DNA of 64,000 nucleotides from Sphagnum compactum (GCA_965153455.1 OZ234493.1:27394213-27458212); one strand, 5' to 3'; positions 1 to 64,000 are shown, counted from the first letter of the stretch. Notes: generated from the sequence alone by a model not told the origin. Made by a program: numbers and translations.

Positions 1-3000
1 AGCCCAAGCCATTTCAATGACTAGTTGTACCCTTCGATAGAGCTAGAAATTAATTTAAAGAAATCCTAGTTGATTATTGGTAGCAAAGTGGATGCCTAGG
101 TATAGGGATTTCTTGAACTGGCTTCCAACACCACGATGCAAGGAAAATCATCTCTACATAGCACTAGTGAATATCTGTGTTCACTCTAGTTACGCGCCTC
201 ACAAATAAGATCTTTGGAAGTTTTAGAACCTTCCAAATAGATGCGCATCAAACCTTAATTTATTCTTGGACTATTTTCCTTGATATTTGATTGTCCTCTT
301 GTCACTCTCTTTTCTTTTCTTTCTTTCGAACACAAAAAAAATAAAATCAAAACTCATGATATTCAAGGCTCTTTATTAGTTTTTCCACAAGATCACTTCC
401 CTTTAATGTCTTGCAACAATAACTCCAAAACACTTTGTGCCTGAAAGCCTAAAAACTAGCCATTCTATGAAAAATAGTTTAATTTGCAGACATTTTTTTC
501 AACAGAAAACTACCCAAAATTGTCATCGACCAATAAGTAGCACAAATTTTAATTAACACGAGTAAAGATTTCAATTTAGTTCTTTCTTCATAGTTGCCAT
601 ATCAACATTCCTTAGTAACTCAAGGCAAATGGAAAAGATTTTTTAAATTTCAACTTTGATTCTTAATGTAAAGCCCTTGGGGCTTATTTCAACTTTTGCA
701 CGAATAGGAATGTTTGATTTGAATTGAACACTGGTCTTGATTCTTAATGTAAAATGGGCCTTAAATGTTGATGTTAATAACTTTGTTACTTTGATTGTGC
801 TAATTTTAATGTATGGGTCGGTCCTATGATGTCATTAAAAAATGTTTGGTCCATTCTGATCTTGTTTATCCATCTAATGTTGCAACCTTGCCTTGGGCTT
901 ACAACCAAGGATGGGGCAACACAAAAACAAAAAGATTCAATAACAAATTAAAAAAACTTGAACACATTTGGGGGATTGAAAAGGAAGTATTTTTAGGATT
1001 TTCACTTGATGAATTCCCATTTAAAAAGTTGGGAGTTCTATAGAGTTCCAAATTTTTGGGACAAAAGTGTAACAAGGTAAACCTTATCCAACTCACAAAT
1101 TATATCATTGGAAAATTTTCAAATCATAGCTATCAAATGTGAACTTGCATTTTCCATTTGAAACTAATATTTATGAATTGTGGCCAAAAAACATTTGAGA
1201 GTGAAATTGATAATTTGATTCCTAATCATAAAAATCCAACAAAAAAGATGAATTGACCTTTGATGAAAGTGTATGACATGATGTTGAAAAGATCTTGATG
1301 AAAATTACAATGTTTTAGTCAAAAAAATTTCAATCAAATCTCATGTGAGAAAATTATGAACTTGCAAATGTGCATGACCCATAATTTGAATTTTTCAAGA
1401 CTCTCATTTCGGAGTTATGGACAAAATAGTCGTTTCAATGTAATTTCCATGGAAAGGTTTGAAGTGTATTATAGGGAGGAGGGTGGTGGATTTTTCTTAA
1501 GTCCAAGCCATGTAAATATAGTGAATCCAAAAGCAAATTCGCAACCCAAAATTGGTTTCATTTGCACTAACCACTTACATTCTCTGGTTTGTGCATGTGA
1601 CTTGTTTGTGAGGCGCCCATGATTGTCACGTCATCCTAGTCCCATCCCAAAGCCTCCACATGCCTTTCTTACCCCCCAAGTGCACAAAACTAGGGAGCAC
1701 ACCTTGGTTTACATTTCGTTACACTTTGGCAATCAACAAAATGTTTACCCTTGATATTATTTGACAAGCCTAAGCACATGTCATTTAAATATTTGACTAT
1801 CATGTTCACATAATTTGATTTTAAATTTTCATAATGTTTTCGAACATAATAAATGTTGGATCTTTTGTGAAGATTTCCAATTTTGATGTCATGTTTAAAA
1901 ACATATTTGAAAAAGGTGAATAGGTAGATGTTTGTTTTGAGAATGGGGGACATTGTAACAAAAACATGTCTTTCATATTACCCTTAACATTGTAATTACA
2001 AGGACTAATATGGTAGGCTAAAATATATTTTGGCAATTTGATGCCTATTTAATAAAATTTTCCTAAAATTTTGGCATAATCATTATGAAACTATTAAGGT
2101 GTGCATTTTATTTATTAAGTAAACCTTAATAATTTCCCAAAATTCTTTAATTATTTAGTGTCGAACTTGTTAAGTTGCTATTTTAATGGGACTGATCTAT
2201 TTGTCCCAAATGCATAAGGGGGTATTTGTTCTTCCCCCTTCTCAAAAATAAAATACATTTGATATGATTAGGATAATTTTTAAAAATCATATAGGACATT
2301 ACCATTTACATGTGGCATGTGTGGTGCTTAGTGCTTAATGGTGCATGTTGATGATTTATGTATTCATGTTTACACATGAACTCCATGCCTAAACAACCTC
2401 CATGCCTAAGACAAGGAGGCTTACATGCCTAAGGGACTACACATTTACATGCATAAGGTTTACACAATTAAATGCCTAGGCCCACATTTTACATTGTATG
2501 TTGAATAAATGTGATTATGATAATATGATCAAATTTTTAAATGTTTTTAAATAATAATAAACACCGTGATACATATGTTAAATAAAAAATCTTTAGATGG
2601 AACATGGAATTAAATAACAATTTGATGAAATATAAAAGAATGCATCTTGAATGGACATTGCAAAAGATTGCATTGATCTATCTTGAAAATTTTCCAAATA
2701 TGATTTTGGCTATATTATTTTAGTGAAACGAATTTGAAATATCCAGTGTTTAAAACATGTGAAAATAATAGTAAGATCATTATTGATAGAGAGGAATGAA
2801 TTTTTTTTAAAAAGTGTTAAAGAAGCCTTATAGTATGCATAAATTCTTATTTGTTTTCAAAAGAAGAAATAAGAAATATTGTTGTAATAAAATCAAATTT
2901 AAGTTTTGTTAAACTCAATGGAAATATAAAATATAAAATTGAAGGTAAATACATTATTAAATATTTAAAAAAGATCTTGGACATTGCTAAACACTCTTGT

Positions 3001-3222
3001 TAATGTTGCCAAAGTTTATGTTTTGCTTTTCAAATTCAACATGTGTCTAAATTATATGTAATTTTTTCCTTGATGTTCTAAAAATATGGTTTTATAAACC
3101 CATGTCAATATTTGTAAGTCTTATCAAAAGGAAAATGATTTTTAAAAGTACAAGATCATAAATTATTTGTACAAAATTATATATATTATTTGCATTAATG
3201 TTTAATAAGGTAGGATAATAGT

Positions 3223-3361
3223 TAATAACACCATATCTTGCATTTGCACAATTTTTTAATTAAAGGGATATGGATAGTATGGGATATTGCATAGGATCAT
3301 TGTAAATGTTCCAACAAATTTAGATATTGTGCAAAACACACTACCACACATGCCATTTGAT
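3223..3361 (+). mobile_element. Decayed Helitron-like Rep/helicase fragment (DUF6570-like segment) within a very AT-rich tract (~1950-5600)
   Basis: Manual translation with one frameshift and a stop gives LITPYLAFAQFF/xLKGYG*YGILHRIIVNVPTNLDIVQNTLPHMPFD, resembling the 'IVNVP...VQ..LPR' segment N-terminal of Helitron Rep domains. No intact ORF; element ends not defined. Confidence 0.5.
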
Positions 3362-6300
3362 ATAACGATATATACTTATAAATGATTAACTTTTATCATC
3401 CACGGTTAGATTATTCATTTGTTCATAGTAGAAAATAACATATGTGTAATTAACTCTCATTAAAAGAAAATTTTCTTATTAAAAATTTAGCATTTAAAAA
3501 AAAAGAAATACTTGAGTCATGTTATTTTCTTTTACATCGATTTTTATTTGAAAAACCAATTTATTAAATCATGATTTCATAATATTGATGTATCAAATGA
3601 TGATGTTTTAAATTAAAAATAATGAAATATAATATAGGATACAAAAAATTTAGGCGAATCAATACATTTCTAGATTATTTGATCAATGGTTATAAAACAC
3701 GGTTGCAATTATTAAAAAGTTGAGTCCACCAACATTTTTCATAAAATTTATGACTACAAGTATTAATAATTCTTTGATACTTGTAGATACACTTAAAAAG
3801 TTGTATTAGACACATAACATTGAAAATGAAATGAGAAAAATAAAACATGCACCAAACACTAGAAACCTTGTTTAAGACAATTAGGTGTTGTATATGCACA
3901 TTATTATGAACATGAATCCTACATTGTTACTTGTTCAATTTTGTGCACTAAAATACAATACTTAAACAACGATGTATGTTCTTGTAGACAATCACACCCA
4001 ACCCATCACAAATACCATTTTATGATATAAAATCATCCAATATTCATTTGTGTTCACAAAATATGAAAATAATAACAACAAATGAAATCATCATTACATG
4101 CCTCATAAAAGTGTTATAATTCAAAGAAAAAAATTACATAATAAACATACAACATCATATTAGTTTTACACACTTATGAAATATATATAAAACACACATC
4201 TTCTTAAATTCTCTTTAAAAATACTTTATTTATGATGAACAAATAAACAAAAATTTGAATAATTACATTTATCTTTTTATTTAAAACTTATTTTTAAATC
4301 TTTACATATTTTTTGGATAGATAACAATTTGAAAATCGGACTAGATAAATTCAACCTAAAATTGATATATTAAAAGTTCAATAAACATTAACTTCATCCA
4401 TAATAATGACAGTAACAAAAAAACACAAATAATAACATTATTTCACAAAACAAATCGAAGATGAAATGACTTCAAAACACAATGTGAATTTCAAAAGAAA
4501 TTGAAAAATCAGCATTTGTAATCCATGCATTACACGTTAAAAAAAAAAAAACACACTTGTTAACAATAATGAATAATCACATGTCTTCTGATTTTAAAAA
4601 AACACGGTTACCAAAAAATTCTAAAATATAAAAATATAGTATGCCCAAAGTCCTACCCACTTATTTTGTTATGAAAATGATATAAAACTAACAAAAAATT
4701 TATCTTTTATCATACATAATTTTTGTAATTACTAATTATTCATGATTGATTACTATTATGAATAAAACTAATAACTATTCATTCCTAATTGCAATTAGTC
4801 AAAATGTTATCAACAAAGTGCTCAAGCTCAAAATAAAATGTGAAAATGAGAATAGAAGTTTATATACCTTTTCATAAATAATGAATATACAAATTGAAAT
4901 ATAAATAACAAATGCTCCATAATAAACCCTACATCTATCACCAATTTTTCCAATAAACAAAGATAAATCATGATTAAAATGAAAAACTTTTACAACAAAT
5001 AAAGATTTCACAACAAATTGTTTTCACGAGAATTCAAAAAGTTTCCGTCCAATTAAAAAAATGCTAAAAATATTTACATGATTTTTTTGGGTAAAAATGA
5101 CAACCCAAATTTTTTATAAATAATTCAAATAAAATCATATAAATGAAATCAAAACTAACTTCATACATAATGACAACAACCCCCCAAAAACCATTATTCA
5201 AAAATGAAATGACAAGCAAAGACAAAACAATCTCAATATATAAGTACTTAAGTTTGAACAAATTCAAAAAAAATTGAACATTTGTCATCTAGACGCATTA
5301 AGCATAAAAATAACTTAGAAAACACTTGTGAGAAATATAATATCTTTTCTAAAAATGAACATTCAAATACCTTATTTAAACAATACATGAAAAAAATCCA
5401 AAATATAAAACATAGCATGCACACAATCTCAAATTCTAAACATTAACATAACAAAATTATACAAAAAACCCTAAATACCCTAGATATACCTTAAACCTTA
5501 TTTTCAAAAACCCTAGCAACACAACTAAAACAAGGAGACAATATGATTCAATCCAAGCACACAAAAGAATGATTGAAACAAATACACACCACATTTTTAT
5601 ACAACACAATGGTCAAGAAACTTTTTTAAAATCAAACATTTCCAATACAAAGTTACTACACATGTTAATAACATACTTCTTTTTTCTCTTTTTGGAAGCG
5701 CAATGGTAGACTCATAATAACACACTTTTGTGTTGTCACATTATCACATAACACAAAGATGTCATCGATGAGGAGGTTTTCGAGTTTTCTATAGGGAGAA
5801 GACAAATACCTTAACCAAGGTTCCTAAAGAAGAGACTCTTCACCAAAAGGTTATTGCCCCCTTTGCAATTGTGGGCTTTACATAAATCAAAGCAATGAAA
5901 TTTTAGGATGATGCATGGCAATTGTGAAGGGGTGAGGTGATTGGGCAATGAGGTGTGGCCATGTATCCACGTAGATGTGAGGGGGCCAACAAAATTTGCA
6001 CGTTTTTCACATTATTATGTTCTCCAAAAATAGAATAAATAAATAAATAAATAGAATAATCTCCTAACAACAACAACAACATTTTACATCTACTAAACAC
6101 ATGATGGGGAGGGCCCTTGTGTCTTTTGGCACCTTGTTAAGTAAACATGAATGAATGACTCATCCCCCTTTATCACAAAGGAAAACTCTATGTTGACCTC
6201 TTTGAAGTTATAAAATTAGGGTTTTGAGAAAGTTTAGGGTTGATGGGGACCATTTGTTTACTGGCTCTAAATGGGGCATAGGGGGGTAGCTATGCCCCCA

Positions 6301-6847
6301 TAAAAGCGAGCTATGGCTCAATTGTAGATGAACCGCACCTGAGTTGAACCATCAACTTTCACATTAGGCCCACTTATACACACGGAGTCACGGCCAAGGT
6401 TCAACTCAAATCAAGCATTCCTATTGGTGCAAAAGTTGAAATCATCCCCAAGGGTTTTTACATTAGGAATCAAGGCTGAAATACAAAAAAATCTTTTCAA
6501 TCTGCCCCAAGTTACCAATAAATGCTGAACTTTACGGCCTTGCCTTGGCCCCAAGGCTTTGAAAAAAAAAAAAAGGAATTTGGGAAGCCAATTTGCAACC
6601 CTTGGGGCCAATGTTCTAGCATTTATTAATTAATATTCTCATGTCAAGGTTCTGGCATTTATTAGTAATTTTGGGCCCAAACAACAAGCCAAAAATGCTC
6701 AAAGTTGGCTCCGAGTCTTTTCAGCCCTTAGATTCATAGTCTAAACCAGGCCTTACGGTGCATTCACACTTGATGTTAAATGGTCAGTGTTAAATGAAAA
6801 TCTAGGTGGCATCCTAGGTGGCACCCAATGTTAAATGAGCAATAGCT

Positions 6848-7060
6848 TAATGTTAAGTGAATGTTAACTTAACATAAAATGTTCATGGTAAGTAGGTGTA
6901 GGTCCTAAATGACCAAGCTAATGTTAAGTGAATGTTAACTTAACATAAAATGTTCATGGTAAGTAGGTGTAGGTCCTAAATGACCAAGCTAATGTTAAGT
7001 GAATGTTAACTTAACTTAAAATGGTCATGGTAAGTAGGTGTAGGTCCTAAATGACTAGCT
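6848..7060. repeat. Tandem repeat, 71-bp unit x3
   Basis: Unit TAATGTTAAGTGAATGTTAACTTAACATAAAATGTTCATGGTAAGTAGGTGTAGGTCCTAAATGACCAAGC starts at 6848, 6919 and 6990; copies nearly identical. Confidence 0.95.
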
Positions 7061-7722
7061 TGGTGTTATGGGACTCAACATTAGAGTCAAATTTTTAATT
7101 GTCCAGAACCGTGGTTATATACCAAAACCGGGTCTTGGATTTGTTTGATAACCGCAGTTATGAACCCTACTAAGAACCACCCTGATAACTGTTTAGGGTC
7201 TGTCGTCTGTTCCTGTTTCTAATAACCGCCCAACACTGCTTAATGGAGGCTCAGGCTTGGTTCTAGGGTATAATAGGGTATGTAAGCTTGGTTCTAGGGT
7301 ATCTACTGGTGTTGATCTGGTATGTAGGCTTGTGTCTGGTATAACACCAGGACAATTTTTTACAAATTTTTAATAATATTTTTTGGGTAAATTTTTCCAA
7401 AGATTTGGCAAAATGATTCAATTTTGTGTTACTAGAAAACATAAATTACCAGAAAACTTCCAAAATCTTTTTTTTTTAAATGATAAAATCTGTTGAGAAA
7501 AATCCTTGATCAACACTGGTAGCAAAGACCTTACCAGTCTGGTATGAGCTGATGCAATACCAGATTTATCCTAATATTACCCATGCAGGGAGGTGAGGTA
7601 ATACCCGCCTTGTACAAGTCTAATATAGTCTCAATATCAGGTATATATATCTGCTAAAAATCCAGACTTGGACCCAATACCAAGACCCAAGGTGGCCTGA
7701 AAGTTTTTAAAAAAGTACCCAA

Positions 7723-10700
7723 TAGAGTTATCCATAAAGTTAAGAAAAACACAGCACCAGAACCCTGAGTTTGGTCATACACAGGGTGAGATTAAAAAGA
7801 AACCTGCCAAAAACTACGTTAGCATTCTATAGGGGATGAAACTCACAAAACCATCAATTTTGGTGGTAAACTGAAGTTTCATCCTGTCTTTCCTTTTTCC
7901 TGAGCGCCTCCAGTGCTGCTACATATATTTTCACCCTGATGTTATTTCAGCGACAAGTCATAAATAAATGTGTTGCTGGCTTTGAGGCGGGTCGGCATGA
8001 GTTTTCACGCATGACCAGCACAGGCCTCAGAGCAAACTGACACGAAAACATTTTGTGTGTCGGTGGCAGCCTGGTGTTCATTTCGACTGGTTGGAAACCG
8101 TGTGCCACGAAGTATGAGCCTTGAAACTTGAACCTCAAAACCTACCACCCATTGAAACATGTCAAGTTTCAGCAGGCAGCCCGATGTGCCTTTCAATGCC
8201 CGGGCAGCCCAAGCCCTCGAAGCATATCCCAGCAAAATATGTAACGTTTCAAGAGTTATGTTTTGGCCCCATCCACCCATCTTCCATGTTCCCTCATGCG
8301 ATCCCTATTCATGCCCCATGACCCATCCATGACACTTTAAACCTTTTTCAACTTTCCCATGCTTCATCTTTCACTGAACTACTATGTCAAGACAATTAAT
8401 GAAAGTAATGGAATAGGTTTAAAAATTTAGATAGGAATTGCTTACAAGTGGGATGCATCGCATGTCAATTGTCATAACAAATGAACCATCGCACCCAAGT
8501 TTTGGTTCAATTAGGGTTTAGTTCCTTGGATTTCTTACAACTACGAGCTGTTTTTCTTCCTCCAATTCAAGCGTAAGGCGATCCAGGTCTTCCATTGTTC
8601 TTAACACAAAAATCAAATTAGTCCTGATAAAAGAGAGGAAAATGGAAAGCGAAACAATGGACATGATAGTAGAAGATGTGAAAATATACAAAACAATTTT
8701 TTTGGAGGTACATTTGCAAGGAGTGGTTGTGAATATTTAAGGAATGCCGTAGTCATTGCCAAAAGGACAAGAAGGAATTTATTTGTGTTTTTTGTCACTA
8801 CAAGAAGAACTCAAAGATGAGGATCAATGAACATTGAAAAAGGGGTGTGACAAGTTATGGATTCCGAAGGGAATCCTCTCAAACTGAAGTTGTACCCACC
8901 ATTAAACAAAACCCCTCGGAAGGTGTGTATATTGCGGAGGGTGGAAACATTCTGGAATATAAATCAAAGGTGAATGCATTGTCAAAGCCAAGGAGCAGTC
9001 GCCCTTCAATTACATTAGCTTTACAACTAGTACGAATGTATGAACACAAGTGCAAGAAGGTGAAAACTTCGCCCTTAGAGATTCACGACGAAGTTTAAGA
9101 GGATTTTGTTATTGTTTGTAAAAAACGCTTCACAAAACATGGAGGTTAAACAATCAAACGAGTTTCGAAGCCAGAGAGGATTATCGAATGCCCCGATTCG
9201 CCGAAACCTATCACTTGGAAGAAATCGTAACATAGTGGTATTGGATCACACCTTTTTTATTTGAATATGCAACATTATATTGTTTTCTTAAATTTCAACA
9301 ATATTCAATTAACAATTGCAAAACGCTTGCAAAATACTAGTTTAATTTTTAGTGTTCAATTGAAAAGCAACCTGTATCAGTTCATGTGAAACATGTTTCG
9401 ACATACATTTTTTTGTCCCCAAAATTCCACAAGTTTCAGACTCCTCCAAAAAAATCATGTTTTAGTCATGTTACAGCATTCTATCAGTTCCAAATAAACA
9501 TGTTACAATATCAATAAGTAAATTTATGTTTTGATGGCAAATTATAGAATTCGTCAATGATTATCATGTTTCGAAACATGTCTTTGGAAATTTCATTCCT
9601 TGTTCATGGACGAGATCATGTTCAACTTTCACAGTCAACAAACCTAAAGTGAAAGTTGACGATTTTTGATAGCCATGTTTTGGTAGGTTTTAATTGGCGT
9701 GTTTCTATGGTATAATATATTTCATCTTTGAATGCATTTACCTTCCAAGGTCTATAAATTCATATCACATACTGAAGAGTGAAAAGTTGAAACAGATAGG
9801 TGTTTCGGATAAAGCCTCACCATTAGGAAATATGGGTACCAATCTAGAAGAGTTACATACCCCAAAATCAACTCCCAAAAACTAGGAGACGGTGGGGACA
9901 AGAAGAAGAAATTAGAACTTGATAAGATGTTATATGAAAACAAGGCTTGGTGAGAGGTTGATATAATGTTTTGGGAACTTTCAAAACGAAAACCAGTGTT
10001 TGTTGGGAAAATCGTAAAAACACCGAGCATTTGGCATAACTACAGTGCAATATTTTTTGATTGGGATTGGAAAGTGCAAAATAAAGAAGAATTTGCAAAG
10101 AGTTTCGATACCTTTGAGCAGGATCCAAACTTCAACATTGTTTCCTACTACGCATTCGAAAAGTTCATGTGAGTAAACAAAGTGGTACTCAATTACTTTT
10201 ACCATATTGATCCATTACAACACATTCACAAGTACATTTTATTTTAAACATATGCATTCATAATCACATCAATCACTTACTTCAGCTTTCATTCCATATC
10301 TATGTTTCTATACATATGCATGTTTGAAATTTTCCATCATTGGTGTTTCAACATCACTTAAGGTTAAAGATTCGTGTCCAATACATTCATTTAAGTTTTG
10401 TTCACATTCACATGTTTTTTATGTTTGTTTTATTCTTTTCCATTGTTAAATTTTCAAAAGGTGCCATCATAGATGTTTCAATTCCCGAAAACATAGGTTA
10501 CAATGGTTTATGTTTCAAGTGGATTTCAGTGGTCGAATTAGGTTTCAATGGTTTATGTTTCATTTGAATTCTAGTGGTTTATGTTTTAATGGGTTGTATC
10601 ATGCATTTCAAGTTGAAACGTGGGTGGGCTTAAGGTGGTGTGCGCACAATGACCTTTGCAAACTAAACGCAGTCTATTATGAGACGATTAGCTATATTTC

Positions 10701-11558
10701 GAAGATTACTGTATCATGACATGGTAATTAGTTTTTAAGACTGTTCATGTGCAACATTGCTGTGCTTCGGATGAAAAAATGAAAGTGAAGAAAACTGCAG
10801 ATAAAACATGATGAGTGAACTAGTGTGAGTGAAAAGATAGAACTTCCCTAGCGCCGCCATGACCTCTTTTTGTTATCAAAACCTTAATAAATCTTTGGCA
10901 AGGGAATGTTAATGAAGATGTCAAAGTTCGATAGAAAAATACACGAGGTTGATGTGAAGATGAAAAAGGTCTAAAACGTCATGGATGGGTCATGAGGCAT
11001 GGATGGGGATCACATGCTGGGATATGGAAGCTGGACGGATGGGGCCAAAACATAGCTCCCAAAATGTTACATGTTTCGGTGGGATATGTTTCTAGGGCTC
11101 AGGCTGACCATGCATTGAAACGCGCATCAAATCGCTTGACGAAACTTGACATGTTTTAGTGGGTGGTAGGTTTCAAGGTTCAAGTTTTGAGGTTCATGTT
11201 TTGTGGTGCGTGGTTTTCAACTGGCCAAATTGAGCGCTAGGCCGCCATCGAAATATGACATGTTTTTGTGTCAGTTTGTTCCGAGGCCCGTGCTATTCAT
11301 GCATGGAAACTCGCACAAGGCCACTTCAAAGTGAGTGACGCATATATGACTTGTCGCTGAAATAACGTTCGGGTATATTTTCACAGCTCCTAATTGTACA
11401 ACTACTATAATTAGTCTTGAACCTTGTGCATTAAATGCTGAGTATCAGCATTTCATAGTGAGATTTATTAAAATGTCTTTACTTTGCGGATACCACTAAA
11501 AGAGGGGAAAGGGGGTGAAAGGAGGCCCAAAGACATGGTTATTTTACGGATAACTCTA
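7723..11558. mobile_element. ~390-bp MITE (TIR TAGAGTTATCC(A/G)TAAA) split in two by the 3.44-kb insertion at 7934-11373
   Basis: Left end TAGAGTTATCCATAAAG at 7723; right end TTTTACGGATAACTCTA ending 11558. Joined halves 7723-7933 + 11384-11558 match the reverse complement of the intact copy at 46123-46516. Confidence 0.85.
7934..11373. mobile_element. Non-autonomous long-TIR DNA transposon (Mutator-like by TSD length), 3440 bp
   Basis: Imperfect TIRs of ~415 bp (about 7934-8350 and 10961-11373; CCCTGATGTTATTTCAGCGACAAGTCAT... / ...ATGACTTGTCGCTGAAATAACGTTCGGG). Perfect 10-bp direct repeat TATATTTTCA at 7924-7933 and 11374-11383. No recognisable intact transposase inside. Confidence 0.9.
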
Positions 11559-12729
11559 ATACCACTACCAACCTGGCTATATGGGCCTCTCTGCCAGGTA
11601 TCATCACTGGTAGCAAGGACCCTACCAGTTTTGTATGAGTTGAGGCAATACCAACCTTATAACTGTATTAGCCTGTTAAATAAGTTACCTAGCCTTGTAC
11701 CCATTTTATATCCATCTCAATATGAGGCATATGCCTATTTCAACCCTATTTCCAGCCAAAAATCAGTCTTCAACCTCCCCATACTCGGACCAGACTGGTA
11801 TGAAAGTATTTTGAAAAAATGCCAAATACCCAATAGCATGGTAAGAAAAAGAAAGGAAAAGAATCTGATACAACCACCAAGAAGTGGGTATGTTCAGAAG
11901 TTGATACCCGACCAACACTACTGTGAACCTACCCATGCACTTGTTTTGGGGGGGCAGATTTTCGCACCATGGGCATTTTAGAAAAACATCCGGCACTACA
12001 GGATACAATTCATGCACTGAAGGATGAATGGTAAGTGGTCAAGAAACAATTTTCTGTTGGGTTCCAGTTCCCTAGATAACCATGGTGGTTAGCTTAGTTG
12101 ATTTTTTTTCCCAAAGTAGATAATTAAAAAAAACAGTCCTTACCTATGTATAAACCATCTACTTACCTACCGAGTAGTGGTTACTTATTTTCCTACATAT
12201 CTACCTATATATGAGACCTATTTCTTATATAATTGGTTACCAAGGTCAAACCAATCATTAACTCAATTAAAGTTCATCCACAACTGAGTAATAATGTCCA
12301 TCCAATGGATGGTGCGGGCTCAATCCAAAAGTTGTCTCATTGTTATTTTTCAATCTTAGTTGTGAGATGGGAACTTTTTTAAAAAAAGATGTGGAGATAA
12401 CTACCTACCTACTTATACATACATTTGGCTCAAAAGTGTGTGGCACATGTTGGATTATATTGATACATTTCATTTAAAATGTAAGGTAAATAGAAGGGTT
12501 GCTCAAGTTGATAAGAGCATAAAAAAAGAAAAAAGAAAAAAGAAAAAAATAATCATTCTTTGCATAAGGTCAAGGGATTTTCTTTCAAATTTGTCAAGTA
12601 GGTGGACTTGCTATCATCGAGACAAGAGGAATGAACCAAATTTGGCTAGAGGTCACACATGAGAACTGAAGATGACGAAACCTTGGCAATCATAAATAAA
12701 CCAAATCATCCAAAAAAGAGAGAGAATAC

Positions 12730-12845
12730 AAGAAACAAAATGGAAGGATCCACGTCCAAAAAGACAAAAGAACCACCTAAGAGGGCGAACCACAAGGGGA
12801 ACATCAAGTTCTTGAACCCTTTCCTACCATATCAAATAAGGAAAG
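12730..12845. repeat. Dispersed repeat (possibly a non-LTR retrotransposon 3' fragment); second copy at 63618-63741
   Basis: GAACCACCTAAGAGGGC(G/A)AAC(C/T)ACAAGGGGAACATCAAGTTC...CATATCAAATAAGGAAAG is shared by both sites in the same orientation. The class assignment is a guess. Confidence 0.7.
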
Positions 12846-13077
12846 AGAAGGACCTCTGGCTAGCTTAAAAGAACCCTCACCTACTACTATAGCACATCTC
12901 AAAAGATCGATCACCTATGCACATTGTAATACCGTTGACACCCTTTGCCTATAAAATGCGAATAAAATTATGAGGAATGAACCAAAAAATAAAGTGGCAA
13001 CTTTTGTGTAATTTTTTCATAAAAACCCTTTGTTCAATTTGCAATGGATTAATTTTTTTGTTGTCATGAGAGTGAAA

Positions 13078-13450
13078 ATGGGGCCCAAAAAAAAAAGAAA
13101 AAGAAAAAAAAAAACACTAATTGGGCCTAAGATTTAGGCCTATTGACTTTACAATACTTGACTTCCAAGTTTTTGAAAAACATTACAATATGAGGCCAAG
13201 TTATGACACTAAAATATTAAAATTGGGCCAGAGATTTCTTGAGCTTGGGCCCTAGTGGAAAAGTGTGGGCCTTAAAATTAGTCAAGTTTGGCTAATTCCT
13301 CTTGTGCATGATCACCCAGTGTGACTACATCACAAATTTGAGGGAAAAAATAATCCTGGTAGGTACCTATTATTTACCTACCTACCTAGTGGAGAGCCAA
13401 GAGGGTCCTTAGAGATTTCTTGATCTTGGTCCCTATTGTAAAAGTGGGCC
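13078..13450. promoter_or_regulatory. Cluster of site II-like (TGGGCC/GGCCCA) motifs upstream of the channel gene
   Basis: About six TGGGCC/GGCCCA occurrences near 13081, 13122, 13223, 13246, 13266 and 13445, partly from a local duplication (13231-13280 vs 13412-13458). A CT-rich leader-like tract follows at ~13860. Function not shown. Confidence 0.3.
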
Positions 13451-15519
13451 TTAAAATTTTGTACTTTACTCTTGGTCTTGTAGTCAAATTTGGGTAGGGC
13501 AGATAGGCTGGTGAGCGAACAATTAAGAACTCAAAAGGAGGTCCAATCCTCACACATTGTTCCTATGCTTCTGAAGCTCAAAGAACATTTGTCACCCTCT
13601 TCTTAGTGCTTCCAACATTGCAAAAAATTGCTCAATTTAGTAAAGGGAGAAATATGAGGGTGTTTGGTGTAAGGGGGTTTAGTGTTTTGGTCATGAGTGA
13701 ATTTAAAACAGGTCAGAATTTAAAACAGGCCCAAAAAAACCCCTGGTTGGTAAAAAAACACCTGGTAGGTAGGTAGGTACTATCTACCTACCTAGTAGAG
13801 AGGCATGAGGCTGAAGACAAGAGCCACACACAGACACACACATGTGCAGTGAACATCACTCCTTTCCTTCCTTCCTTCCTTCCTTCTTTCCTGCTCAAAG
13901 ATTCTTGTCACTTGCAGCAGAGCCTGCCTGCCTGCCTGCCTGCCTGCTAGTGTTTTGTGAAGAAAAAAGAGATTGGGTTTGATTGCAACTGGCCCATGAA
14001 CCCCTCCTTCCCTTGTGGATCACGCATTGAGTCCGCAGAATCTGCAGTTTCGGGAACAAACCCAGCACAAATTGTTCCCCATCTCCCGGCTTTTTCTGCA
14101 TCTCTTTTTGAACCGTATCGTCTGTGTGTCAAGATCCAAGTCCTGTGGGACGTCCAGGATGATAATAATATCCAGATGATCAATCCCTGCCCACATTTTA
14201 TTAAAGAAAAAAAGCGCCAATCCCGAAGGGAAAGTGATGGGGGAAAAAAGAAAAAGAAAAGAGAGATCCAAAGTCTTAAGAAATGAAATTATTCTTGTTT
14301 TTCTTGTTCTAGTTCTTCCTCCTCCTTCCTTTTTCCATTGTGTTTGTTGCTGCTGATAATATTCTGAAGGAGCTTTCAAGTCTTCCTTTTGTGTTTGTTT
14401 GTTTGTTTTTTTTTTTTGGGGGTTGTTTGGGTGTCCAATTCTGCAGGCCAGTCAGTGCCTCTTCTCTAGCTAACTCTATCTCCGTCTTTTCCTTTATGGG
14501 TGGGGTTTGGAAAAGAAAAAGTAAGTAACTAGAACTTGGATGTGCGAAATATTTTTTTGTTGCAGGGGTCACATACTGAGTGAGCACCACCTCTGGAGAT
14601 GCTCTTTTTAGGCATCATCTTGTCATGTGCTTGCAGGAGTGATCATGCTACAAACTCGACACTGAGTTTGCCTGTGAAATTCGTCATGTTGGGCGGCTGA
14701 CAATATGAGGAAGACTTTATAACTGGAGTTGAGAAGTTCCTCTGTAGTTCCTGTTCATGGTCTACCCTCGTAAACAGAATCCATTATGAGATTTTGCTGC
14801 TACCCATCATGATATGTTTCTAGTACAAACTATGTGAAGCACATATATGGGATTTTCTAAGCTCGTTCTCTTCTTTGCTCCACTGACTAAACAAAGAAAG
14901 CCTTTTGTCTGTTGCAGAGCTGCTCTGCTGAATTCATGGTGGGATCAAGCACTACTGCATGTACTTCTGCTGCAGGAGGCAGGCGAGCGAGCTTTAGACT
15001 CTAGAAAGTAGTTGAGAGACACCCAATTACAGGAGGGAGCTTTGGGGTTTGGTCTAGCTTGTAGATCAACTGTTTTTCCTTTTCTGCTATGGAGAAACCA
15101 AAACTGGAGGAGGAGCAAGCTCCTGCAATGCCAGTGCGGTTTAGGGGGAGAGCAGCACTTCGGTCTATCCAGGTACACCAAAAAAAATCTCACATCCTTC
15201 TCTTCAACAACATTCAAAGCATTGTGTTCTAGGTTTCAAACCCAGCTGCAGCTTGAACACCGTGGATTTTTCACATGTTCTCAATATCTTCAGAAATTCA
15301 TGAAGCTGCAAGATTCACGAAGAGTTGTCTTATTTTCTTTTAGCAATTGCAACCAGAATTATGAATAATGGCAAGCTGCACCTGCACTTGTAACCCACAT
15401 GAATGTGCAGCACAATGCTTTGGGGAATGAATGAATTTCTTTCTGGATTGAATTCTACAATTAGAAATTTTATGTAGATCGGAATTCAACTGACAGTGTG
15501 ATTGATTGATTGATGGGTC

Positions 15520-17453
15520 ATGACAACATTGATCACGCATCAGGTGAAACGAGACAAGGGTTACATTCTTTGGATTTACAACATCTATCTACACGCGCTG
15601 CAGCTGTCGCTCCCATTGTTCTTTCTCATCATGCTATCCAGTCCAATCTTGTTGAGCATACCTTTCACCGGATTTTTCATGCTGGATATCGAAGGGTTAT
15701 ACATCCCTGCAGATGCTCAAAGGCCAGAGTCAAATCGCGGAATTATCAGCAGCAGCTGGTCATGGTGGAACAACAACAACAGCAGCAGCAGCAGCAGCTC
15801 CTTGGACCAGACTCCTGCTGGATTAACAACAGCTGAGATGTGTTTCAAAGTCTTCATTTTCAGTTTGTCTTTATCAACTACATTTGGTGGCACTCGGGTG
15901 GAAGCACGCTCACCGTATGCTCTTCTCTTGGCCAATTTGAACACGTTGCTGGCTCAGCTTATCTTTGTGTTCCTCAGTGGTGCAGGTATGGTGGATGTGC
16001 ACTTCTAGACCATGGCAGTTATTTGATTTTTTTTCAATTTTTGTGAGTCATGATTATACATAAAAAACTATTTGTTAGATTCTTTTGAGAGCCATGAACC
16101 TTAATTACCCGCTTGATAGCTGCCAGGGGTTTGTGAATGCATATGATAACCACCCAACATTGGTTATGAGTGCACTACTAACATTGTCATGTTTGAACTT
16201 TCTATTAATTGTAGTTTTAAAGATTTGTTTCTCAGCAATTTCATAGATACATGGAATTTTGGCCAGTGCCCTAGCTACTTCACTGAATTCAAAACTTGTG
16301 TTGTTTTTATTGTCAACACATAATGATAAACAACTGCTGCCTAACCTGATAAAAGGGTGATGTCCAGTGCAGTGTTTCACAGGCTATCACAACCTAGAGA
16401 ACCAGTTCGGTGGTCCAAAGTTGCACTCATAACCAACGACATGTTCTCGGTGGCTGAGGCAAGAAACCAAAACAATAAGGGCACTGCAAACGCAGAGACA
16501 AAAGACCAACCTCATCAGCCTGGCAACACCTACAAGTACAATCCTATATCTTCTTTTGTTGCACATGAATCTTGTGACTGGCATGAGAACTATGTCATTA
16601 TAGCTTGCTGAGGAGCTCCTGATGTTGGTTTTTCATAAGCCTTTGGGAAGTTAATACAAAGCCTTTTTTTCTCTGTCTGTTTTTTGTGGATGTATTTTAT
16701 TTCTCTGTTTGAAAATCAAGATTTTTCTTCCAATGTGGGTGTGCAGATCTTTCATGATGCGACTGAATCTGATGGACCCAAAACAGGTGATACTTATAGA
16801 ATGCAAATTTGAGTTGACGTATAGACGCTTTCTTACCGAAAATGGGAACCCAGCTCCGTTCATCAATCATGTGTCATTGAAATTGGTGCGACCTGAAGTT
16901 GCTTACTTGAAGTATGGCTTAGTTGTGCGGCATATTATTGATGAGGAAAGTCCTTTGTATGGCATGGATCTTGAGGTACTCCCAAAACCTCTCACCAGAT
17001 TGTTGTTAAATTCAATTTTGTTTGGATTTTCTGTTGCAATCAGTTTTGTAACATTTTGGAATGATTTTATTTCAAGGAATGGTGACTTTTATTCCCATGA
17101 AATCCTCCATGAAAATCTAAATCTGACTTTGGGTAATATGATTTGTTGCTTGATATTTGTTACATTGTACATACAGCATTTGCATGTATTGTTATCTGTT
17201 GCTAATTATGTGACCCAACTTGTTTCTCAAAATATATTTTCAGGAACTTAATTCTCGAGATGCATCCTTCACTATTACCATATCTGGTATTGAGCGCTCA
17301 TCAATGCAACCTGTATTTAGTGAGAACCTTTACACTGTCTATGATGGTGAGGTTTTGTGGGATCGCCAATTTCAGGACCAAATTATAACAGATAGACACG
17401 GCCATTCCTTGTTTGACTGCAACTTGATTGATCAATTAAAACCCATGAAATGA
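15520..17453 (+). CDS. Inward-rectifier K+ channel superfamily protein (Kir/KirBac fold), 355 aa, non-canonical pore; exons 15520-15985, 16373-16535, 16747-16975, 17244-17453
   Basis: Three GT-AG introns with matching phases (1, 2, 0) give 1068 nt in one frame. Slide helix/TM1 YNIYLHALQLSLPLFF; pore helix/filter FIFSLSLSTTFGGT; TM2 ending SGAVFHRLSQP; cytoplasmic IRK-C motifs FMMRL, RHIIDEESPLYG, ISGIERSSMQ and EVLWDRQFQD, matching Kir/KirBac consensus (GxxFxxxSxP, HxIDxxSPL, EILWGHRF). Confidence 0.9.
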
Positions 17454-20400
17454 GTGATCAGACTACCCCATAGGAATCATTTCAATAGCTTTTCACTTAC
17501 TAAATTTTCTGGACCTACATTTGACAAGGTTTGGCCTATCGATACTCGTGCGGCTGTTGAAGAGGATGAGTTATAATCAAAGCAAGATGCAAAAAAATTG
17601 CATGTGTATGCATGGAAGCCAGAAATTTTCCCACAAAATGATGTCAAAATCTTGGATTGTTCAACGTTGGATGCTTCCCAATTTGAGAATCATGCCACCC
17701 TTCCAACCTTCGTTCCAGTAGAGACAACAACTCTGGACTGTGTTCATAGAATGCCTTTTTGGTAGTCTAGATGTCAAGATCATTTGTATGAGATAGTGTA
17801 ATTGATCTTACACAAAACTGTGCATATTATTGTGTTCATGTCCAAGGTCATAGTACTATTGAAGAGAATAGAGTGTCTGGATTCCACCATGTTGGACAAA
17901 ATTACAGAATGAAAAGAAGAATTACTCAATGAGATGGAAACAATTTGAAATATTAGAGACTTTGGATACTGAATTACTTAGATGTGCATGTTTTGCCCAA
18001 TCTTGGAGGACCTTGCGGAATGGTTTTTTTGCGGTTGAATTGAGTATATGCCAAATCCCACAAGAATTGAAAGTAAAACACCACAAGAGGGAAAAAGCCC
18101 ATCATTGGATGGGTGATCAACTAAGTGGAAGTGTAATGTTGCAACCTACAGAGCTCACCTTCAAGAGGAATTTGCAATACTTCCAACATGGCAAAGAGCT
18201 TATTGGGTTGTGCTGATTTTGCATAGTGTTGAAGGTGTTTTCTTTTGTGTTGGGAATGATCTCTCATGAAGTAGTAGTTGCACATACAAGGAGAGGAGCA
18301 ATGCATTGACTTTTAGTCCACATGGACAAAGCATTGTGATCTAATGGACCTTACACTATGTGTGCTACAAGATTGTGTGTGGTTTTCAATCTTATGTTTT
18401 TACACTTCGGTTTGTAAAAGTCTCCAATAACTTCAAGCTTGGTTCTATTCTTAGTTGCAATCACAAAAAATATGGTACAAATGTTAACTTTCTTAGAATC
18501 ATTTCCATGAAGCTATTGCTCAAACAAGATCAACTACGAATTGTCGTGTACCAATGTAAACATGAAATTGCCAATCAAATTTCATGGAATTGGTGAAAGT
18601 TGAAGTCATCAAGTGTAGAGACATAGTTTGACATTTTATCCAAGTTGAAAATTAACTTTTGAAGTTCTATTGCAAATTGAATTGTAGTATAAGTGACAAG
18701 TTCAATTGTTAACAAGAGAATTGGTTAAATTTGTACAAAATGGTGGGCTAGCTTCCAATGAGAAATGAAACACTTGTCAAGATTATAAATTCATTGGATG
18801 GGTAGGAGTCACAACATGAATGATTCCTTTTTGAGTTGTGACATGAATGAAATTGGAAAATAAAGTCTTTTCATCATGCAATTATTTTCTTTGCATGTGC
18901 TTATGTTTTAATATTTTTCCCTTGTTGTCAAGCAATGTTATTGTGAATTCATCACTAAATTAGGGTTCCAAAGCTTGTAATTCTTATTCGAACATGGATT
19001 GCACCAATTAGTTATACCATGTCATGACTTTTGTATTCAAGCAACTTTTTTTTTGTTAAACACTCTTGAAGTCAAACTCCGGAAACTTGCTTCTTAAGAA
19101 AGTTTTGCCTTTGAGGTCATGATTCTTCCTTTATATTTTTGTTCAAGCCACAATCATAGTTTACTACTTTTCACACCAAATATCCAATCATCCTTTGATT
19201 GTGGTTTTGTCCTATTAGAAGGCTCATCTTGTAGTGGTTTGATGCCTTTTACTCTTGTAATTGTGGTGGTTTTGGTTAAATTGCATCTCCATCATTGATG
19301 GGGATTTTTTTTTTTGGCACAATCTCAAACTTCAATTTGGTTTCCAATAAATATTTGCTTACATTGCATTTTGTGATATTGAAAGATATCTCTTTATGGT
19401 CCTCTAGAAACAACAAAGGGTTGAGATTAGATTGCCAACCTACACTAACATTAATTTTCTCTTTTGTGTAGGATCATATTTGTAAATATATTGTATAACG
19501 GTGTTTTTGTAGTGAATTTTTGCCATTTTGTCAAAAAGATTTTTGGAAAAGGAATATTCTTTTTCAAATTCCCTGTGTTTTGGGAAAAAAATTGTTCAAA
19601 AACTAAATTAAAAATTAAAAATTGCCACAACTACCTAAAAACATGAAAGGGTGCTTAAATTTTTTTATAAATTTGTTTATTCATATTTCAAATATAGCCA
19701 AATTGGGTGAAATATTCTTATGGATGATTGCTACTTGAGCAACATCCCAAAATTGAAAACATAAAAGAAAAAGCAAGGCTATCAAGTAAAACATTTGTGG
19801 CAATTAAATAAGCTTCTTTCATTTGAGGATTTTGTATTTTTTTTGGGTAGAAAATGTGAGATGGATAGTCCCATATGTGGTATTGAGAGGCACATTTTGT
19901 TTTGAAGTCTTGGGACCTCTTGTAAATTTTTAGTTTATTTTTAAAATTAAAACATGAGGAAGAATATTTTACCAACTAATTGTCAACAATTTTTAGCACC
20001 AAGGGTTGGAATGTACTATGTCAGGCATGTTCCACCTTGGAACCCGTTGAGCCATGGTTTTTTTGGGTGGCAAATTTTTTGCATTATTTTTCGACCCGAA
20101 AATAATGATTTCGACACATACAAAGGATTTTTGTGGGAAAAAAATGGCATCACAGAGCCAGATTTTGAAATTTAATTAAACTTAAAATAGGTTCCAGAAA
20201 ATAGCCAAAATATAATATGATTATTTTTAAAATTACTTTCATATAATCTGGCTATAGCCAAATTTGGCTAAATCTTCTTCTAGAAATTTCCCATATTGGC
20301 TATATCACCCCCCCCCCCAAAATTAGAAAAAAACACTTGGTCCCACCTAAGGAAATGCCTAAGAAAAGTACTTGAATAAGACACCAAAATGGATCATGTA

Positions 20401-20622
20401 TTGAATAATGTATTTATGAAAAAAGGTTCTACATATGATGAATATTCACTTAGAACTAGTTGAAGCAATCAAGGGGACATTAGTGAATTCACAACAGCCC
20501 TATCATTTTAATATATTTTAAAAGGATAATGAATACTTGCTACTACCTTTTAGATTCCTTCAGAAATGAATCATGATTAGTTTGTACTAATTTGCATGGA
20601 ACTTTTGCCCTCAAGAAAGAAG

Positions 20623-20626
<4 letters not shown>

Positions 20627-20657
<31 letters not shown>

Positions 20658-20671
20658 TGTGTGTGTGTGTG
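20627..20671. repeat. Compound microsatellite (GA)n(GT)n
   Basis: Directly visible dinucleotide runs. Confidence 0.9.
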
Positions 20672-23449
20672 TTTTGTGAAGATGGGGGGTGAAGAGGCAA
20701 AAGAGGAACTACTAGTGAAACTAGCAACGTCCATCCGCTACGGATCCATTGGATGTCTGTTATGACTTAGTTGTGGATGAATGGCAACTGAGTCAATACC
20801 TGGTTTCATCTTGGTAACCCATTTGTAAATAGGTCCTATGTATAGGTAGATAGGTAGGAAAATCGGTGACTAGGTACTAGTTAAGTAGATTGGTTTGTAT
20901 TTTGTACATTATGTAAGGGCTGTTTTTACTACCTACCTACCTACTAATGACCTGCACGCAGGCTGAAAATAGGTAGGTAGTAAAAAAAGCAATGGAGCTT
21001 TTCTAGTACCTACCTAGTTACAGCCTCGGGTCATACTAGCCTCATAGGGTTCTTGATACCAATGTTGATACCATTGTTGATAGGATGTTAAATCAGCAAA
21101 GGGGCCTAGTTGCGGGCAATATGAATGAATTTCATCCGTATTGAGCTGATTCTTGTCTTCTTTTTTTTCCCCCCCTAGCTGCCCATTTGCCCATCCAAGA
21201 TGTGTCTGATAATAGGGCATGTTTTGGATCTTCTTCCCCTACACTACACTACACCTAATGTCCATTATAGGCCCCAAAAAACATGCATAACATGGAGCCA
21301 AAATTTTGTGCTGGGCAGCATACATCTTAAGAGAAAGATGGGATGGGGCTATGGGCAGACAGTGAAAAAAAGAAGAAATGCAGCACTACTTTTGTATTAT
21401 TGCCATTTAGGACCATTGTCTTCTTCTGTGTTAGATGCCATGCACATGTCTATAGTCTATACCAAATTGAAACTACCAAACCAACTTAAACATAGTACTT
21501 TGTACTTAAAAAAGTTCTAGAAGTATGTAAGGGGAGGGAAATGATTTGATATTCCTCTCAATTCAAAGATCTACTCCATTCTTTATGGATCTCATTTTAT
21601 TTCCTACGAGTGTTATTTTTTTGGTTCAATTAGATTTAACTAGTCTTATGTTAAGGAATACAAATTGTTATATACGAAGTGATTTGAGGCAATTTGAAGA
21701 GCAATTATATTTTAAAACTAAGTAAAAGTTAGTGTAAATATCATGGAATGGAACCTTGCATATTTTGCATCTTTAATATTTTGCGTGATGATTTTTTTGG
21801 GACATGGGCCCTTCACATTGCTGTCGTTATGTTATGTTTGTTTCATGAGTACATTGCAAGCCGAAAGACACACAATGTATTTATTTAACGTGAAAGAATT
21901 TTCCATAATGCACTATACTTTGTGTATTGAACCATACGTTAAAAAGGACCATGTGACCCATGTGGGCCAGCACCCACCAGTGCACCATCCATTGGAAACC
22001 CTTTATGACTTAGTTGTGGGTAAATATCAGTGTTGGGCAGGTATCAAAAATTTGACCCATGTATCAGCTGGGTATCAGCTGGGTATTACGTGGGTATCAA
22101 CCCTTGAACACTTGAGAATATCATATTTTTGTGATATCTGAACAGATATTGAATCCCTGGATATCAATTTGTGTGAGAATCGACCCTGAAATTTTTTGGA
22201 CCCTTTTCACACCTTTCAAAATGTTGATACCCAGGGTGAGATAAAAGGGGTGAAAAAGGGTCAGGATATCAGGTTTAATTCTTGGCTATTGGTGTGAAAG
22301 AGGAAGCCCCCAATCAGGTGCTGAAATTTTAAATCCTTTGCGAAAACCAGATCCGATGATTATTATCTTTTTAAAATCATACCACCCAACAACACTGGGA
22401 AGTATCATAGGTAGGTAAGTAAGTAAGTAGGGAGCATAAGAGCATCCTCCAGCCCCCGTGCTCTGCAGATGTTCTGCACAGTAAAATTGGATGAACAAAA
22501 GTCAAAACATGCCGGTTTAGCTAAGGAACATTGGTTTTGACTCGTCATGATTGTCGAATTTACAGTGCCTGGTGAAAGGGGGCAGCAACATTGTGCACCT
22601 GCAGAAACGAGTGTAATAAATAGGATCTGACTGCTTGCTGCTCAGTATTTCCGATTGGCCCATCATACTGATTCGTCCAGGTGGTTTGCTATTTGTAGTT
22701 CCCCCACCTATTTGCTGTCCCAGTTTTATGGGTGGGATTGAAAAAAGGGGGGAAAAAAACTAAACTTGGATGTGAAAAATATATTGGCAGGGTCACATAC
22801 TGAGCACATGCCTGAAGATGCTCTAAGCAGGTAAAAGCACTGGATGATTACTAGGTAACTTATACATGTATGTGGATGGTTAATTAGTACATAGCTAACC
22901 ACTGTGATTAGCTAAATGGAACAGGAATTAACAATGAAAAACTTTCATGTCCACACATCATCCATCTTGCATGGTGTGTTGGTGGGAGCTGGCTGGATTC
23001 ACTTCTCTTCGGCCTTCTAATCTTGTGTTGTTGCAGCATGTGCGTAATGCCCGTACTGGAATACTAGGGCAAATTAGGTAACACATTGTGTGTGGGGGAC
23101 TATTATATATATGCGGTGCACACAACAATGCCTGCAAGTGTTGTGCTTGCCCTTTATATTATACGTATTTGGTATGGTCCATATCTTCCACCAATTAGTG
23201 GCCAACCGCATATCACCTAAGCTGGCACACCCAATAACAAATGTTGAGGAGTAAGAGTGATCTAATGTTCAACAACCCATTCAACCAGACACAAACAGGT
23301 TGGTTACAAAGGAATGGAAACAATGATTGCCAAGGGAAAGGGGTCCACAACTTACATGCTGCTGCTTGCTACTAAGGTGAGGTGATCTCAAACTTCATTC
23401 AATCTGTGGTGTTGACCAGTAGTGTTGGGTGGTTGGTTCTCTCTTTTTT

Positions 23450-23765
23450 TTGGCTTTGCCTACCAAGGCGAGGATATTCTGCTTGGATTCATTATAGAGT
23501 ATAGTAGCTTAATGGCCCCTCGAGAATATTAGGTCTATTTTTATGTGAGGATTTTTGAAAGATGATATTTTGGCTTGTGTTGAAACTTGAGATTAGTTAC
23601 AGAGTTATTTTCTCTTGAAGGATTTTGGTTTCCTTTAGAGGCTTTTTTTTGCAGAAGATTATATTTTTGCATGGTGAAATATTTGAGTTTCCATAATTCT
23701 CCTTTTGCCTTAAGATACTTTTCAATGTAAATGGCAAGGCCACAATGTGACACACCCCTTGTTTT
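23450..23765. repeat. ~300-bp dispersed element, copy 1 (others at 49387-49665 direct and 55495-55825 inverted)
   Basis: Shared blocks GATTCATTATAGAGTATAGTAGCTTA, GATATTTTGGCTTG..AAACTTGAGATTA and GAAGATTATATTTTTGCATGGTGAAATATTTGAGTTT.CATAATTCT. Confidence 0.9.
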
Positions 23766-23791
23766 TCACGGAAAGAACCAAGGAGTAAAGT

Positions 23792-23794
<3 letters not shown>

Positions 23795-23822
<28 letters not shown>
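23795..23822. repeat. (AT)n microsatellite
   Basis: Directly visible. Confidence 0.9.
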
Positions 23823-24616
23823 TCTTGATCGACAATTTCCAAAAACTCAAAGAATGGGTTTTGTGTTTTGACCCATAACCATATGGATCTCAAAAAATCA
23901 AAGAACTGCCCAATATAGAGGGACTTGGCATCTCGATATTATTGTTGTGGTTAAAAGGTCAAAGGTTCAGATGTTCTCTAGATCACTCTCATGCCAATAA
24001 GTATTGAATTGAAGAATGCATCCCTTGTATTGCATCATCCCATGCAAGAATAATAATCCCCGTCGATTTGAAAACTAAGAAACCCGACAATCAATCAATC
24101 CATGTGTTTTGTGACAGGAAGTATCTTCAAAACAGTCAATTGAAACAAATTGTTGGGCTTGCTGGTGCACACTTTACTTGTGGGTTCTCAAATGTATGTA
24201 ATGTAATGGAGTTTCTCCAAAGGGGAGCAAAGCCCATGAGGACATCACCTTCAATGAATAATAATCAAACCCCATATTTTAGGTTTTTAATCACAACAAC
24301 TCAAGGTGATCTGCCAAGAGGGTCCTACTAGCTCAAGTTGCTACATTCCCTTGTCCCAAGAAGAATGTGATGAAGAGGAGGATATCATGATCCCTTTGTC
24401 AACACCACTTCTTGGCCCACCTACTCCTCCACAATCAGTGGAGCTTGTTCCTTTTTACGCTAGGATGGGTTTTTGTTTTTTTTCGGGGTTTGTCAGCCAA
24501 TAAACTATTTCATGCTGCAAAACCTTTTGGCATGAGCTCAAATAATGCACAACAATACATGAAGTAAAATGGATTTGGCTCTATAAAGAAATATGGGCGC
24601 AATTCACTCAATGTTT

Positions 24617-24734
24617 CACTCATTTTGTAATGAAATTCATGAAAATTTATCATAGTGAATTTGTAATTGAAAGTGTGAACGTTCCTTCCACTCATTTTGT
24701 AATGAAATTCAGGAAAATTTATTAGAGTGAATTG
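24617..24734. repeat. Short tandem duplication (~45-bp core, period ~72 bp)
   Basis: CACTCATTTTGTAATGAAATTCA.GAAAATTTAT at 24617 and 24689. Confidence 0.8.
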
Positions 24735-25538
24735 AAAGTGTGAACAACCATGGCGAGAGCAGCTTCACCCCTTCTCAGTGCTCCGTACGTATGTGGCCCT
24801 GCAATAGTATTTCTCACATCCAAGATTTTGTTATTTATTTATTCACAACCTCATCCATAAAACTAAAATTGGGACTACAAAAAGGTGAGAGACTACTAAT
24901 AGCAACCCATATGGACCAATCAAACCATCTGGCCAAAATCTACAACAGATTATGTATTATTAATGTACACCTACTAAATAGGTTTGGTAATTTTTTTGTG
25001 TGCTAAAAGATTGCCACCCAACTAAGTTGCACGTATGAAAACATTCACATAAATTATTTCACTTCTAAAGTAAAGGTCCTTTTACACCAAATAGTCAACT
25101 CCACAATTGAATAGGACATAATGTGGTAAAATAATTTATGAATTTGGTATGATGAGATCAATAGATGAAGTGTAATGTGGGTTCAATTCCTTGTGTTTGA
25201 CTAAATTGTTGCATGTGTCATGCACCAAAATATTAACACTTACAACTATCATTATGCACACACATAAATCATCCCAAATGGCACCTTACTTCCAAATCAT
25301 CTTCATATATATGGGGTTAAGGTCCCTCTCAACCAAATAATAATATAAAAAATTTGTTTAGTAAATCCATTGAGAGTGAACACTTTGGATTCAAGGTGGG
25401 AAGATTAGTAGGATAGGTGCAAATGTGAGCCTCATTATTAGTCATTTAGTTGTAATCCTCCCAAATCCTCAACCAAATGTGAATCATCATCAAGAAAAAC
25501 TTAATATATTCCTACTATCTACCTATAGGAATAGGTAC

Positions 25539-26460
25539 CTAAATTTTGCATAAGGCACTAGGGGCAAACTCATTTTTTAATTGATATTTCTTCAAATGAT
25601 AGCGTAGGACATCCATATGGCAACCTTTGGAACATTGATTGCAAATCAACATGATGGGAGCCTTAGTAGATTGCCCACACAACATACAACATAATCCAAT
25701 AGGAAAAACCACCAAAAAATGGATCAATTTGGCCATCCACATTATAACGATGACATGACACGTAATAACACACATGGGTTTTAGGTCTAACCATCTTTGC
25801 CTTCTAACTATAACACATCATAAGGTAGCACCTTCTCTGTAAATGCAAAATATGACATACCATTATCACACTATCAAGTTATTTGCTATAAGTATACATA
25901 ATCTCCTAGTTTGAATCTACATAATATTTGAGGTTGATAATCACCTCTTTGAATAATGGTATATTGCAATGTATCCTGATGTTAAACAATTGTCAGATTA
26001 TCCATAAACATTGGCATTAATGTCAAAATAGAATTATTTGTTGTTCACATGCTTCAAACACACAATTGGATCATCCAAGATAAATATTGTCATCACATTT
26101 CATTGAACTAAAGCTGATAGTTTGAATTCACAACCAAAAATAAAAAGTAAGAGATGAATGATGCAAAAACAAATTGCCAATTGAGCCTATAACCCATAGT
26201 CAACTATGGTAATTATTAATCATAATTTATAGTATTGCATTTTTGAAACCCATATTTTTGTAAATCTTGTTTCAGCATCTACACCATCCATTCACCTAAC
26301 TCCTCTATTTCAAAATGGTTTCTTGAAATTGTACAATGATTGATTGATGCTTTCTCATACAACTTTTGGAATTCTTAACAAAATTTTGTACTTTGATTAG
26401 TGAGGAATTTGGCTATAGTACCAAACCTATTAAACACCCCATCAAAAAATGCATAAACAA
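25539..26460 (-). mobile_element. Decayed Ty3/gypsy LTR retrotransposon integrase C-terminal region with PHD finger
   Basis: Minus-strand remnants such as QLP*LTMGYRL and LMPMFMDNLTIV*HQDTLQY (integrase C-terminal motifs), followed by CMLCGQSTKAPIMLICNQCSKGCHM (C4HC3 PHD start). Many stops and frameshifts; no LTRs found. Confidence 0.75.
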
Positions 26461-27639
26461 GTGCTAAAACAAAAACTTAGTTATAACTCCATAACATTAG
26501 ATTAATCTCTTGTGTTTCAAGAAAACTCACATGCAAATTGCAAGAATCCAAGATCAAAATACAAAAAACAAAAATCATTTGATTTTCCTTATGTGATTTA
26601 AAATCTCAAAACAAAAAAGATAAAATTATAAACCATAACATGATAAAAACCCTTCAAACACAAAAAAATCAAAATTATATTCGCATTAAATTAAAGTTCC
26701 AACCACAAACTAGAAGAAACTAGAAGAAACTAATGACTTGCTAGCAATAGGTAACAAATTGCAAACAAATATGACTATTTGGAGGTTGGGAGTTAAAAGT
26801 TCATAAAACATGTACAAATTGGAAATAGGAGTTTTCATTTAAATTTTTCCTTTGGTTACCTACATTGAGAGCCATGCATGATAGCAAATATAGTATAATA
26901 GTGTCAAATGTTTTTGATTTGTAAAGTACATGATCCATTTTCATGAGTTTTGAGATTGAATTGTAGAAAGCCTTTATATGAAGCTACAATGAAGGTTGGG
27001 GTTCTGGTAATGTTTGTTGGTCAAGTACAAGGTTTGGATGGTTACGTTTGTAGTCACTTGCTCAATTGTTCTCCTCTAGGGTAGATAGGCCAATGACTGA
27101 ACATATAAGGACTTAGTGAATAAGTGTGTGCTAAATGTTGATTTTTTGGGGTTGGGGTCTGAAAAAAAGTTGTGCCCCATCTTTAAATGTTTAGATTGTG
27201 TATTTTGGTCAAGGAATGACCAAGATATGTTCCCCCAAATGAAGGGGGGGTCCACTTGCTAGAAAAGATCTAGAATAAACATTTATCACCTTAATAACCA
27301 AACATGTTTCACCTTATAAAAGAGGTGTCAACAACTAAAATGTGGACAAATTTTGACCCTTGATCAAATGGGATGGGAATGAAATCTATTGGATACATTA
27401 TGCAAAAAGGTTCACCATACATCTACTATTAAAATCGACGTTCACAAAAAAAAGAAAAAATCACATACAAAAGCTTATGTGTGTTAACCTTAAATTTCCA
27501 CACGATGCCACACACCACTTTGGGTTTCAAGAGGCCTTCATCATAATCTTCATAACCTAAACACTCAAATGTGGGTCCGACTCCTCCTTCCATCACAGTC
27601 CTCCTTTTGATCATCATCAGATGTGGGCTCAAATGTGGA

Positions 27640-27950
27640 CCCAACTTTGTTGTTGTGTTCTTGATCATGTTCATCCTTCTCTACATCTAGTTTTTAGCTT
27701 TTGGTTCATCTTAGCTTTTCCTGGCTCCTCGTTCCTCTTCGTTTAATTGGTTCGTGACCTTGATCGTGTTCGTCCTCCTCTACCTCTTGGTTTTCAATTC
27801 CTAATGGTTCTTCCTAGTTCACGATCTTAATCGTGTTTGTCCTCCTTTGGTTCCTAGCTTTTGGTTCTTCTTGGTTCTCTTGGGTCATGATCTTGATCGT
27901 GTTTGTCCAGTTCTTGGTTCTTGGTTCCTAATTCCTTCCTAGTTCCTACT
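27640..27950. repeat. Degenerate low-complexity tandem repeat (TGATC(A/G)TGTT(C/T)(A/G)TCC...GGTTC core)
   Basis: The core recurs near 27661, 27760, 27827 and 27892 with pyrimidine-rich spacers. Confidence 0.65.
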
Positions 27951-29579
27951 AGTTCTCCCCCAATCTCCCCTGAGTTTTGATCTTCTTCATGTTCAACCCT
28001 TCTAGTCTCAATCCCTAGCCTATCCTCTAACCCCTCCCTTCCCTTCCTTCAAAATTGGCTCTTTTAAAGCAAATTGTTGTAATTTTGTTGCAACATTCCC
28101 CTTTGCTTTTACCCTTGTTTTTTTATGTGTTGCTTTTGAAATCCCAAGGTTCACACCCTTGTAGCATAAGGGATGCGCCCTTAAACCCATTGCAAAATTC
28201 TATTGAAACCTATCCCCTACCTTTCTTACTATAGTTATAAACCAAGCTGACATGAAATTTGTTCTTGCATGTTTTTTTAACAACTTTTGAGTTGTTCTTT
28301 CAACTACATTGAGGGAATCAACAACTTGGTCCTCCCTGTCCTTCTATTTTTGTTGTCTGATTTCTTTTGCTACTTTTTGGTTTAGTGTTTTTTGATGTAG
28401 AATGTTTGAATACTTAGTAGAGGTCATAACATTTGATTGGTTGTAGTCAACCAATGAATTTTTTCCCCTTGTTCTTTTTATAAACAAGCGTGGTAAGGAC
28501 AACAAATTAAAAAGAGTTGGGACATTCTACAAATTGATAAGAGATGGGACATCTTGCATTATAATTGGTAAATTTCTAACTTGTCGCATTCCACAAGTAA
28601 GTTCAATTAGATCAATGGACAATCCATGCACATCTTTTAATAGACTAATTTTAGGATTGTCATTAGCATTTGTAAATACATCCACATAATACCTTACATT
28701 TGGGTGTTCCTCCCTTCAAATTTTGTTCTAGCATCTTTTCTTATTGCTATACTTAGCAATTGTGTAACAATTGGGTGAAAGCACATTACAGTGACCCCCT
28801 TTGGGGCACTTTTGGGTTTAGTATTATAACACATATAATATAATTATTCCAAAAGCATGGTACATTTTATTTTGGGTATCAATTTTGGTTTTTGGGCCCT
28901 ACAATACTTATTTTTACAAAACTAATGTTATGTAATACTATTTTAATAATAATAATAAATTTCATTATTTATATTGAAAGATCGTTGAGTATATTTATAG
29001 TTTACATTGGTATAATAAGGCCATAGTCTCGTTTTGATTACATTAACTTTAAGGTTTCATTAGTCATTAAAATAATCAATTTTAAAACTAAAAAAATGGC
29101 CCATCTAACTATGCTTGTCATCTTTTATTTGAATGTGATTACTTATCAAAATTTCAATTTATTACACATTTATCGCACTTTTGCTCAAAAAACTCATTTT
29201 TCGAGATGAAAATTTTCAAATTAATCACATGTTATCCCGATACAGTTCATATTATGTGAAATGACATGGTTCAATATACCTTCAACTTTCATAAAGGTTG
29301 AAAATCATTTAAATTGTTTTTAGAGTATATTTGTGGTTTTGAGTGCATAGGTACACTACATTCGTTTCCACAAATATATTTCAATCTCCCACTTTATAAA
29401 ATGAAATGAAATATTTTCTTGTCTAATCTCTTGCCTAGGTTATATTCTAACATAATATGCAAAAAAATTGTGAACATTTTTCGAAAATTTGAAGTAGGAT
29501 ACACTCAAACATGCACATCCTTGGAAAGTAATACAATGTGACACCTCAAAAAGGGTCACCATAGTGTGCACCCAGCTCC

Positions 29580-30800
29580 ATCTTCCCCTAATTAATCTTC
29601 ATCTACTACATAATCATAATTAGTAGTGTCATCATTTGAGATCTTGGGGCTAGGTTTTGTTGTGTATACATCACTTGGTTTGGTCTTGTCATCCATTACC
29701 TTGGGATTGAGTGGCCATATTCCTATAGCTTTAAACATGTTCTTGATGTTCTTTGTGGTGAGTGTGTACTCCAAAACCTTGTCCACCCACCCAGCTAATG
29801 TGCATTTTTCTGGTTCACATTGATTTTTTTTACCATTGCATTATCTTTCTATTTCATGAAAGCAATTTTGAAAGGTTTAAAGCAATTCACATTTAGGGGT
29901 TGCAAGGCATGGGACCTAAACCAATGTTTAGAAAGCAATGTAGTCATGTCTAACCTAAATGTTTGAGCTTGTTTTATTGCTTTTAAAGCAACATGTGAAC
30001 CATGACCGTCTAGAATTAATAGGTATCTATTAGAATGTGAGATGCCACCTAGAACTAAGTTTTTGAAGAATGATATAAATCCCTTGAATAGGAATGCTTT
30101 CATCCACGCCTTGTTCTACATTCCATGCAAGTCCATGTTTTACATTCCTTGATGTAATCATCTCTAAACCATTCACCTCTAAAAATATAGGAACTTGGTA
30201 GGCAACCCTTTGTTGCATTGATGACACAATTTATCGTCAACCATTTTTTTGACCTTGGAAAAGTGTTGTGAGCCTTTTTTAGCTAGAACTTTTGCACTAA
30301 TTGTTTCCCACCCTAAATTCTAGTTTCATTTGAATTCCAAATGTGATTTTGACTATATTTCTGTTGATTGTATAATGTTTCAAAACTTTGGTAAAAGGAG
30401 TTGGATGACTAACTTGTTAGACTTATGCCTTGCAAACTTGTAGTCCTTCTACAAGTTTAATGTTTGGTTCTGGATGTCAATGTTTGAACTAATAGCACCA
30501 AGAATTCCTTGGAATTCCATTTGTGAAAGGGGTTGGTCTGGTTTGGTTAAGTTTTGCCACCTTCATTTTGAGCTATTGCAAGGCAATTGAAAGTCCACAC
30601 TATTGCATGCCAAATATCCAAGCCACCATTGTTGCATCCTATTCATTTGTTAATATACCTTGTGGTCAAACCTTCCTTGATCTTGTCTTGCCATTCAAAG
30701 AGAAATTAGAGGTATGTGCCAATGCTAATTGGCCCTTTTCATTGGAAAATGCCCTCTTTTTGTTGCATCCATTGCTTTTTCCAAAGTCTCTATTGTCCAT
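29580..30800 (-). mobile_element. Decayed pogo/Tc1-mariner superfamily transposase (DDE_1 / CENP-B type)
   Basis: ORF fragments RYLLILDGHGSHV and SHALQPLNVNCFKPFK (29849-30103) and KNIKNMFKAIGIWPLNP (29592-29786) are hallmark DDE_1 motifs. Frameshifted and stop-ridden; the 5' limit is approximate. Confidence 0.88.
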
Positions 30801-33267
30801 GTGCCCTTTGGGTGTAGATGAGGAGTCATGTTAAGTTTTCTTGCCCTATTTATTTGTGCTATTGGTGCAGGCAAGATGTTTTTTGCAGGGCGAAAGCACA
30901 CTACAAGGGGGGGGACAAAAATGTTATTACATTATACTGTTTTTTAAGGGTGCCATATTTGAACTTCAACCATGTCGTTATTATGAAGGATTATCACAAT
31001 GGTTTTGCATATTATGGTAGGTCAGAACCAAATAAATCGAATTCCAAAAAAAAATTTAAATTTAATATGATGTGATGTTAGAGTATAAATTTGTGCCAAA
31101 AAAAAATGTCACAATGTACTAAAAAATGAAAATATATTAAAAAATGATTGAAATGATTTTTAGTTTTTATGCTGAAATTTGTAATATCAATTAACATTAT
31201 GATTCTATATGCTGAAATAAGTTTGTGAGCCATATGAAATAATTTGATAATTATCATATCACAAATGGGTGTTTTTGGGGGTGACAACCATAAATATGTG
31301 ATAAATTAACATTTTGACAAACTATCATTTTTAAATGGAAGATGACAAGATATGTGAGGTGGGTCATTTTTAAAATTTTCATTTCAAACATTTTTTGGTT
31401 AATTAATTTCAAACCCCAACTTAGTGCAATCCAAAAATAGAAACATTCTCTATTATATTATATATACCATACATTGGAAAAAATGTGTTAGTTCTGGATA
31501 ATTCAAAAGATCATGATCCTTTAAAACACTACTAGAAGAAATAATGTCATAAAAGTGTTGGAAGTCTTCCCATTCTAACACGATGTTTTCAATTGATGTG
31601 CAGGTTGTCGGAATGTATTTCAAGTTGTGACTAGCTCCAACCCCTTGAAATTTGCGAGAATTAGTTGAATTTGTTCTCCTTACTACTCTTGAAGCTACAA
31701 ATTTTTTAATCCAACGATAGTAAAGGAATTTCTTGTACTTTGATGTGTAGAGTTGATCTACATAAGCAATTCTGGTTTTTTCATTTGAGTCTATTGAATT
31801 TTGAGATTGCTCACATTTTTTTAGCCTAATCTATGATGAGCTACCTTCACCTTTTTTGTTCACATGTTCTACACTATGTGCAGATTTTAGATCAACTTCC
31901 CTTTCACCCACTAGAGACTACAAACTTGCTTTTACTTCTAGTCTAATTTTTTCAATCACATGTCCTCCAATCTTTGTAGAATTTCGATCATCCTTCTCAT
32001 CTACTTATCTCTCAAACATTTTGCAGCATAAACTAATAGCTCTAGGAATTCTTGAAAGAAATCTTCAGTACTTTGTGAAAGCTCATACATTCTAGAAAGT
32101 TGTTGCAAAGTTTGAAAAACTGGAATATGTACTCAAATGCATGGCTCCTTGCTTCTAACTTCTACATAGCTACATGGTTTTGGTGGGAATCCAAATTGTA
32201 TTTGCATCGTTTGAAGGAAGTAATTAAGATGTTTTGTCTTGTGCGCTCCAAAATCGCTACTTTAGAATTAAGTTTTAGTGTTTGTAAGTGCATTCAAAAT
32301 GTTGGGGGATTTTAAACCTCAAGTCCTTTAAAACTGCATTAAACTTGTTTCATTACTTTTCAATTTATAATGTACATTGTGTATTTGTTTTGAACTTTTG
32401 GTGCAACCTTACTCCTTTAACCGAACAATCGTTAGTCTAAGTGGGAGTGACTAGAGCCCAAAGTGGCATTCTTTTATTTTTGAACCATTCAGCTTGGTAC
32501 TTTGAATGGGGCTGGTTTTTCCCCATCACAAAACACTTTTAAAATTTTATTGGCTATAGATGAGTGTCCGTAGTGCCTGACTTTTTCCCCATCATAGAAC
32601 ATGTTGGTACAAATGAGTGCTCTACTAACTTAACTTTTTCTCATAACCGACCACAAAAATCTCCATCCTATGGAAAGTGGTTAAAAAAGGCCAAACAAAA
32701 AAAAAACATTTCACCAAGTGTTTGGTAATGGGGTTTTAAAAAACAATTATGGGTGTAAAGTTTGTTGATCATAGGCATATGCTCAAACTATTGGCCCGAT
32801 CGATCACTAGCCAATGTTCGGTGATAGGTTGCTCTATCCTAGTGCTTTCATGAAAAATTGGATACCTTTGATTCAAAGGTCCATTGACCCAAGGACTACA
32901 CAGCATATGAGGAACTATGAAGGCTAAATGGGAACTAATAATAATCATTGGGCACTCGGTGAGAACATGGGAATACATTTGGGAACACCAATTTTTCAAA
33001 GAATCCCATTTGTCATCCCCCACCCCTTTCCCCGAAAAGGAAAAAAAAAACTTAGCCTCTTGGGTGCATTTTGCCTTACCTCATTGGCTGGGAAGGATTT
33101 CTAATTTTTAATTGTGAAATTGTCACCAATTTTGGCCTACACTAATGATAGGGCCATGAATTGCATGGACATGGTTGGCCTTTACTAGTGTCTATCACAT
33201 TCAAAACAATGTGTCAATGAAATTATTTTCTCATCCGTCGTCCACAAACATGAAATATTGGACACAC

Positions 33268-33268
<1 letters not shown>

Positions 33269-33302
<34 letters not shown>
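33269..33302. repeat. (GA)n microsatellite
   Basis: Directly visible. Confidence 0.9.
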
Positions 33303-33303
<1 letters not shown>

Positions 33304-36300
33304 AAGGATCAATTAAGTGTTACCACATGGGGCAATCATTTATGAAAAATCAATCAATGTGAATTCATATTTTTTTATTGACCTTTTTTGAAGGGTAGGT
33401 GCAAAATTCACAAATTCCCAAACTCAATTTCACACCATTTGATTTGAAGATTGAAACTTCATCCAAATTATCCCATTTTACAGGCTTATTTAATTGTATA
33501 TAAGATCTTTTGAAATTCATCCTTTTAGACTTTTGTGCATGGCCAGGCAAGCTTCAGAATGATAGACAATTCCAAGCTTACAACTTCCAAGTTCATAATA
33601 TTTTGGTCGAATGAAATGGATGATAAAACAGGAGAATATATAGACTATATATATATATATATATGTAATTAATTGAAGAACACATGAGGAACACAATAGG
33701 AACAGAATTGGGAACAATATTAGGAACAATATAAAGATCATGTGGAGGAACAAAACCCTAAATTCAAAAAATCTTCCAAACAAATTTGTTTGGCAATATT
33801 GTGACGATATACCATAGCCTAGGGTCAGTTTCCACATTTACAAAACGAATAATAATAATTTTTCAAAAAATTAATTTATTTTTTTAAAAATTGAAATTAT
33901 TGAATTTTCCATGATCTATTATGATATTGTCTTATGAGTAGTCAAAGTGTAACCTATGATAATTATGGTGATTTTTTCAGCATGTCAACTTCATATTTTC
34001 ACGAAAAATCATTTCACTATTTTGAGGATTACTTAATGGTAAGGTACCTAGTAACAACATAAAAGAACTTGTAATTTGAAGGCCAAAGAAAGGCCAAAAG
34101 ATGAATGGCCCGAAAAAAAGGGAGAGAGCTAGTCCCTCTCCAACAACAATATATTTATATTGGCATTTTGCCATCAAACGTTGACTACCCAACAAATATT
34201 TTTTAGGAATCTCTTGATACTGCCAAAGTGATGATTGTCCCCTAAGAAGAGTTAGCCATATTTGGCTATAGGTTAGACATCAAGTGCAAGTCTTTAATCA
34301 TCCTTCTATATATTTTTGGCTACACAATGAAAACCACATATACAAATCTTGTGACTTTTACTTTTGTTTCCCTCACTTTTGGCAACTGAAAACCACCAAA
34401 ATCACTTCTTGTAGAAGTGAATTTTCAGTTTTGCTTTTTGGTGAAGTTTTCACTTGTAAAAAAGAACTATGAGTGGAACTCATCTCATCATTAGGCAAGA
34501 CTCACACTTCATGTTGAACACTTATGCTCCAATGATGGGTGGTTCCTATGAATGGTACTAGATAACTAGTGGTTGTCAAGGTGATTTTTTCACAACATAT
34601 GTTTTTTTTAAAATTCAAATAATCATTTTTGTTAAATAACCATGGTTCTCAAACAAGCAACCAAAAGGATGGATGGTTCATAAAGTTTTCAACCAAAATT
34701 GGATCATGAGTTCGCATGTATTTGACCACGGCTCAAACTCTTATGGGAAATGTTTTTCTCTTTATAATATATTCTGTAACCTCCCATGGGAACTACATCA
34801 AAATGACAAATCCTCAAAATCCCTTTCCTAAAGGATCAAGATTTTGTGACCATGAGAGATTTTGTGACTACGAGGGCCAATAACTTTTTGGCAATGTAAC
34901 CAACTAAAACATGCAAGGCCATTTTATTATAATCTTTATCCAAAGTTTCAAGTTTTCAATGGGTCATGGTTTTTGTTTCAAAAACATATTCAATTGGAGT
35001 GGCTAGGAGTCATCTAAGCATTACGTGTATCTTCAGCATTATGTTCTAATTGCTATAACTATCTAAAGACACATTTGGTTTATAGTTATTACATCACATC
35101 ATGTCAAAATGACTTGATGTAACTCTTAGTCATGTCCATTCAAGCTATTCCAAATATATTCTAAAAAATTTCATAGATTTTCAAGGATAATGACATTAAG
35201 ATGTAATTTGAACTAAAAAAGAAAAAACATCACATCATTTTTAACAACTATGTTCTAGTATTTGGCATGTGAGGCCACCATCTTATAACTATCATTTAGA
35301 TCTTTCCAATGATACAAAAATCGTTCAATTTGAACATGTTTTCATCCTTCAAACCCCATTTTAAATAATGATTTCTCATTAGTCCCAACTCCTAAAGTGG
35401 GAATGTAGTTTGAAAGTTTGGGGGAAGTCCTTCCACTTGATTGAAAACGTGTTGCACTTTCTTAATCGTACATTATGCATTATCCTTAGCCCATCTCCTT
35501 TTGTTTTGCCCCAACCTTGATTGCAAGCTCAATACTAAAGTCATGACATTAATAGAAGTAAAATCATAATTCAACACTACTCAAGATGATCATGATCTCT
35601 TTTTTTTTGTTGAAGAAAATATAGTGATTGTTTTAAGTTGAAAACTCCATCAATGTGGATATATATTTCATGTTATATGTTTTCATTGCAATACTTCCAT
35701 CTTATACTTTCATAAAAATAATTCATTGAACCTAATTTTGATCGTCAATGTGCCAAATTTCAAGAACATCTTGACCATGGAATAATTCAAAATCGAGGAC
35801 TAATTTATTACCACACAATTAGTTATAAATTTTGTATTGTAAATTGGATGAAAAGGATAAAATCGACTCAGATTGGGTTCCTAAACTTGATGCTTATCTG
35901 TGTTCATCTTGTAATCCCAATGAACCATGTGATAGTTAAGGGTAAATGGGGGTGAAAGGTCTTTGGGGCTAATCATTTGCAAGGTATTCAAAAGCTTAAA
36001 TAATGGCAACTTTTGGAAACCCACTTATAGATCCCTCATTTTCCTTTCATGGGTTTAGAAATTAAGGCTTATTGAAACTATATCAAACTAATTTTACTAG
36101 ACATGTATCTTTAGCAATTGATCACTCAAATTGTGTTCCAAAGGTAAAATGTAATAGACTATTTTCAATTACTTCAAGAAATTAAAAATTTCACCATTAA
36201 AATGGGCAAGTTCTTTGTGTATTTCAACTACTATGCTCGGAGACAACATCCCCATCCCATTTTGTCCACAACACATAAGAATGATAGTAAGATTCTTAGG

Positions 36301-38621
36301 CTTTAAACAAAAAGGAAATTGAGCTTCAATTTATTTTTTCAAAAGTGCCTGTAAAGAAAACGGGCAACAAGATAGGTAGATATTGATGGAACAATATGAT
36401 AACTTAAGTGCAATAGAGTTTTCTTTTTTTGGGTAAAGTAACTCGAACATGGGGCTAGAACCCTATGTTTGCCCCATTTAGAGGGTGAGATTGAAAACAC
36501 GATGGTAAAAAAATTTACACACTATTGCAATGAGGGGGGCGAAACTCATTTTCACACCCAAACTTGGCATGAAATAAGTAGTTTCATGCTGAGTTGTTGT
36601 GCTTGGACGTCGCAAAACACATGCCTCTTTCATTCATGCTATTGCCATTGTTGCTTGACACCAAAGACGTCATGTTGTTGTGTCATGCGTGCTATTGTGT
36701 GTGGCGCTCCAATGAGCAAGTGAGTTGTTACAAGTCCATAAACAAGTGAGTTGTTGCAAGTGCAAGTGAACGATGCAAAAGTTTGTGCCCTCTCTCCACA
36801 CAATTTTTTTAATTAAAAAGTTTTTAGTGCTTAGTTTGTAGACAACAACAACAAGAGGAGTTTGCAATGGGCAACTCGAGCCCCCCTCCTCTCCACCCCA
36901 TTTTTTTGTTTTATTTTTGTGCTTCGACAAATGACCATGACCACAAACAATCTCATGCCAGGTTTTCCCTTTTTGGTCCCCCTTTTTTTTTATGACTTTG
37001 TGAATGAGGAACAAGAGGGGGATAAGGAACCAAACCACAATCCCATGCCGGGTTTGCCCTCTTTGGTCTGTTTTTTTTTAAGGAATTTGCAGATGAGGAG
37101 CAAGAGGGGATGAGGAACCAAACAGCAGTCCAGAGAGGGGACCAACAGGGCACCACTTTAAGCAAAACTCTAACAGGTACAAAATAATAGTGAAAATGCC
37201 AAAGGATTGATTGGTGATATGAGCTAGTAATTTGTTGTTGACAAATTTTGTCATTTTTTGGACAAAGAAATTGGGATTTTTTTGGATACCTTTTTTTTAC
37301 CCTAGTGTAAATTTGAGTAAATTTGCTCTTTTCTTGGGAAAATTTGGCCGATTTTTTATATTAAAAATTGAAAAAAATTACTCACAGTACTCAAATTTTC
37401 ACTAAATTTTTTTTCCCCAAAAACTTCCCAATTTCTTTGTCAAAAAAATTGGCAAAATTTTGGCAGAAAACAAAAAAAGCTTGAGTTGCATATGATATTA
37501 TAAAATCATATGCTGAAGTTAGTGGAAATGATGAAACTTTGAGTTGAAGGATGACAAGTTACGGCCTACATAATTCAAATTCCGCCTCCATCATTCCTCT
37601 CAAATCCACAACTGCTCAACACTGGTAGGTTTGAAACCCCGAATTTCTTTGATACTTTTTTTTTCCCCCTTTTTTTTTTCCCCCAATAAATCAGAACAGA
37701 CTATGTTACTAACTCTGTGAGATTCTGAGAATATTCTGAAATACTCATGGTTATCAGCAAAATCAAATACCCACCCAACCACGCTGGTAAGTCTGAAATG
37801 ACAAGAGCGGGCAGTTCTTAAATTCTCTCCCTCTTTTGTTTTTTGTTTTTTTTTTCCCCCTTCTTTTTTTCCTTTCAAAACAGCAGAAACCGATTTGCTC
37901 TGCGATTCTGACCCATTCTTTTTTTTTTGAAGGTCTGGAGCCGACGGTTATCATAAAAATACCCGCCCACCACTGGCAGGTGCTAGGTGGGTGCTAGGTA
38001 GGTAGGTAAGAAGAATGGGTACGTAGGTCAGTAGGTAGGCAGGTAAGGAGTAGGGACGCACTTTCGGTGGAGTGTGGAATCGCTGTTGCATCAGTCTTGT
38101 CGTGTAGGAAGGAAGGGAGGAAGGAAGAAGTGCTACACATGAAGACGAAGAAGAGGAGGAGGAGGAAGAGGAGGTCCCAACAAAGGGGCTGTTTCTCTGA
38201 TGAAGAAGAAGAAGAAGGAGAAGAATCTCATCAGCAGCAGCAGCAGTGGCACACATCAATCCTTCGACGCAGTAGTAGTAGTAGTAGTAGTAGACTTGGG
38301 GAATTAGCGGAGCTGCATTAAGGAGGGAAGCAGCAGTTGTAGGAGAGATTTTCCGACATGAGCTTTTGTTGATTTGAGAATGCAGAACTGCAGGTAGTTA
38401 GTTTCTTGTAGGTGGCTTAGCAGATGCGGAGTGAGTCGTCTCTCGATTATCATCAGCTTGATGGGTAGCTAGCTGCCTTGTGAAGTTCGGATGCTGTTGT
38501 AGCTAACGCGTTCGAATGATCGCTGGTGAATGAGAGAAGATCAAGCTCGAGAATTAGCTCGAGAATTGAGTTGCATCTGTGGCTCATGCTGTTGCTGCAG
38601 TGATCGGTGAAGTTCGGATAT

Positions 38622-40211
38622 ATGGGTATTTCATGTAAAGCGCATTCTTCTGGCCAGTTAGTCACCGCGAGTGATTTCATGAAAAGTTCGACTTCTTCCT
38701 GTGCTGCAGAGCTGCAGTGCCCGGCCTCAAAGAAAAAGTCTAGTGTGAAGAAGAATCTTGAGTTGTTCAAATACAAGGATCTGGAGGCAGCAACAGGAGG
38801 CTTTGCGGAGGCGAATCGGATAGGCACATCCAGCTGCCATGGCGAACTGTATAAGGGAAGATTGAGCGATGGAAGGGTGGTGACAGTGAAGAGGCCGTCG
38901 ACATCGTCCAGCCTTGAGCTTGCAGCAGCAGGACGACGGCGGTCGACGTTGTGGCAACAGGATGAAGACGCATTCGAGAACGAAGTGGAGATTCTCACCA
39001 AAGTTTTCAGTAGACGACTAGTGAACTTGCTGGGATACAACCAAGATGCAGCCGGAAAGGTGAAACTCTTGGTGGTGGAGTTTATGGAGAACGCAAGCTT
39101 GCATTCACAGCTTCATACCAAAAGCAGCAGCGATGTCGAGGAGCATCACAGTCGTCCCGCTCCGCCGTCGACGACCACTTTGTTAAGCTGGCCCCTTCGC
39201 GTTCATCTCGCTCTTCAGACGGCGAAAGCTCTCCGTGCTCTTCACTCTTCTTCTCCTCCAATTGTGCACCGCAACATACGCGCAATGAACGTGTTCATAG
39301 ATCGAAACTGGAATGCAAGACTCGGGGAGTTCGGATTTGCTCGCCATGTCTTGCAAGACACAGAAGAAGATTTACTAGTTGCAGCAGCAGCTGCAGTTCC
39401 CAGTCCGCGAAAAACCCATTTGTCTTCCATCCCTGAGAGCATGAGCTGTGAGCCTGCTGCTGAAAGCTGCTACGATCATAAGTCTAACTGCAGAAGCTGT
39501 ACTGCAGATCAGTGCAGTGCCGGCAGCAGCGGATCTGCTGCAACTGTTTTCAGGACGCTTGAGACCGATGTGTTGAGCTTCGGCGTGCTCTTGTTGGAGA
39601 TCATTACTGGGAAGAACGCGATGTCGCAGAATCCGGATTGCAGTTTATCCAGTCTCATCGACTGGGCCTTGCCACTGATCAAGCAGGGAAACACTTTGGC
39701 AATCTGCGATCCTCGGATTCGCCTTCCCCCGCCCTTGTGCATCCCGGCTTTGAACCACATGGCAACCATTGCTGCTCGCTGTTTGCTTCGACCAACGTCT
39801 ACAGGCCGCTCCAGCAGCAGCTTGAAGCAGCAGCAGCAGCAGCCGAGCATGAGTGAAGTGGTGGAAGTGCTCACGAAGGTTAGCAAGCTTATCCCTCTGC
39901 CTCTATGGAATGGTCCTTCTACAAGAGTCGTGAAGTCCTGCATGCCGGATCAACAGACTCAACCCAGCAGCTGCTTTGTCATCGGACTCGACACTCGAGC
40001 CTTGAATTGTAGAATTGGGAGACTCATCAGGTTACCCTTGTGGGTCGGATTCTTGAAAATAAAAAACAAGGAAAACAGCAGCAGCAGCAACAACAACAAC
40101 AACAACAGCAACAAGGCTGTGGTCAAGCTTGCAGGACAAGCTGGGAAATCCATATCTAGTAGCTGCAACTTCATCAAGCTTGCAGGACAAGGTTTGCGAA
40201 TCCATATCTAG
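38622..40211 (+). CDS. Receptor-like cytoplasmic kinase-like protein (At3g51990/At5g23170, CRINKLY4-related type), predicted pseudokinase, 529 aa, intronless
   Basis: First ATG at 38622 gives MGISCKA (Gly2/Cys, acylation-type N-terminus). FKYKDLEAATGGF, VTVKRP, FENEVEIL, LVNLLGY, LLVVEFM, SWPLRVHLALQTA, DVLSFGVLLLEIITG and IAARCL identify an RLK/Pelle kinase domain. Catalytic HRD reads HRN and DFG reads EFG. Confidence 0.88.
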   Translation: MGISCKAHSSGQLVTASDFMKSSTSSCAAELQCPASKKKSSVKKNLELFKYKDLEAATGGFAEANRIGTSSCHGELYKGRLSDGRVVTVKRPSTSSSLELAAAGRRRSTLWQQDEDAFENEVEILTKVFSRRLVNLLGYNQDAAGKVKLLVVEFMENASLHSQLHTKSSSDVEEHHSRPAPPSTTTLLSWPLRVHLALQTAKALRALHSSSPPIVHRNIRAMNVFIDRNWNARLGEFGFARHVLQDTEEDLLVAAAAAVPSPRKTHLSSIPESMSCEPAAESCYDHKSNCRSCTADQCSAGSSGSAATVFRTLETDVLSFGVLLLEIITGKNAMSQNPDCSLSSLIDWALPLIKQGNTLAICDPRIRLPPPLCIPALNHMATIAARCLLRPTSTGRSSSSLKQQQQQPSMSEVVEVLTKVSKLIPLPLWNGPSTRVVKSCMPDQQTQPSSCFVIGLDTRALNCRIGRLIRLPLWVGFLKIKNKENSSSSNNNNNNSNKAVVKLAGQAGKSISSSCNFIKLAGQGLRIHI

Positions 40212-40758
40212 CTGCAACTTCATCAAGCTTGCAGGACCTGACTGCTGGCAAATCCATATCTAGTAGCTGCAACTTCATTAAGCTTGCCGGACATGACTGC
40301 TTGCAAATCCATATCTAGTAGCTGCAACTTCATTGAGCGTGCAGAACAAGGCTTGTAAATCCATATCTAGTGACTGCAACTTCATCAAGATTGCAGGACA
40401 AGGCTTGTAAATCCATATCTAGTAGCTGCACCTTCATCAAGTTTACAGGACAAGGCATGTAAATCCATATCTAGTAGCGGCAACTTCATCAAGCTTTGGA
40501 GGACAAGACTGCTTGCAAATCCATATCTAGTAACTGCAACTTCATCAAGCTTTGCAGGACAAGACTGCTTGCAAATCCATATCTAGTAGCTGCAACTTCA
40601 TCAAGCTTGCAGGACAAGGCTTGTAAATCCATTATCTAGCTGAAACTTCATCAACCTTGCATGAAAAGGCTTGCAAATCCATTATCTAGTAGCACCTCCA
40701 TCAAGCTTGCAGGACAAGGCTTGCAAATCTAGTATCTAACTGCAACTTTATCAAGCTT
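40124..40758. repeat. Minisatellite, ~12 copies of a 49-56-bp unit overlapping the kinase 3' end
   Basis: Consensus CAAGCTTGCAGGACAAGGCTTG(C/T)AAATCCATATCTAGTAGCTGCAACTTCAT; units start near 40124, 40175, 40224, 40279, 40334, 40386, 40438, 40490, 40546, 40602, 40652 and 40702. Confidence 0.95.
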
Positions 40759-42283
40759 GGGCTGCTGCTGAAGACTGCAAATCTGCTGAAGCAGCCTGTG
40801 AGTATTGTGAAGGGTGCAAAAGTGTCAACTGTATGAGAGCTTGAAGCAGAACTACCAGCTCTTGCTGCTGGTGCTTCAGTTAACAATTGCAAAGCATTAG
40901 CAGTTAATACAAATTCTCGAAGCTTAGCAATAGCTCATCGGAGTCAGTCTACTGGGAAACAACTGGTCCTTTGAAACAGATCATGAAATTTCTATATCAT
41001 CTACATCAGTGGTGCTCACACGCTCCTCTAATCTGTTGTTTCACAGTTGTAAATACTACAGAAACATTAGAGTGTGTGCCTCCTTTCCTTGTGAATGTGC
41101 AGTACTAGAGAAGTGTGTGTCCTACACAGAGCTTGCAACTGGCTTACTTGTTAAGAAGATTGCAAATCGAGGACTATTGACACTCTTTGTGGTTTAGTTT
41201 GCCCAATTATCCCTTTTTTGTAGTGCCTTAAGGAATTTAGAAGATGCTTAGGAAATCTGTTTGCCATACTTTGTTGAATGTTTTACCCATTACTTAGTAT
41301 TCATTGAAAAAATATGTAGCAAATAGAGAACTAATCCATTTTCAAACTGATCAAAGTGGTATTTATGGTAAAAACTCTTTGCATCCCTCAAAGATTTCAA
41401 TTTGCAACAAATGCTTCAAATATAGTGATACATTGAGAGAGATTGTTATTGTTGAGAGAGATGTACATTTCATGACCAACTTAAAGTTAATCCTGTAAGT
41501 GCAATCTAGCTCTCTGCACAAGTCAACTTCTGCACAAAGAGTCTAAACTTGCACTGAAATTCACAAACAAGCAATTTTATGAATTCTCCAATCCCTTTAT
41601 ATTCTCCAAGCTCAATTGTAGGTCAAGGTGGATCTGCTACAATTGCATTCTATTCACAAGTAAAACTCCAGACTATCTACCTTGAAATATCTTGTGACAC
41701 CTTGGCTCAAAGCATCCAACAATAACTTGATTCCATTTACTCAAGATTTCAACAAACGTGATCTAGCCAAGCACCTACATTACTTCACACAATTCCCATT
41801 AATATATCGTCATGCATATTGAGAACCTTTTTCAAGCCCTCAATTTAAGGCAACCTGAATAGATTTGACAATCATGATGTTATAAAGTCAACACTCCATT
41901 CAATAACATTAGAAAATTTCGAACTTCCTAATTGTTCAATTATGAAGTTGGAAATTTTGATGAAATCGATAACTGCAAAACTTTACATGCATAGAAAAAA
42001 CCTCACAAGATGCATGTCACAACTATGAACAAAGTGAATTTTCAATTCTCAAACATGCAGAGCAAAAAGATACAATTTGACAATTTTTGCCATTCCAGAC
42101 TTACCCAATGATTACAATCCTAAAACTAGTTCTCTTTACAGAAACCCCAAATAGATGGCACAATTTAGGGATATCCATACCAAAATTTGCAATCAACACT
42201 CAACAAAAAAATTCCAAGTCCCTCACCTCTGCACAGAGGATTCGTATCTGTCTACTTGCCTGCACATTCACAGAGGAAGCTAT

Positions 42284-45153
42284 CTATGCTCGATATTCTA
42301 GAAACATGCTAAGCTTCTGCAAATGCATTTCTTGAGTCCCATACAATGGGTTTTTCTGACTTAGCCAATCCCGTTCTGCAATGGCAAAGCCTTTCCCACT
42401 CATAGAGTTGCCTACAACCATCTCTTCACCAAAAACAGAAACAATTTGGTAAATTGCTGTTCGGAGAACATCAGCAAGGGCATAGGCCTTCCTATGCATT
42501 GCTGAGCCCTTTCCAAATGGGAAGCCCTTCCAATGTGTAACTTCTGTTGAAGTCCCTCTTGATGGAACAGTCCACTTAATGCTGTTTGGACCCACAATAC
42601 CAATGCCTTTGACGCTGCTGCGACGCCCAAGGTAGACCTCTACAGCAAGGAGGCATGACAGCAGGCTTGAAAGTACAAGTATGTTGGATCCACTTAATTG
42701 GGCAACCCCATATCGGTCCTCAAGACGTGAACATGCCATGAGAGACACTGCAGTTCTTGCACACAAGGTGCAAAGCTGCAAAACAGATGAAGGAAGCTTG
42801 TTAAGCATAGCAGGCATATGCATTATGAACCCACAATTGCAGGAAGTTAATACTGTGCTCTACACAAGAAGAACCCTGAGGAGGCCAAAGTGAAGAGTTG
42901 ATAATCAGCAGCCTCCTCTCATTTGAGCACACTGAGACACAACTCTCCAGCCAAAAAGTTCACCAAGATAATCAGTTGCCGTATATTGGTTTGCTGAAAA
43001 CATGCCACATCTGGTTCTGGTTGCTTGACTTATGTTCCCTTAATTTAGTCTAGACCGCCCCAAAGGACATCCTGCAGGGGACAATCTGTTAGACCTCCAA
43101 TTTTTACAGTCTCCAAAACTTGGCCTGCACAGAGTAAACATTCACCTAATGTCTCCTGAATTGAGGAGTCATATCAAAATCGGATGTAAGATTGATCAAC
43201 AACTCTAGAAGTCTGTAACGAAAGACATTCATAATAACTCAACAATATCTGACATGGGCCATCATGTGGGCACTACACCAAGAAATTTTTGGTGAAGGGA
43301 ATTAAATTGACTAATAGATGGGAGCATAAACAAACCTGAAAGTCTCTGAAAACATCCTTTACAATGCCGCTTTGAAACCCTTTGTTGTCTACCCCAGGTA
43401 CTTGCAATTGTTGCCTCAAGAAGTCTCCAGATCTATCTGATTCAAAGATCTCGAGACCCTTAGCAAGCCTTGATGAAAGATTGTCAAGTGGCCTCAAACA
43501 TGCTCCGATTACTCTCTTGTACGTTTCTCCTGTCTCCTCAAAAAAGGCAGCTCTCCGCCATGAGTCCACATTGCTTTCAGCAACATTGCAAAGGTCAAGG
43601 TAGCCAAGGTGTTGAGACAGTGATCCACTTGCTGACTCCTCCAATACCATCAGTAAAGTTTCACTTGGTTGGGATTCAGCCGCAGATGAGCCCAGAGGTG
43701 GTGCAAAAGAATGCCGCCGTGTGTGGATCACCTACAATAGTACATCAAACCATCATCTCAAGCTCCTTGGATATGAGCCTAAACCCTAAACCCTATACCT
43801 AAAACAATCCAACTTTGCTCTTTTGTCTGCCCATGTGCAACTATGGAAGGAGTTTAGAATATGAAAATGACTTCAGATATTGCAACCCCGTCATGAAGCA
43901 ACATAAGTGAGGGGACCAAACATAGTACTCGGTAAAAAAAATTTGCAGTTTCCAGAACAGCTGCAAGGTTTCCAGAGAGGAAAACCAGGGTTCCACCATT
44001 GTACTTCTTTGGTTGGATCCTGATTGTTGATGTCATGAATTCCCCAAATACCTTTGGACATTTATGAGCAAAAGTCTGGTCTTTACCACCACTGTACCTG
44101 AATCAAATGATTGCACAGCTCCCAGCAAAGAGTTGTAAAAAAAGCTCCAGCTACAAACACAAACTGAAGCCACAGCATCTGCCTCATGTGCATCATAAGA
44201 ATAGAGTTCTTTGAATAGCTGCACACAAAAACAAAAAGCTCTCCCACAGGTGCTGCTGCCAGAGCTAATTTCACACTTTTTGCTGATATTTGCCGAATGC
44301 CCATTTTGAAACTGAAGAAAAGACCTCTCTGCAGTAAAAATTGGCAAGCAAATCAGCAACATTGTTGGTAATCATTTCATCTGGGGGAATATTCAAAGCT
44401 AGATGCACTGTGACTTTCTCAATTCGCCTGATCATGTGTTGCAAATTTGCAAGAGAGAGATGAGAGGAGATGATATACAACAATCAATCACCAACATGTC
44501 CAACAAGGTTTACATGATTTGAGGGTTTAGGGTTTAGATTACAAGAGAGCAAAGAACAGTGTTGTTGTGCTATATTGCAGTGCAAAAGTTCTGACCTGAA
44601 TGATAGGGAATGAGAGTACACTATTCTTTTGATAGGAATGCAAAAGTGCATACAGAACACCAAGAACTGCTCCTCGCAATCCCATGCCATACCATCCCCC
44701 CAGTGTCTTCATCGGCAAAGTTGCGCTGGTGAGAGAGAACAGAGACATGAAGCCCGAAAGTCCACACAGAAATGTGAAGAGAATGTAATCTCTTGTGGCG
44801 TTGATTTTGAAATAGAGCTCCCTGGAAGCGTCTCCATCGAGAGGTGAGCCGATGACTGCTTTCCAAGTAAGCTTTAAGATCCTTGAGACCAAATCCTTGG
44901 GGGACACCACCGGTTTCTCTTGAGGAGACGTGACAAGAATCTCCCCGAGAAGAAACAAGTGCTGTGCAGCTTGGAAGATGAGAAAGCGCAAGCACGTCCA
45001 CAAAGAAGGGACAAATCTAAAGTAGCTGGAGGAGGTTCCTTTCGAGAAGAGAGATTCCCAGAGTAGCCATACAAAAGATGACATCAGTGCTTGCCACACA
45101 GCACAGCGAAGCCATCGCCTCGCCTCCACCTCATGCCCCACCATTCCTGCCAT
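42284..45153 (-). CDS. NDC1: Nucleoporin NDC1 (Ndc1-Nup family, transmembrane), ~558 aa; exons 45153-44596, 44328-44098, 43731-43336, 42775-42284
   Basis: Three phase-0 GT-AG introns give a continuous frame. Hydrophobic N-terminal helices plus plant NDC1 motifs [64 protein letters not shown] and [15 protein letters not shown]. Confidence 0.88.
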
Positions 45154-45498
45154 TCCTCAGAATTTCCTACACTAGAAAGAAGAAGAAGAAGACAAAGCCT
45201 GTCGACCAGAACACTCTCAAAATCCAGAACTTCCTAGTTTAGGGTTTAAGCTTCCAACGAGCGAAACTCCAAGCTACCTGCAGAGACCGCTGCAACAGAA
45301 GAATTGCAGAAGGATGCAGATGCAAGGGATGCAACAGCAGACATCATAACCGGATGTGAATCCCAAGAGGCCGCCATGGATGCTGCTGCTGCTGCACAGC
45401 AACAGGAGGAAGTGCGCGCGGGTTGTCTGCCTCACTCTCTCCGACTCTTTGTCTGCAATCGCACTTGTCAAGGTATGGAGACAAAGAGGTTCAGGGAC

Positions 45499-45850
45499 AA
45501 CCCTAGGGGCTTTCAAAAAGACCTTCCTTGGGGCCCAAGACTGTGAAAGCCCTTGGTTGGACTACTACACGTTTAGGAGAAACCTAGGGGCTTGCTAAGA
45601 CCTTCCTTGGGGCCCAAGATTGTGAAATGATTTGGAGCACAAGAGGTCTATGAAAAACCTGGGGGCTTTCTAAGACCTTCCTTGGGGCCCAAGATTGTGA
45701 AATGACTAGGAGCACAAGAGGTTGAGGGAAAACCTTGGGGCTTTTGAAGACCTTCCTTGCGGCCCGAGATTGTAAAATGACTTGGAGCACAAGAGATTTA
45801 GGGGAAACCTTGGGGCTTTCTAAGACCTTCCTTGGAGCCCAAGCATGGGA
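45499..45850. repeat. Minisatellite, ~75-bp unit x ~5, in the NDC1 upstream region
   Basis: Core AACC.(A/G/T)GGGGCTT....AAGACCTTCCTTG..GCCC(A/G)AG recurs near 45499, 45581, 45656, 45731 and 45806. Confidence 0.92.
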
Positions 45851-46122
45851 AACCAAGTGGACCACAATGGGGCTTCTGAGACCGACATTCGCCACAGCTT
45901 ATGGCTTGTAAAAAGGATGTAGTAGCTAGCCCTCAGGCTTATGATATGTATGTTAAGGGCCCTAGGATGGGGATGTTTTGAAATTTAAGGCTCTTGGCCC
46001 TGAATTCTGGGAATGCTCTAAAACTTAGGGTACCACCCAGCATACTGTTGTGTGTAAAATTTCAAACAAGAAACAGCGGGAAACAAGAGGAGGCATTAGG
46101 TATTAAAAAATTGGGAATGCAT

Positions 46123-46516
46123 TAGAGTTATCCGTAAAGTAACCCTGTCTTCACCCTGTCATTGGGGCCCCGTCACCCCCTATCCCCCTCTTTCGGTGGT
46201 ATCCTCAAAGTGAAGACATTTTATAAAATCTCGGTATGAAATGCTGGAACTCAGCATTTAATGCACAAAGGTCGAGACTAATTATAGTAGTTGTACAGTT
46301 AGGAGCAGTGAAAATATATGTAGCAGCAGTGGAGGCGCTCAGGAGAAAGGAAAGACATGGTGAAACTCAGGAAACCATAAAAATTGACGGTTTCCTGAGT
46401 TTCGCCCCCACTTGAATGCTAATGTACTTTTTTGCAGGTTTTTTTTTAATCTCACCCTGTGTATCACCAACTCAGGGTACTGGTGCTGTCTTTTCCTGAC
46501 TTCACGGATATCTCTA
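46123..46516. mobile_element. Intact 394-bp MITE with TAGAG(T/A)TATCCGT(A/G)AAGT TIRs (hAT-like termini)
   Basis: TIRs at 46123-46140 and 46499-46516; inverted homolog of the split copy at 7723-11558. No clean TSD seen. Confidence 0.85.
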
Positions 46517-47465
46517 TTATGTAACTGGTTTTGGTGTCTTGTTCAGCTGCATTTTAAAGTTTTTCCTAGATGGTACAGATGAGATCACCTGCTGGTTCCA
46601 CTTTTGATTGTGCGAGTTCCACTTGTGTTGTGAATCAACAGTCACAAACAAACACAATAGGTATGGGAATTGGAGATCCATGTTTACATTCTGGAACAGG
46701 CCCCAGTAGAACCCCTTACCACCCAACAGCATCTCGCACTACCAGATTGCTCCACACCTTCCTATGTGGCCCATTCCATGCATACTAAATAGGCACAAAC
46801 TGCACACCAAGCTTTCTGGAGTTTGAGCCAGGTCCCTCAAGGATGATATAGCTTGCTAGAATAGTTGGCATATCTCAACAAAACATGGGTGCAGCAGGCT
46901 CGAAGGATGCAAATAATACAGCACACTTGAGAAACAAGCAGCCTTACAAATGTCAATTCATGCCAAGAAATAGTTCCAGAATTCGCAATTGCTAATGGCT
47001 GAATACCCAGCAGATAGCTACTCAAAAAGATAGAGAGAAAATGACAGCGAATGTCATAATATATGGACAGAAGTGTAAACTGCATGCATCTCAACCCACA
47101 TATTCTGTTGCCAATGCACCCCAACTAGACTTCAAAGACTAGAGTGAAGTGGTCACCTCTCAGGAGTGAGCTTTGTCTAGCCTTAATTCCCTGATAGAAC
47201 AATTTGTCAATTGGGTGACAAAATCTCCTGATGGTTGCATCCTTCCTCGTTGCTGAGACAATGTGTAGTTGAGAAACATCAACTGATTCACACCTAAGCA
47301 CTCAAAAGTTACAAGCCAGTTGGTTTGCTTCTCCCTAGCTTGCTTTCTTTCCCCTCATTATCCCCCAAAACACACAAGTTTGTTTGGTTTATATGGTCAC
47401 AAGGCTTGCAGCAAAGCTAAGTCTTTTATGTTGAGAAAAACAGCATCATAAGCCTTTGTTACAAC

Positions 47466-49001
47466 TCAATGAAAAATGGAGTTGTACTGCTTGGTAAGGC
47501 TGTCCTTGAGACTTGTGTAGAGCTTATAGAGAGAGTACTGGCCCAGACTGTTTATCTGATACCATGAATTGAAAACTTGGTAACGCTGATCTGTGCCTGC
47601 CCATGTGAGTTGGATGCTAAGACTGCAATCCTGTACGCCTCCAGATCGTTTGCAATCTTGACTTCGAATTGCACACTCTCCATTCACACAGACAAAGGGA
47701 GAGACTCCTTGACAAGCTTGGCATCCATCACTCTTCCATATCGGGGTTTTAAGTCTACCTGTGTCAAACTCCAGCACCTGCACACATGTAACTTTGTCAC
47801 TCTCATTTCTTCCTACTCATCATCCACAGGCTGAGAATGCATTTCTTCCATGTCACATTGCTCAGCAATTCTCCACATGAATCCTCAACCCTAACACCAC
47901 TAGGTTTCGGTGATGATAAGTTCATCAAGAGAGCAAGCCCCAGACATGGAGCAAAGACAAGTTGATCCAGGCACCAAAACCTAGTTTCTGCTTCACACAA
48001 GGCAGCCCAGAAAAAGTCAGGCAAGAAATGGCATCCAAGCTGCAAGTTAGAAAGGAGCAATACCATTGACAGGCTGGTGGTGTGGTAGCTGGAGTTGGCT
48101 ACAAATTTGGGAGATGAAACAGCTGCAAACTTGCTCCCTGCATAGACAACAGCAAAACCTCCACCCGAAAAGTTTTCCTGCCAAAACAATTGCACAGAAC
48201 AAGGTGTGAAGATAGAAAACGTAGATGGAGAGCATGACAGACAAGTACTCTTCCACATTTGTCCACCATCAAGAAATGCATTGACTACAGCAATCAATGT
48301 AGCTCTCAACATGATACCAGTCAAGCTCTGCAGCACAGCATTGCAGAAGAAGAGAAGTTGTTGGAGAAATATGAGTGACAAAAGAGCTGCTGTCTGTCAT
48401 GATGCCACAAGCATAACAGGAGTGGCACTATATGAGCTAGGGTCGGCAACAAGATGTGCCCTACAAACAAGCAAAGCAGACTCAGAAACAAACAGGAGCT
48501 GCAGCACGAAAGGTGGTGGCGCTAAAACATGATGCAGGTGGCTGATTGCGATTGTTGAGCTACCCGCCATATCCAAACCCTGTTTCTAAGGGGAGCAGCA
48601 GAAGAAGAACAGGAAGAAAGCAAGAAAAGCGAATGAAGAATACTCACAGGATTCAGTTCGGTATAGTTCACAACGAGCAGTGAAATCTCATCTACTTTGG
48701 GGCGAAACACGGACAAGCGATTGGAGTACAAGCTGCTGCTGCTATGCGAGTTGACGGCGTTGCAAGGAGACAGCTGCTGGACGTAGTTTCTGCTCTGGGA
48801 GAAGAAGGAAGCGTTGCTACCGATAAGCAATCCAAACGTGAATCCATCTCCCTTCTCAACTGTGGTATCATCACAGGGACTGAAAGCCACGTTCTTGTCT
48901 CCTCTTACTCCCATGCAGCAGCAGCAACAGTTGAGCACAAAAATGACCTGCAATACTACCACCCCACATCTCCCAGCTGGCAACAAGCTGCTACTACCCA
49001 T
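47466..49001 (-). CDS. Expp1-like secreted Cys-rich plant protein of unknown function (At3g44150/At3g11800 type), 259 aa; exons 49001-48648, 48177-48064, 47777-47466
   Basis: Signal-peptide-like N-terminus, then SPCDDTTVEKGDGFTFG, QLSPC, VFRPKVDEISLL, YAGSKFAAVS, VLEFDTGRL, IWKSDGC and CSLSIQLTWAGTD. Two phase-0 GT-AG introns. Confidence 0.85.
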
Positions 49002-49183
49002 TTGCTCTTCTCTGCCGTATAAAGACCTCACCTTGAGCTCTCTCTCTCTCTCTCTCTCTCAAACGCCAATCTTACAGCACCCAACAGATGCTCTTTTGGA
49101 GATTTTACTTGAAACTCTTGCTTACAAGAAACTCGTTCGACTGACAACAGACAACTGCAAATGTAACTATTCTCCTCCAGACT

Positions 49184-49230
<47 letters not shown>
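49184..49230. repeat. (CT)n(CA)n compound microsatellite in the Expp1-like 5' leader (also (CT)n at ~49038-49060)
   Basis: Directly visible. Confidence 0.9.
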
Positions 49231-49231
<1 letters not shown>

Positions 49232-49386
49232 AGCACCCAATCTCACAGCACCCAAACTTATTTTACTTGAAACTGATTTTTTGACTAAGTTCTGAGAGAG
49301 TGGTTTGAATTCTGTCTTCTCACAACAGCTCTCTTACAACAGCTTTTCCTTTCGGCAGTCAAAAGGGTCCACCAGGGTTTGGTTTG

Positions 49387-49665
49387 TTGGCCTTTGCCTG
49401 CCAAGGGCAAGGATATTGTGTTTAGATTCATTATAGAGTATAGTAGCTTAGATGATATTTTGGCTTGTTTAAAACTTGAGATTAGTTCACAGAGTTATAA
49501 TAATATTTTGAAGGATTTTGGTTTCTTTCGGAGGATTATTTTTTAAGAAGATTATATTTTTGCATGGTGAAATATTTGAGTTTTCATAATTCTTCTTTTG
49601 CCTTAAGATACTCTTTTCAATGTAAAATGGCAATGCCACATTGTGATGACACACCCCCTTGTTTT
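49387..49665. repeat. ~300-bp dispersed element, copy 2, just upstream of the Expp1-like gene
   Basis: Colinear with 23450-23765 apart from an internal deletion; inverted relative to 55495-55825. Confidence 0.9.
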
Positions 49666-50944
49666 AAGGATTTTGTGATGTAGCCAAAGTGGCAATCATC
49701 CAAAATAATAATTTAGCCAAATTTGTCTACATCATAGATATGAAGGTAGAAAAATAAAATAAAAAATAGAATCCTTTGATATTCTTGGCTATCTTCTGGA
49801 AGTTAATCATGAGACTCTGGCAATTCTGGCCAGATTTTGAATTAAATTGCCCATATTGAATCATGAGGGGATGAGGTGTTATCACTTTTGCAAGAGCCTC
49901 CGGCCGTTGGATGGCAAGTTCCAAAAACGCAAGTAAGAGGGGCAATGCATTTGATCTCCCTTGACAACCATGCACCTCGCAACATTAAGGGCGTGTCAAA
50001 CATCATCATCAATCTCAAATGTTTGAAGGGAGCTCACCGCCATCACCTCCTTTCTTTTTGTTAAGGTTGTCACCTTGCTATTCATTAGAAGAAACATCAG
50101 TTGAACCTCACATTATGTGTGTGCCAAATGATGCTTGAAGAATGTTGGAGTCTTGGGATTTTAATTTCTATTTTGTTCTTGAATCTTTAATGATTAAAAG
50201 GCAAATCAAAGCTTCAACTTCCAATCTCCTACCACCAATGAGGAGAAGTCAATACTCCAATGGCTAATCATTGATTTCACCACTGTTGGTCAAGTGTTTG
50301 TTGTGTGAGTGCAAATTGCAACTTGTTGCTTCAATTGAATGTGCAAACTTCCAAGCTTTAGGTGTGCTTCAAACTCCATTGTATATAAATTTTCATGGGG
50401 AGTCGAGTTGAATTGATCTTTCTTACTTTTTTGAATTTGTTCACTTTTTATGTGTTGTTGTGTGCAACAATGTGTTTTTTTGTTTTTTTTGCAAAATTTT
50501 GTCAAATTTTGACCTAAAAATATGATTTTTTCCATGGAAATAATGGCTCAAATTTGTCAAATTTCAAAGAAAAAAAGTTTCTAGTTCGCCAAATATTTAT
50601 GATAAGTTGCAATAGGTGGCCAAGAATATAGAAAGGACCATTTTTTTTTCTACTTTCACATTTAATTTGTACCCAAATCTAGCTAAATCATCTTATGGAT
50701 GATCACCACTTTAGTTACATCACAAAATTGGAAAAAAAAACCTTGGTGTGCAAGGTTTATTAGGTGTAATGTTGAGTTTTGCAAGTTTGTGATTTGTGTT
50801 CATTCGACATAGTCATGGGCTTAAAGGTGGTGAGGTTTTATTAATTTGTCATTTGTTACACAACTTCTTCAAACAATGTCACCTTTAAAACCTCCACTAA
50901 ATTTTAAGTGTCAAATTATTTTTCTTCGTTTCTTTCCGACATCG

Positions 50945-53900
50945 TAGGGTATCAATAATCAGCTTGATAGTTGGGTTGATAATTAGGTCAAAATTCAATA
51001 ATTAACCAACATTAATAAACACCTTATAAGGAAAATGGTATGACCATCAAACTTTAATCATCTCAAAAGCTTATCATCCTTGATGTTGATTCCACTTAAA
51101 ATATGAATCAAAGAAAAATTAGGAAAGAATGGGCGCTTAAATGTCCAAGTGTTCCAAGATAGATGGGATATAAAGCTTCATTGGGTCAAAGCTACTATTG
51201 GTCCTAATGGTAAGTTGATCCATGTGAAATGATGAACTTATAGTGAAGTAAAAAAAAACGAGAAAAGTTATGCATGCATAAATTCAATGGTTTGTAAAAA
51301 CATGCAAGTCACTTCAAAGCAACAACTGTAAATCCAAGGTTGGTTGTTGGTTGGTACTATATGAGTTCCAACAATTGGCATGCAGAATGAGTGATATATT
51401 GTTGCATTTCATGATAAGCTTTTGTTGTTCAACAAGTTGCAAATGGTGATCGTGTAGAATAAAGGAGGATGTTCATGCAATTAATCACAAATTTCCACTT
51501 TTTCAAAGAAAGGTGACCTTTGATAGATTTCAAAGGTTGTAAAAGAAGTTCGATTTTCTTAAAATGCCAAACAACCCACACAAACATTGGTTTGACAACA
51601 TTGGTTGGAACATGGTTTAAGTCATGCATTTGTTTGTCCTTTGATCCACTTAGGTGGCAATTTAAAAGGCTTGAATCTTCTTCTTTTTTTGGCGATGAAT
51701 GATTACCATTGACAATTAGTTGTGGTTTCAATCCATGTGTATGTTGAAAGTTGAAAATGTATCCTCGTCCTTTTCACATTTTAGTGAATGGTTGAAGGCT
51801 CCAACACTAACAACTTGATGATGGATTCCCTATTCATGTATGGTGGTTTTAAAAGTTTGACTTGGTTTCAAAATTTATTTGTTTTCAAGTAGACTTGATG
51901 TGACAATGTGCTAAGGATTGAATATCGATGTTACCATCTAGTTGAAAGAAAAATATGCACTCTTCATTTGGATGTGCATTGTGTTGCACATTGAACAAAC
52001 TTGGCTATCTAAACTCTATTTTAGTTATCCCTTGTTGCAAAAATCAAATCATTCATATAATCAATTTACAACTATTATTCATAGAACCTTCAATAAACCT
52101 CTTTTTTTGGAGAAATCTAAATTGGCCAAATTCCTAAAGCAAAAGGTCCTTAAGATTCTATGAAATGTTAAAACACATTGGATTTCAATGTTGTCTTTGG
52201 GCAAACGAATCTTGATAAAATAGTTGTTGTTGGTTGTGCACATGTTTGATGAGTAAGTAACCAATGTAATGGCAAAAGCCCACTTGGAGCTTTTATTTAA
52301 TGTAAAAAAAAATTGGGAGTTAAATTGTATCTTACCAAACTTGCTTGAGTGCATGCAATATTTGTCACAATTTCGCATGTAAAGGATGAAAGGGTTAATT
52401 TGCTAACATGTGGATTTGCTTTAAATTTTAACATTTAAGCTTTTTCATTGAGCTTGTTTGGGACATGCATTTAAAATTTTTGTTAATATATACAATATTA
52501 TGATATGACAAAGTAGCTCGGGGATTCAATTATATGCATCTATCAAATTTTCTCATGGGTGTAATCACACTAACACATACACAAGCAATTGTAATCAATG
52601 TTTGGATTTGTGTATTTAATATTTTTAAAAAACTCCAAATGAAATTTCTTTTAAATAATTTTATTTTCAATGTATTAGTATATGTATTCGAAAAGTTTGA
52701 AATCAATATAATGAATGAAAATTACCCAAAATTGTTTTGAAAACACTGTAACCAATGATTTTGAGTAGTAAAAGGACTTGTAAATGGATTTGAATTTTTT
52801 TTGAAAATGACCTATTTATAGCAAATTGTTTATGTAAATCATAACATAATAATGTGATGAAATTTTTTCAAGATTTTTAAAAAAAAATTTGCTTAGAATA
52901 TTTCAAAAATATTTCATAATGAACCCTTAATAAGTAGTCACCAAAAGGAGCGGGTGTGGTTCATGATATGTTGTTTGCACCCTCACACCAACATTAAAGA
53001 ATGTACTACATAGTTTTTTAAAACTAGCAAAAGGAGGCAACCTTAGTAGAAAACATGCATAAATTATGAGTTGAGACCTAAAACATCGAACACACTTGTG
53101 AAGACCATATGATTTAGTTTTCACTTTTCTTATTATTAGATATTTTTTCTGCTTCTATGTTTTTTTCATGTGTTGTGTATTTTGTTTTTTCTACAAATGG
53201 ATGAAAATGTTTATAACTTTTTTTGTAGTTTTTGGTGTTGGGTTGGGCTTTTGTTTTGTAGGTTTGTTATTATATGTTTACCAGTTGGGTTTATTTTCTA
53301 AGATGCCTTGACTTCCATTTAGTGATTGCATTATGTTATTTAATGGCATTATAGAACTATGTACCATTTCCAAGCACTTGGGGCAATATGTGAGGTTATG
53401 GTCAAAATGTTGTCACCATAATAATTAGTTATGTGATGAATTAGAGTTATGGACATTGATTGCTTGGAGACACCTTGTAGTTTATCATTTCCACATGCTA
53501 TGAACTTCATGATGAACTTACACATTGAACTGTTTTTTACAATTTGCTTGATTTGGATGTAATTGCTTTTGATGCAAAATTGGAAGAGTTGTAAATTTGC
53601 ATTAAGTGTCAAGTCCAAAAAATGCTTCTACATTTCATTTTATTTTGGCATGGATTTGATAGAAAAAAGGTCATAAAATGTTGGCACTAATATATGTTAG
53701 ATCTTAAGTTTTAAAATATGTATTTAATTACATAATATGTAGGTGACAATAATATAACATGATTGATTTTTTAGTATGACTCACAATTATTATTACCTTT
53801 GTTGGTTGAATTTTACAAATCACCTAATGCCAATTGCAATTGAAAAGTCTTGAATGTTAGGTTTGCAAGTGGATTCCAAGGATTTGTTTCATACCACTAA

Positions 53901-55312
53901 AGCATATCTACACACTTGAAGTGTTTTATTCAAGAAAGCTTGATGAATTCCACCACTATTTCATTGACATGGATTGCAAATGTGTCTTGAGTTGGTGACG
54001 AACAAAATCACACATAATCCCAATTTTTACAAAGTCTATGAAACACATTTTGGGCATTTTAACTTCCCAATTTGAAATTGAAAGGTTTTTTTCCATTGTT
54101 GGAATCCTCATATCACTTTGAAAATGTCATATTCAAACTAAAAATCTTAACAAATTAATATATGTTAAGAAGCATTGGCCATTGGATCCATAGGTTGGCT
54201 ATTGCAAGCATTTTGATTTAGTAATTGCATGTGAAGCATAATTTAACTTGATAGAACTTGAGGCTAAATTTGATGATGGAGTGGAACATGACGAGTTTTT
54301 GAAAGCTATGTGATAACATTCATCTCCTTCACTACCCAACAAAGTTTTAAATGTGCCTTTGCATTTTATTAAGGGTTTATTTGTTTTTGTAAAAATATTT
54401 TTGTTTTTAAGGATTAAGGTTTAACTATGGAATGTGAAAATGCATTTACTAAGGTTGCATTATGTCTAATTTGTAAATGTTTGCAAGTTTTGTGAAAATT
54501 AGAATTTTGATGGTGATTTATTGCTTTGTACAAACCAATGAATTTTGGTTTTTTGTTTAGTGAAAATTGGAAACTTGATGGTGATTTGTAACTTCATGAA
54601 ACATTTTGTTTAAGTTGTGATATGCCCATGGTAGATGCAGTAGTTGATCATTTTTTCAATAGATGTAATTACTAGTGATGTTGATTAAGTTGTGATATGC
54701 CCATGGTAGATGTAGTAGTTGATCATTTTTTCAATAGATGTAATTCCTAGTGGTGTCGATGATGTGCTTGCTATTTACAATATACCATGAATGATACTTT
54801 TATGAGGTGACTTGAAAATAATGAGATGCATAAATGTTAAGGTTTCTAGGTAGAAAAGGAATCATATTTTGACAAATTGTCTTATTTTTATTTAGATCAT
54901 TTCATCTTTTCATTTTGCAAAAAAAAAAAACATTTTGCCTTTCGCGCTTTGAAGTTATTCTAAATTAACTTCAATAAAACTTCATGGAGCATGGCACTCT
55001 ACATTATTTTAGTGATCTAGTCATTATTGTGCAAGTGACTATTTTTTTCCACACAATGTTCATCTTTGTTCAATGCTACCATGTAAATGTTTTTATAAAC
55101 TTCTATTTCATTTGGTTTCCAATTCAAAGAATTGAAAACTTCTAATTAAGATTGGGTATTTGGTGAGAAACCAAATGATAAACTTCAAAGAGCTAAGAAT
55201 GTTGATGAGGTGTTTAGTAGAAACTTGGGTGATAGCCAGGGTATTTGTCAAAGAACCTCACAAATACCCACTTAAAAAATAATACAATTCTCGCCCCGTT
55301 ATCAATACCCTC
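50945..55312 (+). mobile_element. Decayed hAT-superfamily DNA transposon
   Basis: Remnants include LKIL*NVKTHWISMLS (~52150-52200) and the hATC dimerisation motif HILGILTSQFEIERFFSIVGILISL*KCHIQTKNLNKLIYVKKHWPLDP (~54045-54190). Candidate termini TAGGGTATCAATAA (50945) and TTATCAATACCCTC (ending 55312). No TSD recovered, so the ends are tentative. Confidence 0.75.
54610..54759. repeat. 75-bp tandem duplication x2
   Basis: TTAAGTTGTGATATGCCCATGGTAGATG.AGTAGTTGATCATTTTTTCAATAGATGTAATT at 54610 and 54685. Confidence 0.92.
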
Positions 55313-55494
55313 AATATATATATATATAGAAACACCCAACCCCAGGTGGGTTCTCTAACTAGATTTTTTTTTAAAAAAAAACCCAGACCCTAGGGGTATT
55401 AAAAAAATCAAATACCCGCCCTACAGTGGTAATAAGTCAGTCCCCAGGCTCGGTCCCCAGCCCTAAAAGCAAGGGTCTGGATTCTGGAATCACT

Positions 55495-55825
55495 ATGGCC
55501 ATTTACATTAAAATAAGTATCTTAATGAAAAAGAAGAATTATGGAAACTCAAATATTTCACCATACAAAAATATAATCTTCCAAAATCCTCTAAAAGAAA
55601 CCCAAAATCTTCAAGATATTATTATAACTCTATAATAATTAATCTCAAGTTTCAACACAAGCCAAGATATTTATGTTTCAAAAATCCTCATTTAAAAAAA
55701 AAAAGACCTATTATTATTATTACCTAGGGGCCAAAATCCCTTAAGCTACTATACTTTATAATTAAGCTAAACCCAATAACCCTAAACCCCTAAAACCCTA
55801 AACCCTACCAAGGCCAAGGCCAATG
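55495..55825. repeat. ~300-bp dispersed element, copy 3 (inverted), just upstream of the SRRP1-like gene
   Basis: Reverse complement of blocks at 23450-23765 and 49387-49665, e.g. AGAATTATGGAAACTCAAATATTTCACCAT and TAAGCTACTATACT. Confidence 0.85.
55778..55807 (+). promoter_or_regulatory. Telo-box cluster (AAACCCTA-like)
   Basis: AACCCTAAACCCCTAAAACCCTAAACCCTA about 250 bp upstream of the ATG at 56050. Telo-boxes are established promoter elements of plant translation-related genes. Confidence 0.55.
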
Positions 55826-56049
55826 CAATTGTGGACGTGCCTATAACCACCACCACTGACAAGTCCTTCCCTCATCTGTTCCTAGTGGGAGTCGATCCCC
55901 AGACCTGTTTGCTATCGTCATCTTGTTCCTTCTTCCTGTTTCCTCTTCTTCTCTTCTCTCCCACACAAACGCGCAGCGCTCGCTGCACTGCAACAACAAC
56001 AACAACAACAGGAGCTTTGCGTGAGCATTGCAAACCAACGAGAATCATC

Positions 56050-59000
56050 ATGTGGGCAAGCAACGTATCCTCTGCTTGTGGCACGGACTTCATACTACTG
56101 CGCTTTTCCAATTGCGACTTGTTTTCACACCATGCTTCTTCTTCTTCGCGCAACAGCAGCAGTAGTACTGTTTCCCTCCTTCCCTCGGCTTTATGTTTCC
56201 CCAGCGAGGCTGCACCAGCTTCTGCAAGCTCGTCTACTGGTGGTGGTGGTGGTGGTGGTGGCCGGGGAGTTTTACGGGTGTGTGGTAAGAGAGGAAAGTG
56301 TCTAGTCGTAGGAAATAGGCGGCCTCACAGGATGCTAGATTACGGAGGAGGGACAGGGGAGTTTCGTGTTTTTGCTACTGCGGACGTAGAGAAAAGTGAT
56401 GCCGTTGTGCAGCCAAAGCTGGAGTCTGTGGAAGTGAAAGAGGCTGTGAAGTTGGATAGGGTAAGTAATGAACAAACTCTTTTTTCTCTACCTTTTTTTG
56501 GTTGCCGCTGCATTTTCGTATTTGTGCGGTTTTTGTTTTTTCTTTGAATTGTTGCAATTTTGTGCGTGAAATTTGCAATGCGAGAAGAAGAATTTGTACT
56601 GATGAATCATCGTCATTCATAAGGCCAGTCTTGCATCTCTGGAAAATCCAGAAATGTGACAGACATGACGCCCTTGGCTCTTATTGTCCAAGGGTTTTGG
56701 CTTTGGAATTTTTGTGGCAGTAGTAGTGGCGACCGGTTACAGTTGCATTACATGTATGTCATGGAGTGCACTCCATTCTCAGACAGACAGAATTGAATCA
56801 GCTGCAGGCATGAGATTCACCACTGAGGATTTAGAATTAGGTGGAGAATTAGAGTTAAGCCCTGTAGAGCCAAGAGATGACAGGAGGAAACTGGTTCTGT
56901 CTGAAAAGTTTTGATCTGAATCTCAAACTGCAACTGTATGATGTGAAACTTCTCAGAGATCAAATTCCATGGTGGCTATGGTGTGCCTATGTTGCTCCTA
57001 TGTTTCAGTCACAGCTGGTAACGCACCAAGATGTGGTGTGCAATCTGTTATCACTGCTGTACATAGATGATGAGAGAGCTGCAATGACTGCATGTGAAAA
57101 TCCTGATTTCTTCACCTGCAATTTACATCAGCCATTGTTGTCATCATGTCTTGCAAAGTTGTATTAGTAACTGGAGCTGAGATATAGTTGATAAATTGCA
57201 TTAAAGAAAGCTGCAGACTGGAAGAAGGCAGAGAAGGTAATGGAGAGTGGAGCTATACATAAAGGCCGTATTGATGCATGCAACAGTGGTGGTTTATTAG
57301 TCCGATTTGGCTCCCTTCAAGGCTTCCTACCTTTCTCCCAGATGACAGTAGCTCGACTGCCCAAAGGTGTGATCTCATTTCCTGTCCTCTTTTCTCACCA
57401 GGTGATTGATTCTGTGTGGCAGCTATTTGGAAGTATAGATGAATATTGAAGTTGTCCAAATTGTTGGATTCAGGAATGTGACTGCTTTTGATGCTATTCC
57501 TCTATGCAATTGGTAATGTGGGGTTCAGTTTTTTGTAAGAAAAGTCTATTGGATCTGTCTGGTCAGTGCCAGAGTACTCTGACATGCTTCTTGGGTTTTG
57601 GGAAGGGTTCCATGTGCCAAGCTTTCATGCTTGCCAGTTTCTGGCCATCTCTACACTCTGCTATTTTTGCAGTATTGGTAGTACTTTAACAATTGCATGT
57701 TATGCAGATGGGAGTAAGACACTTGCTGAGGTTGCGAAGGAATTAGTAGGGGAGCTGATTTTTGTTAAGGTAATTATGTGGAGCCTTATGTTTCCAGAAA
57801 AAAATTGCTTTGATTTTACAGCAATGATTTGCTCAGGGGTTTTTTTTCAAAATTTCTGGAGTATATTGTGGAGGTGTCATTCCTAGAGAATCATTAGGTT
57901 TCCCCCACATGGTAGCACATCTATATGTATATCTTGTCAGAATGACCTTTAAAGGGTAATTGGGCAACATGAGTCCTCAAGGAACTGAAGGGCTTTTACT
58001 GATCAACGGGGCAAACTGGTGAGTCCTGAAGTCATCAGTTTCTATATCCTCCATTTAGTCATGATAATTTTGCGGTGGCCTGTGAAGCAGATAATAGAAG
58101 TGAATGAAGAAGAACGGCGACTGATATTTTCAGAAAAACAGGCGTCTTTGATAGAAAGTTTGCGCCAAATACAAGTTGGCTCTATTTTTGATGGCAAGGT
58201 GAATTCTGTGGCCGATTTTGGAGCCTTTGTTGACCTTCAGTTACCAGATGGTAAGTTTTTAATTTACCCCTTTCACTTGCACATCTGCGTCCCATGAATT
58301 GTACTTTGCCCCACTCCTCCATGTCTCCTCCTTCTCTTAATTTTGAGAAAAAGATAAGGTGCAAATCTGGGTCCTCTTTCTACCAATAATGCGCACAGGT
58401 TTTTGTCCCTGGACTTGTGTACCCAAACTGATTGAATTCATGTGATTAGGCTTGAAGAATTTCTCGTCTGAACTTCCAAGTTGCTCTAATGAGCAGGATA
58501 GAAGTCTTTATAGTCAGAAGGACATTCCTATTCTGGTGCAGACTAGGGTTCAAACACTAGGTAGCAAATACCTGTCTAAAGTCAACAACTCTAGGATGGA
58601 GAAGGATTTACTTTAGATTTCATGCCCATTAGAAATGCTGCAGTAAATGTACTTTGAGAAAAGACAAGGTCTATCTGGTATTACAGTATACAAGGGCTTT
58701 GCTTTGCTAGTTGTATTGCAGTTGTAAATTCTGGGGTTGTAAGACATATGATATCCTTTGATACCTTTGAGACATATTTTCATCCTTCAAGTTCTACAAA
58801 AGGTGTTAGAAGGCAGGATATCTGATGGAGAGTGGCAGGTTCATATCCTGTAAGTGGGTTGATTCACGTGTCGGAGCTCTCTTGGGATCCTGTTCGCAAC
58901 CCTCGGGATCTTTTGGAGGAAGGGCAGATGGTGCGTGTGAAAGTTATTCAAGTTGACCTGTAAGTTTAGACATGTGCTCCCTTTTTACATACAGTATATT

Positions 59001-60802
59001 ATTAGCAAACAATGGTGCTTTCTTCAATATCCTCAAGACAAAGCTTGTTTGTCTTTGAACATTAAGCTAGCTAGGTGGTTTAAGGACTTTGCAAGATGTG
59101 AATGATAAAAGGGTATCATTGGCTCACACAGGGACAGAATGCGGCTTGCACTTTCTATGAAGCAGCTTCAGGCTGACCCTCTTCTGGAGACTCTTGACAC
59201 ACTTATGCCAGTAGAAGCTCAAGTATATTATCCTGTCAACTATTTCACAAGTCCTTGCACTGAGGGAAGAATATAATGTGGAATGCATTGTTATCTGATA
59301 AGTAGCTCTTGTGCTTTTGACCTTATTGAAAGCTAGCCTGTGGGTGACAATCTTGAGATGTGTTTTGAGTGAGAATACCCTCTTAGTAATGAGTGTAAAC
59401 ATGGAATTTGTTGAAGCAGAATACTGATGTTTGTGTTTCTTGAAACTCCTTGAAGGAAGGCACGCTGAGTACAGATTCAGTAGTTCTTGATGCTGAGCTC
59501 CTAGCAACAGCATTGCCAGGCTTGGAGCAGATCTGTGCTGAAATGTTGCAGGAAGAAGGGTATAATTTCGTTAGCTTATTGAAAAACTTGTGTGCAGTAG
59601 ATTTCAAAGTTAAGCTTTTGGTCTTCCTGTGCAGTGAGATGGTGCATAAGAGGAATGGTTAAGGGACTCAGACAGTAGACAACCATTTATTTCTGCCAAA
59701 CAGTGACTCCAGTGAGGGCTAACTTGGTTGATTTGAGAACTTTCAACTTGGTTTGTTCCCAAGTGCACTGAAATACGAGCACTTTTGTGCCAACAAACCT
59801 AACTAATGAAAGCTTCCTTTGTACTCAAGTAGTACTGTGTTTCAGCAGTCCTGACATACACTTGCTTCACCTGTTTTTGTTACAACTTTAGAATCAAGGG
59901 CATTACCCTAGGAAGGCAAAAATTGGAGCAGCGGGCTGTGTCTCAAGACTTGGAGCTATGGCTGTCTAATGTGAGTTTGATACCAAATTCTCCATGTTAG
60001 TATTGGGTACACATGAATTTTAATTGCTTCAACATTAGTCAGTAATTACTGTGACCATTCATAGAACCATTAGGCAAGCTGCCTTTTTGGTTTGCTGCCA
60101 ACATGGGGTCTCTAGGTCCCAAAATTTCTGAAAGAAATGAGCTCTGGGAATGCCTTGCCTGGCATGTTTTACTTGAATGTTCTGGTCATGAGATTTATTG
60201 CCGAAAGAGGTATGATGCATGACATTCTGGCTTTGATTTCTGACAGGAGCCTGTTGAGGATGGCAAGTTCAGTTTGTTGGCACGGGCAGGAAGACAGGTA
60301 ATCTCATAATTGTCACTAAAGTGATGAATTCAGCACATGAACAACTGTGGGCTGTTCTTCTGGACTTCTCCTGCATTTCTTATCCCCATTATTGAGTTCT
60401 GGAATGTAGACTTGTGATGCCATCCTAGTTTGTGCTTTTGTGGGGAAGAATGTCTTTTGGGAGAGCACAAAGTAGCTCAAACATCAACCAGGAGGAGTTG
60501 GGAGCAGAACAATAATGCATTATCCATGTGATCATACCAGAGTTTCATCACCGTAGAGCACTTAAGCAAGAAACTCTGGTGATGAAAGATAGTATCGGAA
60601 GTCTTCTAGTATCAGAACAGCAGTCAGGGGACTTCTGATAGTATCTCTTCTATTATGCTTGTCTTTGAAGAGTGGGGGTATTCTCTGACATGGTTGCAAC
60701 ATGTTTTGCTCATTGCAGGTACAAGAGGTGCAGCTTAACACTGAACTTGACAGAGAAGGAATCAAGGCTGCTGTTCTACGAGTGACAGGGAGGGTGCCAT
60801 GA
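56050..60802 (+). CDS. SRRP1: Chloroplast S1 RNA-binding domain protein (SRRP1 / At3g23700-like); exons 56050-56460, 56783-56893 (tentative), 57207-57366, 57708-57769, 58091-58250, 58839-58959, 59132-59222, 59456-59559, 59892-59970, 60247-60297, 60719-60802
   Basis: Ser/Gly-rich transit-peptide-like N-terminus. S1 motifs DWKKA..NSGGLLVRFGSLQGFLPFSQM, RRLIFSEK, GKVNSVADFGAFVDL, GLIHVSELSWD and LALSMKQLQADPLLETLD; C-terminal LPGLEQI, VSQDLELWLSN, FSLLARAGRQVQEV and RVP-stop. Intron phases are consistent. Boundaries of exons 2, 3 (5') and 7 (3') are uncertain. Confidence 0.85.
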
Positions 60803-62119
60803 GCAATCTTGGATGCAAATACCCACAAATTTGAGGTAGTTTGTATTTCTGGAGTGACAGTATCAATGACTGTTTTGTGCCTTCAATCAGAGAGAGGGTT
60901 AATTCACTGCTGTTCAATCAACCAAGCAGTTGCCCACTCATTTTAATGTGAACCTTCTTCCTTGCAACTTCACTTTGCTGTTGGATGCCTTGCATATACA
61001 ACAGCCAGAGGAATTTGAAGTCTTTGGTGGGAACTTTGGGCACTGTATCCTTGGCAAGATCATGGTAGCCTAGTGGTGCTGGTGTGCCAGAGGGGTCCAG
61101 ATACTGGTTTGCAGTGTTGGGCCCTTTTTCTGATGAATTTCTCCTTATTGCTGAAAAAGGAATGGAGACATTTTGCATGTCCACACAAATAATCAATTGA
61201 AATTTGGGGACTGCAAAGCAGTTTTGCCCCATATTTTGGATGACCTGATCAAGGCTCACATGCATATGGTCTTTTAATTGTGGTATCATTTCAGATTTGC
61301 TGACATATTATACTAGTCTTTTCTTCAGGGAGGAAGTCCATCTGTTCCTTTCCCCTAACCCTAATGTGTCAATCTCTGATAGTTGAAATATCCCATCAAG
61401 TGTTCAACTACTCTAAATTGTACAACTAATCTAGGCTAGTACAGCTTCTTTACTTTAGGGGTACTATTTGTGACTTTCATGCTGTCAAATTGTTGACAGT
61501 GAAGAAAGTGCTGTCACTGCAAGCATTTAGTAGAACGTAGAATGTGCAGTACAGTGGTGACCCAAAATGCAAGGAGATTATTTACATTGTGCGCTGACTT
61601 TGTCCTAGAATCTCTGGAAATTGTCATGGTGAGGGATGGGATGCAACTGCTGGTGGGTGAGCCATGAGTGAAGCCCACAAACCGGAGAATCTAGCAAACC
61701 ATATTCAAATTTGTGTTACTGCAATCTCTCTAATTTTTGGATTGTTGTGTGATCACTGCAGCTACAGTTTGTGCAACTATGTGCCATGCCCTAATAGATG
61801 CAGATAATTAGCCTTGAGTGTTTGCATCCTCCTTGATTTTTGCACAAATTTGGTTTGACAAATGCCTGGAAGACTGGTACTTGTTTCTGGACATGTGCAC
61901 AATTATCGGCTTTATGCAACTAGGTTATAAGTAGCTGACACTTAATTTCACTCTGCAAATTGTGTGGTAAGCCAATGCTTGCACACAGGAGAAACTCCAG
62001 TGAAGCAAAATACATTGGACAACTAGAGGCGGGAGTAACACCATCCCATGAATTCTACCATTTCAGCAATTTTGTCAGCTGCCTCTTAATGGCACTGCTT
62101 ACTGCCTGTTGTTCCAACC

Positions 62120-63956
62120 TCATGGGACTTTGTGCTTAGCAAGTATGTTGCTGCTGTTCATCACATATTTCTCAATGGACTTAATGTGGCAATCTGCTCG
62201 CTCCCCTTTCTTTGACAACCATTCTGGGTGATCCATCTCAATGAGACTCAGGGGATTCCTCTCATCAATTAGCAGCATTGGGGGAGCCATGACTTCTGTA
62301 TACATTGTCATAATCTGATCCACCTACATGAATTATGTGGGCCTCTACGAATTACCTGGGCCTCTACTATTGTCTACCACATTCAAAATGGAGTGCAAGT
62401 TATTTCTCCATCCCCACTTGGAAACATGAAATCTTGGAGAGTGTAGAGTGAGGATGAGTTAAATGCCATCATGTAAACCAATCATTAAGCCATGTGACAA
62501 TGTGCAACATGCTAGACATGATCCATGAACATTATTAACCTTCCTATCAAAAGACGATATGAACTTTATTGCAAACAAGTGTAGGAGAAGGGTTTATCAA
62601 CAGACCTTTTTCTTACGTAAAGTGTTAGTGTGAGAGTGACATTGTGCAGGGACAACGTTGCAATGACAAGAACAGTGAGGAAGGACATATTGGTGAGTGG
62701 AAGTTACTCTAATAAGTTGGAGAGTACCTTCCAAACTGCGTAAGTTACTATTCTTAGAACATCAATGCAGTGTTAGCAAACAAGATTTCTTCAACCTGAT
62801 GAAGGATCAAAATATACAAAATAAAATAAAATGTGATGATGCTTTTACAATTTAGAGGATGCCTAAATGGCTACCCACTTAGCAACACTTGATCTTGAGT
62901 GTTCTTCTAGGTGTTCACCCATCAAGGAGTGGTTGGTGATGGGTGATTCTACCCTAGTCACCTCTCAGACCATTAACATTCATTGCATGAACATATGCAA
63001 TACCAGACCTTTCAAGGCATGGTGAACGCATATAACTACTATGTTGACATTTTCCATTACGTGGTGATCCAGTAATCTGCATGTTATAATATAAAAACAT
63101 CTCCGTTGGAATTCAAGAACCGTTGGTTCTGGCTATTTCAAAAACTGTAAAGAATTGCTAGGTTTCATTAAAAGAACCAAGGAAGAACCAAACAGCTTTT
63201 TGGGTGATTATTTTACATTTTCACAAACTCTGAAAATCATGATGTATAGATATCAGAACCGGTTATCTGATTTTTTTTATAACCATGATTGTATAACAAA
63301 TTTAAGTATTTGAATTTCTTGGAACTGTGATTACGGATCCTAAGAACCTCCCTGATACCCAACAGGGGGTTTGGTGTAATTTTTAATAACCGCCCCCACA
63401 CTGAGACTAACCACCTACATGCATCTGCTCACCTAGTAGCCACATATTATCTACCTCAGCACCTACTACACATACCTATTCAGGTTACCCAAGGTGGAAG
63501 GATTCATCCATGTCTGAGTCATAATAGGTCAGTTTGTGACCCCTGGTTCATACCATAAGTAGTTCAGCCCTGTATTCCTTCCCTTTCTCTTCTGAACTGG
63601 TGCTTTTTCCTTAGTCAAGGAACAAAATCAAAGGACCCATGTCCAAGAGGACAAATGAACCACCTAAGAGGGCAAACTACAAGGGGAACATCAAGTTCCC
63701 GAACCCCCTCTTGTCGTGAGAAGCATATCAAATAAGGAAAGGGGAAAATTGATTTTGTTTTCTGTAAATTGAAGAAGAAGAAGAAGCTACATACATACAC
63801 ACATTCCCTTGGGTCCTTTGATGACACCCAAATGCTAAAAGTAGCTTGGAGCTTTTGGTGAAAAATAGGTGATCTTCAACTACAACCCTGGCATCATGGA
63901 GCCTCATGTGGTTTAGACCTATAATTGTTTTTACAGCAGATTCCAGATTGCAGAGT
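62120..63956 (-). pseudogene. Degraded multi-exon gene of unassigned family, probably continuing beyond the window end
   Basis: AG-bounded exon-like blocks start at 63956 (LCNLESAVKTIIGLNHMRLHDARVVVEDHLFF), 63076 (ITGSPRNGKCQHSSYMRSPCLERSGIAYVHAMNVNGLRGD*GRITHHQPLLDG*), 62795-62606 (VEEILFANTALMF* ... FGRYSPTY*, frameshifted) and 62323-62120 (VDQIMTMYTEVMAPPMLLIDERNPLSLIEMDHPEWLSKKG..., open). Internal stops and frameshifts; a repeat sits at 63618-63741. Confidence 0.55.
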
Positions 63957-64000
63957 CTGCAACAAATTTTCCATGCACAATAATATAATCACACCATGTT

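Follow-up and report, generated by a model that had tools for sequence, protein, structure and literature searches.

The Sphagnum DNA analysed here carries an intact, correctly spliced and expressed gene whose product is a homologue of the Kir/KirBac (IRK-C) superfamily with another sequence in place of the TxGYG filter. The K+ signature T-x-G-[YF]-G was absent from the P-loop of the predicted protein, and the aligned register read T-F-G-G-T. The gene belongs to a family with conserved non-canonical pore loops that spans streptophyte algae and the non-flowering land plants. Judged from the sequence and by analogy with bacterial channels of the same architecture, it is somewhat more probable than not that the protein contributes to a tetrameric cation channel of the Kir superfamily whose selectivity for K+ is reduced.

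The window, a stretch of 64,000 nucleotides of Sphagnum compactum (OZ234493.1:27394213-27458212), was AT-rich eukaryotic DNA with a GC content of 0.37. The Kir-like gene was located on the + strand and contained five coding exons (CDS 15089-17453; exons 15089-15172, 15544-15985, 16373-16535, 16747-16975 and 17244-17453) encoding a product of 375 aa, and all four introns in the gene model were GT-AG. The exon at 14917..15172 (+), supported by the model and by a collinear environmental spliced transcript contig (L001), comprised the last part of the 5' UTR followed by coding exon 1, with the ATG at 15089 and 28 codons. Coding exon 2 (15544..15985, +) encoded the end of the slide helix, TM1, the turret, the pore helix, the filter and TM2; this layout was based on the AlphaFold2 secondary structure of the orthologue P0001, a 374-aa protein of Sphagnum jensenii that is the closest relative and is 96-97% identical over exon 2. 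Coding exon 3 (16373..16535, +) encoded the end of TM2, with the bundle-crossing Phe, Arg and Pro, and the linker to the cytoplasmic domain. Of the cytoplasmic beta-domain, which is of the Kir type, the first half with the motif RHIIDEESPLYG was assigned to coding exon 4 (16747..16975, +) by a Pfam IRK_C match and by alignment to the cytoplasmic domain of KirBac1.1, and the second half was encoded together with the stop codon by coding exon 5 (17244..17453, +), the product of which was aligned by HMMER as far as KirBac1.1 residue 309. The 3' UTR extended over at least 17454..18245 (+), as indicated by RNA depth and by the transcript contig, which was collinear to 18245. The initial annotation had described the rest of the ORF as intact; this is correct after splicing of the five exons but not for the unspliced DNA.

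The pore segment at 15850-15915 (+) was inside a 164-codon open frame (15514-16008, +) at the position of exon 2, and in the exon 2 frame it read V-F-I-F-S-L-S-L-S-T-T-F-G-G-T-R-V-E-A-R-S-P. The 23-residue segment originally reported (FIFSLSLSTTFGGTRVEARSPYA) was exact in its letters, and its coordinates were a few bases off: the end of the pore helix, the filter and the start of TM2 were placed at 15853..15921 (+) by in-frame reading and by HMMER alignment to KirBac1.1. T-F-G-G-T itself occupied 15880-15894 (+) and corresponds to residues 141-145 of the predicted 375-aa protein.

Transcription of the gene was followed in X22, a run of poly(A) RNA labelled with the same species name, in which 616 of 645 mapped reads were at least 99% alike. 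Spliced reads spanned all four junctions: 47 at 15172|15544, 28 at 15985|16373, 54 at 16535|16747 and 43 at 16975|17244. Read depth was approximately 50-75 in exons and 0-2 in introns, and it remained at 51-65 up to 17700, the end of the examined stretch. The first mate of nearly all reads was on the - strand, which fits RNA transcribed from the + strand. A further 27 reads had a loose end just before 14917, indicating an upstream splice, and the first 331 bases of the transcript contig mapped with 94% identity to 14428..14768 (+), which probably represents a 5' UTR exon of this transcript. The contig was collinear with the gene model and contained a 376-aa ORF.

Structure, Pfam and complex predictions were performed using P0001 as a stand-in for the spliced protein of the window. 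Its best PDB sequence matches were to KirBac1.1 (HMMER, E ~1e-8), with residues 129-194 aligned without gaps on residues 99-164, a pore-domain match of 10 bits. A profile built from 46 family sequences aligned with KirBac1.1 over residues 46-314 of 333 (E 2e-19) and with KirBac3.1 at an E value of ~1e-16, and all 23 PDB sequences recovered at E<=0.01 were Kir or KirBac; the matches to animal Kirs (E 1e-5 to 3e-3) were far weaker than that to KirBac1.1. The IRK_C domain (PF17655) scored 37 bits in P0001 against a cutoff of 22.5, exceeded the cutoff in six of eight family proteins and was found in all eight at E<=1; exon 4 alone yielded an IRK_C match of 16.5 bits (E 0.007). The Pfam IRK transmembrane model (PF01007) stayed below its gathering score of 22.7 in P0001 (12.5 bits) and P0036 (13.8 bits), and no match to it was obtained in six of the eight proteins. 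Exon 2 alone matched no Pfam family at E<=1, and its sole PDB match was a protease aligned to the Asn/Ser-rich turret (E 0.28), with no match to a Kir. The similarity of the pore domain is weak when taken by itself; the case for homology draws on the protein as a whole, through IRK_C, the profile match at 2e-19 and the fold.

The claim that the pore segment aligns to KirBac without gaps was borne out, as two HMMER runs placed it in the same register on KirBac1.1. In this register, S136 of P0001 corresponds to E106 of KirBac1.1 (with the single sequence and with the profile), T139 to A109, T140 to T110, F141 to V111, G142 to G112, G143 to Y113 and T144 to G114. Both alignments thus agree with the substitutions first proposed, in which the Tyr of GYG becomes Gly, the last Gly becomes Thr and the pore-helix Glu becomes Ser. 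Further along TM2, G173 corresponds to G143, F176 to F146, R178 to R148 and P182 to P152; among the 46 family members F176, R178 and P182 were invariant and G173 was nearly so.

The AlphaFold2 model of P0001 (pLDDT 85.4, pTM 0.71) displayed a slide helix, TM1, a pore helix and TM2, followed by a C-terminal domain rich in beta structure, with a turret insert of approximately 45 residues that was Asn/Ser-rich and of low model confidence. Foldseek returned KirBac3.1 as the best match (E 3e-21, target TM up to 0.82), the target TM for KirBac1.1 was 0.85, and the top matches were all KirBac or Kir. The protein has the full Kir layout, in which the pore helix is followed by a loop and the C-terminal domain is an Ig-like cytoplasmic domain. 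When four copies of residues 28-190 were modelled together, an ipSAE of 0.52 was obtained compared to 0.00 for the best control, a score that resemblance to solved K+ channel tetramers may explain. The ipSAE mark was reached by 21 of 30 solved one-chain pairs and by none of 23 solved single chains, a calibration made on two copies and not on four. Contact agreement across three runs was at least 73%, with a partner pLDDT of at least 56, and the confident contacts between copies involved the pore helix (128-139), the filter (140-145) and TM2 (172/176). The four-copy model thus lends weak support to a tetramer.

Six environmental genomic contigs that share 94-97% identity with the window across the locus represented Sphagnum orthologues. 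The ORF was intact in all six, the sole length change being a 3-base indel in a poly-Ser run, and the pore motif was identical in every one, so that TTFGG is kept among orthologues. The window CDS compared with the six contigs gave a dN of 0.013-0.016 and a dN/dS of 0.21-0.28, and dS (0.053-0.064) was close to the divergence of the introns (0.042-0.057). The Sphagnum gene is under purifying selection. Among nine clade A members, mean identity to P0001 was 0.92 in TM2, 0.76 in the pore helix and filter, 0.63 in the cytoplasmic domain and 0.26 in the turret. Constraint on the protein is strongest in the parts that line the pore and in the gate residues.

A set of 135 family proteins was assembled from an HMMER scan with exon 2 over 1.84 billion representatives, which yielded 76 proteins at E<=0.001, and from two word-based searches. 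Two of these 76 (P0071 and P0072) were rejected; both are long and repetitive with nine matched stretches each, and their alignments are confined to the low-complexity turret or cover part of the pore helix. A T[VIL]G[YF]G motif was found nowhere in the 135 sequences, and a G[YF]G filter was likewise absent from them. Among the 131 segments that could be aligned to the family profile, TTFGG was exact in 78, the loop TGL[Q/E]P, one residue shorter, occurred in 31, near variants made up 22, and the canonical TxG[YF]G was present in none. The members carried only automatic database labels, either "IRK C-terminal domain-containing" or "hypothetical".

Named members were found in streptophyte algae (Klebsormidium, Mesotaenium, Spirogloea and Closterium), mosses (three species of Sphagnum, Ceratodon and Physcomitrium), a liverwort (Riccia), lycophytes (Selaginella and Diphasiastrum), ferns (Adiantum and Ceratopteris) and gymnosperms (Ginkgo, Cryptomeria and Taxus). 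No angiosperm was present among the named members, many of the matches carrying no name, and loss of the family from angiosperms is only a lead. A link with flagellate sperm was considered and dropped, since the family occurs in the conifers Cryptomeria and Taxus and in Mesotaenium, Spirogloea and Closterium; conifers and zygnematophycean algae are not known to have motile gametes. Bacterial and archaeal genomes were scanned with a single peptide pattern from the family alignment, and of the 54 stretches matched none was confirmed by tblastn, a result that says little because only one pattern was used.

The maximum-likelihood tree contained 77 rows, after 58 of the 135 proteins that covered <250 profile positions or matched in more than two stretches were left out; it was midpoint-rooted for drawing only, and with several long branches flagged its deep joins are unsure. 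Three clades were resolved. Clade A (20 rows, SH-aLRT 95) included Klebsormidium, zygnematophytes, mosses and the orthologue of the window, and in this clade the filter is followed by charged R, E and R (TRVEAR). Clade B (18 rows, SH-aLRT 97) carried the loop TGL[Q/E]P. Clade C (39 rows, SH-aLRT 84) had long N-termini, and its commonest form was TTFGGSPV (33 of the 131 segments); its bryophyte, fern and gymnosperm rows were in subclades of their own. Ceratodon was represented in all three clades; rows of Physcomitrium and of the Sphagnum species were in A and C. The gene is no isolated oddity and belongs to a family of three old clades.

Compared with known channels, the moss protein shares its domain order and fold with KirBac1.1 and KirBac3.1 (PDB 1p7b, 2wll, 1xl4), and with KirBac1.1 it has in common a gapless stretch from the pore helix through TM2 and the cytoplasmic motif ID-E-x-SPL-[YF]-G. 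It differs from the KirBacs in the filter (T-F-G-G-T in place of T-V-G-Y-G), in the pore-helix Ser that stands for Glu, in the turret insert of ~45 residues, in its spliced nuclear gene and in a Pfam IRK score below the cutoff. The animal channels Kir2.2, Kir4.1, Kir6.2 and GIRK2 have the same fold as the P0001 model (Foldseek E 1e-17 to 1e-18) and a recognisably similar cytoplasmic domain, whereas their filter is canonical. In one plant survey, the only usage of "Kir-like" in the available text refers to KCO3, a subunit with two TM segments and one pore (PMC8619664). KCO3 is TPK-derived, has an Ion_trans_2 domain (PF07885) and a GFGD filter, and is described there without a Kir cytoplasmic domain (PMC8619664). 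Ion_trans_2 was not matched at E<=1 in the exons of the window or in the eight family proteins, and KCO3/TPK and the moss family are unrelated beyond the general pore module.

Kir-domain channels with a rewritten P-loop have been published from bacteria (NirBac, PMC4607889) and trypanosomes (TbIRK, PMC5429665). The suggestion in the initial annotation of an undescribed plant channel type therefore stands in part: the plant family was found in no paper that the literature search reached, but since such channels are already described the type itself is not new. The NirBacs are known from Anaeromyxobacter and Gemmatimonas, with three genes and two near-identical sequences (Zubcevic et al., 2015, PMC4607889). 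According to the available text of that report, they combine Kir domains with novel P-loops, form tetramers, pass 22Na+ and are non-selective in flux assays (PMC4607889). Like the moss protein, they have Kir/KirBac TM and cytoplasmic architecture with a P-loop that departs from TxGYG, and they provide the best functional analogy for it. The one NirBac loop compared, that of NirBac2.1, reads TTGTD, whereas the moss loop reads TTFGG. The plant family also differs in being eukaryotic, widespread and old, with conserved loops of its own, and a term search of the available text of the NirBac report returned no plant homologue (PMC4607889). TbIRK of Trypanosoma brucei, like the plant family, is eukaryotic, homologous to Kir and devoid of the signature, and it was found by a profile search and not by motif (Steinmann et al., 2017, PMC5429665). 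Its loop is GGYVG, it is K+-selective and located in acidocalcisomes, and the BLAST search of its authors gave no reliable matches beyond trypanosomatids, as stated in the text available (PMC5429665).

If the favoured reading is right, four subunits would assemble into a channel. The filter retains T-x-G at its first three positions, and the inner ion sites may thus survive; it has lost the aromatic residue and the final glycine, which form the outer sites, and Ser replaces Glu in the pore helix. By analogy with channels whose filters contain fewer ion sites, the pore would most likely conduct cations and favour K+ over Na+ little if at all. Gating would proceed as in the KirBacs, through the conserved bundle-crossing Phe of TM2 and the Kir-type cytoplasmic domain. 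The clade B loop, carried by 31 of the 131 segments, does not retain even T-x-G in this register, which suggests that the common function of the family may not depend on a filter like that of K+ channels.

A K+-selective channel of the inward-rectifier type, with T-T-F-G-G as an alternative K+ filter in the manner of GGYVG in TbIRK, appears unlikely. In the reported data, TbIRK is a working channel despite the loss of the signature, showing inward rectification and a PK/PNa of ~7.3-8.3 in oocytes, and mutation of its filter glycines alters selectivity (PMC5429665). The first reading of this DNA had held that changes in GYG usually abolish K+ selectivity; the loss of GYG does not by itself predict a non-selective pore, since TbIRK keeps a PK/PNa of >7 (PMC5429665). 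The plant loop also retains Thr-x-Gly and two glycines, and it is strongly conserved, as the 78 exact copies of TTFGG indicate. Against this, the two HMMER alignments place replacements at the signature aromatic, the last Gly and the pore-helix Glu alike, and the differing, shorter loop of clade B is hard to fit to one shared K+ filter geometry. A non-conducting or regulatory protein with a Kir fold, acting as a sensor, as a scaffold or as a silent subunit in assemblies with proteins from the other two plant clades, is improbable. Heteromers are conceivable because mosses have members of all three clades, and the cytoplasmic domain is well conserved (0.63); however, the pore helix with the filter and TM2 are both conserved above the cytoplasmic domain, and the bundle-crossing Phe is invariant, which is the pattern expected of a working permeation path and gate.

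Selectivity for divalent cations, NH4+, protons or anions is more improbable still. A literature motif search brought up no characterised filter that resembles the P-loop, and charged residues stand behind the filter of clade A, yet these charges are not kept in clade C (TTFGGSPV) and nothing positive points to any particular ion. A decaying K+ channel gene under relaxed selection, in which orthologues would carry GYG and only this copy would diverge, has a negligible probability and was rejected. Nothing but the odd filter and the low Pfam IRK score would favour an incipient pseudogene, whereas the ORF is intact, the poly(A) RNA is correctly spliced, dN/dS is 0.21-0.28, none of the 131 family segments is canonical, and algae, mosses, lycophytes, ferns and gymnosperms all retain this loop. 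The subunit of a cation channel with reduced K+ selectivity is thus the reading that we prefer to these alternatives. Tentatively, a broader proposal can be drawn from the family alignment and tree: streptophytes, from Klebsormidium-grade algae to gymnosperms and apparently not angiosperms, might possess three ancient Kir-derived clades with two new loops (TTFGG and TGL[Q/E]P) that form an unrecognised class of cation channel, with a selectivity or gating role unlike that of known plant channels.

A Kir scaffold with a replaced filter was already known, and what is new to the literature searched is a conserved family with these loops in several streptophyte clades. The search, with supplements and subscription journals beyond its reach, returned no description of streptophyte IRK-family proteins, and such proteins were absent from the available texts of PMC3410407, PMC8619664, PMC11617655, PMC4958633 and PMC4685582. 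In one of these, a survey of plant K+ transport, genomes were screened by the GYG motif and the term "Kir" does not occur in the text available (PMC3410407); a family without GYG would escape screens of this kind. An expressed and selected Kir-fold family with a rewritten pore spans the non-flowering green plants. If its members conduct, they would constitute an additional channel class in mosses, ferns and gymnosperms, perhaps missing from angiosperm models, and a natural eukaryotic counterpart of the bacterial NirBacs in which filter replacement could be studied in a fixed scaffold. If they are instead K+-selective, theirs would be the second alternative K+ filter after that of TbIRK. Clusters bearing IRK_C were also observed in diatoms, chlorophytes and animals in a look-alike search (score 0.93-0.95), and these are leads only.

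One residue of the pore helix and one of TM2 are conserved in all aligned family members. In the numbering of the Sphagnum jensenii orthologue P0001, which stood in for the window protein, the serine that takes the place of the pore-helix glutamate (S136) and an asparagine in TM2 (N158) were each invariant in the 46 members of family alignment A2. The predicted four-copy model placed S136 and N158 of neighbouring subunits in contact with an expected error of 3.6 Å. The S136-N158 pair may substitute for the usual glutamate-based bracing of the filter.

Variation around the filter was found in X1 and X2, two moss metatranscriptomes whose contigs carried G>A at 15896 and G>C at 15901. Read from the codons, these variants would change a post-filter arginine to glutamine and a glutamate to glutamine, respectively, while the adjacent differences at 15885 and 15915 were synonymous. 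The TTFGG motif was unchanged in the contigs bearing the 15896 and 15901 variants. In the extracellular turret, a low-complexity coding repeat, rich in asparagine and serine and containing a poly-serine run, was observed at 15760-15806. The sequence comparison revealed that this repeat is missing from the other clade members, the predicted structure was of low confidence here, and a 3-base in-frame indel at 15796 was present in four out of six related Sphagnum contigs.

A minor splice form joined 15985 to 16368, using an acceptor 5 bases upstream of the exon 3 start at 16373. The junction was represented by one read in the poly(A) RNA run X22, and the contig with the 16368 acceptor had a depth of 10.7 compared to 66.4 in X1 and X2. 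Use of this acceptor would, from the reading frame, cause a frame shift directly after TM2, and the form probably reflects noise in splicing or a transcript destined for decay.

Within intron 3, word depth at 16635-16668 peaked at 316 in X1 and X2 and at 153 in X18, compared to about 10-90 nearby, and the contigs broke on either side with loose ends; the segment resembles a short repeat present in many copies. A dispersed repeat may lie in the 5′ UTR exon, where 14490-14580 (represented by bases 62-150 of the spliced environmental transcript L001) had 75% matches at 22725-22804 and 24778-24861.

Among the neighbouring open frames in the window, a 535-codon frame on the + strand (38604-40211) matched a protein kinase domain (Pfam PK_Tyr_Ser-Thr, E = 3e-20) and is a gene unrelated to the Kir-like gene, while the 11 other long open frames had no Pfam match at E ≤ 0.001. 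A second Sphagnum-like copy was encoded by the environmental contigs L008 (match at 3001-3290) and L009 (match at 1643-1932). It demonstrated 79% identity over the pore and TM2 part and probably corresponds to the paralogue P0002.
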